Shown: positions 1 through 44,226 of the stretch, piece by piece
Position numbering within the stretch: the stretch's first letter is position 1
Layout of the letters: the number at the start of each line of letters is the position of its first letter
Virus genome (UHGV): UHGV-0346409
DNA: 44,226 nucleotides
Direction: 5' to 3' (one strand)
Source of the DNA: a virus
Program-made: the position numbers and the translations under genes
The notes under the pieces: generated by a model
What the model was told of the DNA's origin: nothing
The model's database searches: none
Seen by the model: the letters and a program-made list of their open reading frames with translations, nothing else

Positions 1-93
1 CGTTTTGCTCGCAAACTCGTCACTTGAACAAAATTGCACGGACAGGGACTGTTAAAATGCCAAATTTCCTGGCATCATGGCAACCATCTGAAC

Positions 94-183
94 GGAGAGA
101 TGCCGGAGCGGCTGAACGGACCGGTCTCGAAAACCGGAGTAGGGGCAACTCTACCGGGGGTTCAAATCCCCCTCTCTCCGCCA
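94..183 (+). tRNA. serU: tRNA-Ser, anticodon CGA (90 nt, long variable arm, encoded CCA)
   Basis: Cloverleaf readable by eye: acceptor GGAGAGA / TCTCTCC-G-CCA, anticodon loop CT-CGA-AA, T-arm GGGGG-TTCAAAT-CCCCC. Matches my recollection of enterobacterial serU. Confidence 0.9.
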
Positions 184-199
184 CTTTATCAATGACTTA
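123..199. repeat. attL core (3' 61 nt of tRNA-Ser plus 16 nt downstream)
   Basis: Identical base for base to 44128..44204. Identity stops at both edges. Confidence 0.9.
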
Positions 200-268
200 C
201 GTCACTCACTTTTCACCGTCGATCCCCCTGTTAGAACGGACTTAGAATATTCACTTAGAATTAGACCG

Positions 269-1297
269 TCACGGGTTTCTGCTCAGAACTGTGACATCCA
301 GCACCGGAATATCCAGAGTCGGAGAAACTGCAGGTTTGCGATCATACGTCAGCACCTGCGCCTCAGTTTTGTGACCAGAGAACAACTGCTTTTCTTTACT
401 GCTTCCGTCGTAGTCTGAGATCCCCTTCGCTTTTAAATCGTGAAACGTTCCCGTAATCGGGTAGCCCAGCTTTTCACTTGCCGCCGCCCTGGCTTTACGC
501 CAGATATCGTTAAATCCGGTATAACTGTATTGCCCGCCATATTTGTTACAGACCACGAAATGTTGTCCTCCCAACGATTTCGCCTGCTCAAGTGCGAACG
601 TCAGTCGCTCTGAATACTGTTTGATCTGCTTTTTGCCAGTCTTACCCTGTTGGATAAACAAACCCTTACTCATAACCTGATCCCACGTCAGCTTTCGTAT
701 ATCGCCGATCCGCGTGGCGCACAGATAGGCGATCTCCATCGCGCACTGTAAAACGGGAGATGCCTCCTGATAAATTGCGATATATTCCTCGTCCGTGAAA
801 TAGTAGTCGCGGGGCTTGAGGGAAAATTTACTGACGCCCTGGCATGGATTCCCTTTTACGTATCCGCGTTCGTATCCCCAGCGGAATACTCGCGACATAC
901 TGGCTTTTTCATGGTTCGCCTGTGTTTTGCTTTTCAGCCCCCGCTTGTCCATATACAGCCGCACGTGAGCAGGTTTTATGTTGTCGGCTTTCATTTTCCC
1001 GAACGCGGCGAGTAATTTCTTCTGGTGCTGCAGATAATCCTTTTGTGTACGCTGACCGAGTTCCAGATAGTAGGTGCTGTTGAGAAATTTGTTCCAGAGT
1101 TTACTGAACGTCATGACATCAATAGCATCATTCAGGATCTCTTCGTATTTCACCCATACCTGAGCAATTGACAGATCATTAATTTTACCCAGCGTAATAC
1201 ACTCTCGGGGCGTTGGTTTGAAATAATAGCTGTATTTGTTTTTATAAACGCGGGGTGGCAGCTTATTATCTTCCGCGCTTTTTCGTGTTCTGCTCAT
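269..1297 (-). CDS. int: Tyrosine recombinase / phage integrase
   Basis: 342-aa ORF directly downstream of the tRNA. C-terminal catalytic-type motifs (ATRIGD..., HDLKA..., LFSGHKTE...Y). N-terminal arm-binding-like region. Confidence 0.9.
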   Translation of the reverse strand: MSRTRKSAEDNKLPPRVYKNKYSYYFKPTPRECITLGKINDLSIAQVWVKYEEILNDAIDVMTFSKLWNKFLNSTYYLELGQRTQKDYLQHQKKLLAAFGKMKADNIKPAHVRLYMDKRGLKSKTQANHEKASMSRVFRWGYERGYVKGNPCQGVSKFSLKPRDYYFTDEEYIAIYQEASPVLQCAMEIAYLCATRIGDIRKLTWDQVMSKGLFIQQGKTGKKQIKQYSERLTFALEQAKSLGGQHFVVCNKYGGQYSYTGFNDIWRKARAAASEKLGYPITGTFHDLKAKGISDYDGSSKEKQLFSGHKTEAQVLTYDRKPAVSPTLDIPVLDVTVLSRNP

Positions 1298-1512
1298 CAG
1301 ATTGCATCAAAATTTGGTTGTTCTTCTTCGGCAATCTGCACGGACCTTGCTCCGGACAGCGCAGCGTTTACATGCGTCCATGTGACGCGAGGTCGCCCAT
1401 CGCGGCGTTTTACATAAGAGATCCCGGCACGGGTCAGGGCGCCGCATTGTTTTGACGGGAACTGGTAGCCGGTCAGTTCAACCAGTTCCTCGTCGTTTAA
1501 CAGATCGTTCAT
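1297..1512 (-). CDS. DUF4224-like small DNA-binding protein in the excisionase position
   Basis: 71 aa. The motif LNDEELVELTGYQFPSKQ...GRPRV is typical of the DUF4224/Xis-like family. Its stop overlaps the int start. Confidence 0.65.
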   Translation of the reverse strand: MNDLLNDEELVELTGYQFPSKQCGALTRAGISYVKRRDGRPRVTWTHVNAALSGARSVQIAEEEQPNFDAI

Positions 1513-1702
1513 GGTCTTTCCTCATTATGTAGCTTATTGCGTCATCTGCCACATGGCAGGCACGGGCAATATCAGACTCGGTCAAGGCCTGTTTCCTGAC
1601 GCTGGCCGACAGTCGGCCAATTTTGATATCAAATGCGGAGAGCAGAGTTGCTCCCGGTTGCCATCGCAGCATTGTGATCCTCCTGTTACTGGTGAATCGC
1701 AA
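1478..1702 (-). CDS. Hypothetical early protein
   Basis: 74-aa ORF in the operon orientation. The 3' end overlaps the next gene start by 35 nt. No recognisable family. Confidence 0.35.
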   Translation of the reverse strand: MRFTSNRRITMLRWQPGATLLSAFDIKIGRLSASVRKQALTESDIARACHVADDAISYIMRKDHERSVKRRGTG

Positions 1703-1721
1703 TGCTAGCGATGGTGAGTTT

Positions 1722-1904
1722 TTATTTCTGATTAGGCGTAATCAGTTCTGGTGGGGGGAATGCCGATTTCTCCCGCGTGACCTTAATGTTTTCTGGCAGG
1801 TGTAGCCCAAGTTCGCAGCGACTCCGTGCTTCAATAATGCCATTGGTACCATCGGCAAGTACCAGGTGAACCGCGTCACCACGCTTTAATGTGAGTTTAA
1901 GCAT
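1722..1904 (-). CDS. Hypothetical early protein
   Basis: 60-aa ORF. Its ATG overlaps the upstream stop (TAATG), suggesting translational coupling. Confidence 0.45.
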   Translation of the reverse strand: MLKLTLKRGDAVHLVLADGTNGIIEARSRCELGLHLPENIKVTREKSAFPPPELITPNQK

Positions 1905-2473
1905 TAGCGTACCCTCAGCGAACGTTCGCCGCGTTCCAGATGTGCGCCTGGTACCGGGTTTAATAACTCGGCTGGTGGTGTTTCTCCACGCGCCAGTATT
2001 TCGGCGGCAACCGCCTCCGCAGATTCAATCACTTCTTTAATGGCTCGCTTGTTTGGTGTAATAACCGTTTCTACATCAACAAGTGACACGCCTTCATACT
2101 CATCCGGGATCTTATCTTTGCTATCGATAATTACCCGGATAGCCCCCTGTGCATCAGTAAATGTGTTTTTTGCGGTTTTTAGTTTATCCAGGCCAGCAGC
2201 TTGCAGGCAGGCGAGCATATGCTTCCGAATTGCTTTTTCCTTGCCTTCAAAGGACGTCTTACGGGTAGCCAGGCGAGACATTTCTTCAGCGCAGGTACTG
2301 GCATTGCCCTGTAAATTGCGGCAGATGACCATCATGGCGTCCAGTTTGTCTCCCAGTTCTCCTTCCATACCTTCAAGTGTGTCGGCGATCATCTCTGGCG
2401 TCAGTTCGTCGGAGGTTTCCAGCAGGTCAATCAGGCTGGCGTATTCTTTTGCAATAGCGATAGCGGTGCTCAT
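1904..2473 (-). CDS. Siphovirus Gp157-family protein
   Basis: 189 aa. The N-terminal E..L..LL...TLEGMEGE pattern and the C-terminal VPGAHLERGERSLRVR match the Gp157 family as I recall it. Confidence 0.8.
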   Translation of the reverse strand: MSTAIAIAKEYASLIDLLETSDELTPEMIADTLEGMEGELGDKLDAMMVICRNLQGNASTCAEEMSRLATRKTSFEGKEKAIRKHMLACLQAAGLDKLKTAKNTFTDAQGAIRVIIDSKDKIPDEYEGVSLVDVETVITPNKRAIKEVIESAEAVAAEILARGETPPAELLNPVPGAHLERGERSLRVR

Positions 2474-4692
2474 GCTGTTTGCTCCTGTGCGGCGGCGAGA
2501 GCGGCGAGGCGTTCGGTTTTGATTTCATTCAAACGGCGCAGGCGCGAACCAAGATAAGTTGAATACTCCTTATCACCTTTGGATTCTGCGGCTTTGCGGT
2601 GAACTTCTACTTCCCGCGCAATAAGGCCATAGACTTTATTAACTTCATTGGGGGTTACGGCTGCAGCCAGTGTTTTGGCAACACCTGAGAGTCGTTCATC
2701 CAGTTCTTCACGCAGTCGGGTAGCATCCTCTGCTTTCTCGCTTGCCTTCTTAATACCGTATTCTGTATTCAGCTCGGCGGTGTAGGCACTATCGTTATGC
2801 ATATCCATATAAACATCTGCCGCAAATCCCAGATGAGATAGTGCTTTGACGGTGGCATCAGTAAGAGACTTTTTGGAGGCCTCTTTTTCCATTACCAGTG
2901 CCCCTTTGTTATTTTTTGATATGTAATCCGTGTGGCCATATGACGGAATAAATCCTTTCACTCCGTTCCAGACGTACCAGAGATCTATCCGGATGGTGTG
3001 TACTGACAGGCAGAACAGGGAGCCGTCAGCATCCCTGACAGGTTTTTGTCCAATAATTTTCCCTGTCTGATCCTGTATAGGTTCAAGTAATGGCACACCG
3101 CGATCCACTCGCTCCTCCTTGATTTCAACTCCCCAACCAATGCCTTCCATTCCCAGCACTTCAGTCGCACGCATCAAAATATATTGTGCGCGTATGGAGT
3201 GCAGTCCTGCACCGTAATCATTATGTGTGACATACGCAGGATCGGTCCGCTGAACGCGATTCCAGATAGCCAAATTTGCTTTGCTCTGGTCATCATTCAT
3301 TGCTGACAGATAATGCTCCATGCGAATTGATGCAGTTTTTTCCTCGGTATGGATCCGCTCAACCAGAGCGTCAACGTTCTGCACCAGGTCTTTTACCTGC
3401 TCGCTAAGTTTTTCTTGTGGAGGAGTCTCTTCTTCCAGGATAACAGTTACAGATTCCCGCTGTGATACGGCGTTATTTTCTGGTACGCCATACACATGGC
3501 GGGGCGTGACAAACTGCTCACGCAACTGCTGCAAACTACGCTCTCCAGCATTTGCTGCTTCGCTTTTTTCGCCCTGATTTGAGGGGGGTTCTGACATCAT
3601 CCCATCGATTGAGAATCGCCCGCCGCCGTGGTTGGTGACTTTTACATCACCCTTTGGTGCTGCGTCCTTTGGCTTCTCTTCAACAGCATTTGCATCACGC
3701 TGCCCGTTAGCTTGCAGCCAGTTGTCGATGTGACTGCGCAGGGATTGCGGGAAATGGTACGTGTCTTTTGCGGGGGCACTCTGAACGACACCGAATACGG
3801 ATGCCCGGTCATAGGAAAGGATCTGATCCGTTGTGCGCAAGGCCATTGACCAGCGTTTAAAATCCTCCCGATCCTGGCTGATTATTTCGTCTGCCGCTTT
3901 CAGGACGCTGGGGGTGATTTTTTCCGGGCCAACGGGTAACAGAGCGCAGGCAATTTCACGATCCAGTGTAGCGTGAGTCTGTTTGTAAGGACGTGCGGAT
4001 GCTGTTTCTGGTTTTACCTCCGGCAGCATTTCATCGCGTTTACCGGGATTCTCTACCCATTTTTTTATAAATTTGGAGATAGTCCAACTGGTCGGGTTTT
4101 GTTCCTGGGTATCGCAACTTGCCAAAATTGCATGTACCAGATTATTCAATCCAGCAATATGCATGTACTCGATGGGCTTACACGCCACCATGGCATCAAG
4201 AACGATGCGGTTAAACGCGTCAACCTCATCCTCACTGTCAGTATCACTGTTGTCGAGCATCTCCAGGTATTCACGCGTCTGCGCAAGCAATTCACTGTTG
4301 ACTTCGTTGGCGTCGTGGCTGAACAGCAGAACGGCGGCGAATCGTTCACGAGCCGGCAGTTTCATCAGGTCGTTAACCTGTGCGATATCTGCTGAACCGC
4401 TATCTACAACGGGGGTGTTAACTACCCATTTTTCGCCATCAAAACTGTGTTCTGTGGCGAACGTCTCATCAAACTCACCAACGCCTGGGCGCGGTTGGCC
4501 CGGGGCATCTTCCCAGATTTTAGGTTTGAAATAGTTGTCGCCGTGGTCAGGGTAGGCTTCCCACAATTTGCCGATGATGATGTTCTCGGCAACTTTTTTG
4601 TTAGGGGCGTCGATGGCGATGGCCAGCGCCGGGATCGCGCCGTTTTTGAGCGCGCCTTTTTTCGCTTCTAACAAGCCGTTAAAAATGGTCAT
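2470..4692 (-). CDS. Large recombination-module protein; C-terminal Rad52/Sak-like single-strand-annealing domain, N-terminal two-thirds unassigned
   Basis: 740-aa ORF. The C-terminal segment ...IRAQYILMRATEVLGMEGIGWG...KKSLTDATVKALSHLGFAADVYM resembles the Rad52/Sak fold signature. ATGA overlap with the Gp157 gene. Confidence 0.6.
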   Translation of the reverse strand: MTIFNGLLEAKKGALKNGAIPALAIAIDAPNKKVAENIIIGKLWEAYPDHGDNYFKPKIWEDAPGQPRPGVGEFDETFATEHSFDGEKWVVNTPVVDSGSADIAQVNDLMKLPARERFAAVLLFSHDANEVNSELLAQTREYLEMLDNSDTDSEDEVDAFNRIVLDAMVACKPIEYMHIAGLNNLVHAILASCDTQEQNPTSWTISKFIKKWVENPGKRDEMLPEVKPETASARPYKQTHATLDREIACALLPVGPEKITPSVLKAADEIISQDREDFKRWSMALRTTDQILSYDRASVFGVVQSAPAKDTYHFPQSLRSHIDNWLQANGQRDANAVEEKPKDAAPKGDVKVTNHGGGRFSIDGMMSEPPSNQGEKSEAANAGERSLQQLREQFVTPRHVYGVPENNAVSQRESVTVILEEETPPQEKLSEQVKDLVQNVDALVERIHTEEKTASIRMEHYLSAMNDDQSKANLAIWNRVQRTDPAYVTHNDYGAGLHSIRAQYILMRATEVLGMEGIGWGVEIKEERVDRGVPLLEPIQDQTGKIIGQKPVRDADGSLFCLSVHTIRIDLWYVWNGVKGFIPSYGHTDYISKNNKGALVMEKEASKKSLTDATVKALSHLGFAADVYMDMHNDSAYTAELNTEYGIKKASEKAEDATRLREELDERLSGVAKTLAAAVTPNEVNKVYGLIAREVEVHRKAAESKGDKEYSTYLGSRLRRLNEIKTERLAALAAAQEQTA

Positions 4693-4722
4693 TGGTCTTT
4701 CCTCATTACAGGTCAGTGGTTT

Positions 4723-5043
4723 TTAGTAGGGGAGCTCATCGGTATCTGGCGTGTATTCGATGCAAAGTAACTGCTGGATTTTGTCATCGATAGCAGCAAT
4801 ACGCTGTTGAGCGTCGGCGGCTGTATTCTGTTTTTGCTCACGCAGCTGCTCGACCTGCAAACCGATGATGTCGATTGGCTGGGGCTGGTTGACGGTAATT
4901 TCAATTTCGCGGCTTTCCAGAAGGATGTACCTGTCTGGAAAATTTTTTGACATATCAACCGTCGCAATAAACAGCTTTTCATGGCTGAAAGTTGAAGTTG
5001 CATAATGAATAAAGAGTGTTACTGGGATGGTGCGCGCTTCCAT
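4723..5043 (-). CDS. Hypothetical early protein with coiled-coil-like C-terminus
   Basis: 106-aa ORF with AGGAG 6 nt upstream of the ATG. The overlapping 96-aa ORF (4713..5003) looks like a shadow frame. Confidence 0.55.
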   Translation of the reverse strand: MEARTIPVTLFIHYATSTFSHEKLFIATVDMSKNFPDRYILLESREIEITVNQPQPIDIIGLQVEQLREQKQNTAADAQQRIAAIDDKIQQLLCIEYTPDTDELPY

Positions 5044-5127
5044 AGCGACTCCTTGGTGATGTATACTCGGGACCGATCAGCGAATATTGATCAGCTTCCA
5101 TAGCGTCAGTGTCGTTGGTCTTTCCTC

Positions 5128-5151
5128 ATCACAAGTTTGGTCACTTGTGAT
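5128..5151. repeat. Perfect 9-bp inverted repeat ATCACAAGT-N6-ACTTGTGAT
   Basis: Read directly. It sits just beside a degenerate GAGGAAAGACC cassette. Confidence 0.6.
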
Positions 5152-5186
5152 AAATCCGAATGGTTTGGTCGCCGTTCGGGGTAACT

Positions 5187-5209
5187 GGCCCGCCTTGTGC
5201 GGGTCTTTT
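5187..5209 (+). terminator. Intrinsic-terminator-like hairpin oriented on the plus strand (antisense to the early-left leader)
   Basis: GGCCCGC-CTTGT-GCGGGTC followed by TTTTG on the plus strand. The minus-strand reading has no U tract. Confidence 0.4.
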
Positions 5210-5415
5210 GCTATCTAAAGGGTGCCGGTTACGTTTCCGGCGTCGTTATGTTTCCATCACGACCGTACGGGGCTGGTCTTTCCTGTTTTGAGCTGGTCAG
5301 GCTCATGGTCAACGCTGGTCAGGCGTGGTACTTCCTCCGGTCTTTCCCTGGTGTCACGCTGCGGGTTTGGCCTCTCCTGTTGGGGACTCAGGCACAGCGA
5401 TAAAACCTGGCTGTG

Positions 5416-5445
5416 TGAAAAAATGGCCCATCGTGCGGACTGGGC
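5416..5445 (-). terminator. Intrinsic terminator inside the early-left leader
   Basis: Minus strand reads GCCCAGTC-CGCAC-GATGGGC followed by CATTTTTTC. Confidence 0.55.
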
Positions 5446-5477
5446 AAAGACTAAACACAGCAAATTGATGATGGGCG

Positions 5478-5517
5478 CCCGGAATCGAACCGGGTAACGG
5501 GCAGGGAGTTCCCGTTA
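5478..5517 (-). ncRNA. Two abutting hairpins: 7-bp stem with 9-nt loop, then a tRNA T-arm-like CCCGG-TTCGATT-CCGGG
   Basis: Minus strand reads TAACGGG-AACTCCCTG-CCCGTTA followed directly by CCCGG-TTCGATT-CCGGG. No full cloverleaf can be drawn. Confidence 0.45.
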
Positions 5518-5891
5518 AACACCTGTTCACCACAACCGGGAGCGCACTCCGCCATTTCAAAATTTAACGACAAAGCTCAAAGTTGAGTCGATGAAGTGCG
5601 CTCTCGTGTTGTAGCCAGGACTCTTCCCTGGTGGTCACACCGTATCGCCTTGATGGTGAATCAATCGCTCATACCTGGCTGTGGCTTGCACATTCCGGCT
5701 ACCTGCTATGGAGACAACGCGTTAAGGCTCCGCTTCCATCCAGACCGCTTCGACACATGTGCCATATGCCGGCGAAGTCTTTCCCTCTGTCATCGTGTTG
5801 GCGCCGACGCGCAAAATTTGATGCCGTCTTTCCGGCTGTCAGAACGTGTTTCTGAACAACTGCCGCTGGGTAAGCGTTGTTGATGAAAGTG

Positions 5892-5920
5892 ACTTTACAA
5901 TTTGTATTTGTAATGGTCAA
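5892..5920 (-). promoter_or_regulatory. Candidate PL promoter with embedded operator (OL)
   Basis: Minus strand reads TTGACC-17 nt-TAAAGT. The 17-bp operator TACAATTTGTATTTGTA (5896..5912) sits between -35 and -10 and matches the OR operator consensus TACAA-N7-TTGTA. Confidence 0.55.
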
Positions 5921-6039
5921 CGTATTTTTAAAAAATAATTTGTAGTTAGGGGCAAAAAAATATTCACTGTGTAAAGGTGTTTTTGTGTTAGGGGGAAAGT
6001 TGCATGCCAGCAGCGGCTGGCCTGAAAATTTGAACTGAA

Positions 6040-6453
6040 CTATTTTGTCTGGTTTTTGGCTTCAAGTAGTTCTTTTAGCAGTAGATCGAAGTGCTCTCTT
6101 TTTTCTTTTAGCTCATTGATTAATTTATTTTTTTCGCTCTCAGGCAGTCCTCTGAATAGTTGCAGTAGAGCCTGTTCTTGCGGGGTTAGTTCTTGATTGT
6201 AATTACCCGGGTGTAGCGTGGATTCATCCAAATATTCCCCTTCATTCATGAAGAAAAAATGAACAGGGTATCCGGTCACTTTTGCTAGCTTGTCTAATTT
6301 ATCTTTTCTTGGAGTTACCCCATTACACCATGCCTGAACTGATTGAGCCGTAACCCCAATATGGCGAGCTAACTCAGATTGAGACCAGCCTAAGTCTTTT
6401 AGAATCCGTTGTAGTCGGCTAGCAAAAGCCATGTTTTTCGTTTTTGTGTTCAT
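6040..6453 (-). CDS. cI-like HTH_XRE prophage repressor, short form without S24/LexA-type peptidase domain
   Basis: HTH segment SQSELARHIGVTAQSVQAWCNG. Divergent from the cro-like gene. The ORF track begins at a TTG (6468); I prefer the ATG at 6453. The C-terminus is a short helical tail. Confidence 0.8.
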   Translation of the reverse strand: MNTKTKNMAFASRLQRILKDLGWSQSELARHIGVTAQSVQAWCNGVTPRKDKLDKLAKVTGYPVHFFFMNEGEYLDESTLHPGNYNQELTPQEQALLQLFRGLPESEKNKLINELKEKREHFDLLLKELLEAKNQTK

Positions 6454-6463
6454 ACCGTAAGGA

Positions 6464-6524
6464 TACAAGGTTTAATTGTAGGGATCATTGCAAATATAAT
6501 TTGTAATTACAGTTATGATTTGTA
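6464..6524. promoter_or_regulatory. OR region: three 17-bp operators (6464..6480, 6489..6505, 6508..6524) overlapping divergent PR and PRM candidates
   Basis: TACAAGGTTTAATTGTA, TGCAAATATAATTTGTA and TACAGTTATGATTTGTA. On the plus strand, TATAAT at 6495..6500 (PR -10). On the minus strand, TACAAT at 6480..6475 (PRM -10). Confidence 0.6.
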
Positions 6525-6551
6525 ATGATGGCGCGGACACAAGGAGTCCAT

Positions 6552-6782
6552 ATGGATAAACAACTGCAAGACAAAATTCTTTCCGTAATGAGTCAATCCG
6601 AGTTAGGGCGGCGATTAGGGAAAAAACCACAAACGGTAAGCCTCTGGTTCAAAGGAAGGGTTCCCGGTGAAGAGGTTTTGCGCACATCTGAAGCTCTTGA
6701 ATGGCGCGTGACCCCCCATGATCTTAGACCGGATCTTTACCCAAACCCAGATGACAGCTTGCCTAAAACGAAAGCAGCTTAA
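6552..6782 (+). CDS. Cro/YdaS-like small HTH regulator
   Basis: AAGGAG lies 6 nt upstream of the ATG at 6552. The sequence SQSELGRRLGKKPQTVSLWFKG...VTPHDLRPDLYP resembles the YdaS family. Confidence 0.75.
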   Translation: MDKQLQDKILSVMSQSELGRRLGKKPQTVSLWFKGRVPGEEVLRTSEALEWRVTPHDLRPDLYPNPDDSLPKTKAA

Positions 6783-6840
6783 CTGTTGGTGAGCCCCAAA
6801 TCTGATTAAGCGTAATCAATTTTTAGCGACAGGAGACGCT

Positions 6841-7317
6841 ATGGAAAACCAAGAGGAATTACAAAAAGAGATTTTGACCTGGGCGGCAAGGGCAGGGCAG
6901 GAACTCGTCACGATTGAAATCTGCCGGGCCTAGTTCAGTCAGGGACGCAATGATGAGTTGAGACTACATGAATTTGAGGACGCGGACGGCAATGTGGACT
7001 GGAGAGCCATCAACAACAATCGGCAGAAAATCTTTCGCTGGTTACGTGGCGAGACAACGGCGGCGCGCCGAAAAACTCAGGTGCTGGCCAGTGTGATGAA
7101 AGCCGTGCTACCCGCAGAACGGCGGGCACGTCTGGAGTCGCCGGGCGATCCCGTTTTGCTGGCAACGCTGGCGGCAAAAGAAGGGGTGGAAGCGATTAAC
7201 GCTGTACATCTCCACTTCGCGCCAGAGTTAACTATCCAGGAAATTGACGAAGCAATAGCGGCGCTGGTAGCGACGCGAGGAGCAGTGATACGCACTGCGC
7301 AAGACCACCATGCATGA
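6841..7317 (+). pseudogene. ydaT/CII-like regulator interrupted by an in-frame amber (TAG 6931..6933)
   Basis: ATG 6841 has a strong AGGAG RBS and 30 codons run up to the TAG. The same frame continues into ORF 6958..7317. KIFRWLRGET and VLPAERRARL match my recollection of Rac YdaT. Confidence 0.7.
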
Positions 7318-7356
7318 GCGCCTGACCAGCGTTTAACTTATACCGAGGAAAGACCG

Positions 7357-7581
7357 ATGTTAAGACATATTGACCGCATTACCTGGCGTAACGGCTGGCA
7401 CCTGAATGGGCGCCCGGCACATGTTGCAGAGATCCAACCTATTTTTGATGGGCGTATGGCTGCCGCGCTTTCGGTGTGGGAGCAGTATGAATCCAGGAAG
7501 GTCGAGTTGCGCGACAAAGGGCTGAGCAATGCGGACTATGAAGCCGGTTGTCGTCAGATAGCCGAAGCTCTGGAGATCTGA
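7357..7581 (+). CDS. Hypothetical early-right protein
   Basis: 74-aa ORF preceded by the conserved GAGGAAAGACCGATG cassette. Confidence 0.5.
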   Translation: MLRHIDRITWRNGWHLNGRPAHVAEIQPIFDGRMAAALSVWEQYESRKVELRDKGLSNADYEAGCRQIAEALEI

Positions 7582-7583
7582 GT

Positions 7584-8648
7584 ATGAGTCGTTTGCTGAT
7601 TAACGAAAACCCCCTTCAGGTCCTGCCCACGTTGGCATGCACTATAGGGTTGAATGAAGCCATCGTTCTACAGCAAATCCACTACTGGCTGAATTCATCT
7701 CAAAATTTCTTCGAAAATCGCCACTGGGTGTACAACAGTGTGACCGATTGGCAAGAACAATTCCCGTTCTGGAGCGAGTCGACAATAAAACGCGTGCTGG
7801 CCAATCTGGAAAAATTGAATGTGGTATTTACTGGGAACTTTAACAGTGATGCCTGGGATAAAACCAAGTGGTATTCAATCAATTATGCCCAGTTATGTAA
7901 GATTGAAGAGACAACATTCCCTGTGGCCAATCGATTAGGTCAAGTTGACCCAATCGAAGAGGTCAATGTGACCCAAGCATCAGGTCAAGTTGACCCATGC
8001 GCTAAGGTCAAAATGACCCAATCTCTTACAGAGAATACAACAGAGAGTACTACAGAGATAAAAGATCCCCCTTACCCCCAAAAGGGGGAGGGCGAGGAAA
8101 TCATTCTCGCTGACGCTCAAAAAGCTCTGAACTACTACAACGAGAAAGTCGGTACACGCTGCCGCGATGTTAAACCGTTTGTCATGCTGCTGACTGCCAC
8201 CACCACCCGCGCTGGTTACAGCGTGGCTGAGATTCAGTTAGTAATTCGTTGGGTTATTGCGACATGGCGCCGTCGTAGCGGAAGCGTGCCGAAACCTGCG
8301 AACATTTGCCGCGTAAACCGGTTTGACGGATATCTGGCTGACGCTGAGGCGTGGGCCACTGCTGAGGCTGCCGTTGACCCTGCTGAAGTTGTGAAGAGCT
8401 ACAACGAGATTCTGGGCGACCTGCTACCTATAGCTGAAATTGATACTGACCGCCGTCGGGCAATCCTGCGCCTGCTGGCACATATGCGCACGCAAACTCT
8501 TGGCGCATTTATCGGCTACTTCGAAAAATTCCGCGATAACGCCCCAGACTTCTATTTCGGCGGCGAATATCGCACCGGCTGGCGGGCAGGGTTTGATTAC
8601 CTGATGAAGCCAGAAACACTGCGTAAAACCAGGGAAGGGGCATTATGA
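7584..8648 (+). CDS. Replication initiator (lambda O-like position; conserved phage C-terminal domain)
   Basis: The N-terminal region is like phage replisome organisers and there are internal iterons. The C-terminal segment YYNEKVGTRCRD...VIRWVIATW resembles the conserved phage C-terminus family. Start chosen at MSRLLINE. Confidence 0.72.
   Translation: MSRLLINENPLQVLPTLACTIGLNEAIVLQQIHYWLNSSQNFFENRHWVYNSVTDWQEQFPFWSESTIKRVLANLEKLNVVFTGNFNSDAWDKTKWYSINYAQLCKIEETTFPVANRLGQVDPIEEVNVTQASGQVDPCAKVKMTQSLTENTTESTTEIKDPPYPQKGEGEEIILADAQKALNYYNEKVGTRCRDVKPFVMLLTATTTRAGYSVAEIQLVIRWVIATWRRRSGSVPKPANICRVNRFDGYLADAEAWATAEAAVDPAEVVKSYNEILGDLLPIAEIDTDRRRAILRLLAHMRTQTLGAFIGYFEKFRDNAPDFYFGGEYRTGWRAGFDYLMKPETLRKTREGAL
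7938..8020. repeat. Candidate ori: four iterons GGTCAANNTGACCCA at 7938, 7961, 7983 and 8006
   Basis: Read directly. Spacing is 22-23 bp, each iteron is internally palindromic, and an A/T-rich tract follows. The arrangement is like lambda ori inside gene O. Confidence 0.7.
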
Positions 8649-10036
8649 ATCCAGAAGAACTGGAAGCGATCGTTCTCGCTGGTCTGATTAACGGTGGCGC
8701 GACGCCTGACGCGTTTGATGTGATTGCCACTACTCCGGAGGAAGCCTTCAGCATCGTGTTTCACCGTCGCGCTTTCAGCGAAATCAAAAAGCAGGCACTG
8801 GCGAACGGCATGATCGACATGTTGTTTATCAGCGAAGCGCTGGGCGGTTCCAGCCTTGCGGATCTGTCTCAAATATCCCGGATCCCGGCAACGGTACCGA
8901 ATCTGAAAGGCTATGCCGGGAAAATGGTGCGGGCATGGCGGAGCCGCAAAATGGCGGCATTGTTGCAATCTGGCGCGGATGGTATCCGTAACGCTGTAAA
9001 CCAGAGTCAGCGTGATGAGGTTATTGAATCTCATGTTGCTCAGGTGCTGGATATGAGCGCCGCTACCGGCACAGTCCAGCCGGTACACATCAAAGAGCTG
9101 TTACCGCTCTACATTGACACCGTTGATAAACGGATGTCTGGTGACGCGCAGGAAATGATGCTGAAAACCGGAGTCGAGGATCTGGATGTCGCCCTGGGCG
9201 GTATCAACATGACCGATCTTGTTGTGGTTGCCGGTCGTCCAGGCATGGGGAAAACGGAATTTACCCTGAAGATTATCGATGGCGTTACCGCAGATGGCGG
9301 CGGCGCACTGTTTTTCAGCATGGAAATGGGCGCTCAGCAGATTGTTGAACGTACCGTTGCCGGGGCTGGGAATATGTCAACGTCGCGTCTGCGTAATCCA
9401 AAAGAAATGGACGATGAGGATTTGACCAGATTAACCGCCGCGCTTGCAATCATGCAGGATCGCGATATCTGGATTGTTGATGCCACTGATTTGACGATTG
9501 AGCAGATCCGCGCCATTGCAGAGACTCATAAACGCCGTTATCCGCACCTGAAGTTGATTGGTGTTGATTACATGGGCCTGATCAAAAAACCGAAGGCCGA
9601 GCGCCACGATCTCGCTGTCGGGCATATCTCCCGCAACATGAAGACTATGGCCATGCGTCTGCATACCCCTGTTTTTGCTCTTAGCCAGCTTTCCCGCCAG
9701 GTGGATTCTCGACCTGCTGGCCAGCGTCGCCCGGTGATGTCGGACCTGCGCGATTCCGGCAGTGTTGAGCAGGACGCTGACAGCATTTTGTTTTTGTACC
9801 GCGATGAAGTTTACACACCTGATTCACCTGCAAAGGGTATCGCCGAGGTGATTATCGGTAAAAACCGTTCTGGCGGGGCAGGTGAAATTATTTATCAGGA
9901 ATTCCGGAATGGGCATTTCCTGCCAATTGATCAACACGTAGCACGCGAAAAAATACGCATCCAGAAGGAGGCAGAGCAACCGAGAAAACGTGAAAAACGG
10001 TATTCAAACAAAAACTTTAATACGGACCCATTTTAA
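8645..10036 (+). CDS. DnaB-family replicative helicase
   Basis: Walker A GRPGMGKTEF, plus SMEM, ALSQLSRQVDSR and IIGKNRSG motifs. ATGA overlap with the initiator gene. Confidence 0.9.
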   Translation: MNPEELEAIVLAGLINGGATPDAFDVIATTPEEAFSIVFHRRAFSEIKKQALANGMIDMLFISEALGGSSLADLSQISRIPATVPNLKGYAGKMVRAWRSRKMAALLQSGADGIRNAVNQSQRDEVIESHVAQVLDMSAATGTVQPVHIKELLPLYIDTVDKRMSGDAQEMMLKTGVEDLDVALGGINMTDLVVVAGRPGMGKTEFTLKIIDGVTADGGGALFFSMEMGAQQIVERTVAGAGNMSTSRLRNPKEMDDEDLTRLTAALAIMQDRDIWIVDATDLTIEQIRAIAETHKRRYPHLKLIGVDYMGLIKKPKAERHDLAVGHISRNMKTMAMRLHTPVFALSQLSRQVDSRPAGQRRPVMSDLRDSGSVEQDADSILFLYRDEVYTPDSPAKGIAEVIIGKNRSGGAGEIIYQEFRNGHFLPIDQHVAREKIRIQKEAEQPRKREKRYSNKNFNTDPF

Positions 10037-10074
10037 CCACGCATGACCAGCGTGAAATAACCGAGGAAAGACCA

Positions 10075-10476
10075 ATGACCCAATTAATTAACCACACGAG
10101 TGCACACTATAGTGACGACGGTAAAAACTACCTGGATTCAATTCTGTGGCACATGAACGCAGCCGCGCGAGCACGTACCCGCTCGACATATTGCCCGCCA
10201 CCTAAAAACACTGACGTTGTGGTAATTGCAAAACCTGAGCACGTAGCAGTTATTCGCCCGGCAGAAATAACCTCAGGGACCGCCAAAACACATACCGGCG
10301 TTGTTATTAAAAATACTGGTGAGCGCACAGTAAAACTCCGCGAAACAGCGACTGCGTGGTCTGCGGGTGTAAGGGAGAACTACGATAAAAAAACAGGTTA
10401 CCGCTTAGGCGCATCAGGCAGCACCCGGTTGTTACTCGACACCGTGAAGCCCATCAGGAAGAAGGGCAAAAAATAA
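10075..10476 (+). CDS. Hypothetical protein
   Basis: 133-aa ORF preceded by GAGGAAAGACCAATG. Confidence 0.55.
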   Translation: MTQLINHTSAHYSDDGKNYLDSILWHMNAAARARTRSTYCPPPKNTDVVVIAKPEHVAVIRPAEITSGTAKTHTGVVIKNTGERTVKLRETATAWSAGVRENYDKKTGYRLGASGSTRLLLDTVKPIRKKGKK

Positions 10477-10709
10477 TGACTGGCGCAGATTATCTCCCGG
10501 CTGGGTTGCCACACAACAGGGCAGCATGGCCGCAGGAGTATCAAATACTGGAACATTACGATTTGCGCGCCGCCGGGCTGATTCGCCAGTTATACGAAAA
10601 ACGAATACCACGCGGCACGGTTACAGAGGCGTTGAAAAATACTCCTGATAATTACCGGGAGTTTTTCAGGGACCGACTGAATTACTGGAGAGGGGAACGA
10701 GAAAAATGA
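10476..10709 (+). CDS. Hypothetical protein
   Basis: 77-aa ORF with start/stop overlap (TAATG) with the previous gene. Confidence 0.5.
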   Translation: MTGADYLPAGLPHNRAAWPQEYQILEHYDLRAAGLIRQLYEKRIPRGTVTEALKNTPDNYREFFRDRLNYWRGEREK

Positions 10710-10930
10710 ACGAAATTTTACTCGCATTTATTCCACGATTTATTAACGACAAAGTGGCGTTGAGTGCCGTTAATGATCAATACGAAATTGTATGCAGCAT
10801 GATCGACATTATCCCCGGTGAGCAGTATGACGCGATGTGTGACCTGAAAATATTCACGTGGTTGGGGTGGGCCATTCCGTGTGGAGAGCCAACAAATATT
10901 CGCCCGTTTGAGGGCAGGGAGGCTGTATGA
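10706..10930 (+). CDS. Hypothetical protein
   Basis: 74-aa ORF with a 4-nt overlap with the previous gene. Confidence 0.5.
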   Translation: MNEILLAFIPRFINDKVALSAVNDQYEIVCSMIDIIPGEQYDAMCDLKIFTWLGWAIPCGEPTNIRPFEGREAV

Positions 10931-11043
10931 GTGAGTTGAAAATACGTCGCAAGACAATAGCACGCGTTAAAAATCCATTACCGGCCCCCGCCGAATGCCA
11001 TTTTTGTGGTGGGAATGTACGGATTGGTACGTATGTATGGTGA
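10927..11043 (+). pseudogene. Possible 5' remnant of a zinc-ribbon (CxxC) phage gene, 38 codons
   Basis: ATGA-coupled ORF MSELKIRRKTIARVKNPLPAPAECHFCGGNVRIGTYVW. It stops just after the first CxxC, where related phage proteins (from memory) continue for about 60 or more aa. Confidence 0.3.
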
Positions 11044-11117
11044 TTGCGAAGTGACGTAAAACAAATCGTTGTGGGTGTAATATCGTCAATATCATTGGTT
11101 TCCTGGAGGGAAAGGAT

Positions 11118-11339
11118 ATGTTTGGCGATAACCTGGAGTTACCACGGAACGGGCGGATAGTGCTCTATATTTCAGATTACAAAGTAACCCGGGCTGAGGT
11201 GTTGGAACCGGAAAAACATTTGGTCACGTTACCGGACATTATTGAGTTGTATAAGCGGGTCGGATATGTGGACTTGCATCGCGATGATGTTCCCGTTGAG
11301 TGTATGGAATGTGAACACCGGAGGTTTGAAGTTGATTGA
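11118..11339 (+). CDS. Hypothetical protein
   Basis: 73-aa ORF with a GGAGGG RBS. Confidence 0.5.
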   Translation: MFGDNLELPRNGRIVLYISDYKVTRAEVLEPEKHLVTLPDIIELYKRVGYVDLHRDDVPVECMECEHRRFEVD

Positions 11340-11375
11340 ATTGACTTAGAAAAAGCCCGGGGCTATAGTTTCCGC

Positions 11376-11412
11376 GCAGCCGCAAAATCGGTTGCCGGGA
11401 TTTGCACCCCGG
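11376..11412 (+). promoter_or_regulatory. Two abutting hairpins upstream of the terminator (GCAGCCG-CAAAAT-CGGTTGC, then CCGGG-loop-CCCGG)
   Basis: Read directly. The geometry resembles the pair at 5478..5517. Confidence 0.4.
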
Positions 11413-11431
11413 ATATCTAAAAGGCGACAAC

Positions 11432-11451
11432 GACGCGCCAGCGTCTTTTTT
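11432..11451 (+). terminator. Intrinsic terminator closing the replication/nin operon
   Basis: GACGC-GCCA-GCGTC followed by TTTTTT. Confidence 0.65.
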
Positions 11452-11611
11452 ATTGTCGTGCGCACAGCCACATCCGCGATTTATGGTGGGGCGTGTAGGG
11501 GAGTCGAAAGGCTCGCCGGGTCCTTTTAGCCGGTAGTGCAAACCCTGCATGTCTCACCACCCAAAGATTTGCACCTGAGGGGGGTGATTATCCGACTAAA
11601 AGGAAATCGCT

Positions 11612-12406
11612 ATGACAACTCAAGTATCCGCAGCAGCCATCTCCCCGATTATCCACAACCAACTTCCCGTCCTCACCACCGAATTACTCGCGAATCTCTA
11701 TGGCACAGAGCCGGATTACATTCGTAAAAACCATAACCGGAACTCAGAGCGATTCGTGGTCGGGAAGCATTACTTTTTGCTCGAAGGTGAGGAGTTGCGC
11801 GAATTTAAGCACAGCATGTCTTTAAGACCTCCTGTGAAAATCGCCAGAAATGTCCGCTCTCTCATCCTCTGGACAGAACGCGGCGCAGCTCGCCATGCCA
11901 AAATGCTGGAAACAGAACAGGCCTGGGAAGTTTTCGAAAAGCTGGAAGATTGTTATTTTAGCCAGCGTCCAGAGAGGCGGAGTACAACCACCGATGACCG
12001 CACTCCCTTACGTGATGCCGTTAATATGCTGGTCGGTAAGAAAGGCATGATGTATCCCGATGCCTACACCATGATTCACCAACGTTTCGCCGTCTCTCAC
12101 ATAGAACAACTGTCACAGACGCAAATGTTAGAGGCGATTGAATACATCCACTGCCTGCTACTCGATGAAAATCAGCCAACCATTCCAGATTTTTCTTTTA
12201 TCACCACTATCAAAAATGGAAAAGTGACCAGGATGCGCCATGTTGCCAAAGGCGAACATCTGATGACGTTTGACGCTTTCAAAGAGATCGCTGAGCGGGC
12301 AGGGTATCTGGTGATCCACAGCGACAACCTGCGAAGTATGACGCTGGATAAATTGATGGTAATGGGGAAAAAGTCGGTTGTATCCGTTGCTGATTCAGCA
12401 TTTTGA
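11612..12406 (+). CDS. ORF6N-domain protein, antirepressor-like regulator
   Basis: The N-terminal segment LPVLTTELLANLYGTEPDYIRKNHNRNSERFVVGKHYFLLEGEEL fits the ORF6N pattern. RBS is AAGGAAA. Confidence 0.65.
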   Translation: MTTQVSAAAISPIIHNQLPVLTTELLANLYGTEPDYIRKNHNRNSERFVVGKHYFLLEGEELREFKHSMSLRPPVKIARNVRSLILWTERGAARHAKMLETEQAWEVFEKLEDCYFSQRPERRSTTTDDRTPLRDAVNMLVGKKGMMYPDAYTMIHQRFAVSHIEQLSQTQMLEAIEYIHCLLLDENQPTIPDFSFITTIKNGKVTRMRHVAKGEHLMTFDAFKEIAERAGYLVIHSDNLRSMTLDKLMVMGKKSVVSVADSAF

Positions 12407-12435
12407 CAGGTTGAATGTTTGGCGCGGTTATACTC

Positions 12436-12515
12436 TATTTGCGCTTAAAAAGGTATTTAGTCACAACCAGCACGAGGCCGAATACTCTGTCAAAGTACCG
12501 CCCATGTAAAACTGT
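12436..12515. repeat. Diverged copy (5 substitutions, 1 indel) of the 3' end of the 2-TM gene at 16037..16117; frameshifted gene remnant
   Basis: Aligned by eye. The minus strand would read ...QFYMGGTLTE, then a 1-bp deletion, then VFGLVLVVTKYLFKRK-stop. Confidence 0.8.
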
Positions 12516-12583
12516 TACGTATGTACTTGATGACTAAGCTGGCACCAGGTTAACACCAGGCGCCAGCTTGAAGGAAACTTCAG

Positions 12584-13507
12584 TTATTGGTTTCTGAGGA
12601 AAGCGATTCTTGAAAGGGTCATTTGCGTCTGGCAGTCGACCATTTTCTTGACTTCAGCATCTGTTCCCTGCATTGAAACTTTACCGCACATAGCATCCTT
12701 AGTTTTGATCCACTGACGCTGAGAAGGCAGCAACTCTTTTTTCTTCGCCGGCGTTAACCTGCCCCAGACTGTATTCAAATCAGAGTCAGCATTCGCAAAT
12801 GCCATTCGGGACTGATCAAGGCTTTCAGCTTTTTGCGGCTGAAGTTGTGCCTGCCTCTCTATTTGCTTCTCCGCCTCATACCTGGCCTGTTCCTGTGCCC
12901 TGAGTTGCACCTGTTGTTCCGCTTCAATTTGACTCTGTTGGGCATCCTTAGCCTGCTGGATTTTCTGCTGCTCAACGATCGGGTTGATAATGGAAAGCGA
13001 TGTCAGTAAAGCGGCGCCCACTGATATCGGATTATCAGAAGAGGTTTTTACAAAAACGTTTTTCTGATCGTCGGTCGCCTGCACGGTGTAGGTGATACGT
13101 TTTGAAAAGGCGTTTGCGTTGTTCTCCAAAAACAGATTTTCCATTTGCTTATCGAGATTACGATTAAAATTCTTTCGGTAAGCATCAGAAAGCTGGATGT
13201 ACTCGTTCGCAGGTAGAGTCATCGTCACGGTCCCTTCACAAGTTTTCATTGTGCTGCCCGTGTCACTTGATGTTGTGGAGATTTCAGAGACGGCTAGTTT
13301 GATCTTGTCCAGTGTGCTTCGTTTGGTCTGATTAGTGACATCAGGGTATTTATCGACCTGTTCAGAGAGTCCTTCATAAGCAGATTTTTTTAATAAATCC
13401 ATGAGAGCTGATTGGGTCATTTCCGAAGAACAACCGATCTCATCTTTTTTGTTATCACAGCCTGTAAGGGCAATGGCGAGTAAGAGTACTGAGTATTTTA
13501 ATCTCAT
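12584..13507 (-). CDS. Lipoprotein with C-terminal DUF1311 (LprI-like) domain
   Basis: Lipobox LLAIALTGC, a Q/E-rich coiled middle, and the C-terminal segment LNTVWGRL...QRQWIKTKDAMCG typical of DUF1311. Confidence 0.72.
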   Translation of the reverse strand: MRLKYSVLLLAIALTGCDNKKDEIGCSSEMTQSALMDLLKKSAYEGLSEQVDKYPDVTNQTKRSTLDKIKLAVSEISTTSSDTGSTMKTCEGTVTMTLPANEYIQLSDAYRKNFNRNLDKQMENLFLENNANAFSKRITYTVQATDDQKNVFVKTSSDNPISVGAALLTSLSIINPIVEQQKIQQAKDAQQSQIEAEQQVQLRAQEQARYEAEKQIERQAQLQPQKAESLDQSRMAFANADSDLNTVWGRLTPAKKKELLPSQRQWIKTKDAMCGKVSMQGTDAEVKKMVDCQTQMTLSRIAFLRNQ

Positions 13508-13647
13508 GAATTCCCTTTAGAGTAAGGATTGGTTTTTAAGACGCGGTCTGTAATCAGTTCCGAGAGCTACAGTAAACAACGCTGAGCACTGAACGCATCA
13601 CAGGCAAGGTAAAAGGTGATATCGGCAAAGGCTGTGAAACCTTTAAT

Positions 13648-13848
13648 TCAACAGATGGGAACGGTATGCACAGGATCCTGTAACGACGCTCCCAAAACCG
13701 GAAACCTGTAAGGCATGTTTTCGCTGCTGAACTTAATATACGAACCTGCACTATCATGAACATATTTTATATCGTTATACCCCGAGTGATTGTGCCCGGC
13801 AATGGATAGTGTCCTGGAGGAACTATTTCTACTGTAAAAGGTAGACAT
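13648..13848 (-). pseudogene. Possible 3' fragment of a metallophosphoesterase-like gene
   Basis: The GHNH ... DSAGS spacing is reminiscent of the C-terminal motifs of calcineurin-like phosphoesterases. There is no N-terminal part, and an overlapping second frame (13554..13763) suggests decay. Confidence 0.2.
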
Positions 13849-14133
13849 TTAATTTCAGTGTGGAATTATTCCCTGCTGTTAATAACCATGGCTCTATATG
13901 GCACCGAGCGGACTAGTTAACTTGCCTGAAAGCCGCTATGAGTGAGGAGCGAATATTGGCACGATAGGATACCTGAACCATTTTTTGGACATGCGCTAAA
14001 AGCGAATGATTAGTTTTATCGGAATATTTACAGTATACTTACAAGGCAAGCTTGGCGTACCGTCTTGGGCGAGATTGCTTAAATTATTTTGTGGATATAT
14101 CATTCAAACAAAAGATAATAAAATGAGGTTGTT

Positions 14134-14331
14134 ATGTCATATATTCGCGTAGAGAAAGATGGCCTTCAGTATGAAGCAGAATACTTCCGTGAAGAGGATA
14201 TGGTCACAGTCTTTGGGGTTAGAGGAGGGCATTCCAGCGTGGTTCTAAATGGAATGACAGAAGTCGCGGCTGCTCGTACTGCGTTACGAAATCTTATTAG
14301 AGAAAATCAGGTTGATCCTCTAACTGATTAA
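14134..14331 (+). CDS. Hypothetical small protein
   Basis: 65-aa ORF with a GAGG RBS, in the AT-rich island. Confidence 0.45.
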   Translation: MSYIRVEKDGLQYEAEYFREEDMVTVFGVRGGHSSVVLNGMTEVAAARTALRNLIRENQVDPLTD

Positions 14332-14535
14332 AAATAAGCCATCTTAACTGAGAGCATATTTTGATATAATTTAGATTAAATCTATTTTGAAGGTTAGTTT
14401 GGGATGAGAAGATTACATCAAAACCGTTATTACTAGCAATAAGTTGTGTAAATCAAATAATACATAATCAGGTGGTAATATATACTAAGCGTAGTAAAGT
14501 TTTTATATATTCCTGTAACTTTGTGAGAAACTTCC

Positions 14536-15201
14536 ATGAAAGCCGACAACTTAAGAATTATAGAGAATGGCAAATATGTTTTCGATATGTTCTTGGATAC
14601 TGGTGAATTTTACTATACAAGTCATGCCTTTGACACGAGAGAAGATGCAAAAAGCTGGATGGAAGAATGGCAGATTTGGGCAAATAATGTATCGAGTGGG
14701 AAAGTAAGTAGTATTTATTATATTTTACAAGTGCCTGATACTTGGGCCGGTTCTTCAGATAAAAATAACCCTTACTCGGGACTTTATGTGAAAATAGGGC
14801 GTTCCAATAATGTGCTAAAAAGGTTGTCTAACCTGCAGACAGGTGCATTTGGTCAATTAATATTACACGCTTTGGAACCAGGTGGTTCAGAAAAAGAAAA
14901 CTATCTTCATGAAAAATTTAGCAACGAAAGACGTCAAGGTGAATGGTTTGTTTGTACTAAGGAACTTACCAAGCATATATTTACAACATGGTTTAAAAAC
15001 AAAATGCTCCCACCAGAACATCAAATAAAAATAATGCAGCTCGCAGAAAGAATAGGTATTTATTCGCATGTTCATACACTAATGGGGGGGAAGCCAGACT
15101 TAGTAAACCCATCTATTAGTGAACCTTGGGAATGCGAAAAATATGTTTTGGTTGATATGATTTATAGCTCTTTAGCAAAGCAAGTTAATCATAAAAAATA
15201 A
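14536..15201 (+). CDS. T5orf172 (MUG113, GIY-YIG-like) domain protein
   Basis: LYVKIGRSNNVLKRLSNLQTG...ENYLHEKFSNERRQGEWF matches the T5orf172 signature KIG.T.N...R...LQTG...E..LH..F...R..GEWF. Confidence 0.7.
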   Translation: MKADNLRIIENGKYVFDMFLDTGEFYYTSHAFDTREDAKSWMEEWQIWANNVSSGKVSSIYYILQVPDTWAGSSDKNNPYSGLYVKIGRSNNVLKRLSNLQTGAFGQLILHALEPGGSEKENYLHEKFSNERRQGEWFVCTKELTKHIFTTWFKNKMLPPEHQIKIMQLAERIGIYSHVHTLMGGKPDLVNPSISEPWECEKYVLVDMIYSSLAKQVNHKK

Positions 15202-15288
15202 AGTGTTACATTTTAACTATACAATTATTGATTCACTAATGAAGAGGTGATTTAGACGTATGAAGTTTTAATAAGCTCCAAGAATATT

Positions 15289-15433
15289 TTGTCATACATG
15301 GGTTAAAGAGTTATATAATAATATCTGCTTCTGGAACACAGCAGACAAGCACCTGCAGATAAAGGTCTGCTGAGAGCGAGAAGCGGATCATACGTTGGAA
15401 GTTGTTTAGGCAAATACGTTATAAACGTATTTG
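15289..15433 (+). promoter_or_regulatory. Candidate promoter (TTGTCA-17-TATATA) and structured 5' leader of the 134-aa gene
   Basis: Mutually exclusive hairpins: TCTGCT/AGCAGA (15324..15345) versus CAGCAGAC/GTCTGCTG (15339..15372). Also a perfect 10-bp-arm palindrome CAAATACGTT-ATA-AACGTATTTG (15411..15433). Confidence 0.4.
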
Positions 15434-15521
15434 ATTAAATTTACTTGGATCATAGTCTTCAATAACGCTTTATTATATTGTTTTTCATGCAGCAAACAGG
15501 TTCACAGGTAGGTAATAAGCT

Positions 15522-15926
15522 ATGAGTGGATGGAAAGAGCCTTTTACATTAGCAGAACAGATACAATTAGCATTAAATTTAGGTTATGAGGCTGTACCAG
15601 ATGAAGAGGCATATACTGGGGCATACTTCATTAAAGGTGGTAAGAAGTGGATCTTTAACATCATCGGTCTCAAAAAGACATTGAATATATCTTCAGATGA
15701 TGAACTAAGAGGGCAGGATTATGATGTTGATATGTATTTCGAAATTCGCCAAAATTGGGCACAATACCAAGATATGATCTTTGGAAGCGAAGATATCACT
15801 CCTTCACCTAAAAATGAACTTACTTCAATTTACCATGACCTGCAGGTAACGGATGAACCCAGGGAAATGGTGTATCTTTCTGATGGGATGTGGCTGGATC
15901 CCAACGGACGAATTGTACAACGATAG
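15522..15926 (+). CDS. Hypothetical acidic protein
   Basis: 134-aa ORF. By my count about 23 D/E versus 12 K/R. No recognisable family. Confidence 0.55.
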   Translation: MSGWKEPFTLAEQIQLALNLGYEAVPDEEAYTGAYFIKGGKKWIFNIIGLKKTLNISSDDELRGQDYDVDMYFEIRQNWAQYQDMIFGSEDITPSPKNELTSIYHDLQVTDEPREMVYLSDGMWLDPNGRIVQR

Positions 15927-16035
15927 CACTCGAACACACTCAGTAATCGTCTATAAGGCCAGCACTTGTTACTTGGTCATTTGGGGTTGCTGGTCTTCTC
16001 CATTAAATCGACTAAAGTCTGTTCCATAGAGAGAG

Positions 16036-16641
16036 TTACTTGCGTTTAAAAAGGTATTTTGTCACGACCAGCACGAGGCCGAATACCTCTGTCAAAGTAC
16101 CGCCCATGTACAACTGTAGTGTTAAATCCTCAAATTCCAGCTTACCTGCGCCGTCGGCAATAAATACACCATTCATTATCAGAAGTTGGCAAGCAAGGAT
16201 AATCAGGAACCATTTCCCGTATCGTTTTTTTAGAGCGATTTCTGCTTCAAAATCTTTGTTGTTGAGTTGTTTGCGCTCATGCTCGGTATCAAGTGAATTC
16301 ACCTGTTTCACAGATGTGAACTCGGTCAAGATTTTACTCTCAGTACGGGTGACTTGTTGAGAGGGTGTAACAGTTGGAATTCTTTTGCTAGACGCAGCTA
16401 CAGCCATTTTGCGAGCTTCGGCAGCTCTTTTTCTGGCTATTCCGCGAATACGGACAGCCGTTTTTTTGGGGGCGTGCGAAACCTTTGGCTGAGGTGAAGT
16501 TTCGTCAGGAGACTGAACCGGGGTTTCATCGTCCCCCGGCTCAACCTCTTCTGCTAACTGACGGTGTAGGTTGAGGGAATCCTTCAGTCGGCGTGCAACT
16601 TCCTGTTTGAAACGGCTGTTAAAATCGTCATCCGATGGCAT
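16036..16641 (-). CDS. Membrane protein: charged, low-complexity N-terminal region plus two C-terminal TM helices
   Basis: 201 aa. The hydrophobic segments are WFLIILACQLLIMNGVFIA and TLTEVFGLVLVVTKYLF. It sits 9 nt downstream of the ImmA/IrrE gene. Confidence 0.7.
   Translation of the reverse strand: MPSDDDFNSRFKQEVARRLKDSLNLHRQLAEEVEPGDDETPVQSPDETSPQPKVSHAPKKTAVRIRGIARKRAAEARKMAVAASSKRIPTVTPSQQVTRTESKILTEFTSVKQVNSLDTEHERKQLNNKDFEAEIALKKRYGKWFLIILACQLLIMNGVFIADGAGKLEFEDLTLQLYMGGTLTEVFGLVLVVTKYLFKRK
16037..16117. repeat. Intact partner of the repeat at 12436..12515 (3' end of the 2-TM gene)
   Basis: Aligned by eye; roughly 93 percent identity by my count. Confidence 0.8.
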
Positions 16642-16650
16642 TCTAAAGCG

Positions 16651-17139
16651 TTACCCCAACCTCAAGTTCTTTAAACGATAAGTCATCGCATCGTCAGATA
16701 CGCCAAAATAATGCGCCATTATATAACTTGGTTGGCCGTCAGCGTGCAGTTTTCTGACCTCATCAACCGGCATCAGAAGTTCTGCTGCGAACTTGTTCGC
16801 AAAAATTTCATCAGGATGCGTTCCGGCGCTTGCGGTTTCGCCACGTAAATCAACGTACTCATATTCATCACTATGCGATGCTTGCCGGGCGATGTAATGC
16901 CCCAACTCATGCCCACATGAAAAACGTTGACGAACTTTGTTGTCATCACTGTTTAGAAAGATCGCTGGATCTTGATCTTTTTGTTTAATCAGTGCGCCAG
17001 AAACTTTCCCAGGAAGATCGGTAATAAAAACATCTAATCCCATGTCGTGAGCAATTTTCGCTGGATCAACAGGGAAACCACGCCCGCACCAGAACGTGTC
17101 CAGCACTCGCCGGGCGTGCTCTCTTGGGTTGGTAGCCAT
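16651..17139 (-). CDS. ImmA/IrrE-family (DUF955, M78-like) zinc metallopeptidase, stand-alone without HTH
   Basis: HELGH motif in SCGHELGHYIARQ with a downstream ...FANKFAAELLMP. GGAGGAG RBS. Confidence 0.8.
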   Translation of the reverse strand: MATNPREHARRVLDTFWCGRGFPVDPAKIAHDMGLDVFITDLPGKVSGALIKQKDQDPAIFLNSDDNKVRQRFSCGHELGHYIARQASHSDEYEYVDLRGETASAGTHPDEIFANKFAAELLMPVDEVRKLHADGQPSYIMAHYFGVSDDAMTYRLKNLRLG

Positions 17140-17194
17140 AGCTCCTCCAGTTACTGCATTACGATTGTTGGTCGAAATATAGACAACATGTTCC

Positions 17195-17237
17195 GTACCA
17201 CTTTCCTGTGAAAGTGCAAATTCTGCACTTCTGGTAC
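17195..17237. promoter_or_regulatory. Nested palindromes upstream of the ImmA/IrrE operon (candidate operator)
   Basis: GTACCA...TGGTAC encloses CACTTTC-CTGT-GAAAGTG and AGTGCA-AATTC-TGCACT. Confidence 0.4.
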
Positions 17238-17572
17238 GATATTAACTGTTAGTAGTAAAGTCTTCCAGATAAATCACTTTAAAATCTTGTGAATTGCTTG
17301 CTTTTTACGCTGCATTGTGGATGGCTCAATGTTTCCAGTAAAAACATACATGATAATCATGACATTAGTGGTTTTTTAAGCGTCCATATGTTTCTTAAAA
17401 AAATGGATGCCACAAGAGGCCAGATGAGAACGGAAAGGGAAGGCTATTACATGTGTGATTTATTACATCTGTAAAAAAATACAGATCTAACTTGATCTTT
17501 TCATTGAAGTTTTTCTTGGTCCTGGATAGGATCTGGAGGTTGCGAAGTTTTTAGAGTCGCATCAAAGGGAAA

Positions 17573-17598
17573 GCCCTGACAGCGCCAACTGTCAGGGC
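17573..17598. repeat. Strong 10-bp hairpin GCCCTGACAG-CGCCAA-CTGTCAGGGC
   Basis: Read directly. The minus-strand reading is followed by TTTCCCTTTG (a weak U tract). Confidence 0.5.
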
Positions 17599-17616
17599 CA
17601 TACAAAAACATCGGTT

Positions 17617-17678
17617 AATGCTTTCGTTGAGATCTCGGTTTGGGAGATTACCTCAACCGGGATCCCGTGTAAAGCATT
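17617..17678 (+). promoter_or_regulatory. Compact structured element about 30 nt upstream of the 92-aa ORF
   Basis: The closing helix AATGCTTT/AAAGCATT encloses the hairpin GTTGAG-ATCTC-GGTTTGG-GAGAT-tac-CTCAAC and the palindrome CGGGATCCCG. Confidence 0.35.
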
Positions 17679-17706
17679 CATTACCGAAAATGATATAGGT
17701 CAATGA

Positions 17707-17985
17707 ATGAAACACATCTGTAAAAAGTCACATCGTCACGACAGTATGTTTGATGTTCTTTCTGCAAATCAGGGTAACGTTGGGCGGCACAAGTGTTGTG
17801 GATGTGCCTATGATAAAGGTATGTGGCATGCATTAATCGGCGTTCCGCGTGCGGTTGATGACTCTGTTTTAGGTGATTTACCCGAAAGCCAGGCTGGGCA
17901 TGTCCGTCATAAAGATGCTTTTGAAGCATATAATATGGGCTATGACCATGGGATGCATAAAAAAGCCTACGGTATGGCCTCATAA
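17707..17985 (+). CDS. Hypothetical Cys/His-rich small protein
   Basis: 92-aa ORF (HKCCGCAYDKG...) followed by a strong terminator. Weak RBS and an uncertain start (alternative MFDVL). The antisense 130-aa ORF looks spurious. Confidence 0.45.
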   Translation: MKHICKKSHRHDSMFDVLSANQGNVGRHKCCGCAYDKGMWHALIGVPRAVDDSVLGDLPESQAGHVRHKDAFEAYNMGYDHGMHKKAYGMAS

Positions 17986-18005
17986 TCTGGTGCAAATGAA
18001 TAACT

Positions 18006-18032
18006 AACCCGCTTCGGCGGGTTTTCTTTTTT
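18006..18032 (+). terminator. Intrinsic terminator
   Basis: AACCCGC-TTCG-GCGGGTT followed by TTCTTTTTT. Confidence 0.8.
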
Positions 18033-18103
18033 ATAGAACCCTGCGATGTGAAAACGAATAATAAATTTTGCAAATAATGCAGTTTTTATTATTCGAGGTA
18101 ATT

Positions 18104-18745
18104 ATGAAAACCTTCTATGAGGACTGGCCTGAAACTTTCGTTAGCCGATTAGATATGTTACGAGCTCTGGATGATCGCGGCTCGACCCGGAGGCTCTATC
18201 TTGAGCGGACCGGGGCAATATTTGACGCTCTGGCAGAAGAGATACGTACAGCCGTTGCCGGGCATCCTGAAATCGACGTGAGTGAACTTGATATCGGGCC
18301 GCTGTATCGCTATTACAAACGTGGAGAAAAGGGGAATCCGCTGGCTGACTTACTTATTGAGTTGGCTCCACCAACTTGTGAACGGGTTCGTATATCTCCT
18401 GAAGTGTACACAATCCCGTATCTGTTTTTTGCACTGTTGATAGCGCAAGGCGCTGACAACGATGCCCGCGATTTTTTCAATATGATGATGCGACCGTTGA
18501 TCATCGCCTACCGTTTCAAACAACTGGCGCGCTACCTTGGCACGAAGGGCGGAGGACGACCACAGCACAGATTAAAAAGCGAAGCCATTGAACTGGCTGA
18601 TCGTTTTTTTACTGAAAACCCGACAGCGCCATTATCGCGTGGTGTGCAATACATATCCGGTATTTTTGTGGCGAAATACTCTGACCCACCTGCAGCGTCG
18701 ACGATTAGAAAATGGTTAATTTCAATTTACAGGAGTGATAAATAA
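18104..18745 (+). CDS. Hypothetical protein (213 aa from MKTFYEDW)
   Basis: GAGG RBS 7 nt upstream of the ATG at 18104. No family recognised. Confidence 0.6.
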   Translation: MKTFYEDWPETFVSRLDMLRALDDRGSTRRLYLERTGAIFDALAEEIRTAVAGHPEIDVSELDIGPLYRYYKRGEKGNPLADLLIELAPPTCERVRISPEVYTIPYLFFALLIAQGADNDARDFFNMMMRPLIIAYRFKQLARYLGTKGGGRPQHRLKSEAIELADRFFTENPTAPLSRGVQYISGIFVAKYSDPPAASTIRKWLISIYRSDK

Positions 18746-18838
18746 TGACCATAAACGGTTTAATCCCCTATAAAACCGTTTAATAAAATTCACGACGTGA
18801 ATATAATTGTTCATTATTCCCTCATTGTATTTGGCGTT

Positions 18839-18876
18839 ATGACAAATGCCATAAAATACTGTATAAATGTACAGGT
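18839..18876 (+). promoter_or_regulatory. SOS-type promoter: ATGACA-17-TATAAA overlapped by the LexA box TACTGTATAAATGTACAGGT (18857..18876)
   Basis: CTG-N10-CAG with an AT-rich core, close to the consensus TACTGTATATATATACAGTA. It overlaps the -10 as in classical SOS genes. Confidence 0.75.
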
Positions 18877-18896
18877 AATGGCGTTAGGGGGAAGAC

Positions 18897-19076
18897 ATGA
18901 ATATTCAAGAATCTATAGGCGAACTACCGGAAACATGCCGGGCTGTTATCAAGCGTAAGGACGGACACATCGTTGGTGTGCGTGTTCTGACCGATGATGA
19001 ACGGATTGCCAGCCTGATGGCGTTTCTCGAGTTGGCAGAAATAGCTGGATATACTATTACACCCCCTGATGCGTAA
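18897..19076 (+). CDS. 59-aa ORF under the LexA box (candidate small antirepressor); below the ORF-track length cut-off
   Basis: GGGGGAAG RBS. Translation MNIQESIGELPETCRAVIKRKDGHIVGVRVLTDDERIASLMAFLELAEIAGYTITPPDA. The minus-strand ORFs listed here are shadow frames. Confidence 0.55.
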   Translation: MNIQESIGELPETCRAVIKRKDGHIVGVRVLTDDERIASLMAFLELAEIAGYTITPPDA

Positions 19077-19152
19077 AACACGGTATAATGTCGGTGCTGG
19101 ATTGAACACCCAGCACCACTTCTGAACACTGCCGCGCCACCTGGAGTTAACC

Positions 19153-19749
19153 ATGGCGCAGCATTCATTTATCAGGGTATCCGGCGGTTCGCTAATACCC
19201 GCGACACCAGACACGCAACGCTGGTTGACTGAACGAGTCAAACCAGGTGCTGTTGTGTATGCAGATTTCAAACAGGCGCGTAATCCCGCGTTTCATCGTA
19301 AATTTTTCTCACTTCTCAACCTGGGCTTTGATTACTGGCATCCCTCCGGAGGGGCTATTTCTCCTGCGGAGCGCGAACTGGTTCACGGATACGTTAAGTT
19401 ACTGGCGTATTACGGTGGGCATGGTGATGTCATGGCTGAGCTGGCTGATCAGTATCTTCTCGATGAGTCGGAAAAGCGCGCGGGGAATATCAGTGCGGTG
19501 AAGTCGTTCGAGGCGTTTCGCGCCTGGGCGACTATGGAATCTGGATTTTATGACGTTCATCAGATGCCAGATGGTAGTTTGATGCGTGTACCTCGTTCAA
19601 TCTCGTTTGCTGCGATGGACGATCTTGAGTTCGGTCAACTGTATTCAGCCGTTTTAGATGTGCTGTGGAATTATATTTTGTTCCGCACGTTTGCCTCTCA
19701 GGAGGCCGCTGAAAATGCTGCCGCGCAGCTGTTGGATTACACATCATGA
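19153..19749 (+). CDS. DUF1367 (YbcN-like) protein
   Basis: 198 aa. SFIRV...FHRKFFSLLNLGFDYW resembles the DLP12 YbcN family. It sits in the nin-region position upstream of YbcO/Q. Confidence 0.7.
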   Translation: MAQHSFIRVSGGSLIPATPDTQRWLTERVKPGAVVYADFKQARNPAFHRKFFSLLNLGFDYWHPSGGAISPAERELVHGYVKLLAYYGGHGDVMAELADQYLLDESEKRAGNISAVKSFEAFRAWATMESGFYDVHQMPDGSLMRVPRSISFAAMDDLEFGQLYSAVLDVLWNYILFRTFASQEAAENAAAQLLDYTS

Positions 19750-20039
19750 AAAAAATCGACCTGAGAAAAGCTGCACGTGGTCGCGCTTGTACTGTGCGTA
19801 TCCCCGGTGTGTGCAATCACAATCCTGAAACCAGCGTACTGGCTCATTATCGTCTCGCCGGAATGTGCGGCACAGCCATCAAACCTCACGATATGCAGGG
19901 CGCTATCGCCTGCAGTGCGTGTCACGATGCCATCGACGGACGTACAAAAACGGATTACGAGCACGACTCATTGTTGTTGATGCACGCTGAGGGAGTTTTC
20001 AGAACACTGGCTATCTGGCGCGATGAGGAGTTTATCTGA
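19746..20039 (+). CDS. YbcO-like (DUF1364) putative nuclease
   Basis: DLRKAARGRACTVRIPGVCNHNPETSVLAHYRL...ACSACHDAIDGR closely resembles my recollection of YbcO. Confidence 0.8.
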   Translation: MKKIDLRKAARGRACTVRIPGVCNHNPETSVLAHYRLAGMCGTAIKPHDMQGAIACSACHDAIDGRTKTDYEHDSLLLMHAEGVFRTLAIWRDEEFI

Positions 20040-20710
20040 TGAGTAACGAGTATTTATTGGAATATACCCGCATAAAACTGCGCGCTGCATTACGGGATTT
20101 GTCTGGTGGTTCTAAGGGGCAACTGGAAGCATTGTGTGAGCACCCGCCAGCAGATAAAAACGCATACCCACGCAAACATATTCATCGTGTGCAACTGGAG
20201 GACCGGACCGTTGATGCTCTGGTTACGCCAGTTTATGCCCTGGAAAGTTTCAGCAGACGTCGTCCCGCGCCGCCGATGAATGATTATGAATTCGCTGATT
20301 CATCGTGGCGCCGCGCCGTGAATTCGCTCGACGTTAGCCAGCAGGCGTGGTTGCGCTATTGCTACGGTGGTCACCTGGCGTTCAAACACCAAACAGCTAT
20401 TTGTGAGGCTGTCTGGAGTCGCTATAAAGGACACATCCCCGCGTCAACTCAGAGAAAAGTAGCTAAGCGTCTGCTTTCGTTGGTGTGGTTGTCCGTGCAG
20501 GCGGTTGCAGCAGCAAATAAACGCGAGGATTTTAAGGAGATGGCTGGATCTGCGCTAGCTGGAATGTTGTCTGTTTCTCGTTCCACCTGGTGCGAAACAT
20601 ACTCCCCGCACTGGGTAGGAATGAAAGAGGCGGTGAGAGCACTTGATGAAATGGCACTTCTTGCAACTTTGCATCATTATCAAAACCATTTAGACGACGT
20701 TTGCGTATAA
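20039..20710 (+). CDS. Late-gene antiterminator Q-like protein
   Basis: 223 aa. It lies immediately upstream of the promoter-terminator-lysis arrangement. The QQAWLRYCYG motif is as in the longer Q family. Confidence 0.55.
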   Translation: MSNEYLLEYTRIKLRAALRDLSGGSKGQLEALCEHPPADKNAYPRKHIHRVQLEDRTVDALVTPVYALESFSRRRPAPPMNDYEFADSSWRRAVNSLDVSQQAWLRYCYGGHLAFKHQTAICEAVWSRYKGHIPASTQRKVAKRLLSLVWLSVQAVAAANKREDFKEMAGSALAGMLSVSRSTWCETYSPHWVGMKEAVRALDEMALLATLHHYQNHLDDVCV

Positions 20711-20713
20711 TGC

Positions 20714-20742
20714 TTGCAAAACCGAACAAAACAGGCCATATT
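20714..20742 (+). promoter_or_regulatory. Candidate late promoter PR'
   Basis: TTGCAA-17 nt-CATATT, directly after the Q-like gene. Confidence 0.5.
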
Positions 20743-20778
20743 AAACGCTAATTTGGTATGTTGCCAAATTTCTAAGAA

Positions 20779-20800
20779 CCTCGCCACGGCGGGGTTTTGT
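20779..20800 (+). terminator. Candidate tR' terminator between PR' and the lysis genes
   Basis: CCTCGC-CACG-GCGGGG stem (one G.U pair) followed by TTTTGTCGTTT. Confidence 0.6.
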
Positions 20801-20822
20801 CGTTTCTGAATCAGGAAAAATC

Positions 20823-21206
20823 ATGTCTGAACCTCTAACCGCTGGCGTTGCTGCTGGCTCGGCGGGGGTGACGTTTGCTGCGTTATTTCCTGAGGCAACA
20901 CCTGCAGTGATGATCTGTGCGCTGGCTGGCGCAGCTCTCTATGTGTTGTCGTCCGGGCAGCATCGATTCTGGAAGCAGGTTATTTTCGCACTCATTTCGT
21001 TTGTTGGCGGTGTGTATTGCGCTGAGACAGCGTCAGCCATCATTACCGGTATTCTGAACGCGGTGCTGAGTCACCTGAACCCTCCCGTAACAGTAAAAGT
21101 CTCTCCCGCCATTGGTGCACTGGTTGCATCAGTAATCAGCGTTACATCACTGTTGCGGATCATGTCACAAGCTCGTTTATGGAAATCAGATAAGGGGATG
21201 AAATAA
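20823..21206 (+). CDS. Holin-like membrane protein
   Basis: 127 aa with three or more hydrophobic helices. It is the first gene after tR'. Confidence 0.5.
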   Translation: MSEPLTAGVAAGSAGVTFAALFPEATPAVMICALAGAALYVLSSGQHRFWKQVIFALISFVGGVYCAETASAIITGILNAVLSHLNPPVTVKVSPAIGALVASVISVTSLLRIMSQARLWKSDKGMK

Positions 21207-21490
21207 TGACCCTGCACTCTGTCCTCATTAATGCCAATGCAATTATCTGTCTGATGCTGGCACTGCGGTTGATGTTTTTTCAAAAAACAGGCCGCTATCG
21301 TTTTTTCATCTCACTAACTGCTTACCTGGCGATTCTGTCTGCTGCGTGGATAGCCCTACGAATTTTTTACGGGAAATACACGCAGGTTGATCCCGCAGAG
21401 TTCTTTCTCAATCTCACCATCTGTATTGCTGTCTGGCGGGCACGAGGGAATATTTCAAAAATAACAGGAGACAGGTATGACCGATCCTAA
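21206..21490 (+). CDS. Holin (HP1/LydA-like family 3)
   Basis: 94 aa. INANAIICLMLALRLMFF...ARGNISK resembles phage holin family 3. Confidence 0.55.
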   Translation: MTLHSVLINANAIICLMLALRLMFFQKTGRYRFFISLTAYLAILSAAWIALRIFYGKYTQVDPAEFFLNLTICIAVWRARGNISKITGDRYDRS

Positions 21491-21956
21491 ATGGCTAATT
21501 GAGGCACGAAAAAATCTCGGCATTCGGGAAATGAAAGGGAAGCAACATGCTGCAGAAATTGTGCAGTACTGGAAAGATATCAAACGCGGCGGCATTAAGG
21601 ATGATGAAACCCCGTGGTGCGCTGCCTTCACCGGAGCAATGCTGGAACGTGTAGGTATTCGCTCAACGCGTTTTGAGTCTGCGAATTCTTATCTCGATTG
21701 GGGTAATGAACTGAAGGAACCCGCCTATGGATGCATTGCTATTCTGTCTCGGTCTGGCGGTGGTCACGTTGGCTTTGTTGTCGGGAAAAATGCCGCCGGG
21801 GATTTAATGATTTTGGGTGGTAACCAGGCAGATGAAGTAAATATCAAAGCTTTTCCTCGTTCCCGCGTAACAGGCTACCGCTGGCCAGCAGGCCAAACTG
21901 ATGTTCCACAATCACTTCCATTCGTGAATGCTGAGAAATCTATCTCAGAAGCGTAG
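21477..21956 (+). CDS. Endolysin candidate (TIGR02594-type peptidoglycan hydrolase)
   Basis: 159 aa. PWCAAFTGAMLERVGI...GGHVGFVVG is the pattern I associate with TIGR02594 family proteins in lysis cassettes. Confidence 0.62.
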   Translation: MTDPKWLIEARKNLGIREMKGKQHAAEIVQYWKDIKRGGIKDDETPWCAAFTGAMLERVGIRSTRFESANSYLDWGNELKEPAYGCIAILSRSGGGHVGFVVGKNAAGDLMILGGNQADEVNIKAFPRSRVTGYRWPAGQTDVPQSLPFVNAEKSISEA

Positions 21957-21963
21957 GTAAAAC

Positions 21964-22158
21964 GTGAAAAAACTTCTCTTAGCTGTCGCGTTCTTCACGC
22001 TGGCAGGCTGCACACATTCGACATACACCGAAGCGACTCGCGCTGACGACAGCAGTATTAAACACGTGACGATCGCGCCGGGTACGAAGATTACAACAGC
22101 GAACGGTGGTTGTATTGATTCAACCGGGGCAGTGGCTTCATGCCCCGTTGGAAAATAG
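21964..22158 (+). CDS. Small lipoprotein (possible o-spanin-like or moron lipoprotein)
   Basis: GTG start, lipobox FTLAGC. No partner i-spanin and no C-terminal TM segment seen. Confidence 0.45.
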   Translation: MKKLLLAVAFFTLAGCTHSTYTEATRADDSSIKHVTIAPGTKITTANGGCIDSTGAVASCPVGK

Positions 22159-22296
22159 GGTAATTTATCTTAATGAATTGACGATTGGTCATTTGGCCCA
22201 GGCAACCTGACCACACAAAGGTGCTAAAGACAGAATCATAAATATGACATATTTTTAAATGCCGATTTAACTGGGTATTTTTTAATAGGAAATTAT

Positions 22297-22575
22297 ATGT
22301 CACAGTTTTTGTTCGTTGGTGGGCCTTTTCACGGTCGTGTTGAAGACATTTATTCTAATTCCGCTATTGAACCCGTAGGTAGCACGGAGTTAAGGGTTTC
22401 TGTGGGGGATGAGGTAGTAATTTATGAACGCTCCGATTTTAGTCGATGGAATGGACCGCATTATCGCGTTGCAGTTGCAAATGGCGCGAGTGAGTTAATT
22501 CCTCAGACTATCGACGAGATGAATTATCACACATCTAAAATTTCTCCTATTTCGAAAGTTACTAGCACTGACTAA
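22297..22575 (+). CDS. Hypothetical protein
   Basis: 92-aa ORF in an AT-rich segment. Confidence 0.45.
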   Translation: MSQFLFVGGPFHGRVEDIYSNSAIEPVGSTELRVSVGDEVVIYERSDFSRWNGPHYRVAVANGASELIPQTIDEMNYHTSKISPISKVTSTD

Positions 22576-22913
22576 TAGCCCGGATAGTGACCTTCAAAGA
22601 TGTGCACGGGATGTTTTGTACGTGCATATTCAGCAAGGATTTTGTTTGTTAAAGGTGTCTTGAGTGTTGTTGGCTCTTTTAATAGATCGATGGCATCAAG
22701 ACGCCTTAGTGCATCGCCCTTCAGATAATTTATCGTAATGGTTGTGATTAAAAAATCACCGCAAAAACCACTGCAATGAATTTTCCAGCACGTATCGTGA
22801 TTTGTCCATGTGGCATCAGAGCCGCATACAGGGCAATTTTTTGATTCCTGCATACCAATAACCATAGAGCATTTCTCTTCATTGAATGTTCGAGTTAAAA
22901 GCATAGACGACAT
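22572..22913 (-). CDS. Hypothetical Cys-rich (zinc-ribbon-like) protein
   Basis: 113 aa. CPVCGS...CWKIHCSGFCGD. It is convergent with the previous gene, overlapping by 4 nt. Confidence 0.5.
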   Translation of the reverse strand: MSSMLLTRTFNEEKCSMVIGMQESKNCPVCGSDATWTNHDTCWKIHCSGFCGDFLITTITINYLKGDALRRLDAIDLLKEPTTLKTPLTNKILAEYARTKHPVHIFEGHYPGY

Positions 22914-22944
22914 CTGGGCACCATGAGAATACAGTAGGATTTAA

Positions 22945-23115
22945 TTACATGAGCTAACCGGGACTGGGCTTGAGCTTCAGAAGCGATTCCTGTCCGAGTA
23001 CGTCAAATCATGTGTATCACCGAAAGAATGGTGTGACGCGCAGGGACTGAGCTTCGCAACAGCTCGCCGACGTATAAAAAACAACTGCGCAATGTGCCAA
23101 AGAGCTGGTGGCTGA
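22945..23115 (+). pseudogene. Start-less fragment resembling the HTH N-terminus of a small terminase or DNA-binding protein
   Basis: Open frame ...LELQKRFLSEYVKSCVSPKEWCDAQGLSFATARRRIKNN.... It has no ATG, is bounded by stops, and is about 56 codons long. Confidence 0.3.
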
Positions 23116-23181
23116 TGAAAGAGACGCTTTACTTAAACGAGAGGCCGCCTTTTTGTTTTAAGGCGGCACACATTCAACAGG

Positions 23182-23427
23182 TTAAGGTAACCGATTTGAC
23201 CATTTAGTTGCACGCCAGTTGTTCTGAATCATAATCTCCTCAAGTATCTCATCTGAAGGCTCTGCTTCGCCGCTTAACCATTCTCTTAAAGTTGGACAAT
23301 GTAGGTAAGAGGAGTTCGCACGATAAAAAGATACGATGGCGTCCTCTGATAACTTCTCAGGAAATTTTTTGGGGTCAGCTTCTTTTAATATTACGCTCAT
23401 TAAGGCTTCGATTTTTTCTTTGTTCAT
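23182..23427 (-). CDS. Hypothetical protein (81 aa from MNKEKIEAL)
   Basis: The C-terminal part of the 187-aa track ORF is protein-like. The N-terminal extension runs through AT-rich promoter-like DNA and looks spurious. Confidence 0.45.
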   Translation of the reverse strand: MNKEKIEALMSVILKEADPKKFPEKLSEDAIVSFYRANSSYLHCPTLREWLSGEAEPSDEILEEIMIQNNWRATKWSNRLP

Positions 23428-23669
23428 TTTTTTTGTGTGCTCATGGTTGTTGCTTTTCTGTAAGAATATCAATAATTTCAAGATATATACACATAGGGAA
23501 AACTTTGTTCGGTAGTCTATCGATACAGCGCAAAAGGATGGCTCGCTGCCAAAGTGAAAGCTTACGCTGATAATGAGATACACAAAGCTGATGTATGCAA
23601 ACAAGTACGCCGCGAGGCTACAGTCGAGTTTGATGAACCTGATGCGAGCCCCCGATTCCTGTCCTGAAA

Positions 23670-23799
23670 GGGATATAGCCCCCCTGGTCGCGGGTCCTTT
23701 CCGAAATTCAAAACACCGAGGGTCGGTAGACGCGCAAAAACTCACTCATTTTTAGTATTTTTTCATTTTATGTATTTCCGGTTCCGGTGAGGATTTTTA
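23670..23799. other. Candidate cos region upstream of Nu1
   Basis: GGTCGCGGGTCCTTTCCGAAATT and TTTCCGGTTCCGG resemble my recollection of lambda cosN/cosB flanks (CGCGGGTTTTCGC, TTTTCCGGTTT). The position is correct for a lambda-type terminase. Confidence 0.3.
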
Positions 23800-24366
23800 A
23801 TGGCAAGTCAGGCTGAGGTCGCAGCACATTTACTGCTATCAGATCGTCGTCTGCGCGATCTCGCAAAACTTCCGGGAGCACCAGTCCCACAAGGACGTGG
23901 TGATTGGGAGCTAGACGCCTGGCGCCATTTCTATATTCATTATCTCCGGAGTAATAGACGCGACACAGTTGGTACTGACGAACCGGAAGTGGGGGACAAT
24001 TCTCCCGAAAAAAATCGCGAGCAGTGGCTGAAAAATGAGGAACGACAGGAGCGAATCCTGATGGCTCGCGTGAAACGCCGCATTCTTGCTAAACGCTACG
24101 CGCCAATTGAATTAATCAGCGTCGCTGTATCTCGCGTCGCAGTTGAATTACGTACCCGTGTCGAATCGTGGCCACCACGGTTGAAAAAGGTGTGGCCTGA
24201 AATGCCGCAGGAGGCGAGCAGTGTTTTACGAGAGGAGCTGGCGATAGCCCTGAATGAACTGGCAGACATACGAGTCGACTTCAGCGATTACGATGTCAGC
24301 GATATCGAACGCGATCTCGACAGGGTTGAATCCCTTGCGCGTGACGATACCGATGACGGGGGTTGA
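23800..24366 (+). CDS. Terminase small subunit, lambda Nu1-like
   Basis: 188 aa with an N-terminal winged-HTH-like segment (QAEVAAHLLLSDRRLRDLAKLPGAPV). It is adjacent to the gpA-like large subunit. Confidence 0.65.
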   Translation: MASQAEVAAHLLLSDRRLRDLAKLPGAPVPQGRGDWELDAWRHFYIHYLRSNRRDTVGTDEPEVGDNSPEKNREQWLKNEERQERILMARVKRRILAKRYAPIELISVAVSRVAVELRTRVESWPPRLKKVWPEMPQEASSVLREELAIALNELADIRVDFSDYDVSDIERDLDRVESLARDDTDDGG

Positions 24367-26218
24367 GTGGGCTGATAAATATTTTTATCTCCCTGAGGGC
24401 TCCAGCCACATCGCTGGCCACTGGACGACTCAGCCGGTCCAGGTAGTGATGCTCAATATGATGACTAACGACGCGATAAAAATCGTGTCTGTTCGCAAAT
24501 CAGCTCGTCTCGGTTATACAAAAATACTCGTCGCGGCGCTGCTCTATTTCGCTGAGCACAAAAAACGTAGTGCCGTGGTCTATCAGCCTATCGATGACGA
24601 ATCGGATGGATTTGTTGCCGACGAGGTTGACCCCGCTATCGCCGAAATGCCGGTGATTCAGAAAATTTTCCCCGACTGGGATAAAAGCAACGAGCGTAAC
24701 AATCTCCAGCGTAAAGAAATGAGCGGCGCGATTATTGATTTTCGCGGCGCGAGTGCACCAGGAAATTTCCGGCGACTAACGAAACAGGTTGTCGAGGGTG
24801 ACGAAGTTGACGGCTGGCCGCTGGAAGTTGCCAAAAAAGGCAAAGGCGAGGGCTCGCCCATCGAACTGGCGCTCGTTCGAATTAAAGGGGCAGCGTACCC
24901 GAAGGCGATTTTCGGCTCGACGCCAACCGTCACCGGAAAAAGTCATATTGAAATGCTGGAGGATGCCGCTGACCTGACGTTTCGTTTTTACCTGAAATGT
25001 CCGCATTGTGGCGAGGAGCAGGTCCTGGTATTTGGTTTCGACGGCATCGAATATGGCCTCAAATGGGATAATAGCCTGCAGACAAATGAGGCGAAATCGT
25101 CGTCCGCGTATTACCAGTGCTGCCACTGTCCTGAGCATTTTTACTATCGCGATCTCGAAAAAATGGAGCTCGCGGGGCGCTGGATAGCAGAGGACTGCAC
25201 CTGGACGCGGGACGGTATTCGTTTTTTTGATCACGACGGTGGTGTCGTTCGCGCGCCGAAACACGCGGCGATCGTGATAAACGCCATGTATTCGCTGAAT
25301 CTCGACGGCTGGGGCGAGATTGTCAGCGAGTGGCTGAAAGCGAAGGGCGATCCGCTCAAAGAAAAGACGTTTCATAACACGACGCTCGGCGAACTCTGGA
25401 GTGACGTAGCCAGCGAGCAGCTGGAGCACGATATTCTGGTTAATCGCCGGGAAAAATACGCCAGCCAGGTTCCTGACGGTGTTGTTTATCTGACCGGCGG
25501 CATCGACTCTCAGACGTCCGGTCGCTACGAGTGTTACGTGTGGGGCTGGGGAGTGGAGGAGGAGTGCTGGCTGATTGATAAAACAATCGTCCTCGGTCGC
25601 TACGACGAGGAGGACACGCTGCAGCGCGTCGACGGAGTGATTCGCAAACAATACCGGCGCAGCGACGGGACCACAATCGGCGTCAGTCGCTGGGCGTGGG
25701 ATACCGGTGGTATAGATGCGCAGGTCGTTTATAACCGCTCGCTGAAACTCGGTCCGCTGTGGGTCATTCCAATTAAAGGTGCGAGTTCATACGGTCAGCC
25801 AGTCGTAAATATGCCGCGTACACGTAACGCGAATAAAGTCTATTTGTCGTTAATCGGTACTGATACGGCAAAAGATTTGCTCGCAATGCGCCTGCCGCTG
25901 GAACCCGATTCTAAATCGGCGACACCAAGTGCGATTCATTTTCCCAACGACGACGAAATATTCGGCACGACAGAGGCAAAACAGCTCGTCTCTGAAGTTC
26001 TGATCCCGAAACTGATTAACGGTCGCGTCGTTTATCGCTGGGACAACCAGGGCCGGCGAAATGAGGCGCTCGACTGCTGGGTATACGCGCTGGCAGCGCT
26101 ACGTATCAGTAAAATTCGTTTCCAGCTCAATCTCGAGACGCTCGCTGAGCAACGGAAAAAATCACAAAACAAACTGTCTCTCGAGGAGATGGCCAGAATG
26201 CTCGGAGGGAGCTCATGA
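24254..26218 (+). CDS. Terminase large subunit, lambda gpA family
   Basis: VEWADKYFYLPEGSS...VRKSARLGYTK...KCPHCGEEQVLVFG aligns with my recollection of lambda gpA. The start is ambiguous (24254, 24293 or 24353). Confidence 0.92.
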   Translation: MNWQTYESTSAITMSAISNAISTGLNPLRVTIPMTGVEWADKYFYLPEGSSHIAGHWTTQPVQVVMLNMMTNDAIKIVSVRKSARLGYTKILVAALLYFAEHKKRSAVVYQPIDDESDGFVADEVDPAIAEMPVIQKIFPDWDKSNERNNLQRKEMSGAIIDFRGASAPGNFRRLTKQVVEGDEVDGWPLEVAKKGKGEGSPIELALVRIKGAAYPKAIFGSTPTVTGKSHIEMLEDAADLTFRFYLKCPHCGEEQVLVFGFDGIEYGLKWDNSLQTNEAKSSSAYYQCCHCPEHFYYRDLEKMELAGRWIAEDCTWTRDGIRFFDHDGGVVRAPKHAAIVINAMYSLNLDGWGEIVSEWLKAKGDPLKEKTFHNTTLGELWSDVASEQLEHDILVNRREKYASQVPDGVVYLTGGIDSQTSGRYECYVWGWGVEEECWLIDKTIVLGRYDEEDTLQRVDGVIRKQYRRSDGTTIGVSRWAWDTGGIDAQVVYNRSLKLGPLWVIPIKGASSYGQPVVNMPRTRNANKVYLSLIGTDTAKDLLAMRLPLEPDSKSATPSAIHFPNDDEIFGTTEAKQLVSEVLIPKLINGRVVYRWDNQGRRNEALDCWVYALAALRISKIRFQLNLETLAEQRKKSQNKLSLEEMARMLGGSS

Positions 26219-26448
26219 TGTCGCGCGAGGTTTTAACAGAACGGCTGCTGGAAGCTGAAATTGCCCTGCACAAATTATTAACGGGTAGATCGACTGTATC
26301 GCTGTCTCACGGCGATTCAGCGGGAAATAACCGGAGCTATCAATACTCACAGGCGAGTATTGAACAGCTCCGAACGTACATTATCGAGCTGAAATCACAG
26401 CTCGGTCTGAGTACGGGACGCCGCCGTCCCGTGGGAGTTCGATTATGA
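26215..26448 (+). CDS. Head-tail joining protein, lambda gpW-like
   Basis: 77 aa. Position and pattern (ALHKLLTG...QLRTYIIELKSQLG...RRRP) are like gpW. Confidence 0.6.
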   Translation: MMSREVLTERLLEAEIALHKLLTGRSTVSLSHGDSAGNNRSYQYSQASIEQLRTYIIELKSQLGLSTGRRRPVGVRL

Positions 26449-28016
26449 CTGCTCAGCAGTTGCTCGGGCCTGACGGTAAAACGCCACTACGCCGTTACGC
26501 GGGGTATAACGGCGGCGGTCCCGGCTTCGGTGGCCAGCTGATTGACTGGAATGCACCACAGCAAAGCGCCGATGCGGCACTGCTGCCTAATTTTTATCGC
26601 GGTAACGCGCGAGCAGACGATCTCGTTCGTAATAACGGCGTCGCGTCGAACGCCGTGCAGCTGCATCAGGATCATATCGTCGGCAATCTGTTTAAGTTGA
26701 GTTATCGCCCTAACTGGCGTTACATCGGGATATCTCGCGAGGACGCCAGGGCGCTGGCGCGTGACGTTGAGGTCGCGTGGACTGAATACGCCGAGGACCC
26801 TCACTGCACGATTGATATCGAGCGGAAACGGACGTTCACAATGATGATTCGCGAAGGCGTGGCCACTCACGCGTTCAACGGTGAAACCTGCGTACAACCG
26901 GTGTGGGAGAGCTGCGCCGGCAGCGTTTTTCGGACGCGATTCAAAATGGTCTCACCGAAACGAATTCGAAATCCTGGCTACGCAGCTGACACTCAATTTC
27001 GCCGCGCCGGTGTTGATATCGATAAAAACGGGGCCGCGGTTGGGTACTGGATAGCCGAGGATACCTATCCCCTCGGCGGAGTTGGTAAATGCCGGCGCAT
27101 ACCAGCAAAACTCAGCAGCGGCAGACACGCATTCATTCACATATTCGAGCCGCTCGAGGACGGACAAACCCGCGGAGATAACATTTTTTACAGCGTAATG
27201 GAGCGGCTGAAAATGCTCGATACGCTGCAGCAAACACAGCTGCAGAGCGCCATCGTGAAGGCGATGTACGCCGCCACAATCGAATCAGAGCTCGACAGCC
27301 AGCAGGCGTTTGAATATATCGCCGGCGCGGGTACTGATATCGACTCGAACCCGCTGAGTTCGTTTATTCAGAGTTACGTGACGTACTACAACGGCGCAAA
27401 TATCAAGCTCGGTGGTGTGAAAGTTCCCCACCTGCATCCCGGCGACAAACTCAGTTTACAGACCGCTCAGAATGCTGATGCTGGTTTCAGTTCGCTGGAA
27501 AAATCACTCCTGCGTTACGTTGCCGCTGGCGTCGGCGCGTCATATGAGGAACTGAGTCGGGACTACAGCCAGGTCAGTTACTCCAGCGCGCGGGCCAGCG
27601 CAAACGTGAGCTGGCGTTTTTTCATGGGCCGTCGACGTTTTATCGCCGCACGACAGGCGTCACTGATGTTCTGCTGCTGGTTTGAGGAAGCTCTGGCGCG
27701 CGGAGTTATCACCCTGCCACGCTCAGCGGTCCGGTCGTTTTATGAAGCGCGGAACTCCTGGACGAACGCGCTCTGGATCGGCGCTGGTCGCATGGCGATT
27801 GATGGGCTGAAAGAGGTTCAGGAGAGCGCCATGCGCATCACGACTGGCCTCAGCACGTATCAGAACGAACTCGCGCTGCAGGGGCAGGACTACGAGGAGG
27901 TCATGGAACAACAGGAATACGAAATTCAGCGCCGGCGCGAAATGGGGCTGAGCGAACCATCCTGGTCAGTATCTCACCCCTCAAATACCAACGATAACGG
28001 CTGGGGAGGTAACTGA
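26445..28016 (+). CDS. Portal protein, lambda gpB family
   Basis: 523 aa, in the position after gpW. Lambda-family portal features. Confidence 0.85.
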   Translation: MTAQQLLGPDGKTPLRRYAGYNGGGPGFGGQLIDWNAPQQSADAALLPNFYRGNARADDLVRNNGVASNAVQLHQDHIVGNLFKLSYRPNWRYIGISREDARALARDVEVAWTEYAEDPHCTIDIERKRTFTMMIREGVATHAFNGETCVQPVWESCAGSVFRTRFKMVSPKRIRNPGYAADTQFRRAGVDIDKNGAAVGYWIAEDTYPLGGVGKCRRIPAKLSSGRHAFIHIFEPLEDGQTRGDNIFYSVMERLKMLDTLQQTQLQSAIVKAMYAATIESELDSQQAFEYIAGAGTDIDSNPLSSFIQSYVTYYNGANIKLGGVKVPHLHPGDKLSLQTAQNADAGFSSLEKSLLRYVAAGVGASYEELSRDYSQVSYSSARASANVSWRFFMGRRRFIAARQASLMFCCWFEEALARGVITLPRSAVRSFYEARNSWTNALWIGAGRMAIDGLKEVQESAMRITTGLSTYQNELALQGQDYEEVMEQQEYEIQRRREMGLSEPSWSVSHPSNTNDNGWGGN

Positions 28017-29326
28017 TGCCGTGGAACAATTTTCCGCACCTCGCCGCTAGGGCGTTCAATCAACCGCTTTTGCTGGAGCCCGCCTACGCGCGGGTATTTT
28101 TTTCTGCGCTGAGCGACCGGTTCGGTACCGGGCGACTGATTGATACAGCGTCAGGAGAGGTAATGAACAGCGACGAAATGAACGCGCTCGCGATGGGGTG
28201 GGACAGCAGCGAGCGAACACGCCAGAAATCGTATCGCGTGGAGCGTGGTATAGCCGTTCTGCCGGTTACCGGGACGCTGGTTCATAAATTGGGTTATATC
28301 AATCCGGTCAGCGGGATGAGTGGTTACGACGGAATCGCAAAACGCCTGCAGCAGGCGATTTCTGATCCCGATGTTAAGGGGATCCTGCTGGATATTGATT
28401 CCCCTGGCGGTGAGGTCGCCGGCGCGTTTGATACCGCTGATTTAATCGCCCGGGCGCGAGAGCAAAAACCGGTGTGGGCGCTGGCCAGCGATACGGCCTG
28501 CAGCGCCGCATATTTGCTGGCGTCAGCGTGTTCGCGCCGGCTGATAACGCAGACCGGCACGGTTGGTTCAATCGGTGTCCTGATGGCTCACCGCTGCGTC
28601 GAAAAGGCGCTGGAGATTGCCGGCGTTGACGTGACGCTGATTTACGCCGGCGCGCACAAAGTCGACGGGAACCCGTATTCCCAGCTGCCCGACGACGTTC
28701 GCGACGAATTCCAGCTGAGTATTAACAGCACACGCGAGCAGTTCGCGCAAAAAGTCTCGGATTATACCGGGCTGAAAAAATCCAGGGTGCTGGCCACAGA
28801 GGCCGCAGTATTTATCGGCGCGGACGCGATTAAATCTGGTCTCGCTGATCAACTCGTTAATTACGCGGACGCTATCGCAGTGATGGCCGACGCACTGAAA
28901 CCAAAAACGGAGCGATTTATGCCAGGTACAACAGAAACCACGGCGGAGACCACGACCACAGAACAAACCGCGGCTACGACTACGGTCGCGCCGGTTGAGT
29001 CCAACGCGGAGCAGATTCGCGCGGACGCCGCATCGAGCGAACTGGCACGCGTGATGGCCATCATCAACTGTCCCGAAGCTGTTGGGCGCGAGGCGCAGGC
29101 AAAAGCGCTCGCTGCCGTCCCCGGGATGACGGTCGGGCAGGCGCAGGCTGTCCTCGCGGCAGCACCGCAAACAGCGCAGGCGCGGACAGAAACGGCGCTC
29201 GATACACTCATGAGCACTGAATCACCGGAAACTATTCAGGATGCCGGCAGCACCACGGCAACAGGAACAACCGCAAACGTCTCGATGCTGGTCGCGGCAG
29301 GGCGTTCAATTTTAGGGGATGAATAA
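28016..29326 (+). CDS. Head maturation protease / scaffold, S49 (SppA/ClpP-like), lambda gpC-like
   Basis: GILLDIDSPGGEVAG and ACSAAYLLASAC motifs. Ala/Thr-rich C-terminal scaffold-like region. Confidence 0.85.
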   Translation: MPWNNFPHLAARAFNQPLLLEPAYARVFFSALSDRFGTGRLIDTASGEVMNSDEMNALAMGWDSSERTRQKSYRVERGIAVLPVTGTLVHKLGYINPVSGMSGYDGIAKRLQQAISDPDVKGILLDIDSPGGEVAGAFDTADLIARAREQKPVWALASDTACSAAYLLASACSRRLITQTGTVGSIGVLMAHRCVEKALEIAGVDVTLIYAGAHKVDGNPYSQLPDDVRDEFQLSINSTREQFAQKVSDYTGLKKSRVLATEAAVFIGADAIKSGLADQLVNYADAIAVMADALKPKTERFMPGTTETTAETTTTEQTAATTTVAPVESNAEQIRADAASSELARVMAIINCPEAVGREAQAKALAAVPGMTVGQAQAVLAAAPQTAQARTETALDTLMSTESPETIQDAGSTTATGTTANVSMLVAAGRSILGDE

Positions 29327-29655
29327 TGACCACAGAAACGTATAGCCCGGATGATTTTATTCTGGGACCCGATCTTGTTGTGACGACCGTCGGTCATTTT
29401 CAGGGCGGGATCAACGTACCCCGGCTGACACCGATTATGCTCGACGCTACTGCCGGGACGTTTAAAGTCTGGGACGGCTCAATTGGTAAGGCGGTTGGTC
29501 TCACAGCCACAGCAGTTAATACAGGCTCCAGTTCTGCAGACTGCTCGTACTACAAATCAGGATCGTTTCGTTATACGGCGATTAACTGGGGTACGGTTAC
29601 TGACGTCGCTAAACGCAAATCAGCGTTTGCTGGTACGCCAGTCAGCGTTGGCTGA
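29326..29655 (+). CDS. Head decoration protein, lambda gpD-like
   Basis: LTPIMLDATAGTFKVWDG...YYKSGSFRY...KRKSAFAGTPVSVG parallels lambda gpD. Confidence 0.85.
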   Translation: MTTETYSPDDFILGPDLVVTTVGHFQGGINVPRLTPIMLDATAGTFKVWDGSIGKAVGLTATAVNTGSSSADCSYYKSGSFRYTAINWGTVTDVAKRKSAFAGTPVSVG

Positions 29656-29680
29656 TAGCAAAAAAAAAACTCAAAACAAG

Positions 29681-29701
29681 CCGCCTCCGGGCGGTTTTTT
29701 T
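29681..29701 (+). terminator. Terminator-like hairpin between the decoration and capsid genes
   Basis: CCGCC-TCCG-GGCGG followed by TTTTTTT. Confidence 0.5.
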
Positions 29702-29716
29702 ATACAGGATATATAA

Positions 29717-30751
29717 ATGAGCGATTCGTTTACTACGTCAGAACTGATTACCGCAACGCAGCAGGTATTTAAGTTCAATCCGTTGTTTTTAAGATTGTTT
29801 TTCCGTGAGACCTACACGTTTACGAGCGAAGAGGTTTTTCTGGATAAAATCCCGGGCAAAGTCAATATGGCGGTATATTGCGCGCCGATGATCACCGGCA
29901 AAGTTGACCGCACTCGCGGCTATTCAACGAACCATTTCAAACCGGGTTACACGAAGCCGAAACACACGATCAATCCGAATATGAGCATTAAGCGCGCCGC
30001 CGGTGAGCAAATTGGTCAGCCGGAAACGCCGGTCGAACGTCGTGCAAAAATCATCATGCAGAACCTGCTCGACGAGGAACTCAGCATCAGTCAGCTCGAA
30101 GAGTTCCAGGCAGTGCAGGCGGTTCTGTACGGTAAATACACAGTCTCCGGCAGCAATATCGAGACCTATGAGATCGATATGAGCCGCAGCGCGACGAATA
30201 ACGTCACTCAGTCCGGTTCGACAGCCTGGTCTACTCAGGACGCGGAAACGTATGACCCGAGCGACGATATCGAATCCTATGCAGACCTCGCCTCCGGTGC
30301 TGTTAACGTGATCATCATGGACGGTAAAGCCTGGAAGCAGTTGAAGCGCTTTAAAAAATTCTGGACGGCACTGGATACGCGCCGTGGCTCAAACAGCCAG
30401 CTCGAAGTCGCGCTGAAAAACCTGGGCGATGTCGTTAGCTTTAAGGGCTATTACGGCGACACGGCGCTGTTCGTTTACAAGGGGCAATATATTGACCCTG
30501 TAACAGGCATTGAAACGCGTTATATGCCGGATAACACGATGATCCTGGGCAACACAAAAAATCGCGGACTCCGCACGTATGGCGCGATTCAGGACGAAGA
30601 CGCGCTGAAAGAGGGGATCTGCGAGGCCACGCGCTATCCAAAAGTCTGGACGACGACCGGTGATCCGGCAGTGACGCAGACAATGACTCAATCCGCGCCA
30701 GCAATGGTGCTCACGGACGCTGATGCATTCGTCGTCGTAAAAATCGCGTAA
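29717..30751 (+). CDS. Major capsid protein, lambda gpE family
   Basis: FKFNPLFLRLFFRETYTFTSEEVFLDKIPG...LDTRRGSNSQLE...RYPKVWTTTGDPA closely parallels lambda gpE. Confidence 0.95.
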   Translation: MSDSFTTSELITATQQVFKFNPLFLRLFFRETYTFTSEEVFLDKIPGKVNMAVYCAPMITGKVDRTRGYSTNHFKPGYTKPKHTINPNMSIKRAAGEQIGQPETPVERRAKIIMQNLLDEELSISQLEEFQAVQAVLYGKYTVSGSNIETYEIDMSRSATNNVTQSGSTAWSTQDAETYDPSDDIESYADLASGAVNVIIMDGKAWKQLKRFKKFWTALDTRRGSNSQLEVALKNLGDVVSFKGYYGDTALFVYKGQYIDPVTGIETRYMPDNTMILGNTKNRGLRTYGAIQDEDALKEGICEATRYPKVWTTTGDPAVTQTMTQSAPAMVLTDADAFVVVKIA

Positions 30752-30770
30752 GAGCCGAAAGGCTCTTTTT
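30751..30770 (+). terminator. Terminator-like hairpin after the capsid gene
   Basis: AGAGCC-GAAA-GGCTCT followed by TTTT. Confidence 0.6.
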
Positions 30771-30781
30771 AAGGAATCAAC

Positions 30782-31189
30782 ATGAGCACAAAAACAGAAT
30801 TGCTGGCGCGCATCGATGATCTGAGCGCCCAGCTTGGTCGCGAATTACCGCGTAGCGGGACTATTGCGGAACTGGAATCAATCGTCGCCGGCGCTGAGTC
30901 AGAGCTCGATATTCTGAACGAGCAATCCGGCGACGAGAGTGATGCCGACACTAATGCAAGCGCATCAGATGATGGTGACGGTGCCGAACAACCGTCAATC
31001 GCGAGCACGACGTCACAACCAGAACTGTCCCCCGCCACGCGCCGCGTCAGACTGCGTAACACGCTGGACGTTTATCACTACGTGAACGGGCGTCGCGTTC
31101 GCGAGATTGTTGCTGCTGGCCGGGAAATTGTTGTTGATTCACCGGAGGTTGCAGACCTCATCGCAGCTGATCACGTTTACGCGCTATGA
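30782..31189 (+). CDS. DNA-packaging accessory protein, lambda gpFI-like
   Basis: The N-terminus TKTELLARIDDLSAQLGRELPRSGTIAELE parallels lambda FI (TKDELIARLRSLGEQLNRDVSLTGTKEELA). Confidence 0.65.
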   Translation: MSTKTELLARIDDLSAQLGRELPRSGTIAELESIVAGAESELDILNEQSGDESDADTNASASDDGDGAEQPSIASTTSQPELSPATRRVRLRNTLDVYHYVNGRRVREIVAAGREIVVDSPEVADLIAADHVYAL

Positions 31190-31566
31190 GCTACTACGAT
31201 GACCTCCGGGCTGGCGACGAGGAGATGATCCGTGAGTGGGGATGGCCCGTTAAATTACGCGGTAAAACCGACCCTATTATCGCTATTTTCAACGAGCCTT
31301 ACGCGCGCGTTGACGTTCCTCACGCTGGTTTTATTACCGGTACAGTAACGAGCCTGACAGCGCTTTCAGACGACGTCGCTGGCGTTGTTGCGCGTGACGT
31401 TGTCCAGGTCCCAAAGCAGCGCAGTATCGCTGCTGACGGCTCTGTTACCTGGTCTGACTGGACCGATTACGTGGTTAAAGAGCCTCAACCGGATGGCATC
31501 GGTCTCACGAATATTTTTTTAGAGCCTCACACGTCCAGCGAAAACAGCGAGTATTCAAAATACTAA
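31186..31566 (+). CDS. Head-tail connector, gpFII-like position
   Basis: 126 aa. Assigned mostly by position after FI, with weak pattern similarity. Confidence 0.5.
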   Translation: MSYYDDLRAGDEEMIREWGWPVKLRGKTDPIIAIFNEPYARVDVPHAGFITGTVTSLTALSDDVAGVVARDVVQVPKQRSIAADGSVTWSDWTDYVVKEPQPDGIGLTNIFLEPHTSSENSEYSKY

Positions 31567-31587
31567 GTGGGACCGCGGTCCCACTTA
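31564..31587. repeat. Perfect 11-bp-arm inverted repeat TAAGTGGGACC-GC-GGTCCCACTTA
   Basis: Read directly. It lies between two late genes and overlaps the stop of the upstream gene and the RBS region of the next. Confidence 0.6.
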
Positions 31588-31597
31588 AGGGGGAACC

Positions 31598-32278
31598 GTG
31601 GCCGATTTACGTAGTAACGCGCAGATGTTCGATATCGATGTTTCGGCGCTGGAGCAGCTCAGAGTCGAAATCAGCGCGACGCAACATCAGATGCTGATGG
31701 CATACAACAGAGCGCTGAACCGAACTGCAAAGCATATGCACCGAATTTCAGCAGGAATGATTTTGACTGCACTGGCAGCTAAAAATCATAAGGCCGTAAA
31801 TAAACGAATCAAACCGTTCATTAAGCGCCGCAATTTTACAAAAGAAGGGGCAGGAGATCTGAGTAGCGTAAAACTCTGGTACGGCCTGAACGATTTCCGT
31901 GTATCTGAGCTAAAGGGGCAATTACAAAATCCCAGGAAGCAGAAGCAGCCTCGCAATCCAGAGACCGGTCAATTTTTGAAAACAAAAAAAGGCGCTCGAG
32001 GGGCAACTTTTACGCCCAAAAGTGCAGGGCTGGCGATGATTAGTTGGCCAGATTCATTCGTAGCGAAACGCTACGGTGCGAAAAGCGTCTGGATTCGACT
32101 GGCTCGCGGAGGAATCGAAGAGGCTCGCGTACCTGTGCACGACGCGCTTGAGGATGCTATCGATGATTATATTTTTGAAAACATTGGCCCTGTTTTCATG
32201 GGCTTTTTTGAGAAAGATTTGCGCGGTCGAGTGAAAGGACGCGTTCACGTAGACCCTAAAACAGGTAAACGATTATGA
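31598..32278 (+). CDS. Hypothetical virion-module protein
   Basis: 226-aa ORF with a GTG start and an AAGGGGG RBS. Confidence 0.55.
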   Translation: MADLRSNAQMFDIDVSALEQLRVEISATQHQMLMAYNRALNRTAKHMHRISAGMILTALAAKNHKAVNKRIKPFIKRRNFTKEGAGDLSSVKLWYGLNDFRVSELKGQLQNPRKQKQPRNPETGQFLKTKKGARGATFTPKSAGLAMISWPDSFVAKRYGAKSVWIRLARGGIEEARVPVHDALEDAIDDYIFENIGPVFMGFFEKDLRGRVKGRVHVDPKTGKRL

Positions 32279-32811
32279 GCGGACTGGATGCATTTGACGA
32301 ATATCTTGATCGCGTTAAAGGCGCGGTTTTACAAATACCGTTCATCAAAACATTCGGAATTTATCCAGAAATTCCGGCAGGATTTGAAACGCCAGCTCTG
32401 TTCCTGGAAATCAGCAACTGGTCACAGAGTGACGAATCGGTTCCAGGCTCAATTCAGTCAGTCGAGCTGTCGTGTAATTTGTATTTGCTGCGTGAGTTTG
32501 CTGCGGATCGGTACGGACTGAAATCGCAGAATGCAGCGCTCTATATGACGAGCTGGATTGATGGGCGAATGTTCGGTCCCGGAACTAAACCGGCAAAATT
32601 CAGCGACGCGGAACCGTGTGACTGGATTAAAAACGGGCAGTCAGTCGGTTCGCATTCAGTTCAGTGCGTGTCGTTCACGCAGGTTGTCGGCGTTGGTCCC
32701 GATATTTTCGATTACCCATCACAGGGAACCCTGAAAAATTTATATGTCGGAATAGCGCCAGATATCGGCGCAGAACATGAGGGCGACTACTATGGCCCAA
32801 TCGGACGATGA
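32275..32811 (+). CDS. Hypothetical virion-module protein
   Basis: 178-aa ORF with a 4-nt overlap with the previous gene. Confidence 0.55.
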   Translation: MSGLDAFDEYLDRVKGAVLQIPFIKTFGIYPEIPAGFETPALFLEISNWSQSDESVPGSIQSVELSCNLYLLREFAADRYGLKSQNAALYMTSWIDGRMFGPGTKPAKFSDAEPCDWIKNGQSVGSHSVQCVSFTQVVGVGPDIFDYPSQGTLKNLYVGIAPDIGAEHEGDYYGPIGR

Positions 32812-33694
32812 ATATGCTGCAGCGGAGAACGCGCGCCGGCTGCGTGACGCAGTTAAACGCGGCACGATAGCTGCAGTTAAAATGAATCCTCCTCGCTGCC
32901 GCGTCTCATTTGGCGGCGAGCACCAGTCAGGCTGGCTGCAGTGGTTCACGCACGCGACATCGGAACGAGTGGATTGGAGCGCTCCATCAGTGGGTGATCC
33001 CGTTACCGTTGTTTCTGAGGGCGGGGACACGCGGAACGGCGTAGTTATGCTCGGGCTGCACATTGACAACAAAGCTCCGCCCAGTAATGACCCCCATGAT
33101 CATGTCACTGCATACTGTGACGGGGCTACGATGACGTATAACACAAAAAATCACACTCTGACATGGCAGGGCGTACCGGACGGCGTAGTAAAAATACTCG
33201 GTGAGTCTGAAATAGAAATATTCGGACGTGCAGACGTTACTATTAATAGCGAAAACGTTGTCAATATTCACGGTGGAAAATTAATTAACGCAGACGCTGA
33301 CATTATTAATGTGACAGCAACTGACACAATTAACGCACATGCTGATTTAGTGAACGTTATAGCAACGAGTTCTGTTAGTGTTACTGCTGCGAACAGAATA
33401 TCGCTGACAGCTCAAACAATCAGTGCGTGGGCTCCGGGTGGGATAACACTAGCTGGTCCAACGCATATCACCGAGACATTAATTGTAGATAAATTAGCGA
33501 CATTCCGTAACGATATTTCTGTCACTGGAGATAACGGTGGAACAGGTAATATCACAACTCGCGGTAGTGTGTTAGCAGGACAAGAGGTGCAGGATCGACA
33601 AGGCACAATAACTGAAGTCCGCACAACGTATAACGGACACACTCATACATGCCCGGACGGGGAAACACAACAACCGAACCAACCAATGGCGTAA
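32792..33694 (+). CDS. Baseplate assembly / spike protein, P2 gpV-like
   Basis: RCRVSFGGEHQSGWLQWFTHA...WSAPSVGDPV parallels P2 gpV. C-terminal beta-helix repeats. Start chosen at MAQSDD. Confidence 0.8.
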   Translation: MAQSDDEYAAAENARRLRDAVKRGTIAAVKMNPPRCRVSFGGEHQSGWLQWFTHATSERVDWSAPSVGDPVTVVSEGGDTRNGVVMLGLHIDNKAPPSNDPHDHVTAYCDGATMTYNTKNHTLTWQGVPDGVVKILGESEIEIFGRADVTINSENVVNIHGGKLINADADIINVTATDTINAHADLVNVIATSSVSVTAANRISLTAQTISAWAPGGITLAGPTHITETLIVDKLATFRNDISVTGDNGGTGNITTRGSVLAGQEVQDRQGTITEVRTTYNGHTHTCPDGETQQPNQPMA

Positions 33695-33696
33695 AT

Positions 33697-34038
33697 ATGC
33701 TTGGAATGGACCGTAACACTGGTAAACCTTTATCCGGGGTTGACCACATTTGTCAGTCTATCGTTGATATTTTAACGACCCCGCTGGGAACCCGTGTAAT
33801 GCTGCCGGAATATGGGAGCAAATTATTTGACCTCGTTGATAATCCCACAGATCCATCACTGGCTATACGGATAATCATGGAAAGTGCTGGCGCAATAGCA
33901 CGCTGGGAACCACGCGTCAGAATTGACAGAATAAATGTGTTAGCAGTGGATATCGGGAAAATAACAATATTAATTATCGCAACAGATATCGAAACACAAC
34001 AGCGATTAGAGTTTAATAATATGGAGCTGATATTTTGA
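33697..34038 (+). CDS. Baseplate protein, P2 gpW / T4 gp25-like
   Basis: MLGMDRNTGKPLSGVDHICQSIVDILTTPLGTRVMLPEYGS parallels P2 gpW. Confidence 0.85.
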   Translation: MLGMDRNTGKPLSGVDHICQSIVDILTTPLGTRVMLPEYGSKLFDLVDNPTDPSLAIRIIMESAGAIARWEPRVRIDRINVLAVDIGKITILIIATDIETQQRLEFNNMELIF

Positions 34039-34955
34039 TAACATCAACAGTTCAGAACTCGATAGTGAAAACTATTGATATGAGTCTGCTGCCGCCGCCA
34101 GCATTCGTTAAAACCCCGTTATTTTCAGATGTTAAATCTAATCTACTGTCAGAGCTGCAGATATTATATCCACAATTTAACGCACTCCTGGAGTCAGACC
34201 CGGCAGTTAAACTGCTGGAAATAGTTGCATACAGAGAAATCATTATTACAGCTCGGGTAAATCAGGGGATGCTCGCTGTATTGCTCGCGTTTGCAAAAGG
34301 GACTGACCTCGACCAGATTGGCGCTAATTTTGACTGCCTGCGGCTGTTGATAACGCCAGCTAATCCCGACTCAGTCCCCCCGACTGAAGCGGTTTACGAG
34401 AGTGACGACGAGTATCGTCATCGCATACAACTATCATGGTACGCGCGTAATACTGCCGGCAGTACAAACGCGTATAACTATTTCGCGCTATCGAGTGATC
34501 CCGATGTTCTGTCAGCGCAGGCATACGGCCCGCCTGTGACTCAGCCAGGGTACGTCGATATGTACGTTTTGTCCCGGACAGGCGACGGTGTACCCCCGCA
34601 ATCACTACTGAATACAGTGAATGCGGCCCTGTCTCCTGACGACACTCGGCCACTAACTGATTTCGTGACCGTAAAACCTGCGTCGAACCTGAATTACCGG
34701 GTTGAGGCCGTTATCGTAGCGGGGCTCGGTCCCGACCAGAACGTATTACTCAACGGCGCGCAGAGCGACCTGGCGGTCTACGTGACCACGCAACATAAAA
34801 TCGGGGCAACAGCAGCCCTGTCGGGAATTTACGACGCAATACATCGTGACGGCACCGAACGTGTGATTCTGATATCGCCGACAGAGGACGTCATTGCAGG
34901 TGTCGGACAGGCACCATATTGCACCGAAATTAAACTCAGCGTACAGATGGGGTGA
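34035..34955 (+). CDS. Baseplate protein, P2 gpJ-like
   Basis: 306 aa. Position and family pattern fit gpJ. Confidence 0.82.
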   Translation: MITSTVQNSIVKTIDMSLLPPPAFVKTPLFSDVKSNLLSELQILYPQFNALLESDPAVKLLEIVAYREIIITARVNQGMLAVLLAFAKGTDLDQIGANFDCLRLLITPANPDSVPPTEAVYESDDEYRHRIQLSWYARNTAGSTNAYNYFALSSDPDVLSAQAYGPPVTQPGYVDMYVLSRTGDGVPPQSLLNTVNAALSPDDTRPLTDFVTVKPASNLNYRVEAVIVAGLGPDQNVLLNGAQSDLAVYVTTQHKIGATAALSGIYDAIHRDGTERVILISPTEDVIAGVGQAPYCTEIKLSVQMG

Positions 34956-35584
34956 CAATGACGAGCCAGAGTGTACTGCCTCCTAACGCAGTAACACCAG
35001 AAAGAGCGCTGGAAGCCGTTTTATCTCACGTCGGCGATCTGCCTGGCGATATTCGAATTATTAAGAATCCCGATTTGTGTCCTGCAAATCTGTTGCCGTG
35101 GCTTGCGTGGGAATACGCCGTCACCTACTGGAACCCCGACTGGAGCGAGCAGCAAAAACGCGAAATTATTAAAGCAGCTGCGTGGCAGAACAAGCACCGC
35201 GGAACGCGTGGAGCTGTTGAACGAGCGTTATTAACAGTTGGATTTGAGAGCAAAATGAGAGAGTGGTTCGAAGCCGCGCCCAGGGACGACCCGTATACAT
35301 TCGCAATTAAAATATATCTGCTAAAAAATATGGGGTTAGATTTAGAGCTATTGAATACATTTATTGCACAAATATTTGATGCAAAAAATTGTCGCTCTTT
35401 ATTAAAAGAAATAAATTTCGAAACAGGTGTGGAAGGGGAATTTTTTATAGCTGGAACTCCTTACACAAAAATAGGCGTAAATATACCGGCAGATGGTGAT
35501 GGTGGCGTGAAATTAAATGGCGGATTATATATATCAGGCTCGCCAATCGTGAGTCTGTTAGTGGAGATTGGACCCAATGGCTAA
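34952..35584 (+). CDS. Tail protein, P2 gpI-like
   Basis: NPDLCPANLLPWLAWEYAV parallels P2 gpI (NPDTCPANLLPWLAWAFSV). Confidence 0.88.
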   Translation: MTMTSQSVLPPNAVTPERALEAVLSHVGDLPGDIRIIKNPDLCPANLLPWLAWEYAVTYWNPDWSEQQKREIIKAAAWQNKHRGTRGAVERALLTVGFESKMREWFEAAPRDDPYTFAIKIYLLKNMGLDLELLNTFIAQIFDAKNCRSLLKEINFETGVEGEFFIAGTPYTKIGVNIPADGDGGVKLNGGLYISGSPIVSLLVEIGPNG

Positions 35585-36530
35585 ATTAAAATCAAATCTG
35601 AAAGCTAACGCGAGCCAAGTTTATGCGGTGCTGACAGACCGTGGCGCGCAATTAGAAGCTGCGGCGCTGGCGTCAGGCGTGCCGGTAGTGCTAAATAAAT
35701 TCGTTATTGGTGACGCGAACGGAAATGACGACGTAACACCAGACCCGGCCAGAACGGCATTAATTCACGAGACGTATCGCGGAGATATTAAATCGTCAGA
35801 AAATAGCGGTAATCAGGTCATTTTTACACTGTACGTACCGCCGGAAACCGGCGGTTATACCATCCGCGAGGTGGGGATATTAACAGATAAAGGGGAACTG
35901 TACTCAGTTGCACGTTCACCGGATATTTTAAAACCTACGGACAGCAACGGCGCGCTGATTTCAATCACGTATAAATACACTCTCGCGGTGTCCAGCACGT
36001 CTACTGTTAACGTTGTTATTGATAACAGTAGCGGAATGAGCCAGGCAGATGCCGATAAACGATATTTGCAGATAGGTAAAAATTTATCTGAAATTAAAGA
36101 TAAAGGCACGGTGGCGCAAAAAACGGCGCGAGAAAATATCGGCGTAAATCTTGATAATTATTACACCAAAGAAGACGTTGATGATTTAATTGATGCTAAC
36201 GATGACCCTGCACCGGCGGTGCCTGCGTTTGCAGCTGTCGGCTCAGTTGTTTATGCTGGATTTACATTCGATAACTCTACTGTAATGCACTATAAACCTG
36301 GTGATCAGTTACAAGGTTCGATAATTTCCCCTGCATGCATTCAATGGAAATATACCGGAGGTGTCGGCTCTATGAGCGAAGCCACGCTTACGCTAACTTT
36401 TGGAAGTGAGCCATTGCCTGGTATTTGGCAATTGTGCGGACTGATCCCCCAGAGCTATGAGCCATCTTCCGGGGCTGGTGAAGATATCTATACTGGCAAA
36501 TTTGCAACTAATTTCACGAGGATAGCGTAA
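35577..36530 (+). CDS. Tail fibre protein (P2 gpH-type N-terminal domain)
   Basis: FVIGDANGNDDVTPDPARTALIHETYRG...IREVGILTDKGELYSVAR parallels the gpH N-terminus. The C-terminus is divergent. Confidence 0.8.
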   Translation: MAKLKSNLKANASQVYAVLTDRGAQLEAAALASGVPVVLNKFVIGDANGNDDVTPDPARTALIHETYRGDIKSSENSGNQVIFTLYVPPETGGYTIREVGILTDKGELYSVARSPDILKPTDSNGALISITYKYTLAVSSTSTVNVVIDNSSGMSQADADKRYLQIGKNLSEIKDKGTVAQKTARENIGVNLDNYYTKEDVDDLIDANDDPAPAVPAFAAVGSVVYAGFTFDNSTVMHYKPGDQLQGSIISPACIQWKYTGGVGSMSEATLTLTFGSEPLPGIWQLCGLIPQSYEPSSGAGEDIYTGKFATNFTRIA

Positions 36531-36535
36531 AACAA

Positions 36536-36769
36536 ATGATAACAATTGATAACTTTTCAAATATAAAAACACAGCGCTATTCCAGCGCATCGAATAACAG
36601 TATTGATATTGTCTGTGACATACAAGGGATCGGTAATGCTATTTTATTTACTGCATCTAAGACAGACTCCACATTATATGGCCGAGAGTTATACGAGCGC
36701 GCCGCTTGCGGTGAATTTGGTGATGTTGCTGAATATGTGGCTCCAATTATAATCGAATCAGGAGAGTAA
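36536..36769 (+). CDS. Small fibre-associated protein (possible fibre assembly chaperone)
   Basis: 77-aa ORF directly after the fibre gene. Assigned by position only. Confidence 0.4.
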   Translation: MITIDNFSNIKTQRYSSASNNSIDIVCDIQGIGNAILFTASKTDSTLYGRELYERAACGEFGDVAEYVAPIIIESGE

Positions 36770-36774
36770 AATTA

Positions 36775-38268
36775 ATGAGCACTAATTTTTTGCACGGCCC
36801 CCGCACGCTTGAATACGACGACGGCACAAAAGAGATCAGCGCGGTAGATATTTCGGTTATCGGGATTGTTGGTACTGCACCGGATGTTGGGCTGGGAGGA
36901 AGAGCTTCATTAACATGGGGGTCACCCTTGTCAGATAACGTGGTGACATTTCTCCCGGTTTATTCAGGGAGTTACGGAAATAAATTTGCAGTTGAAATTA
37001 TTAAGAAGGGCATTTCTGGAATTAAATACGGATATAGCACGTTACCGGACGGGACAATAAAATTAACGCTCGGAACAGATAGTACAACAACGCCAGAGGT
37101 GCTGTCACAAGACGTTCTGACTCACAATGAGGGACGGAACGCGGAGGATTATATTTTTGTAGCGTTGGATGAGGCCAGTAAAAATGATGGAATTGTTTAT
37201 CAGATGCCCGTCACGAGCCTGACGGGCGGTTCTGACGCTCCATTTCCAGTCAACATACCCACACTAATTGCAGGTAGTCAGAAAAAAGCGGCGCTCCTGG
37301 GTGCAGCAGGCACTCTCCCCGCAGCCATCACTGATATTTTAAATCAGACAGATGCGCTAATTGTTGTTGTTCGCGTAGACGAAAACACAGACGCGACAAA
37401 AGAGCGTGAGAACGTAATCAACGGCATTAACGCTATGTTAACATCGGGACAGATAAACCAGGTGACTCCACGAATTTTGATTGCACCTGATTACAGTGCT
37501 AATGACGACGTCGCTGCCGCGCTGGAGGTAGTCACAAATAAATTACGTGGAGTCGGCTATATTGATTCTCCACGCACGGCATCGCCCGCAGACGTCGTTA
37601 ACCGCCGCCATAAATATAGCGCGCGCATGGAAATACTACGCCCGCGTGTGTTTTCAGCTGGCGATCTCAGTGATCTGTCGCGTCCATATTCAGCTATCGC
37701 CGCTGGTTTACGAGCCAGAATTGATAATGAAAAAGGGTTTTGGTGGAGTAAGTCGAATCAAAATATTTATGGAATAACAGGGCTTGAACAAGTCGACGAT
37801 TTTATTATTGGTGAGACAAACTGCACAGCGAACCTACTGAACGCCAGCCAGGTCAGCACCATTATTCGCTACGATGGATTCCGGCACTGGGGTAACTATC
37901 TGTGCAGTCTGGATCCACAATGGTCGTTTGAATGCGTTCGTCGGACAGCTGACGTAATTGAAGATTCTATAGCCCGGGCAATGATGACAGATTTTATTGA
38001 TCGCCCGATAGACCTGCATCTCGGAACAGACGTTGTCGAGTCGATAAACGCATATCTGCACAAATTAGAGGAGCAGGGTGCGATTAACGGAGGGCGTGCG
38101 TGGTTAGACGGTGAGCTGAATACAAAAGAAAGTCTGGCCGCTGGCAATCTTTATATTAATGTTGATTTTGGTCCGAAATCTCCGGCACAAACAATTACGT
38201 TAATGTACTGTATTAATAATGACTATACAGTTGAGGCACTGGCCTCCCTTTTTAAAGAAACAGCCTGA
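36775..38268 (+). CDS. Contractile tail sheath protein
   Basis: 497 aa. Its position before the tube gene and its size are typical of a sheath. Confidence 0.8.
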   Translation: MSTNFLHGPRTLEYDDGTKEISAVDISVIGIVGTAPDVGLGGRASLTWGSPLSDNVVTFLPVYSGSYGNKFAVEIIKKGISGIKYGYSTLPDGTIKLTLGTDSTTTPEVLSQDVLTHNEGRNAEDYIFVALDEASKNDGIVYQMPVTSLTGGSDAPFPVNIPTLIAGSQKKAALLGAAGTLPAAITDILNQTDALIVVVRVDENTDATKERENVINGINAMLTSGQINQVTPRILIAPDYSANDDVAAALEVVTNKLRGVGYIDSPRTASPADVVNRRHKYSARMEILRPRVFSAGDLSDLSRPYSAIAAGLRARIDNEKGFWWSKSNQNIYGITGLEQVDDFIIGETNCTANLLNASQVSTIIRYDGFRHWGNYLCSLDPQWSFECVRRTADVIEDSIARAMMTDFIDRPIDLHLGTDVVESINAYLHKLEEQGAINGGRAWLDGELNTKESLAAGNLYINVDFGPKSPAQTITLMYCINNDYTVEALASLFKETA

Positions 38269-38285
38269 TAATTTGGAGATTAAAT

Positions 38286-38798
38286 ATGTCAGACAGCAAC
38301 GCTTACCGCGCGTTTGCGCTATTCGTGCAGGGCGAACGGGTTTTAAATTGTACTGAATATACTCCAGTAGATATGAAAATAATCGAAGACGAGTTTAAAA
38401 CAGGCGCGATGGATACAGCTATCACTCTGGATGGGGGGATGGAGAAAATGTCAGCCAGTTTTAAAGTTTCAGGTTCTGATTCTGCTGTTATGAGCTATTT
38501 CGGGTTAATACCGGGAGTGAAGACGCGGTTTGAAATTCGTAGTGCGTACACAGACTCTTACGGAATAAACTTTGAGCGCATTGATACCTATGAGGGGCTT
38601 ATTACAGCAATCACTGATGATGCCCAGGGGACTGATTCTAAATCGTCAGTGGGGCAATCAGTAACGATTGCGCCGAGCTATTATAAACGAGTTCAAAATG
38701 GACGAATTATTTACGAAATTCATCCTGCAAAAATGAAACGCGTTATCAATGGTGTTGATGTTCTTGCGGGCGTCGCTCGAATCCTTCATGTATATTAA
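38286..38798 (+). CDS. Tail tube protein
   Basis: 170 aa. Position and size fit the P2 FII / Mu tube family. Confidence 0.75.
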   Translation: MSDSNAYRAFALFVQGERVLNCTEYTPVDMKIIEDEFKTGAMDTAITLDGGMEKMSASFKVSGSDSAVMSYFGLIPGVKTRFEIRSAYTDSYGINFERIDTYEGLITAITDDAQGTDSKSSVGQSVTIAPSYYKRVQNGRIIYEIHPAKMKRVINGVDVLAGVARILHVY

Positions 38799-38810
38799 AA
38801 GGTAAGTAAG

Positions 38811-39092
38811 ATGGAATCATTATTAGACAGTATGACTATTACGCTCTCTCGACCATTTATTATTAAGGGCGAGAGCTGCGATACAATTACTATTCGCGAA
38901 CCAAAATTACGCGACCGCATTATGTTCAGTAACGATAAAAGCGGTCTTGAAGAGCGGACAGCGACAATGCTGGCGCGCCTGGCAAATCTGGAGAGAGAGG
39001 ATTTATATGCGCTCCCCGCGTGCGATTACGATCAACTGGAGGCCGCGTTTAACGAACTGGTAAAGCACCCGAAAGACCGACATCAGATATAG
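38811..39092 (+). CDS. Tail assembly chaperone, gpE-like (short form)
   Basis: 93 aa immediately upstream of the tape-measure gene. Confidence 0.6.
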   Translation: MESLLDSMTITLSRPFIIKGESCDTITIREPKLRDRIMFSNDKSGLEERTATMLARLANLEREDLYALPACDYDQLEAAFNELVKHPKDRHQI

Positions 39093-39223
39093 TAATTCTG
39101 ATTCCGTTTATTGCGAAAAAACTTGCCATCCCGCCCGATACGCAAATGGACCTGCCGTATCGGGTTTTTAATTTCTATGTAAACGAGGTCATGAAAACCG
39201 ATGGCTATTTCTCAAAACTTTAA
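38811..39223 (+). CDS. Tail assembly chaperone, -1 frameshift long form (gpE+E'-like)
   Basis: The -1 frame is open from 39053 to TAA 39221..39223 and encodes ...ILIPFIAKKLAIPPDTQMDLPYRVFNFYVNEV.... The candidate slip site GGTAAAG (39059..39065) shares A-AAG with lambda G/GT. Confidence 0.45.
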
Positions 39224-40841
39224 AACGCAGGTTGTATTTGGGGGAAGAATAGACCCGTCGTTTCGGCGCGGTACAACAGAACTCAACGATGCAATTCGGC
39301 AGACGTCGTCTACTGTCGGAAAATTAACGAAAAGCCAGGATAAATTAAAAGACAAAATCGCAGCAATGAAACTGGCGGGTAAAGACGTTTCTGATTTATC
39401 TGCTCAGTATCAAAAGCTGGACCGTCGGATAAAAGCGACAACACAGGACCAGGAAGCTCTGAATACTCAGCTCGCCAAAAAACAGCGGCTGGAGAAGTGG
39501 ACGGGGCGCGCAAAAGGTGCTGCAAAATGGGGAGGGCGAGCCGCCGCAGGTGCGGTGAGGGCCACGGGACGGGGTATCAAATGGGGGACGCTGGGGGCCG
39601 TGGGTCTGCTCGGCGGCGCGGCTGCTGGCGCGTTGGCAATGAATGCAGAGACGTCAGAAAAACTCGGTCTGGCGAAGTCCTACGGTGTTGGCATCGAAAA
39701 ATACGCTGCGTGGGAAAATATTGGTAAAGCTGCAGGGCTGAATGGCGAAAACGTAGGAGATCTGTCGGAGGAGTTGACTAATAAAATCGGGGAGGTTGGA
39801 AACGAAAAAAACCTGAACCCCATGTTGTTTCAAATTGGCCTGACAAAAAAACGGATGGCTAAATGGGATCGAGAAAAACAGTTCAATGAAGTTATGCGGC
39901 GTATCTCTGAAATGAAGGATGATCAACAGGCGGCGAGTCTGGCTGATCAGCTCATGGGGGGGGAAGCTAATAAAATAATGACTTATATGCGGGCGACTGG
40001 TAAAAGCTGGGAGCAGACTCTGTCGGACGCTCAAAAATCAAACCTGCTAACGAAAGAAGGGGCTGAGGGTGCAGCGCGCGCGCACGTATCCGTCACGAAT
40101 CTGTGGGGGGCAATCACATCGGGGCTGGCAGATACTCTCGGGAAAATCGGAGGGGAACTCGCGCCGACGTTTGACGCTATGCGAGACGGGCTGGCATCCT
40201 GGTTTAAAGAGAATCAAGGGGGGGTTGTTGATAGTATTAAAGAATGGGTTAAGCCAGAAAATATGAAAAAAATGTGGGAGGGGATAGTCAGTTTTGGCGA
40301 GGCGTGCGTTAAATTCGGAAAAATAATTTGGGCAGTCGTAAAAAAACTGGAGTGGTTAATACCGGACGAGAAAACAGACGAGGAGCAGCGCGTATATAAC
40401 GAAGAATATAATAAGGCGTATCAGGAATTCATGGATGGCGGAGGAAAATATTCACCAAACCCAGGAATGGCGGCGGATAATGTTGCAAAAGCAAAAGCCG
40501 CCGAAGCCGTGGATAATATGCGACACCCTGAACGTCTTGCTCGTGCAAAATCACAGGCTGAATCACTGCTCTCGTTTGCTAACCCGTTTACTGGATTAAT
40601 AAATAAAGGCTCAACGCCTGAATCACAAAACTCAGCAACGTTGAATATTGACGCGCTGAGACAAGCAGTCGCAACTCCAGCGCCAGAGCAAAACAATAAA
40701 ATTGAAATCAATATTATCGGAGCGGCAGATCCACAATCAACACAGCAGGCTGCTGCATCGGGTGTGCTCGACGGGCTGAGACAAGTTGCGAGTTCGTACA
40801 ACCGTGGTGCGATGTTTGATAAACCAGCGGCGGCGGGGTGA
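39201..40841 (+). CDS. Tape measure protein
   Basis: 546 aa with coiled-coil and Gly/Ala-rich segments. It sits after the chaperone pair. Confidence 0.8.
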   Translation: MAISQNFKTQVVFGGRIDPSFRRGTTELNDAIRQTSSTVGKLTKSQDKLKDKIAAMKLAGKDVSDLSAQYQKLDRRIKATTQDQEALNTQLAKKQRLEKWTGRAKGAAKWGGRAAAGAVRATGRGIKWGTLGAVGLLGGAAAGALAMNAETSEKLGLAKSYGVGIEKYAAWENIGKAAGLNGENVGDLSEELTNKIGEVGNEKNLNPMLFQIGLTKKRMAKWDREKQFNEVMRRISEMKDDQQAASLADQLMGGEANKIMTYMRATGKSWEQTLSDAQKSNLLTKEGAEGAARAHVSVTNLWGAITSGLADTLGKIGGELAPTFDAMRDGLASWFKENQGGVVDSIKEWVKPENMKKMWEGIVSFGEACVKFGKIIWAVVKKLEWLIPDEKTDEEQRVYNEEYNKAYQEFMDGGGKYSPNPGMAADNVAKAKAAEAVDNMRHPERLARAKSQAESLLSFANPFTGLINKGSTPESQNSATLNIDALRQAVATPAPEQNNKIEINIIGAADPQSTQQAAASGVLDGLRQVASSYNRGAMFDKPAAAG

Positions 40842-41266
40842 CAATGAGTGATGCGATAAACGGTGCTGAGGATATCATGCTAGGCGTGGGTGATTTCATT
40901 TTTGCTATATCAACAGTAGCGTACAACAAACTGCAACGTAGTGACGCCTGGCGCTGGGCTCAGCAAACACGGTTCGGAAAAAACGACGCATTGCAGATAA
41001 CCGGACGACCGAACCCCACAATCACGATCGATGGGAAAATAAATGCCTTATTCCTTGATGGGTGCGGCATTGGCTTGTTAACAGATTTGCGGGCGCTGGG
41101 GAACTCGGGAGAACCCCAGCAACTGGTGCTGGGGACCGGGGAGGTGAAGGGGTACTGGGTTATCAGGGAGTTAACAGAAACGCAAAACAGTTTTCTGAAA
41201 GGAGGGACCCCAAAATCGCAGGACTTTTCACTCACGCTCGAATATTACGGAGCTTCGCTGGATTGA
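40838..41266 (+). CDS. Tail protein, P2 gpU-like
   Basis: FIFAISTVAYNKLQRSDAWRW...TIDGKI...GYWVIRELTETQ parallels P2 gpU. Confidence 0.8.
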   Translation: MTMSDAINGAEDIMLGVGDFIFAISTVAYNKLQRSDAWRWAQQTRFGKNDALQITGRPNPTITIDGKINALFLDGCGIGLLTDLRALGNSGEPQQLVLGTGEVKGYWVIRELTETQNSFLKGGTPKSQDFSLTLEYYGASLD

Positions 41267-41505
41267 ACTTCTTTCGGTTTTTTATCACCGAGAGCGGACC
41301 ACAGCAACAGAATGATCCACATCAAAAATATCCATCCGAATAATATATTCAGAATAACGACCATTGCGCAGCTTTTATGTCCCCTTATTAGAGCAATTAC
41401 TAACGGTATTACGTATAAAATGATGGATATTAACGGGTTCGCCATTAACCATATATACAGAGCGATAACCCACGCAAATAATTCCATTTGAGGCCTCATA
41501 ATCAT
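41245..41505 (-). CDS. Superinfection-immunity-family small membrane protein (Imm_superinfect-like), antisense insert in the tail operon
   Basis: 86 aa with two or three TM segments. IPLVIALIRGHKSCAMVVILNILFGWIFLMWIILLLWSAL fits the family pattern YFLPsiIA..R.H.n...IfllNllLGWT..GW..AL.WA. Confidence 0.72.
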   Translation of the reverse strand: MIMRPQMELFAWVIALYIWLMANPLISIILYVIPLVIALIRGHKSCAMVVILNILFGWIFLMWIILLLWSALGDKKPKEVQSSEAP

Positions 41506-41716
41506 GATTACATATACGACGCGGGACGGTGACCGTCTCGATCAAATCTGCTTTGCGGTCTACGGGAGAGCGTCAAAAACGACAGAGACTGTTTTATATC
41601 AGGTTTCGAATTACGGCGTAACTGATATGTGTGCCGTGTTTCGTGCTGGAGAAAAAATTGTTTTACCCGATATCGAACCAGAACCGGTTAAAAAAGAAAC
41701 GCAATTATGGGATTGA
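41504..41716 (+). CDS. Tail protein X (P2 gpX-like, LysM-type)
   Basis: DGDRLDQICFAVYGR...ETVL...VLPDIEP...QLWD parallels P2 gpX. Confidence 0.85.
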   Translation: MITYTTRDGDRLDQICFAVYGRASKTTETVLYQVSNYGVTDMCAVFRAGEKIVLPDIEPEPVKKETQLWD

Positions 41717-41719
41717 TGA

Positions 41720-42763
41720 ATGAGTGATTACGTAAATACTGGCGTGGAGGCGTGGAAACCTAATTTTTATATATCTGCTGATAATAAAAACATCACGGAT
41801 AAAATAAGAAAAGGTTTGATCAATATCACGCTGACAGATTACGGCGGTTCCAGTAAACAGACAGACGAACTCCGCGTAGCAATAGTTTCTGAAACTCTGA
41901 AAATTCCGGCCCGTGGAGTGAAAATTAGCATTGGGCTCGGTTTCGGTAATCAGATAATTGATAAAGGCATATACATCGTTGACGGTGCTAGCAGTGGCGG
42001 TGAACCCCGGGTAGTTGATTTCACAGCAAAAGCGGCTCCGATGAACGCGGCAAAGGGCTCTCCAACAGTTCAGAGCAAAAAGACGCGCTCATGGAGCGAC
42101 GTCACCGTCAGCGATATCGTTGCGACAATAGCGAGCGATAACGGGCTAAAACCTCGCGTATCAAAGCGGTTTGCAGACAACATTATCACGCAGCTCGATC
42201 AAGTCGGTGAGTCAGATATGCACCTGATGTCGAGACTAGCAACACGATTCGATGCGGTGAGCAAACCCGCAGGAGGGTACTGGATATTCCTGCCGCGTGG
42301 CGCGGGCGAATCTGTTAACGGAGCACCGCTTCTGCACTACACGCTCACGCGTCGTGATAACTCCAGCTGGGGTTATTCGAGAAATGGACAAAACGGCGAT
42401 AGTGGCGGAGGTGGCGAAAATTCGGAGCCGACATATCTGATCAAATACCACGATACGGCAACAGGGCAGATCAAGGAGCTGCGCACAGGCAGTGGTGGTG
42501 ATCCTGTCATTGAATGGCCGGCAGTTGAGCCGTCGCTCGACGCAGCGAAAGAGGCCGCGCCGGGGCTAAAAGGAGGTGCGGCTAAAAAAGAGTTTTCCAT
42601 GACGTACACAACGCCAGCAACGCTCGATTTAGTATCGCTGACTGCAGAATGCAAAGTCACAACACAAGGGTTCGGGACAGAGGAGGACCGAGACTGGACA
42701 ATCAATACGTTGACGCTGACGCTGGCTGAAAACGGATTCTCTGCGCGACTGTCGCTGGAGTAA
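41720..42763 (+). CDS. Late control / tail protein D (P2 gpD-like)
   Basis: 347 aa, in the position after gpX. Confidence 0.8.
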   Translation: MSDYVNTGVEAWKPNFYISADNKNITDKIRKGLINITLTDYGGSSKQTDELRVAIVSETLKIPARGVKISIGLGFGNQIIDKGIYIVDGASSGGEPRVVDFTAKAAPMNAAKGSPTVQSKKTRSWSDVTVSDIVATIASDNGLKPRVSKRFADNIITQLDQVGESDMHLMSRLATRFDAVSKPAGGYWIFLPRGAGESVNGAPLLHYTLTRRDNSSWGYSRNGQNGDSGGGGENSEPTYLIKYHDTATGQIKELRTGSGGDPVIEWPAVEPSLDAAKEAAPGLKGGAAKKEFSMTYTTPATLDLVSLTAECKVTTQGFGTEEDRDWTINTLTLTLAENGFSARLSLE

Positions 42764-42768
42764 ATGAA

Positions 42769-43779
42769 ATGGCAATAATATCGGGTGTATACGCAAATGG
42801 GGTCGGCGAGCCCGTTGTCGGCGTTCAGTTAGTATTAACAGCACGGGTCACGAGTTCACGCGTAGTAATGACCACTGTTGTAGAGCAAGAAACAGGCGCG
42901 GCGGGTGAGTACAAATTTGATATGAATCCCGGAGTTTACGTTGTCACTGCTAGTGCGGCATATCTCGGCGTGATTAACGTTAACCCGGACAGTGTTGACG
43001 GCACGTTAAACGACTATTTGACTAATTTTAGCGCAGACGAACTGACGCCAGCTGCGTTGGCGGAGATTCAAGAGCTAGTATCGGCTGCGAAAAATGCTGC
43101 AGCAGCAGCAGACGCCAGCGCCAGTGCGGCGCACACATCTGAAACTAACAGCGCGAACAGCGCAGCAGCAGCAGCAGCGGCAGCCGCCAGTCTTGACTCG
43201 TCAAAATTCGCAAAACTCGATAAGGAAAATGAATTTCTGGAAAAAAACAAATTCAAAAAATTGGCGACATTTTTGTTGGGTGCCACGTTTGACTCACCGG
43301 CGACATTTAATAACAATATCCAGATAGGGAAAAATTCAGCAGGCAACACAAATACAGCATCATGCTATACTGACTTTGATTTATACTTCGGTCGTTCTGT
43401 CCGAATTTATTCCACTACAGTTGACGGGGTCAAAAAAAACGGTCAATTAGCATTTTGGAGTCCCGGAGGAATATTTCCTGACGCATATATAGAACGCAAG
43501 GAAAATTCTTATTTGCAGATTTACGATCACAACGCCTCTAGCCTAAAAATTGACTTTCCCTACGGTGCTGCAAATGGTCTGCAATACGTTGGGGCTGATA
43601 GGATTGCCCGATCAATATTTCATGATGGGCATCTCCCGCCCGCAGCAGCTGTAGTGAGTAAACTACCCACAGGAGCAGAACCTAAGACCGCGTTTTACTT
43701 CATCAGCGGAGACGAAAAACTTTATTTTGCATACGGAAATAAAAAATATTATATACCCGTGATCATTGATGATGATTGA
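42769..43779 (+). CDS. Second tail fibre protein with a lambda Stf-type N-terminal domain
   Basis: ISGVYANGVGEPVVGVQLVL...GVYVVTAS...GTLNDYL plus an Ala/Ser-rich linker parallels the prophage tail fibre N-terminal domain of lambda Stf. Confidence 0.7.
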   Translation: MAIISGVYANGVGEPVVGVQLVLTARVTSSRVVMTTVVEQETGAAGEYKFDMNPGVYVVTASAAYLGVINVNPDSVDGTLNDYLTNFSADELTPAALAEIQELVSAAKNAAAAADASASAAHTSETNSANSAAAAAAAAASLDSSKFAKLDKENEFLEKNKFKKLATFLLGATFDSPATFNNNIQIGKNSAGNTNTASCYTDFDLYFGRSVRIYSTTVDGVKKNGQLAFWSPGGIFPDAYIERKENSYLQIYDHNASSLKIDFPYGAANGLQYVGADRIARSIFHDGHLPPAAAVVSKLPTGAEPKTAFYFISGDEKLYFAYGNKKYYIPVIIDDD

Positions 43780-44127
43780 TTTTGTAACGACAGAGGATCA
43801 TGCTACGTAACATGAAAATTTTCATCACCGATCTACAAAAAGCAGAGCTTGAACGTCTTCGCGATACCAGTTGTGACAGGCGGGCAAGGTGACAGCGGAT
43901 TGTCCGCTGATATACCGTGTATGATACGGGTCAAACGATGAAAATGGCATTCACCCAACTGCGTTTTAACTGTGTTGGGATATGCGATTTTATTCGTATA
44001 TCCCTTGGGGCAATTGACGATACTGCCAAATGACCATTATTTTACGCGTGGCCTTGATGTTGTGCACATGAGAGATTTATATTCTTTCAAACCTGATTAT
44101 ACCATTGATTTAATTATACTTTAGTAT

Positions 44128-44204
44128 GGTCTCGAAAACCGGAGTAGGGGCAACTCTACCGGGGGTTCAAATCCCCCTCTCTCCGCCACTTTATCAATGA
44201 CTTA
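44128..44204. repeat. attR core (displaced 3' tRNA-Ser fragment)
   Basis: Identical to 123..199. It lacks the 5' part of the tRNA, so it is a partial copy. Confidence 0.9.
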
Positions 44205-44226
44205 TCTCCCGACTTCCCGCCTTGCT

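Follow-up and report, generated by a model that had tools for sequence, protein, structure and literature searches.

The window, a 44,226-nucleotide stretch of the virus genome UHGV-0346409, carries a pair of adjacent minus-strand genes. The first (rmrA-like, 16651..17139) is assigned by ORF, Pfam and homology to a stand-alone Peptidase_M78 (ImmA/IrrE) zinc protease, a putative antitoxin, and the second (rmrT-like, 16036..16641) encodes a 201-aa protein that hydrophobicity, AlphaFold2 (AF2) modelling, alignment and homology to a protein of Gordonia phage Kita point to as a putative pore-forming or depolarising toxin. Both the ORF list and the sequence agree with the first-pass annotation on this layout, a minus-strand pair of 162 aa and then 201 aa with 9 nt in between. 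The TAA stop of the protease gene is followed by the 9-nt intercistronic spacer CGCTTTAGA (16642..16650, minus strand) and then by the ATG of the toxin gene, both ORFs lying in one frame. Since no strong Shine-Dalgarno sequence precedes the toxin gene, its translation is likely coupled to that of the protease gene; in relatives of the cassette the genes either adjoin directly or share 4 nt.

The 162-aa protease displays the motif SCGHELGHY, with H77, E78 and H81, and matches the Pfam family Peptidase_M78 (PF06114) over residues 32-157 (E-value 7.7e-18, 64.9 bits versus a gathering cut-off of 22). No helix-turn-helix (HTH) domain was found by Pfam in this protein, and in the AF2 model (pLDDT 89.6) the chain stops right after the peptidase domain. 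An alignment of 22 homologues shows H77, E78, H81 and E111 to be invariant, and with its catalytic residues intact the catalysis of this protease appears to be under selection. The best PDB folds retrieved with the model by Foldseek, a comparison that the first-pass annotation had suggested, are CapP (7t5t, 3.8e-7) and IrrE (1.2e-5), which have the same fold. The HExxH motif with its downstream Glu ligand, the score and the IrrE/CapP-like fold thus all identify the protein as a Peptidase_M78 member, and ORF, motif and Pfam sustain its earlier description as a stand-alone ImmA/IrrE peptidase with HELGH and no attached HTH.

The second protein had been described as having roughly 140 disordered residues followed by two hydrophobic C-terminal helices. 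The helices were recovered both by Kyte-Doolittle windows (hydrophobic stretches at about 144-162 and 175-195) and by AF2, which predicts a long helix at 119-163 and a second one at 171-198. As for the disorder, it holds for about residues 33-114, a hypervariable linker modelled with low confidence, but not for residues 1-31, a conserved helix in the family alignment (modelled at 3-31 with a pLDDT of about 70-87), nor for about 116-143, the conserved juxtamembrane part of the long helix. No Pfam family matches the 201-aa protein at E ≤ 1, and ten other members of its family have no Pfam match at or near the gathering score (E ≤ 0.1); with no matching Pfam family, SLATT, other named two-transmembrane (2-TM) effectors and holins were rejected as its identity. 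PADLOC likewise gives no match at E ≤ 1. The family comprises 698 representatives in 1.84 billion proteins (about 700 at 50% identity), with a median length of 125 aa; some members are about 85 aa long and many have almost no N-terminal extension. It has no Pfam, NCBIfam or PADLOC model and is delimited here by a clear signature, DxxLKxxYA, then LxxQLxxxNxxFxxxG, then GTLxExFGxV, with LF at the end.

The region upstream of the pair (17140..17395, minus strand) is carried along with the cassette: it is near-identical to the corresponding sequence of the ST131 strain EC958 until about 17395 and unrelated beyond. A promoter scan picks out a sigma-70-like site at 17379..17350 (TTAAAA-18-TATCAT), and the protease gene is preceded by a strong Shine-Dalgarno sequence (GGAGGA). 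The putative 5' leader contains nested palindromes at 17195..17237 (GTACCA..TGGTAC; GTGCA-N5-TGCAC; CACTTTC-ACAG-GAAAGTG), which are kept in close relatives only, the Salmonella cassette having just the outer arms and other family members none. The predicted fold of this leader is no better than that of shuffled sequences (z -0.56), nine upstream regions from the family have no common motif besides the Shine-Dalgarno sequence, an Rfam scan of 15300..18200 gave no match at E ≤ 1, and no LexA box (CTG-N10-CAG) was seen by eye upstream of the cassette. Of the operator-like site proposed here by the first-pass annotation, the palindromes are thus present, but their role as an operator of the pair itself does not stand, as no DNA-binding protein is encoded and the palindromes are not conserved family-wide; a structured leader or operator, unsupported by the fold, was dropped.

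The cassette, with edges near 17395 (upstream, from the EC958 comparison) and near 16015 (from E. coli matches), occurs in about 8% of the complete genomes of E. coli; these are chiefly ST131 and include most of the ST131 genomes matched. The full 2.2-kb query is common to 18 of 442 E. coli genomes, the remaining ones keeping just the pair, which confirms its proposed location in a prophage accessory hot spot. Its position differs between elements: its neighbours include integrases, a holin and, at Salmonella SPI-5, the remnant of an integrase, and it also occurs within P4-like islands, at the ends of prophages and in degraded elements, while in the window it occupies the strand opposite the early-right phage genes. 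On the minus strand at 12438..12568, tblastn and DNA alignment revealed what is left of the 3' end of a further toxin gene, namely about the last 25-43 codons, with 1 nt deleted. It is about 92% identical over about 79 nt (12438..12516) and matches more weakly to 12568; the same relic is present in seven other loci (L006, L008, L009, L016-L019). This relic is a scar of cassette turnover within the same prophage region, and the "recombination anchor" formerly placed at the 3' end of the operon is real insofar as it corresponds to the ~79-nt stretch at 12438..12516.

The toxin search recovered 13 loci with a full-length toxin gene, each with the protease gene directly upstream, and the same order is seen in six further loci (L020-L025), in four loci reached via 52-55%-identical proteases (in Pectobacterium, Silvimonas, Salmonella and Pseudoalteromonas), and in two contigs, one of Solirubrobacteraceae and one of low G+C from a metagenome. 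Among the loci examined with a full-length toxin gene, the pairing is therefore strict across phyla, from Enterobacteria and Betaproteobacteria to actinobacterial and metagenome contigs. A scan of genome contigs returned three loci only, as the collection searched includes one genome per species. No HTH gene adjoins the pair in the window or in the related loci with annotated neighbours. In strain Z0117EC0036, an IS1 has inserted into the gene adjoining the pair; lying outside the pair, it is uninformative on which of the two genes is dispensable.

The first-pass annotation did not recognise this pair as a named defence system. Judged by homology, it is a relative of the described RosmerTA of Gordonia phage Kita rather than a new defence system, and so falls within RosmerTA as that family is understood by Ernits et al. 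(2023; PMC10440598). Over 157 of its 162 aa, the protease shares 43% identity with Kita RmrA_D25 (YP_009301393.1; pairwise E-value 1e-41). Kita RmrT_D5 (YP_009301394.1) scores 43.0 bits on the toxin-family profile versus a maximum of 16.0 for 1000 segment-shuffled controls, and 16.1 bits versus a control maximum of 10.7 on a profile built from enterobacteria only; it has the motif T..EV.G...IT..LF in common with the window toxin. The homology between the two toxins, as these profiles indicate, is remote and dependent on intermediate sequences: a tblastn search of phage genomes with the window toxin gave no match, and the link to Kita was reached via an actinobacterial member of the toxin family and via the protease. 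The E. coli accessions were not found among the NetFlax supplement entries listed. The Kita pair is a toxin-antitoxin system in which the toxin depolarises membranes and the protease is the antitoxin, neutralising the toxin just partly; it protects E. coli from two BASEL phages (Bas54 and Bas59), a narrow range, and AlphaFold gave no model of the antitoxin-toxin complex (PMC10440598). Both pairs are borne by temperate phages and consist of a stand-alone M78 protease of ~160-180 aa without HTH, encoded first and tightly coupled (Kita gp32 and gp33 overlap by 4 nt, versus the 9-nt gap in the window), and a small partner whose N-terminus is polar and variable and whose C-terminal 2-TM domain is homologous by profile. 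They differ in their hosts (Actinobacteria versus Enterobacteria) and in the length of the toxin, 119 aa in Kita versus 201 aa in the window, owing to a roughly 80-aa disordered insert in the latter. Moreover, toxicity, depolarisation and defence were shown experimentally for Kita, whereas the E. coli pair is known from sequence and transposon-insertion (TraDIS) data.

PADLOC, proposed by the first-pass annotation together with DefenseFinder as a check on the pair, did not call it as a system and misses the Kita pair alike, as it has no model for the toxin. In both pairs the best protease match is capP and the toxin has none; for the window protease the capP match covers only profile positions 3-151 of 242, and the RmrA profiles match in the peptidase part only (e.g., positions 166-266 of 363). 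Canonical RosmerTA (Millman et al., 2022; PADLOC RmrA/RmrT; the E. coli E101 module of Rousset et al., 2021) resembles the window pair in combining an M78 zinc-peptidase antitoxin with a toxin of otherwise unknown family, in an antitoxin gene that cannot be deleted (for the window pair, as its TraDIS-essential ST131 copy would indicate), in being prophage-borne and in an anti-phage role, which is putative for the window pair. However, canonical RmrA is about 360-400 aa long with an N-terminal Xre HTH, compared to 162 aa and no HTH here, the toxin gene of the E101 module lies upstream of the antitoxin gene, and the window toxin matches no RmrT model, nor does the validated Kita toxin. For other Rosmer systems, a dependence on ClpXP is reported. 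CapP/CapH, IrrE/DdrO and ImmA/ImmR have the protease fold and catalytic motif in common with the window pair (CapP being the best PDB and PADLOC match), and ImmA is likewise a stand-alone peptidase; CapP/CapH act as regulators of CBASS and further defence operons. Yet the proteases of these systems cleave an adjacent HTH repressor, a gene that the window pair lacks, its conserved partner being a membrane protein; CapP and IrrE furthermore possess a GAF domain forming an ssDNA groove (CapP architecture: PMC13228613) that is missing from the window protease. We therefore rejected membership in CapP/CapH (no adjacent CapH-type HTH gene, no C-terminal GAF domain) and in an ImmA/ImmR switch (no adjacent HTH gene, and a protease copy that is TraDIS-essential in ST131). 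Panacea-associated toxins (e.g., B. choladocola PanT_D11) are similar by description, as they are small, polar in the N-terminal region and equipped with TM helices at the C-terminus, and depolarise the membrane while being neutralised by a cytoplasmic antitoxin, but that antitoxin has a Panacea/DUF4065 domain and is not a protease.

In a published TraDIS data set of EC958, whose library carried one insertion every 9.9 bp, EC958_2158 (COG2856/DUF955), the ST131 copy of the protease, is listed among the EC958-specific essential genes. Its neighbours EC958_2157 and EC958_2159, the latter being the toxin gene, carry reads, i.e., the toxin gene tolerates insertions; these locus tags were mapped by gene order and domain label rather than by sequence match, with the ybcO/DUF1364 homologue (EC958_2153) five genes off. 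An essential protease next to a dispensable toxin gene fits with the protease being an antitoxin. The TraDIS call could also reflect in part over-expression of the toxin gene from the outward promoter of the transposon, the toxin being toxic in either case. The gene in question did not turn up under the names searched in the supplements of an mBio 2024 TraDIS compendium.

We therefore favour, with a probability of about 0.72, the reading that the pair is a Kita-type RosmerTA cassette, i.e., a protease antitoxin and a membrane toxin expressed in the lysogen as accessory genes, that would function as follows. The 201-aa protein would form a helical hairpin in the inner membrane, both termini lying in the cytoplasm, and, when unrestrained, would oligomerise via the conserved polar TM residues Q152, N157, T182 and E185, the oligomer depolarising or permeabilising the membrane. 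The co-translated cytoplasmic M78 zinc protease would neutralise it, most likely by cleaving its cytoplasmic N-terminal or juxtamembrane part. Phage infection might then remove or overwhelm this neutralisation, so that the cell would be depolarised before the phage cycle ends, an abortive infection benefiting prophage and host. Phage defence by the E. coli cassette is something we infer, and the Kita homology and the TraDIS result make "candidate abortive-infection module", as the first-pass annotation called it, a reasonable label. Of the two models offered there, the one pairing a protease antitoxin with a membrane toxin agrees with the same two lines of evidence, while protease-triggered activation of an effector is disfavoured by the TraDIS data, in which only the protease gene of the two is essential.

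Close to the latter model is a gasdermin-like sensor-effector, in which the protease stays idle until an infection signal (e.g., ssDNA, as for CapP and IrrE) and then cuts off an inhibitory N-terminal part to yield an active pore. All of the characterised stand-alone relatives (ImmA, IrrE and CapP) are indeed signal-activated proteases that cleave a partner, CapP is the best PADLOC and PDB match, and the toxin extends into the cytoplasm with a long N-terminal part that includes a conserved helix; but an activator predicts the opposite of the essentiality seen in EC958, the Kita protease acts as an antitoxin (PMC10440598), the GAF domain of the CapP/IrrE ssDNA groove is missing, and many toxin-family members have almost no N-terminal extension to be cut, which makes this reading unlikely. 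Far less probable still is an ImmA-type anti-repressor, whereby the protease would cleave the short HTH repressor of the prophage in trans to cause induction, the membrane protein being an unrelated passenger, lysis or exclusion factor. ImmA/ImmR systems operate in this way, and the annotation of the resident repressor as a helix-turn-helix protein, together with its length of 130 aa (8541..8933 in locus L001), suggests that it has no S24 self-cleavage domain, so that a separate induction factor is plausible. The cassette nevertheless moves independently of immunity regions, its constant partner is the 2-TM protein and no HTH gene adjoins it in the annotated loci, and loss of an anti-repressor should not kill, yet EC958_2158 is essential.

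A module purely for addiction or stabilisation, or a membrane protein for superinfection exclusion, would have no abortive-infection role, the toxin-antitoxin behaviour serving to stabilise the prophage or island. The toxin-antitoxin-like essentiality in EC958 would be expected in this case too, selection would favour stabilisation at the prophage ends and in the degraded elements where cassettes sit, and the defence conferred by the Kita system is narrow (PMC10440598). We consider such a module about as improbable as the sensor-effector, given that E. coli gained protection from two phages through the homologous pair of Kita (PMC10440598), that other RosmerTA systems defend, and that the cassette occupies variable accessory slots typical of defence cargo.

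Beyond the Kita-type toxin-antitoxin reading favoured above, a more specific proposal, which we put forward as tentative and rather doubtful, is that stand-alone M78 proteases and 2-TM toxins may form a distinct cross-phylum system with an enzymatic antitoxin, which would continuously clip the cytoplasmic tail of the toxin at its conserved N-terminal/juxtamembrane element, and which phages would trigger by blocking or out-competing the protease. If true, such clipping would be a proteolytic mechanism not yet demonstrated for any toxin-antitoxin system, and would explain why an intact peptidase is kept in canonical Rosmer antitoxins. The cassette, labelled until now only as "ImmA/IrrE peptidase + hypothetical protein" and of a kind that PADLOC v2 would not report, can be connected with a toxin-antitoxin and defence pair that has been characterised by experiment. 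This offers an explanation for the essentiality of a prophage "Zn peptidase" gene in the ST131 strain EC958, and provides a model native to E. coli for the way in which a Rosmer-type protease antitoxin neutralises its toxin.

The two-gene minus-strand module described in the first-pass annotation is borne out by the ORF list and the sequence: a gene for a 162-aa protease (16651..17139, minus strand; motif SCGHELGHY) is followed, 9 nt past its TAA stop, by a co-directional gene for a 201-aa putative toxin (16036..16641, minus strand). The protease belongs to Peptidase_M78 (Pfam, E 7.7e-18), and Pfam found no HTH in its 162 residues. The four residues H77, E78, H81 and E111 are invariant among 22 homologues, the AF2 model is confident (pLDDT 89.6), and the nearest solved relatives, by sequence and by fold, are CapP (7t5t) and IrrE/PprI. 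In both of these a GAF domain forms an ssDNA groove (PMC13228613), whereas the window protease matches the capP profile at the peptidase part only (positions 3-151 of 242) and therefore lacks this domain. The 201-aa protein has no match in Pfam, PADLOC or NCBIfam, and matches phrog_5346, a PHROG of unknown function. Two of its stretches, about 144-162 and 175-195, are hydrophobic in hydropathy windows, and an AF2 model built with 23 homologues as input predicts a conserved helix (3-31), then a hypervariable linker modelled with low confidence (33-114), a long helix, also conserved, that comprises a juxtamembrane part and TM1 (119-163), and TM2 (171-198). The disordered N-terminus proposed earlier thus holds for the linker, but not for residues 3-31. 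Lys/Arg clusters ahead of TM1 and past TM2 suggest, by the positive-inside rule, that both ends of the toxin would be cytoplasmic. The two ORFs (16036..17139, minus strand) share a reading frame, with only the TAA and 9 nt between them, so that stop-codon read-through would yield a fusion protein; this arrangement is not conserved, other family members having out-of-frame gene overlaps.

An actinobacterial member of the toxin family, together with protease similarity, led to the RosmerTA system of Gordonia phage Kita, which consists of the ImmA-type protease antitoxin RmrA_D25 (gp32) and the toxin RmrT_D5 (gp33) (Ernits et al., 2023; PMC10440598). RmrT_D5 is membrane-anchored at its C-terminus and causes rapid depolarisation and permeabilisation of E. 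coli membranes, and the Kita pair protected E. coli against Bas54 and Bas59 (PMC10440598). Aligned pairwise, gp32 and the window protease share 43% identity across 157 aa (E 1e-41). On a 146-sequence profile of the toxin family, gp33 scored 43.0 bits (control maximum 16.0), and on an enterobacteria-only profile 16.1 bits (control maximum 10.7), the controls (n=1000) being shuffled inside each TM and loop segment. Judged from these comparisons, the homology between the two toxins is real but remote, with intermediate sequences as the bridge. The systems are also alike in gene order, in tight coupling (a 4-nt overlap in Kita) and in location near the integrase of a temperate phage. The first-pass annotation recognised no named defence system here; by homology of both proteins, the cassette is a Kita-type RosmerTA and not a separate system. 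PADLOC, proposed then as a check, gave capP as the best hit of the protease and none for the toxin, and it treats the Kita proteins alike: version 2.0.0 has no model for the validated toxin RmrT_D5, and RmrA_D25 scores best as capP. Kita-type Rosmer systems, with the loci of Kita (L037) and of ThankyouJordi (L036) as examples, would thus not be reported as systems, because the toxin matches no model, and the absent call is an annotation gap rather than evidence of novelty.

The pairing of the two genes is conserved. When the pair alone served as query, 431 of 5426 complete E. coli genomes gave a match; most of these are ST131, with 98.9% identity, and both genes are annotated intact in all E. 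coli matches listed. A search with the 201-aa protein placed the protease gene directly upstream in 13/13 loci with a full-length toxin gene. In other E. coli the cassette lies between mtfA and an integrase, in an Enterobacter prophage it directly precedes a holin, and in Salmonella enterica (L024/L025) it is found between yccA and an integrase remnant adjoining the SPI-5 genes pipA, pipB and sopB. Proteases of 52-55% identity in Pectobacterium, Silvimonas, Salmonella and Pseudoalteromonas are followed after 0-6 nt by genes for 2-TM proteins of 111-145 aa with the C-terminal signature of the window toxin, and two of these four loci lie in primase-AlpA (integrase) islands. Searched with a profile, 1.84 billion representatives yielded 698 toxin-family members at E<=1e-3, all small; in the two distant ones examined (a Solirubrobacteraceae contig and a low-G+C metagenome contig) an M78 gene abuts or overlaps upstream. 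Residues conserved across the family fall in a juxtamembrane block (D/E134, L137, K138, Y141, A/G142), a following block (L149, Q152, L153, N157, F160, G164) and the last blocks (G181, T182, L183, E185, F187, G188, V190; L197, F198). The window toxin is the longest of the set used for conservation (201 aa versus a median of 125 aa), the linker accounting for the difference.

Further, independent evidence comes from a TraDIS study of EC958, an ST131 strain, whose library had an insertion every 9.9 bp (Phan et al., 2013; PMC3789825). Among the EC958-specific essential genes is EC958_2158 ('COG2856 predicted Zn peptidase, DUF955, Pfam 2-125'), while EC958_2157 and EC958_2159 are ordinary non-essential entries of the read-count table (PMC3789825). 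The homologue of ybcO/DUF1364 has the tag EC958_2153 (59% identity to b0549), and the protease gene, five genes beyond it, is therefore EC958_2158, the toxin gene then being EC958_2159; an annotation of the protease starting at Met32 would agree with the Pfam range 2-125. With this mapping by gene order, an undisruptable protease gene beside a disruptable toxin gene is the pattern expected of an antitoxin-toxin pair. Over-expression of the toxin gene from an outward promoter of the transposon could also play a part; in that case, too, the result would point to a toxic product. A 232-aa gene that adjoins the toxin gene in EC958 and is absent from the window (L035 7840..8538; EC958_2160, 'putative lysogenic protein') was essential by TraDIS as well; it may have a further immunity or antitoxin-like function in the same hot spot.

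The best supported reading is a module of a protease antitoxin and a 2-TM depolarising toxin, carried by prophages and satellites as abortive-infection cargo. Of the two models proposed at first, that of a protease antitoxin with a membrane toxin fits the Kita homology and the TraDIS result. Three observations disfavour the other, in which the protease activates the toxin by releasing a pore: the TraDIS result in EC958, the Kita data and the existence of family members whose N-termini are very short. A role of the protease as an ImmA-type switch of prophage induction is similarly disfavoured, as the cassette and the immunity regions do not move together, no adjacent HTH gene occurs in the related loci with annotated neighbours, and the protease gene is essential. 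For the antitoxin-toxin module, we infer that the protease would neutralise the toxin by cleaving its cytoplasmic part, that some trigger would act on the module, and that this E. coli cassette may serve in phage defence.

The prophage is integrated in E. coli beside a tRNA-Ser gene and mtfA, and strain RM10042 is 100% identical to the window across a 2.2-kb query. Encoded on the other strand from the early-right genes, the pair has replication genes on one side and the DUF1367/DUF1364/Q region on the other. Of 442 E. coli genomes with a match, only 18 have these flanks as well, the rest retaining the pair alone; the cassette ends near 16015 (matches of the 2.2-kb query) and, upstream, near 17395 (comparison with EC958). 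The conserved 255 nt upstream of the pair contain a sigma-70-like site (17379..17350). The nested palindromes at 17195..17237, proposed as an operator, do exist but are limited to close relatives, only their outer arms recurring in the Salmonella cassette; the cassette codes for no DNA-binding protein, and the leader RNA fold is unremarkable. EC958 does not share the distal portion (17396..17706) of the 567-nt intergenic region and has a 77-aa ORF in its place; in the window, this portion holds a strong hairpin with a T-rich tail after it (17599..17572, minus strand) and an imperfect 24-nt inverted repeat (17617..17678), and matches no Rfam family. Accessory neighbours, namely genes for a GIY-YIG nuclease family protein (14536..15201, plus strand), a 134-aa hypothetical protein (15522..15926, plus strand; IS1-interrupted in strain Z0117EC0036) and an LprI-family lipoprotein (12584..13507, minus strand), are all swapped for other genes in ST131 prophages. 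The annotated repressor is a 130-aa helix-turn-helix protein (about 6040..6432, minus strand; 8541..8933 in the counterpart locus L001), putatively too short, judging from the annotation, to include the S24 self-cleavage domain of a typical CI; a gene of the 'toxin YdaT family' is close by.

The recombination anchor noted at the 3' end of the toxin gene proved to be matched by a relic of a second toxin gene (12438..12568, minus strand), located between the LprI-family gene and an ORF6N gene. It retains the last roughly 25-43 codons, matches the toxin-gene 3' end at about 92% identity across roughly 79 nt, carries a 1-nt deletion that shifts the frame, and is also present in related prophages (L006, L008, L009 and L016-L019). 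This suggests repeated gain and loss of the cassette in this prophage region. The value of the assignment lies in annotation, in the prevalence of the system in ST131, and in a tractable E. coli model for the mode of action of Rosmer protease antitoxins.

What the first reader, a model, noticed from the sequence alone, without database searches (positions are those of the whole stretch)
18839..19076. Near-consensus LexA box drives an unlisted 59-aa ORF; the repressor has no autocleavage domain
TACTGTATAAATGTACAGGT (18857..18876) is a near-consensus SOS box. It overlaps the -10 of a good promoter (ATGACA-17-TATAAA). Twenty nucleotides downstream, a GGGGGAAG RBS precedes a 59-aa ORF (18897..19076) that falls just below the ORF-track cut-off. 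The track lists only antisense shadow ORFs here.

The immunity repressor (6040..6453) is about 137 aa: an HTH plus a short helical tail, with no S24 Ser/Lys peptidase domain. RecA-stimulated self-cleavage is therefore unlikely.

This matches the logic known for coliphage 186 Tum and the Salmonella Gifsy antirepressors, where LexA controls a small antirepressor that inactivates a non-cleavable repressor. I do not recognise the 59-aa sequence, so it may be a new antirepressor family. The separate ORF6N protein (11612..12406) would then be a second, differently regulated antirepressor-like factor.
Basis: partly seen in the sequence, partly recalled or inferred. Interest (0 to 1): 0.7.

Follow-up and report, generated by a model that had tools for sequence, protein, structure and literature searches.

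The report
SOS-controlled GfoA/Rem-type prophage antirepressor
A strong LexA (DNA-damage) operator in an E. coli prophage controls a 59-residue protein related to the proven Gifsy-1 (GfoA) and Qin (Rem) antirepressors, so the prophage most likely wakes up through the known LexA-antirepressor route and not through a new protein family.

Summary
TACTGTATAAATGTACAGGT (18857..18876) scores 21.8 bits on an E. coli LexA matrix, above the median of known operators. It overlaps the -10 of ATGACA-17-TATAAA and lies 20 nt before a 59-aa ORF under purifying selection (dN/dS about 0.16).

The box is kept in diverged E. coli alleles. It is also present upstream of all 74 distant family members examined in viral contigs.

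The ORF lies in the Gifsy antirepressor slot: LexA box, small ORF, then the irsA/DUF1367 homologue. The prophage repressor is a short HTH protein, 33% identical to Gifsy-2 GtgR and 31% to DicA, with no S24 peptidase domain.

The "new family" suggestion is not supported. The protein is 33% identical to GfoA (BLASTP E 6e-10) and belongs to PHROG 340 together with GfoA and Rem. RefSeq already annotates it as a hypothetical protein.

Two things were found beyond the finding. The same 45-residue module forms the C-terminus of the window's ORF6N protein and an unannotated 73-aa ORF (11118..11339). Elsewhere it is fused to Rha, Bro-N, KilA-N and P22-Ant N-terminal domains.

Verdict: a new member of a known kind. 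LexA binding and repressor binding remain untested.

The parts
18752..18782 (+). A/U-rich hairpin (AAACGGTTT..AAACCGTTT) directly after the upstream 225-aa ORF. It is terminator-like and would insulate the SOS promoter from read-through.
   Evidence: RNA fold gives -10.2 kcal/mol, z = -2.5. Gifsy LexA boxes are likewise preceded by terminator-like palindromes (PMC3121763; sequence).
18839..18867 (+). Sigma-70-type promoter: -35 ATGACA (18839..18844), 17-nt spacer, -10 TATAAA (18862..18867).
   Evidence: Sequence. The -35 is invariant in seven aligned alleles and the -10 is TATAAA or TATATA. Distant relatives have TTTGCAC-17-TATATA abutting the LexA box.
18857..18876 (.). LexA operator (SOS box) TACTGTATAAATGTACAGGT, overlapping the -10.
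   Evidence: Scores 21.8 bits against a training median of 20.1, and is the best site in the window by 8.7 bits. Conserved across alleles with diverged flanks. An equivalent box is present in 74 of 74 distant loci.
18886..18891 (+). Shine-Dalgarno AGGGGG, 5 nt before the ATG.
   Evidence: Sequence. GGGGGAA is conserved in all alleles.
18897..19076 (+). 59-aa GfoA/Rem-family (PHROG 340) antirepressor candidate.
   Evidence: PHROG 340 at E 1.6e-20. BLASTP to GfoA-type protein: 33% identity over 51 aa, E 6e-10. hhalign of the family profile to GfoA 96.5% and to Rem 92.6%. dN/dS 0.15-0.17. AlphaFold2 pLDDT 90: short helix, beta-hairpin, helix.
19093..19117 (+). GC-rich hairpin GGTGCTGG..CCAGCACC between the 59-aa ORF and DUF1367. 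It has no U-tract, so it is at most a partial terminator or an RNA-processing element.
   Evidence: Fold. Not called as a terminator by the scan. The stem is kept through a G-U change in other alleles. In phage 186 a partial terminator, t95a, follows tum.
19153..19749 (+). DUF1367 protein, homologue of the Gifsy irsA-homologue gene. Probable downstream gene of the same SOS-controlled unit.
   Evidence: Pfam DUF1367 at E 1e-78. 56% identical (E 4e-83) to Gifsy-2 STM1020, the gene after gftA. Follows the small ORF in 72 of 75 viral loci.
6040..6432 (-). Immunity repressor, short GtgR/DicA type (130 aa), with no self-cleavage domain. Proposed target of the antirepressor.
   Evidence: HTH_3 only, no Peptidase_S24. 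33% identical to GtgR, E 6e-23. 31% identical to DicA, E 1e-15. Shares the C-terminal LPESEK...LL..K motif. Flanked by Cro-like and YdaT genes.
12206..12331 (+). C-terminal PHROG-340 module of the ORF6N antirepressor-like protein (gene 11612..12406).
   Evidence: PHROG 340 at E 3e-12 on residues 199-240. BLASTP to the 59-aa protein: 34% identity, E 9e-6. Family HMM E 2e-16.
11118..11339 (+). Unannotated 73-aa paralogue of the same family, in the early rightward gene block, with no LexA box.
   Evidence: PHROG 340 at E 3.6e-21. Family HMM E 1e-12. Strong RBS. No feature is annotated under it in most E. coli genomes.

Best explanation
The window is an E. coli prophage next to the tRNA-Ser gene beside mtfA. 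Its lysogeny is held by a short, non-cleavable GtgR/DicA-type HTH repressor (6040..6432, minus strand).

About 12.5 kb away, just upstream of the DUF1367-YbcO-Q genes, a sigma-70 promoter has its -10 buried in a strong LexA operator (18857..18876).

In undamaged cells host LexA would occupy this operator and keep the 59-aa gene silent. DNA damage activates RecA, LexA cleaves itself, and the promoter fires. The 59-aa GfoA/Rem-family protein would then accumulate and bind the prophage repressor. By analogy with GfoA-GfoR this would be an A2B2 complex. The repressor would leave its operators and the early lytic operons would switch on.

What the sequence and comparisons show:
- the operator, the promoter and the ORF;
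- their conservation;
- membership of the GfoA/Rem family;
- the synteny;
- the repressor type.

What is inferred: LexA occupancy, SOS inducibility, physical binding to this particular repressor, and the sufficiency or necessity of the 59-aa protein for induction.

Two further copies of the same module sit in the repressor-controlled early region: the 73-aa ORF at 11118..11339 and the C-terminus of the ORF6N protein. They would be made only after derepression. They may reinforce the switch or act on heteroimmune prophages, as FsoA of Fels-1 does. This last step is speculative.
For: 1. Operator strength. The site scores 21.8 bits, above the median of known E. coli LexA sites and far above anything else in the window. 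The 95th percentile of the best score in shuffles is 16.4.

2. Conservation. The box and the -35 are kept in 75-76% identical alleles while the flanks diverge. All 74 IMG/VR loci that encode family members only about 40% identical to this protein have an 18-27 bit LexA box. These loci give 52 distinct upstream sequences. The box starts 34-64 nt before the start codon in most loci and up to 190 nt in a few. It is the top-scoring site in every 8-kb locus, and a TTTGCAC-17-TATATA promoter abuts it.

3. Synteny with the experimentally defined Gifsy unit. Gifsy-2 has terminators, then LexA box, dinI, gftA and a DUF1367 'irsA homologue'. The window has a hairpin, then LexA box, the 59-aa ORF and a DUF1367 gene 56% identical to the Gifsy one (PMC3121763).

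4. Family membership. The UUG-initiated ORF in the Gifsy dinI-X-irsA slot matches the published gfoA cloning primer pp866 exactly and most of pp867. That ORF, K-12 Rem and the 59-aa ORF all hit PHROG 340 at E about 1e-20. Direct BLASTP of the 59-aa protein against the GfoA type gives E 6e-10, and hhalign gives 96.5%. GfoA binds and inactivates GfoR/GfhR (PMC3121763). Rem derepresses the DicA-controlled dicBp promoter 165-fold (PMC10448788).

5. Target type. The window repressor is a full-length homologue of GtgR and DicA with no S24 domain. In the viral contigs, 59 of the 61 repressor homologues found 6-9 kb upstream of family members are 113-154 aa proteins of this type.

6. Existing annotation. 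A GenBank record (MN652886) already annotates the same gene order as dicA ... rem 'prophage antirepressor' - irsA (DUF1367) - ybcO - Q.

7. Domain fusions. The module is fused to five different antirepressor-type N-terminal domains: ORF6N, Rha, Bro-N, P22_AR_N and KilA-N.

8. Evolutionary rate. The small protein evolves about three times faster than its DUF1367 neighbour, with mean pairwise distances of 0.45 and 0.16.
Against: There is no experimental evidence for this locus.

The 59-aa protein is shorter than GfoA and Rem (82-86 aa). It lacks their first beta-hairpin, so its activity could differ.

There is no dinI gene, unlike the Gifsy operon.

Antirepressor subtype and repressor subtype co-vary only weakly (Mantel r = 0.13, against r = 0.64 with the linked DUF1367 gene). 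So there is no co-evolution signal for a specific pair. This is compatible with the broad specificity reported for GfoA/GfhA, but it is not positive evidence.

The -10 (TATAAA) lacks the conserved final T.

The LexA matrix was built from operator sequences I recalled from memory.

No solved or predicted structure gives an independent functional clue.

The prophage also carries an ImmA/IrrE-type peptidase that could in principle attack an HTH repressor.
Confidence: 0.72

Rival explanations
1. The gene is LexA-controlled and belongs to the antirepressor family, but its main target is not this prophage's own repressor. It would act in trans on repressors of co-resident prophages. The resident prophage would then be induced by another route, or be non-inducible or defective.
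For: Gifsy and Fels-1 antirepressors act on non-cognate repressors, and GftA is inactive on its own context in some strains (PMC3121763). Antirepressor and repressor subtypes are almost freely re-assorted among viral contigs. The prophage holds three paralogues of the module.
Against: Short DicA/GtgR-type repressors accompany the module in 59 of 61 cases, including this window. The simplest target is therefore the resident repressor. All repressor classes share the same conserved C-terminal motif, which could be the common docking surface.
Confidence: 0.12
2. The SOS promoter exists mainly to express the downstream DUF1367 gene and possibly YbcO and Q. The DUF1367 family is labelled NinB/Orf-like recombination mediator in PHROG 319. 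On this reading the 59-aa ORF is an accessory first cistron with some other SOS-related role, for example a RecA or LexA modulator like DinI.
For: DUF1367 follows the small ORF in 72 of 75 loci and is much better conserved. The hairpin between the two genes has no U-tract, so read-through is likely. In Gifsy phages dinI and the irsA homologue share the LexA-controlled unit.
Against: Non-polar deletions of dinI or the irsA homologue had no effect on Gifsy induction, whereas the small ORF alone was sufficient (PMC3121763). The 59-aa protein is homologous to GfoA and Rem, not to DinI. rem-type genes precede DUF1367 without any LexA box, so the box tracks the small gene's branch and not DUF1367.
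Confidence: 0.08
3. Induction runs through the ImmA/IrrE-type metallopeptidase (16651..17139, minus strand), which would cleave the HTH repressor as ImmA cleaves ImmR in ICEBs1. The LexA-controlled ORF would be irrelevant to the switch.
For: Peptidase_M78 hit at E 8e-18. A weak LexA-like site (13.1 bits) lies in the intergenic region to its right.
Against: The peptidase cassette lies 10 kb from the repressor, among variable cargo. It is absent from closely related prophages that keep the LexA box, small ORF and DUF1367 module (L004-L007). The weak site is within the range of shuffled sequence (median best score 11.9).
Confidence: 0.05
4. The LexA-box match is fortuitous and the promoter is not SOS-regulated.
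For: One of 200 shuffles of the window reached a comparable score (maximum 22.3). The -10 is imperfect.
Against: The box is conserved across diverged alleles and present in 74 of 74 distant family loci at the same position relative to promoter and start codon. Gifsy-2 and phage 186 have the same architecture.
Confidence: 0.02

Closest known systems
GfoA / GfhA, the LexA-controlled antirepressors of Salmonella Gifsy-1 and Gifsy-3 (Lemire, Figueroa-Bossi and Bossi 2011, PMC3121763)
   Same: Same protein family: PHROG 340, 33% identity over 51 residues at E 6e-10, and a shared ...GY.(I/V)TPP C-terminus. Same kind of control: a LexA box overlapping the -10, outside the immunity region and preceded by a hairpin. 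Same slot, immediately upstream of the irsA/DUF1367 homologue. Same class of short, S24-less repressor.
   Different: It is 59 aa instead of about 82 aa. It lacks the N-terminal first beta-hairpin and has a short N-terminal helix instead. It is the first cistron after the LexA box, with no dinI gene before it. It starts with ATG instead of UUG. The host is an E. coli myovirus-tailed lambdoid hybrid prophage. Its function is untested.
Rem, antirepressor of DicA in the E. coli K-12 Qin prophage (Ragunathan and Vanderpool 2023, PMC10448788)
   Same: Same PHROG 340 family (Rem E 4.4e-21; hhalign to the family profile 92.6%). Same position upstream of the Q-proximal genes. In 'phage Rac' MN652886 the order is rem - irsA(DUF1367) - ybcO - Q, exactly as in the window. 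The target repressor DicA is 31% identical to the window's repressor.
   Different: rem-type genes are 83-86 aa and have no LexA box, and their inducing signal is unknown. The window's gene belongs to the branch that always carries a LexA box.
GftA of Gifsy-2 and FsoA of Fels-1
   Same: Small antirepressors of GtgR-type repressors. GftA occupies the same slot between the LexA box/dinI and the DUF1367 gene.
   Different: GftA is in a different PHROG (4847). Its similarity to the 59-aa family is only marginal (hhalign 57% for the single sequence, 29% profile-profile; no BLASTP hit).
Tum of coliphage 186 and AntC of N15
   Same: Same regulatory logic: LexA represses an antirepressor that inactivates a non-cleavable repressor. 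The p95 promoter of 186 has the LexA box over the -10, and a partial terminator follows tum.
   Different: No sequence relationship to Tum (hhalign 0.3%). Tum is 146 aa with a DinI-like C-terminal half, and the 186 CI repressor is a different protein. AntC was not tested.
Large Ant/Bro/Rha/KilA/ORF6N 'antirepressor' proteins (for example P22 Ant)
   Same: A subset of these proteins ends in the same 45-residue module as the 59-aa protein, including this window's ORF6N protein.
   Different: The 59-aa protein has none of their N-terminal domains. P22 Ant itself was not shown to contain the module. Those proteins are generally not LexA-controlled.

Membership tests
GfoA/Rem small antirepressors (PHROG 340) | Sequence homology to an experimentally characterised member | tested here: met
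   PHROG 340 at E 1.6e-20 for the 59-aa ORF, 7.6e-21 for the GfoA-type ORF and 4.4e-21 for Rem. BLASTP to GfoA type E 6e-10. hhalign 96.5% and 92.6%. The GfoA-type ORF was identified through the published cloning primers.
GfoA/Rem small antirepressors (PHROG 340) | Small stand-alone protein (about 60-90 aa) | tested here: met
   59 aa. Most of the 89 family representatives are 55-70 aa. It is shorter than GfoA and Rem by one beta-hairpin.
Gifsy-type LexA-controlled antirepressor module | LexA operator overlapping the promoter of the antirepressor unit, outside the immunity region | tested here: met
   A 21.8-bit box over the -10, 12.5 kb from the repressor. Conserved in alleles and in 74 of 74 distant loci. 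This is sequence evidence only.
Gifsy-type LexA-controlled antirepressor module | Antirepressor gene immediately upstream of the irsA/DUF1367 homologue, in the region between the replication genes and Q | tested here: met
   DUF1367 starts 76 nt after the stop codon and is 56% identical to the Gifsy-2 gene. The same order holds in 72 of 75 loci.
Gifsy-type LexA-controlled antirepressor module | dinI homologue as first gene of the LexA-controlled operon | tested here: not met
   No ORF lies between the box and the 59-aa gene. The 59-aa ORF has no Pfam hit, DinI included. No DinI hit in the related viral loci.
Gifsy-type LexA-controlled antirepressor module | Cognate repressor is a short GfoR/GtgR/DicA-type HTH protein without a Ser/Lys self-cleavage domain | tested here: met
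   HTH_3 only, no Peptidase_S24. 33% identical to GtgR and 31% to DicA. 59 of 61 associated repressors are 113-154 aa.
Gifsy-type LexA-controlled antirepressor module | LexA binds the operator and transcription is induced by DNA damage | not testable with these tools
   Needs EMSA or ChIP and reporter assays in lexA(Ind-) versus wild type.
Gifsy-type LexA-controlled antirepressor module | The protein binds the repressor, releases it from DNA, and is sufficient to induce the prophage | not testable with these tools
   Needs ectopic expression in a lysogen, pull-down or two-hybrid assays, and gel shifts. The covariation test gave only a weak signal (Mantel r = 0.13).
GftA (Gifsy-2) subfamily, PHROG 4847 | Sequence homology to GftA | tested here: inconclusive
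   No BLASTP alignment. hhalign 57% at E 1e-4 against the single sequence and 29% against a GftA profile. GftA hits only PHROG 4847.
186 Tum | Homology to Tum (helical N-terminal half plus DinI-like C-terminal half) | tested here: not met
   hhalign probability 0.3%. No DinI-like part.
Large Ant/Bro/Rha/KilA-N/ORF6N antirepressors | N-terminal Bro-N, KilA-N, ORF6N, Rha or P22_AR_N domain | tested here: not met
   The 59-aa ORF has no Pfam domain. It corresponds only to the C-terminal module of such proteins.
Lambda CI / LexA-type self-cleaving repressors (for the repressor at 6040..6432) | C-terminal Peptidase_S24 domain with a Ser/Lys dyad | tested here: not met
   Pfam scan at E up to 0.1 finds only HTH families. 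The whole 130-aa length aligns with GtgR and DicA.

The most novel reading that the evidence does not exclude
The roughly 45-residue hairpin-helix module (consensus GR.L.T.ENG.V.S.R.L..DEH.ASL..F.ELA..AGY) may be a portable warhead against the whole DicA/GtgR/GfoR class of short repressors. It might dock on their shared C-terminal LPESEK...LF.ELL..RK helix.

Phages would then deploy it in three ways:
- as a LexA-gated stand-alone protein that senses the SOS signal;
- as repressor-controlled stand-alone copies;
- as the C-terminal effector of large Rha, Bro-N, KilA-N, ORF6N and P22-Ant-N proteins.

This window carries all three formats. That would make it a built-in circuit for self-induction plus cross-induction of heteroimmune prophages. 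It would also give a function to the C-termini of many 'Bro/Rha/KilA' proteins that now have none.
Probability: 0.3. Interest if true: 0.55.

Novelty: new member of a known kind. Interest (0 to 1): 0.3.

Why it matters
This prophage region is present in about 8% of complete E. coli genomes (442 of 5,426) and in E. whittamii. In RefSeq the gene that most likely couples this prophage to DNA damage is labelled only 'hypothetical protein'. Assigning it to the GfoA/Rem antirepressor family gives a testable induction mechanism for these prophages.

It also links two separately studied proteins, GfoA and Rem, with a large set of unannotated small phage proteins that have no Pfam family. One branch of that family is consistently LexA-gated, while the Rem branch is not.

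Induction through an antirepressor is in principle reversible and can act in trans. It therefore bears on how polylysogens coordinate prophage induction under DNA-damaging antibiotics.

The mechanism itself has been established since 1998-2011, so the gain is in annotation and scope, not in concept.

Tried and rejected
1. Tum homology: none.

2. GftA homology: marginal. It fell from 57% to 29% with a GftA profile, so I do not claim it.

3. Structure-based function:
- The AlphaFold2 model is confident (pLDDT 90).
- Foldseek against PDB and BFVD gave nothing significant.
- A sequence profile search of PDB gave nothing.

4. Co-evolution of antirepressor and repressor subtypes in 51 distinct viral loci: only a weak Mantel correlation (r = 0.13). 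The contingency table is almost random. I therefore do not use it as support.

5. Second CTGT-N8-ACAG site at 17469..17484:
- It scores 13.1 bits, within the range of shuffles.
- Its surroundings are 99% identical in the available relatives, so conservation is uninformative.
- I left it as a passing note.

6. ImmA/IrrE peptidase as the induction route: rejected as the core mechanism, because the cassette is missing from close relatives that keep the SOS module.

7. Searches that gave little:
- The search for related loci with the broad family alignment failed because it had no conserved stretch.
- The genome-contig scan with narrow patterns returned only one locus, in E. whittamii.
- Word-indexed homologue searches returned only close relatives.
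- The exhaustive HMM search was what opened up the family.

8. Literature searches found no paper on this specific E. coli gene.

9. My crude check of the antisense reading frames was not informative and is not used.
Full report
What is there.

The window is a prophage integrated next to a tRNA-Ser gene beside mtfA in E. coli. It is 100% identical over the queried 407-bp segment (18746..19152) to strain RM10042. It has a lambdoid early region: integrase, a short repressor, Cro-like and YdaT genes, replication genes, and DUF1367-YbcO-Q. Its tail is P2/Mu-like and contractile.

- -35 ATGACA at 18839..18844, a 17-nt spacer, and -10 TATAAA at 18862..18867;
- LexA box TACTGTATAAATGTACAGGT at 18857..18876;
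- Shine-Dalgarno AGGGGG at 18886..18891;
- a 59-codon ORF at 18897..19076.

RefSeq already annotates this ORF as hypothetical protein WP_001025459.1. It was 'unlisted' only because of the first stage's length cut-off.

Is the LexA box more than chance?

CTGT-N8-ACAG occurs twice in the 44 kb window. That is a caveat. On this matrix the site scores 21.8 bits. The median of the real operators is 20.1, and the next best site in the window scores 13.1. The best score in 200 shuffles has a 95th percentile of 16.4 and a maximum of 22.3.

Conservation is stronger evidence than the score. In six loci carrying the two alleles that are only 75-76% identical at the protein level, the flanks of the box are heavily substituted. 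The -35 and the CTGT/ACAG arms are kept, and some alleles are closer to consensus, for example TACTGTATATATATACAGTG at 27.9 bits. One locus (L005) has a 2-bp deletion inside the box.

The ORF is under purifying selection, with dN/dS of 0.15-0.17.

What the protein is.

Pfam has no family for it. It matches PHROG 340, 'unknown function', at E 1.6e-20.

An exhaustive HMM search of 1.8 billion cluster representatives found 89 relatives at E up to 0.001. Most are stand-alone proteins of 55-70 aa with the consensus P..GR.L.T.ENG.V.S.R.L..DEH.ASL..F.ELA..AGY. The ten longer hits I scanned carry the module near the C-terminus, and eight of them have Phage_pRha, Bro-N, P22_AR_N or KilA-N N-terminal domains. 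These are the classic N-terminal domains of phage 'antirepressor' proteins.

The window's own ORF6N protein (11612..12406) ends in the same module: PHROG 340 at E 3e-12 and BLASTP E 9e-6 to the 59-aa protein. A six-frame HMM scan of the window found a third copy, an unannotated 73-aa ORF at 11118..11339.

AlphaFold2 predicts a short helix, a beta-hairpin and a helix with pLDDT 90. Nothing in PDB or BFVD resembles it significantly.

Link to characterised antirepressors.

Gifsy-2 (NC_010393) has, in order: terminators; a LexA box over the -10; dinI; gftA; and the 'irsA homologue' STM1020. STM1020 is a DUF1367 protein, 56% identical (E 4e-83) to the gene that follows the 59-aa ORF. The 59-aa ORF therefore sits in the slot that Lemire et al. 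defined experimentally as the antirepressor gene (PMC3121763).

GftA itself is only marginally similar. I then sampled 80 viral contigs with a Gifsy dinI. Their dinI-X-DUF1367 slot is often filled by another ORF. This ORF starts with UUG. It contains the published gfoA forward-primer sequence exactly and most of the reverse primer. I take it to be GfoA or a near-identical allele.

That protein hits PHROG 340 at E 7.6e-21. It is 33% identical to the 59-aa protein over 51 residues (BLASTP E 6e-10). It matches the family profile with 96.5% hhalign probability.

E. coli K-12 Rem derepresses the DicA-controlled dicBp promoter 165-fold when expressed (PMC10448788). Rem also hits PHROG 340 (E 4.4e-21) and the family profile (92.6%). 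GenBank record MN652886 annotates dicA ... rem 'prophage antirepressor' - irsA (DUF1367) - ybcO - Q, the same order as in the window.

The 59-aa protein is thus a compact member of the GfoA/Rem family, not a new family. It is unrelated to 186 Tum.

The target.

The repressor (6040..6432, minus strand) has only HTH-type Pfam hits and no Peptidase_S24. It aligns over its full length with Gifsy-2 GtgR (33%, E 6e-23) and with DicA (31%, E 1e-15). Both are antirepressor-controlled, non-cleaved repressors.

In 75 viral contigs carrying family members, 61 had a repressor homologue 6-9 kb upstream. Most of the remaining 14 lacked enough upstream sequence. Of the 61, 59 are 113-154 aa proteins of this type. 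All share a C-terminal LPESEK..H..L..KV..F..LF.ELL..RK motif, which the window repressor also has.

Family-wide LexA control.

All 74 viral loci with usable upstream sequence have an 18-27 bit LexA box. They give 52 distinct upstream sequences, and their proteins are about 40% identical to the window's. In most loci the box starts 34-64 nt before the start codon. It is the best site in each 8-kb locus, and a TTTGCAC-17-TATATA promoter abuts it. DUF1367 follows in 72 of 75 loci and is 65-71% identical in nearly all of them, so the small gene evolves about three times faster than its neighbour.

By contrast, rem-type genes (83-86 aa) in Qin, PPompW and 'phage Rac' have no LexA box. This fits the statement in PMC10448788 that Rem's inducing signal is unknown.

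Most likely mechanism.

LexA occupies the operator over the -10 and silences the 59-aa gene. DNA damage leads to LexA self-cleavage. The antirepressor is then made, binds the short repressor and removes it from its operators, and the lytic operons switch on.

The anatomy, conservation, family membership and repressor type are shown. LexA binding, inducibility and the protein-protein interaction are inferred from homologues.

The hairpin after the ORF (19093..19117) has no U-tract. The transcript therefore probably continues into DUF1367, as in the Gifsy unit.

The two extra copies of the module lie in the early region, have no LexA box, and would be expressed only after derepression. They might reinforce the switch or act on other prophages, as FsoA does. 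This is speculation.

What weakens the case.

There are no experiments on this locus. The protein lacks the first hairpin of GfoA and Rem. There is no dinI.

My co-evolution test was essentially negative. The Mantel correlation between antirepressor and repressor distances is r = 0.13, against r = 0.64 with the linked DUF1367 gene. This is compatible with the broad specificity of GfoA/GfhA, but it is not support.

An ImmA/IrrE-type peptidase cassette (16036..17139, minus strand) could in principle be an alternative route. It is cargo that is missing from close relatives that retain the SOS module.

Verdict.

The mechanistic reading is well supported by comparative evidence. The novelty claim is not supported. 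This is a new, shorter, dinI-less member of the known LexA-controlled Gifsy-type antirepressor system, in a prophage region present in about 8% of complete E. coli genomes.

The modest added value is threefold:
- GfoA, Rem and many unannotated small phage proteins fall into one family that has no Pfam entry.
- One branch of that family is consistently LexA-gated.
- The same module is the C-terminal domain of several classes of large antirepressor-like proteins, and this prophage carries three copies of it.

Noticed in passing
window 11118..11339 (+): An unannotated 73-aa ORF with a strong RBS is a third PHROG-340 (GfoA/Rem-type) paralogue (E 3.6e-21). It has a Cys/His-rich tail (VECMECEH). A terminator-like hairpin with a T-run follows at about 11429..11455. 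It has no LexA box. Most RefSeq E. coli genomes that carry the region annotate nothing there.
   Followed up: partly
window 12206..12331 (+), inside the ORF6N gene 11612..12406: The ORF6N antirepressor-like protein ends in the same 45-residue module as the 59-aa protein. Elsewhere the module is fused to Phage_pRha, Bro-N, P22_AR_N and KilA-N domains, and it also occurs as tandem two-copy proteins (P0023, P0030). Pfam has no model for it.
   Followed up: partly
window 17467..17486: A second CTGT-N8-ACAG site (ATCTGTAAAAAAATACAGAT, 13.1 bits) lies in the intergenic region between the ImmA/IrrE-like peptidase operon and a 92-aa ORF (17707..17985). Its score is within the range of shuffled sequence. 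The available relatives are 99% identical here, so conservation says nothing.
   Followed up: partly
window 16036..17139 (-): An ImmA/IrrE-type M78 metallopeptidase (162 aa) sits with a 201-aa partner of unknown function (PHROG 5346), far from the immunity region. In related prophages (L004-L007) the cassette is replaced by other cargo that includes a GmrSD_N protein, so it looks like an accessory or defence-type module.
   Followed up: partly
L005 about 5965..5985 (aligned to window 18857..18876): One E. coli allele has a 2-bp deletion inside the LexA box, giving CTGT-N6-ACAG. This should abolish LexA binding. It may be a constitutively derepressed or defective prophage, or an assembly error.
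   Followed up: no
window 18850..19000: A mosaic joint lies inside the 59-aa gene. The promoter-proximal region and codons 1-33 are strongly diverged between alleles (dS 0.7-0.8). Codons 34-59 and the downstream DUF1367 region are almost identical.
   Followed up: partly
L086 8904..9125 (-), L162 2784..3003, L163 5722..5966: rem-type family members (83-86 aa; K-12 Qin, PPompW phages, 'phage Rac') have no LexA box upstream. The shorter 59-63 aa branch always has one. The unknown signal for Rem is therefore probably not LexA.
   Followed up: partly
window 6040..6150 (-), and repressors in L087-L161: All classes of short DicA/GtgR-type repressors share a conserved C-terminal motif, LPESEK..H..L..KV..F..LF.ELL..RK. 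Their N-terminal HTH regions differ. The motif is a candidate common docking site for broad-specificity antirepressors.
   Followed up: no
window 17574..17601: A hairpin GCCCTGACAG-loop-CTGTCAGGGC has identical stems but a different loop in related loci. It is followed on the minus strand by a T-rich run, so it may be a terminator for leftward transcription.
   Followed up: no

What the first reader, a model, noticed from the sequence alone, without database searches (positions are those of the whole stretch)
41245..41505. Superinfection-immunity-like membrane gene wedged antisense between tail genes gpU and gpX, with interlocked start codons
An 86-aa, multi-TM protein matches the Imm_superinfect pattern (…IALIRGHK…ILNILFGWIFLMW…LLWSAL). 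It is encoded on the opposite strand inside an otherwise uninterrupted plus-strand tail operon.

Its 3' end overlaps the gpU 3' end by 22 nt. Its ATG (41505..41503) overlaps the gpX ATG (41504..41506) within the palindrome AATCATGATT. Its promoter must therefore lie inside gpX coding sequence.

This is a classic moron position. The gene would be expressed from the repressed prophage and silenced by, or colliding with, late transcription. It probably gives the lysogen protection against DNA injection by other phages.
Basis: partly seen in the sequence, partly recalled or inferred. Interest (0 to 1): 0.55.

Follow-up and report, generated by a model that had tools for sequence, protein, structure and literature searches.

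The report
T4 Imm-like gene antisense in tail operon
A small membrane-protein gene related to phage T4's superinfection-immunity gene really does sit backwards between two tail genes of this E. coli prophage, but databases already annotate it, its function is inferred only from homology, and the "interlocked start codons" are an accident of this allele.

Summary
The ORF at 41245..41505 (-) is a real gene under purifying selection. It is a genuine homologue of T4 Imm: PF14373 scores 42.5 bits against a cutoff of 27.9, and BLASTP gives 34% identity over 65 aa. RefSeq already calls it "superinfection immunity protein".

The likely start is ATG 41487 (80 aa), not 41505. Every homologue starts there behind a Shine-Dalgarno, and the two upstream ATGs are not conserved. 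The interlocked start codons are therefore incidental.

Comparison adds three points:
- Related tail modules have gpU and gpX only 8-9 nt apart, which is the empty state.
- Other modules carry different low-GC cargo in the same slot. The ORFs that fill most of the gap are antisense, and most look membrane-anchored.
- In 8 of 9 contexts examined, Imm-like relatives down to about 36% identity lie beside the tape-measure/U/X/D genes, 7 of them antisense. Their identity roughly tracks gpD identity.

So this is a long-resident passenger of a P2/phiCTX-type tail-tip module, not a recent insert. I found no consensus promoter or terminator. Expression in the lysogen and blocking of DNA injection remain inferences. 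It is a new member of a known kind and of modest interest.

The parts
41245..41487 (-). Most likely coding sequence of the T4 Imm-like membrane protein (80 aa plus stop), MELFAWVIAL...SSEAP
   Evidence: PF14373 scores 42.8 bits on the 80-aa form. Homologues of 79-81 aa start here. BLASTP against T4 Imm gives 34% identity over 65 aa, E 5e-13. Purifying selection: pN 0.10-0.23 with pS at or near saturation, 0.72-0.92.
41488..41505 (-). It is probably 5' UTR holding the ribosome-binding site, not coding sequence.
   Evidence: The upstream ATGs are out of frame in L005 and absent in L009 and L010. No homologue carries the extension, apart from near-identical alleles such as L012 and L013.
41490..41497 (.). 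Palindrome GAGGCCTC. It places a GAGG Shine-Dalgarno 6 nt before the imm ATG (minus strand, 41497..41494) and 10 nt before the gpX ATG (plus strand, 41490..41493).
   Evidence: Read directly. SD-like purine runs precede the conserved imm ATG in all relatives.
41267..41503 (.). Low-GC cassette of 237 nt filling the gpU-gpX junction.
   Evidence: Homology to the 94-98% identical sister module breaks at the gpU stop codon and resumes at the gpX ATG. Cassette GC is 0.38 against about 0.50 in the flanks. Empty junctions of 8-9 nt occur in L024-L028 and L030.
41245..41266 (.). 22-nt convergent overlap of the imm 3' end with the gpU 3' end. It encodes the poorly conserved C-terminal tail of Imm.
   Evidence: An overlap of 19-22 nt is conserved in L005-L010. 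The tail (residues 69-79) has pLDDT below 50.
39201..40841 (+). Putative tape-measure protein (546 aa) of the tail module.
   Evidence: Assigned by position, after the Phage_TAC_7 tail assembly protein and before gpU. There was no significant family hit.
40844..41266 (+). gpU-like tail protein.
   Evidence: PF06995 Phage_P2_GpU, E 1e-32. The start follows the RefSeq annotation.
41504..41716 (+). Tail protein X. Its 5' coding region must contain any dedicated imm promoter.
   Evidence: PF05489, E 2e-15. It is divergent from imm with a gap of 16-22 nt in all carriers that have it next to gpX.
41720..42763 (+). gpD-like baseplate hub / late control protein.
   Evidence: phrog_52, E 6e-93. PF05954 scores 23.7 bits, below its cutoff.
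41593..41601 (-). Weak candidate extended -10 (TGATATAAA) about 100 nt upstream of imm, inside gpX. This is speculative.
   Evidence: Found by manual reading. It fails the consensus scan. Its conservation is explained by the gpX Leu-Tyr codons.

Best explanation
The feature is an 80-aa, three-helix small membrane protein homologous over its whole length to phage T4 Imm. It is encoded antisense in a 237-nt low-GC cassette between gpU and gpX. These genes belong to the P2/phiCTX-type contractile-tail tip module (T-U-X-D) of a prophage in E. coli that combines that tail with lambda-type head and regulatory genes.

Shown:
- It is a real gene under purifying selection.
- It belongs to the family.
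- It starts at 41487.
- The slot is empty in some related modules and holds other cargo in others; the ORFs that fill most of the gap are antisense.
- The closest Imm subfamily has travelled with this tail module down to about 36-40% identity.

Inferred:
- It inserts into the inner membrane.
- Like T4 Imm, it prevents the DNA of an adsorbed superinfecting phage from crossing the cytoplasmic membrane.
- Because it faces against the late operon, it cannot be made from the late transcript. It must be transcribed separately, most plausibly at a low level from a weak promoter inside gpX in the lysogen or early after infection, and it would be opposed by late transcription.
- The range of phages excluded is unknown. 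By analogy with HK97 gp15 and TP-J34 Ltp, sensitivity may depend on the tail tip or tape measure of the incoming phage.
For: Family membership:
- PF14373: 42.5-42.8 bits against a cutoff of 27.9.
- phrog_1039, which also contains T4 Imm.
- BLASTP against T4 Imm: 34% identity over 65 of 80 aa, E 5e-13. In a multiple alignment the N-termini also align, METL against MELF.

Gene reality and architecture:
- pN 0.10-0.23 with pS 0.72-0.92, the same regime as gpU and gpD.
- Hydropathy and the AF2 model give helices 2-16, 18-35 and 39-67 and a disordered tail.

Start codon and SD.

Slot biology:
- The empty junction is 8-9 nt. Alternative low-GC cargo in the same slot ranges from 169 to 1265 nt, and the ORFs that fill most of the gap are antisense.
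- Imm-like genes lie beside T/U/X/D in 8 of 9 informative look-ups, 7 of them antisense.
- Imm identity broadly tracks gpD identity: 81/87, 72/73, 75/73, 43/60, 38/41, 41/41 and 40/43.

Precedents:
- HK97 gp15 is a small inner-membrane protein encoded by a tail-operon moron, expressed from the prophage, that blocks genome entry depending on the incoming tail (PMC3594210).
- P2 fun(Z) is an antisense lysogenic-conversion gene between tail operons.
- T4 Imm blocks DNA injection (PMC11436027, citing Lu & Henning 1989).
Against: - The minus strand has no sigma-70 consensus promoter between 40800 and 42000. Relaxed scanning finds only 7/12 matches.
- No intrinsic terminator or stable hairpin lies downstream of the stop codon.
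- There is no PADLOC or NCBIfam hit.
- To my knowledge (not checked in a paper here), T4 imm acts during lytic infection and not in lysogeny, so timing cannot be transferred by homology.
- The family is very large: 2925 50%-identity clusters at E<=1e-3. Only T4 Imm has been characterised.
- Family members without the N-terminal helix sit in unrelated contexts.
- No paper in the searchable library tests a prophage Imm homologue.
- Membrane topology is unresolved. The positive-inside rule puts the RGHK loop in the cytoplasm, but distant homologues have zinc-ribbon-like C-terminal tails, which suggests a cytoplasmic C-terminus.
Confidence: 0.55

Rival explanations
1. The protein is the same, but it is used during lytic growth as in T4. 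It would be made early after induction or infection to protect the already infected cell from secondary adsorption, DNA injection or membrane damage by sibling or competing virions. It would not be a lysogenic-conversion function.
For: T4 Imm is made by the primary infecting phage and contributes to resistance to lysis from without (PMC6832632, section 5.4). No constitutive-looking promoter was found. Co-divergence with the tail module suggests a phage-beneficial core accessory rather than a host-beneficial moron.
Against: The antisense orientation excludes expression from the late transcript. No early promoter is nearby, because the gene lies more than 15 kb into the late region. Known tail-operon membrane morons such as HK97 gp15 are prophage-expressed (PMC3594210).
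Confidence: 0.2
2. It is a small membrane protein of the PF14373 fold with a role unrelated to blocking phage DNA entry. Examples would be membrane stress or envelope modification, a holin-like or toxin-like activity, or protection against membrane puncture by contractile tails or tailocins rather than against DNA injection.
For: Only one family member has been characterised. The family has thousands of clusters, many outside tail modules. Abedon's review notes that Imm reportedly resembles a holin (PMC6832632). The neighbouring slot cargo consists of unrelated proteins that mostly look membrane-anchored and have unknown function.
Against: Homology to T4 Imm runs over the full length, with the same size and architecture. 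The persistent linkage to the tail-tip genes is most simply explained by a function at the step where a tail tip meets the inner membrane.
Confidence: 0.2
3. The ORF is not the functional unit. On this reading the cassette acts through antisense transcription or RNA that dampens leaky gpU/gpX expression, or the ORF is a decaying remnant.
For: The 3' end overlaps gpU and the 5' end abuts gpX, so any transcript is antisense to tail mRNAs. The sister cassette present in 435 genomes does look like a truncated remnant.
Against: There is strong purifying selection on the protein frame across relatives whose synonymous sites are at or near saturation. The start codon and SD are conserved. The Pfam domain is intact. 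Rfam gives no match.
Confidence: 0.04

Closest known systems
Phage T4 Imm (immunity to superinfection; PF14373 / phrog_1039)
   Same: They are homologous over essentially the whole length: 34% identity over 65 aa, 80 aa against 83 aa. They share the hydrophobic N-terminal region, the basic loop (RGHKS against RGSKS) and the long Trp-rich helix.
   Different: T4 is virulent. Its imm sits among same-strand genes next to gene 43 (DNA polymerase) and acts alongside Spackle (PMC11436027). Here the gene is in a temperate prophage, antisense inside the tail operon. Whether a Spackle homologue is present in the window was not examined. The timing and target range are unknown.
HK97 gp15 (YebO-like) tail-operon moron
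   Same: Both are small inner-membrane proteins encoded by an extra gene inside a tail operon next to the tape-measure region. HK97 gp15 is expressed from the prophage and blocks genome entry in a way that depends on the incoming phage's tail genes (PMC3594210; PMC10883804).
   Different: There is no detectable sequence relationship: only PF14373 hits at E<=1. [quoted passage not shown] Here the tail is contractile, the slot is U-X, the gene is antisense, and no promoter or terminator pair is recognisable.
P2 fun(Z) lysogenic-conversion gene
   Same: Both are non-essential genes on the opposite strand within the tail-gene region of a P2-type tail. fun(Z) blocks another phage, T5.
   Different: Fun(Z) is a large, unrelated protein lying between two separately promoted operons. 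Here an 80-aa gene is wedged within what is an 8-9 nt translationally coupled junction in related modules.
P22 SieA / TP-J34 Ltp / Tuc2009 Sie2009 injection blockers
   Same: They are prophage-encoded membrane proteins that stop DNA delivery after adsorption (PMC10883804).
   Different: The families are unrelated, and they sit in different genomic locations on phages with short or non-contractile tails.

Membership tests
PF14373 Imm_superinfect / T4 Imm family | Profile score above the curated gathering threshold | tested here: met
   42.5 bits (86 aa) and 42.8 bits (80 aa) against 27.9. T4 Imm itself scores 58.2 bits.
PF14373 Imm_superinfect / T4 Imm family | Direct similarity to the founding member T4 Imm across most of its length | tested here: met
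   BLASTP gives 34% identity and 62% positives over 65 aa, E 5e-13. Both fall in phrog_1039. The N-termini align in A6.
PF14373 Imm_superinfect / T4 Imm family | A protein of about 80 aa that is hydrophobic apart from a short basic loop and a polar C-terminal tail | tested here: met
   Hydropathy profile. The AF2 model has helices 2-16, 18-35 and 39-67 at mean pLDDT 67.
PF14373 Imm_superinfect / T4 Imm family | Localisation in the cytoplasmic membrane | not testable with these tools
   This needs fractionation or reporter fusions. The topology is ambiguous from sequence.
PF14373 Imm_superinfect / T4 Imm family | Blocks DNA injection of superinfecting phage | not testable with these tools
   No experimental report on any prophage homologue was found.
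Moron (Juhala/Hendrix sense, as summarised in PMC3594210) | Extra DNA that is present or absent between otherwise collinear related genomes | tested here: met
   The U-X gap is 8-9 nt in L024-L028 and L030, against 237-242 nt with imm and 169-1265 nt with other cargo.
Moron (Juhala/Hendrix sense, as summarised in PMC3594210) | GC content different from the surrounding genes | tested here: met
   Cassette GC is 0.37-0.38, against about 0.50-0.53 in gpU and upstream.
Moron (Juhala/Hendrix sense, as summarised in PMC3594210) | Own promoter | tested here: inconclusive
   There is no 9/12 or better sigma-70 match on the minus strand. The best relaxed matches are 7/12. A weak extended -10-like TGATATAAA lies at 41601..41593.
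Moron (Juhala/Hendrix sense, as summarised in PMC3594210) | Own terminator | tested here: not met
   No terminator-like site was found, and the downstream fold has z = +0.67. A distant homologue in L033 does have a strong terminator after imm.
Moron (Juhala/Hendrix sense, as summarised in PMC3594210) | Horizontally acquired independently of its flanks | tested here: inconclusive
   Imm identity tracks gpD and gpU identity down to about 40%, which points to vertical inheritance with the module. Yet modules 94-98% identical carry a completely different cassette, which points to replacement.
Moron (Juhala/Hendrix sense, as summarised in PMC3594210) | Expressed from the repressed prophage | not testable with these tools
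   This needs lysogen RNA-seq or 5'-end mapping.
HK97 gp15 / YebO family | Sequence membership | tested here: not met
   The Pfam scan at E<=1 returns only PF14373. The resemblance is functional and positional only.
Catalogued anti-phage defence systems (PADLOC-DB 2.0) | Match to a defence-protein model | tested here: not met
   No hit at E<=0.1.

The most novel reading that the evidence does not exclude
The N-terminally extended Imm subfamily may be a co-evolving, near-integral companion of P2/phiCTX-type tail-tip modules (tape measure-U-X-D), not a generic moron. It would act as a self-type immunity factor that recognises or obstructs the tail-tip/tape-measure complex of the same tail lineage at the inner membrane. 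That would protect lysogens and kin from injection, or from membrane puncture, by sibling phage or tailocin-like particles. The U-X junction would then be a dedicated slot for antisense-encoded envelope proteins of this kind.
Probability: 0.2. Interest if true: 0.6.

Novelty: new member of a known kind. Interest (0 to 1): 0.33.

Why it matters
If the protein blocks DNA entry, it would be a prophage-borne counterpart of T4 Imm, whose mechanism is still unknown decades after its discovery. It would come in a much simpler genetic setting: one 80-aa gene, natural empty and alternative alleles of the same slot, and a family of co-diverging tail-tip genes in which to look for the target.

The comparative result gives a concrete handle on how contractile-tail phages cross the inner membrane and how that step is blocked. 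The slot is reused by low-GC cargo whose main ORFs are antisense and mostly look membrane-anchored, and the Imm subfamily tracks the T-U-X-D module.

Tried and rejected
- tblastn of the protein against 50,697 phage records found no match at E<=1e-3. No deposited phage genome carries a close homologue.
- Foldseek of the AF2 model against BFVD was uninformative. The best hit was an Acinetobacter phage 'immunity protein' at E 0.12. The model is of low to moderate confidence and is a simple helical bundle.
- NCBIfam and PADLOC gave no hits. Rfam gave no hits.
- Promoter and terminator scans in the window and in L032 and L033 gave nothing convincing upstream of imm. The -10-like strings inside gpX are explained by conserved gpX codons, so I do not claim a promoter.
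- The search for related loci failed with the broad Imm alignment, and the narrower one returned only 6 loci. I did not analyse those 6 loci; I sampled contexts with the look-up of encoding contigs instead.
- The genome-contig scan with gpU returned a single locus.
- Pfam and PHROG scans of the alternative cargo proteins in L022 and L023 gave no assignments.
- The primary T4 Imm papers (PMC250924, PMC237878) and the HK97 gp15 paper (PMC3430355) are not held. I used secondary sources.
- I rejected the plus-strand 59-aa ORF at 41312..41491 as the gene. It is the shadow frame of imm and was not scanned against any profile library; the Pfam hit and the purifying selection are in the minus-strand frame.

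Full report
**What is there.** The window is a complete-looking prophage in E. coli.
- It has an integrase-side left end, lambdoid regulators, a lambda-type head and a P2/phiCTX-type contractile tail.
- The 1.2-kb stretch around the finding is 100% identical to prophages in E24377A, SE11, RM10042 and other strains.
- The tail end reads tape measure (39201..40841), gpU (40844..41266, PF06995), a 237-nt gap, gpX (41504..41716, PF05489), gpD (41720..42763) and a tail-fibre N-terminal-domain protein.
- On the minus strand of the gap lies the ORF 41245..41505.

**It is a real gene and a real Imm homologue.**
- PF14373 scores 42.5 bits against a gathering score of 27.9, and phrog_1039 'immunity to superinfection' hits at E 3e-14.
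- I fetched T4 imm. It hits the same two models.
- It aligns to the window protein at 34% identity over 65 residues with E 5e-13. In a multiple alignment the N-termini also align.
- Four alleles at 70-83% protein identity have pN 0.10-0.23, with synonymous sites at or near saturation (pS 0.72-0.92). gpU and gpD show the same regime.
- RefSeq already names the gene 'superinfection immunity protein'. The identification itself is therefore not new.

**The start codon.**
- All homologues, from 100% down to about 36% identity and including T4 Imm, begin at the equivalent of Met7.
- At the DNA level only that ATG (41487..41485) is conserved. It is preceded by GAGG, AAGGA or GGAG at a distance of 4-8 nt.
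- The protein is therefore 80 aa, and the divergent imm and gpX starts are 16 nt apart (16-22 nt in relatives). The 'interlocked start codons' are incidental.
- RefSeq's 66-aa model in E24377A (start 41445) removes a conserved first helix and is probably too short.
- The palindrome GAGGCCTC (41490..41497) supplies a GAGG on both strands, 6 nt before the imm ATG and 10 nt before the gpX ATG.

**Architecture.**
- Hydropathy and an AF2 model (mean pLDDT 67) give helices 2-16, 18-35 and 39-67 and a disordered tail.
- The loop RGHKS is the only charged interruption.
- Topology cannot be settled. The positive-inside rule puts that loop in the cytoplasm. Two distant homologues, however, carry CxxC...CxxC tails that would normally be cytoplasmic.

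**The slot.** I surveyed the U-X junction in 23 related loci.
- Six modules with gpU at 61-65% identity have U and X only 8-9 nt apart.
- Imm cassettes are 237-242 nt.
- A sister module that is 94-98% identical in its flanks carries an unrelated 173-nt cassette at exactly the same boundaries, from the gpU stop to the gpX ATG. It holds an antisense 44-aa ORF.
  - That ORF is 60% identical to the N-terminal anchor of a 166-aa protein in L023.
  - The short cassette therefore looks like a remnant.
- L023 carries two antisense proteins, each with a hydrophobic N-terminal segment, in a 1265-nt gap. L022 carries other antisense ORFs in 590 nt. Short plus-strand ORFs also occur in both gaps.
- All cargo is low-GC (0.30-0.38), and the ORFs that fill most of each gap are antisense.
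- Among 5,426 complete E. coli genomes, 456 hold the tail module, 435 hold the remnant cassette and 18 hold this imm cassette.

**Imm travels with the tail tip.** I looked up the genomic context of progressively more distant homologues.

| Homologue | Identity to the window protein | Position |
|---|---|---|
| L005-L010 | 81-71% | Antisense between U and X |
| P0018 | 47% | Divergent from X (1.1-kb contig; the gene on the other side weakly resembles the tape measure) |
| P0022, P0023 | 41-42% | Antisense between tape measure and X |
| P0019, P0020 | 43%, 39% | Antisense immediately after gpD |
| P0021 | 36% | After X, in the sense orientation |

- That makes 8 of 9 informative contexts, 7 of them antisense.
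- Imm identity broadly tracks gpD identity: 81/87, 72/73, 75/73, 43/60, 38/41, 41/41 and 40/43.
- Two family members that lack the N-terminal helix sit elsewhere.
- So this is not a recent 'more-on'. It is an old, frequently lost or replaced companion of this tail-tip module.

**Expression is not established.**
- The consensus scan finds no sigma-70 promoter on the minus strand and no terminator.
- A relaxed scan gives only 7/12 matches.
- The downstream RNA does not fold better than shuffles.
- Because the divergent starts are 16-22 nt apart, a dedicated promoter must lie in gpX coding sequence. The -10-like strings there are explained by conserved gpX codons.
- Rfam finds nothing.
- One distant homologue, in L033, is followed by a strong terminator.

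**Mechanism.**
- By homology with T4 Imm, which blocks DNA injection (PMC11436027, PMC6832632), I consider an inner-membrane block to genome entry the most likely function.
- The analogy with HK97 gp15 points the same way. That protein is a small inner-membrane product of a tail-operon moron. It is expressed from the prophage, and its exclusion depends on the tail genes of the incoming phage (PMC3594210, PMC10883804).
- Transcription would be independent of the late operon.
- This is inference. No paper in the library tests a prophage homologue.
- The rivals are: use in the lytic cycle as in T4; a different membrane function; or a purely antisense or remnant role, which purifying selection makes unlikely.

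**Verdict.** The start-codon feature is an artefact of taking the longest ORF. What this analysis adds is the comparative picture: an empty state, a reusable slot whose main cargo is antisense, and co-divergence with T-U-X-D. That picture is worth a modest follow-up.

Noticed in passing
L047 402-433 (NZ_CP033250.1, about 1019785-1019816), matching L005 4004-4035: A 32-nt E. coli type I-E CRISPR spacer (GAAATTTTCACATGGATTGTAGCCCTGTATAT) occurs in 38 of 5,426 complete genomes. It perfectly matches codons 2-12 of the sibling imm allele, which is 81% identical to the window's. The protospacer is preceded by the imm start codon ATG, which is a canonical AWG PAM. The window's allele differs at about 9 of the 32 positions and would not be targeted.
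   Followed up: partly
L003 2968-3140, L002 2972-3106 (-); same slot as window 41267-41503: 435 of 5,426 E. coli genomes carry a near-identical tail module next to yecA. Its U-X gap holds a different 173-nt, 31%-GC cassette with an antisense 44-aa ORF (MRINFSS...CSGSA). That ORF is 60% identical to the N-terminal anchor of a 166-aa protein in L023, so it looks like a truncated remnant.
   Followed up: partly
L023 2923-4185; L022 2891-3512: Other tail modules carry larger antisense cargo in the U-X junction. L023 has two proteins (166 and 220 aa), each with a hydrophobic N-terminal segment. L022 has several ORFs, one with a signal-peptide-like N-terminus. None has a Pfam or PHROG assignment.
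   Followed up: partly
window 41490-41497: The palindrome GAGGCCTC gives a GAGG ribosome-binding motif on both strands for the divergent imm and gpX starts. The sister cassette has the analogous palindrome GGGGCCCC before gpX.
   Followed up: no
window 41445 (RefSeq start in NC_009801.1, WP_224695433.1): RefSeq's gene model in E24377A is 66 aa and drops the conserved first helix. Most other database entries are 80 aa.
   Followed up: yes
window 26445-28016; L004 17094-20794: The window's portal gene is intact (523 aa). In the related prophage in E24377A, the portal gene is split by an IS21-family element (ISEc62 istA/istB).
   Followed up: no
P0020, P0021, P0018, P0019, P0022 (loci L031-L035, L042): Distant tail-associated Imm homologues carry about 30 extra C-terminal residues. 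These are either a CxxC...CxxC zinc-ribbon-like motif or a highly charged helix. This bears on which side of the membrane the C-terminus faces.
   Followed up: no
window 42769-43779: The last tail-fibre-like gene (PF08400 N-terminal domain) is only 336 aa here, against 609 aa in L005 and 454 aa in L009. In the E24377A copy, about 1 kb of unannotated DNA then separates it from host yodB. The fibre may be truncated at the prophage end.
   Followed up: no
L002 (ON470596.1) and sister records ON470604, ON470624, ON470627: These deposited 'phage genomes' of 19.8-27 kb contain the tail module plus the host gene yecA. They look like prophage-region or defective-element assemblies rather than complete phages.
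   Followed up: no
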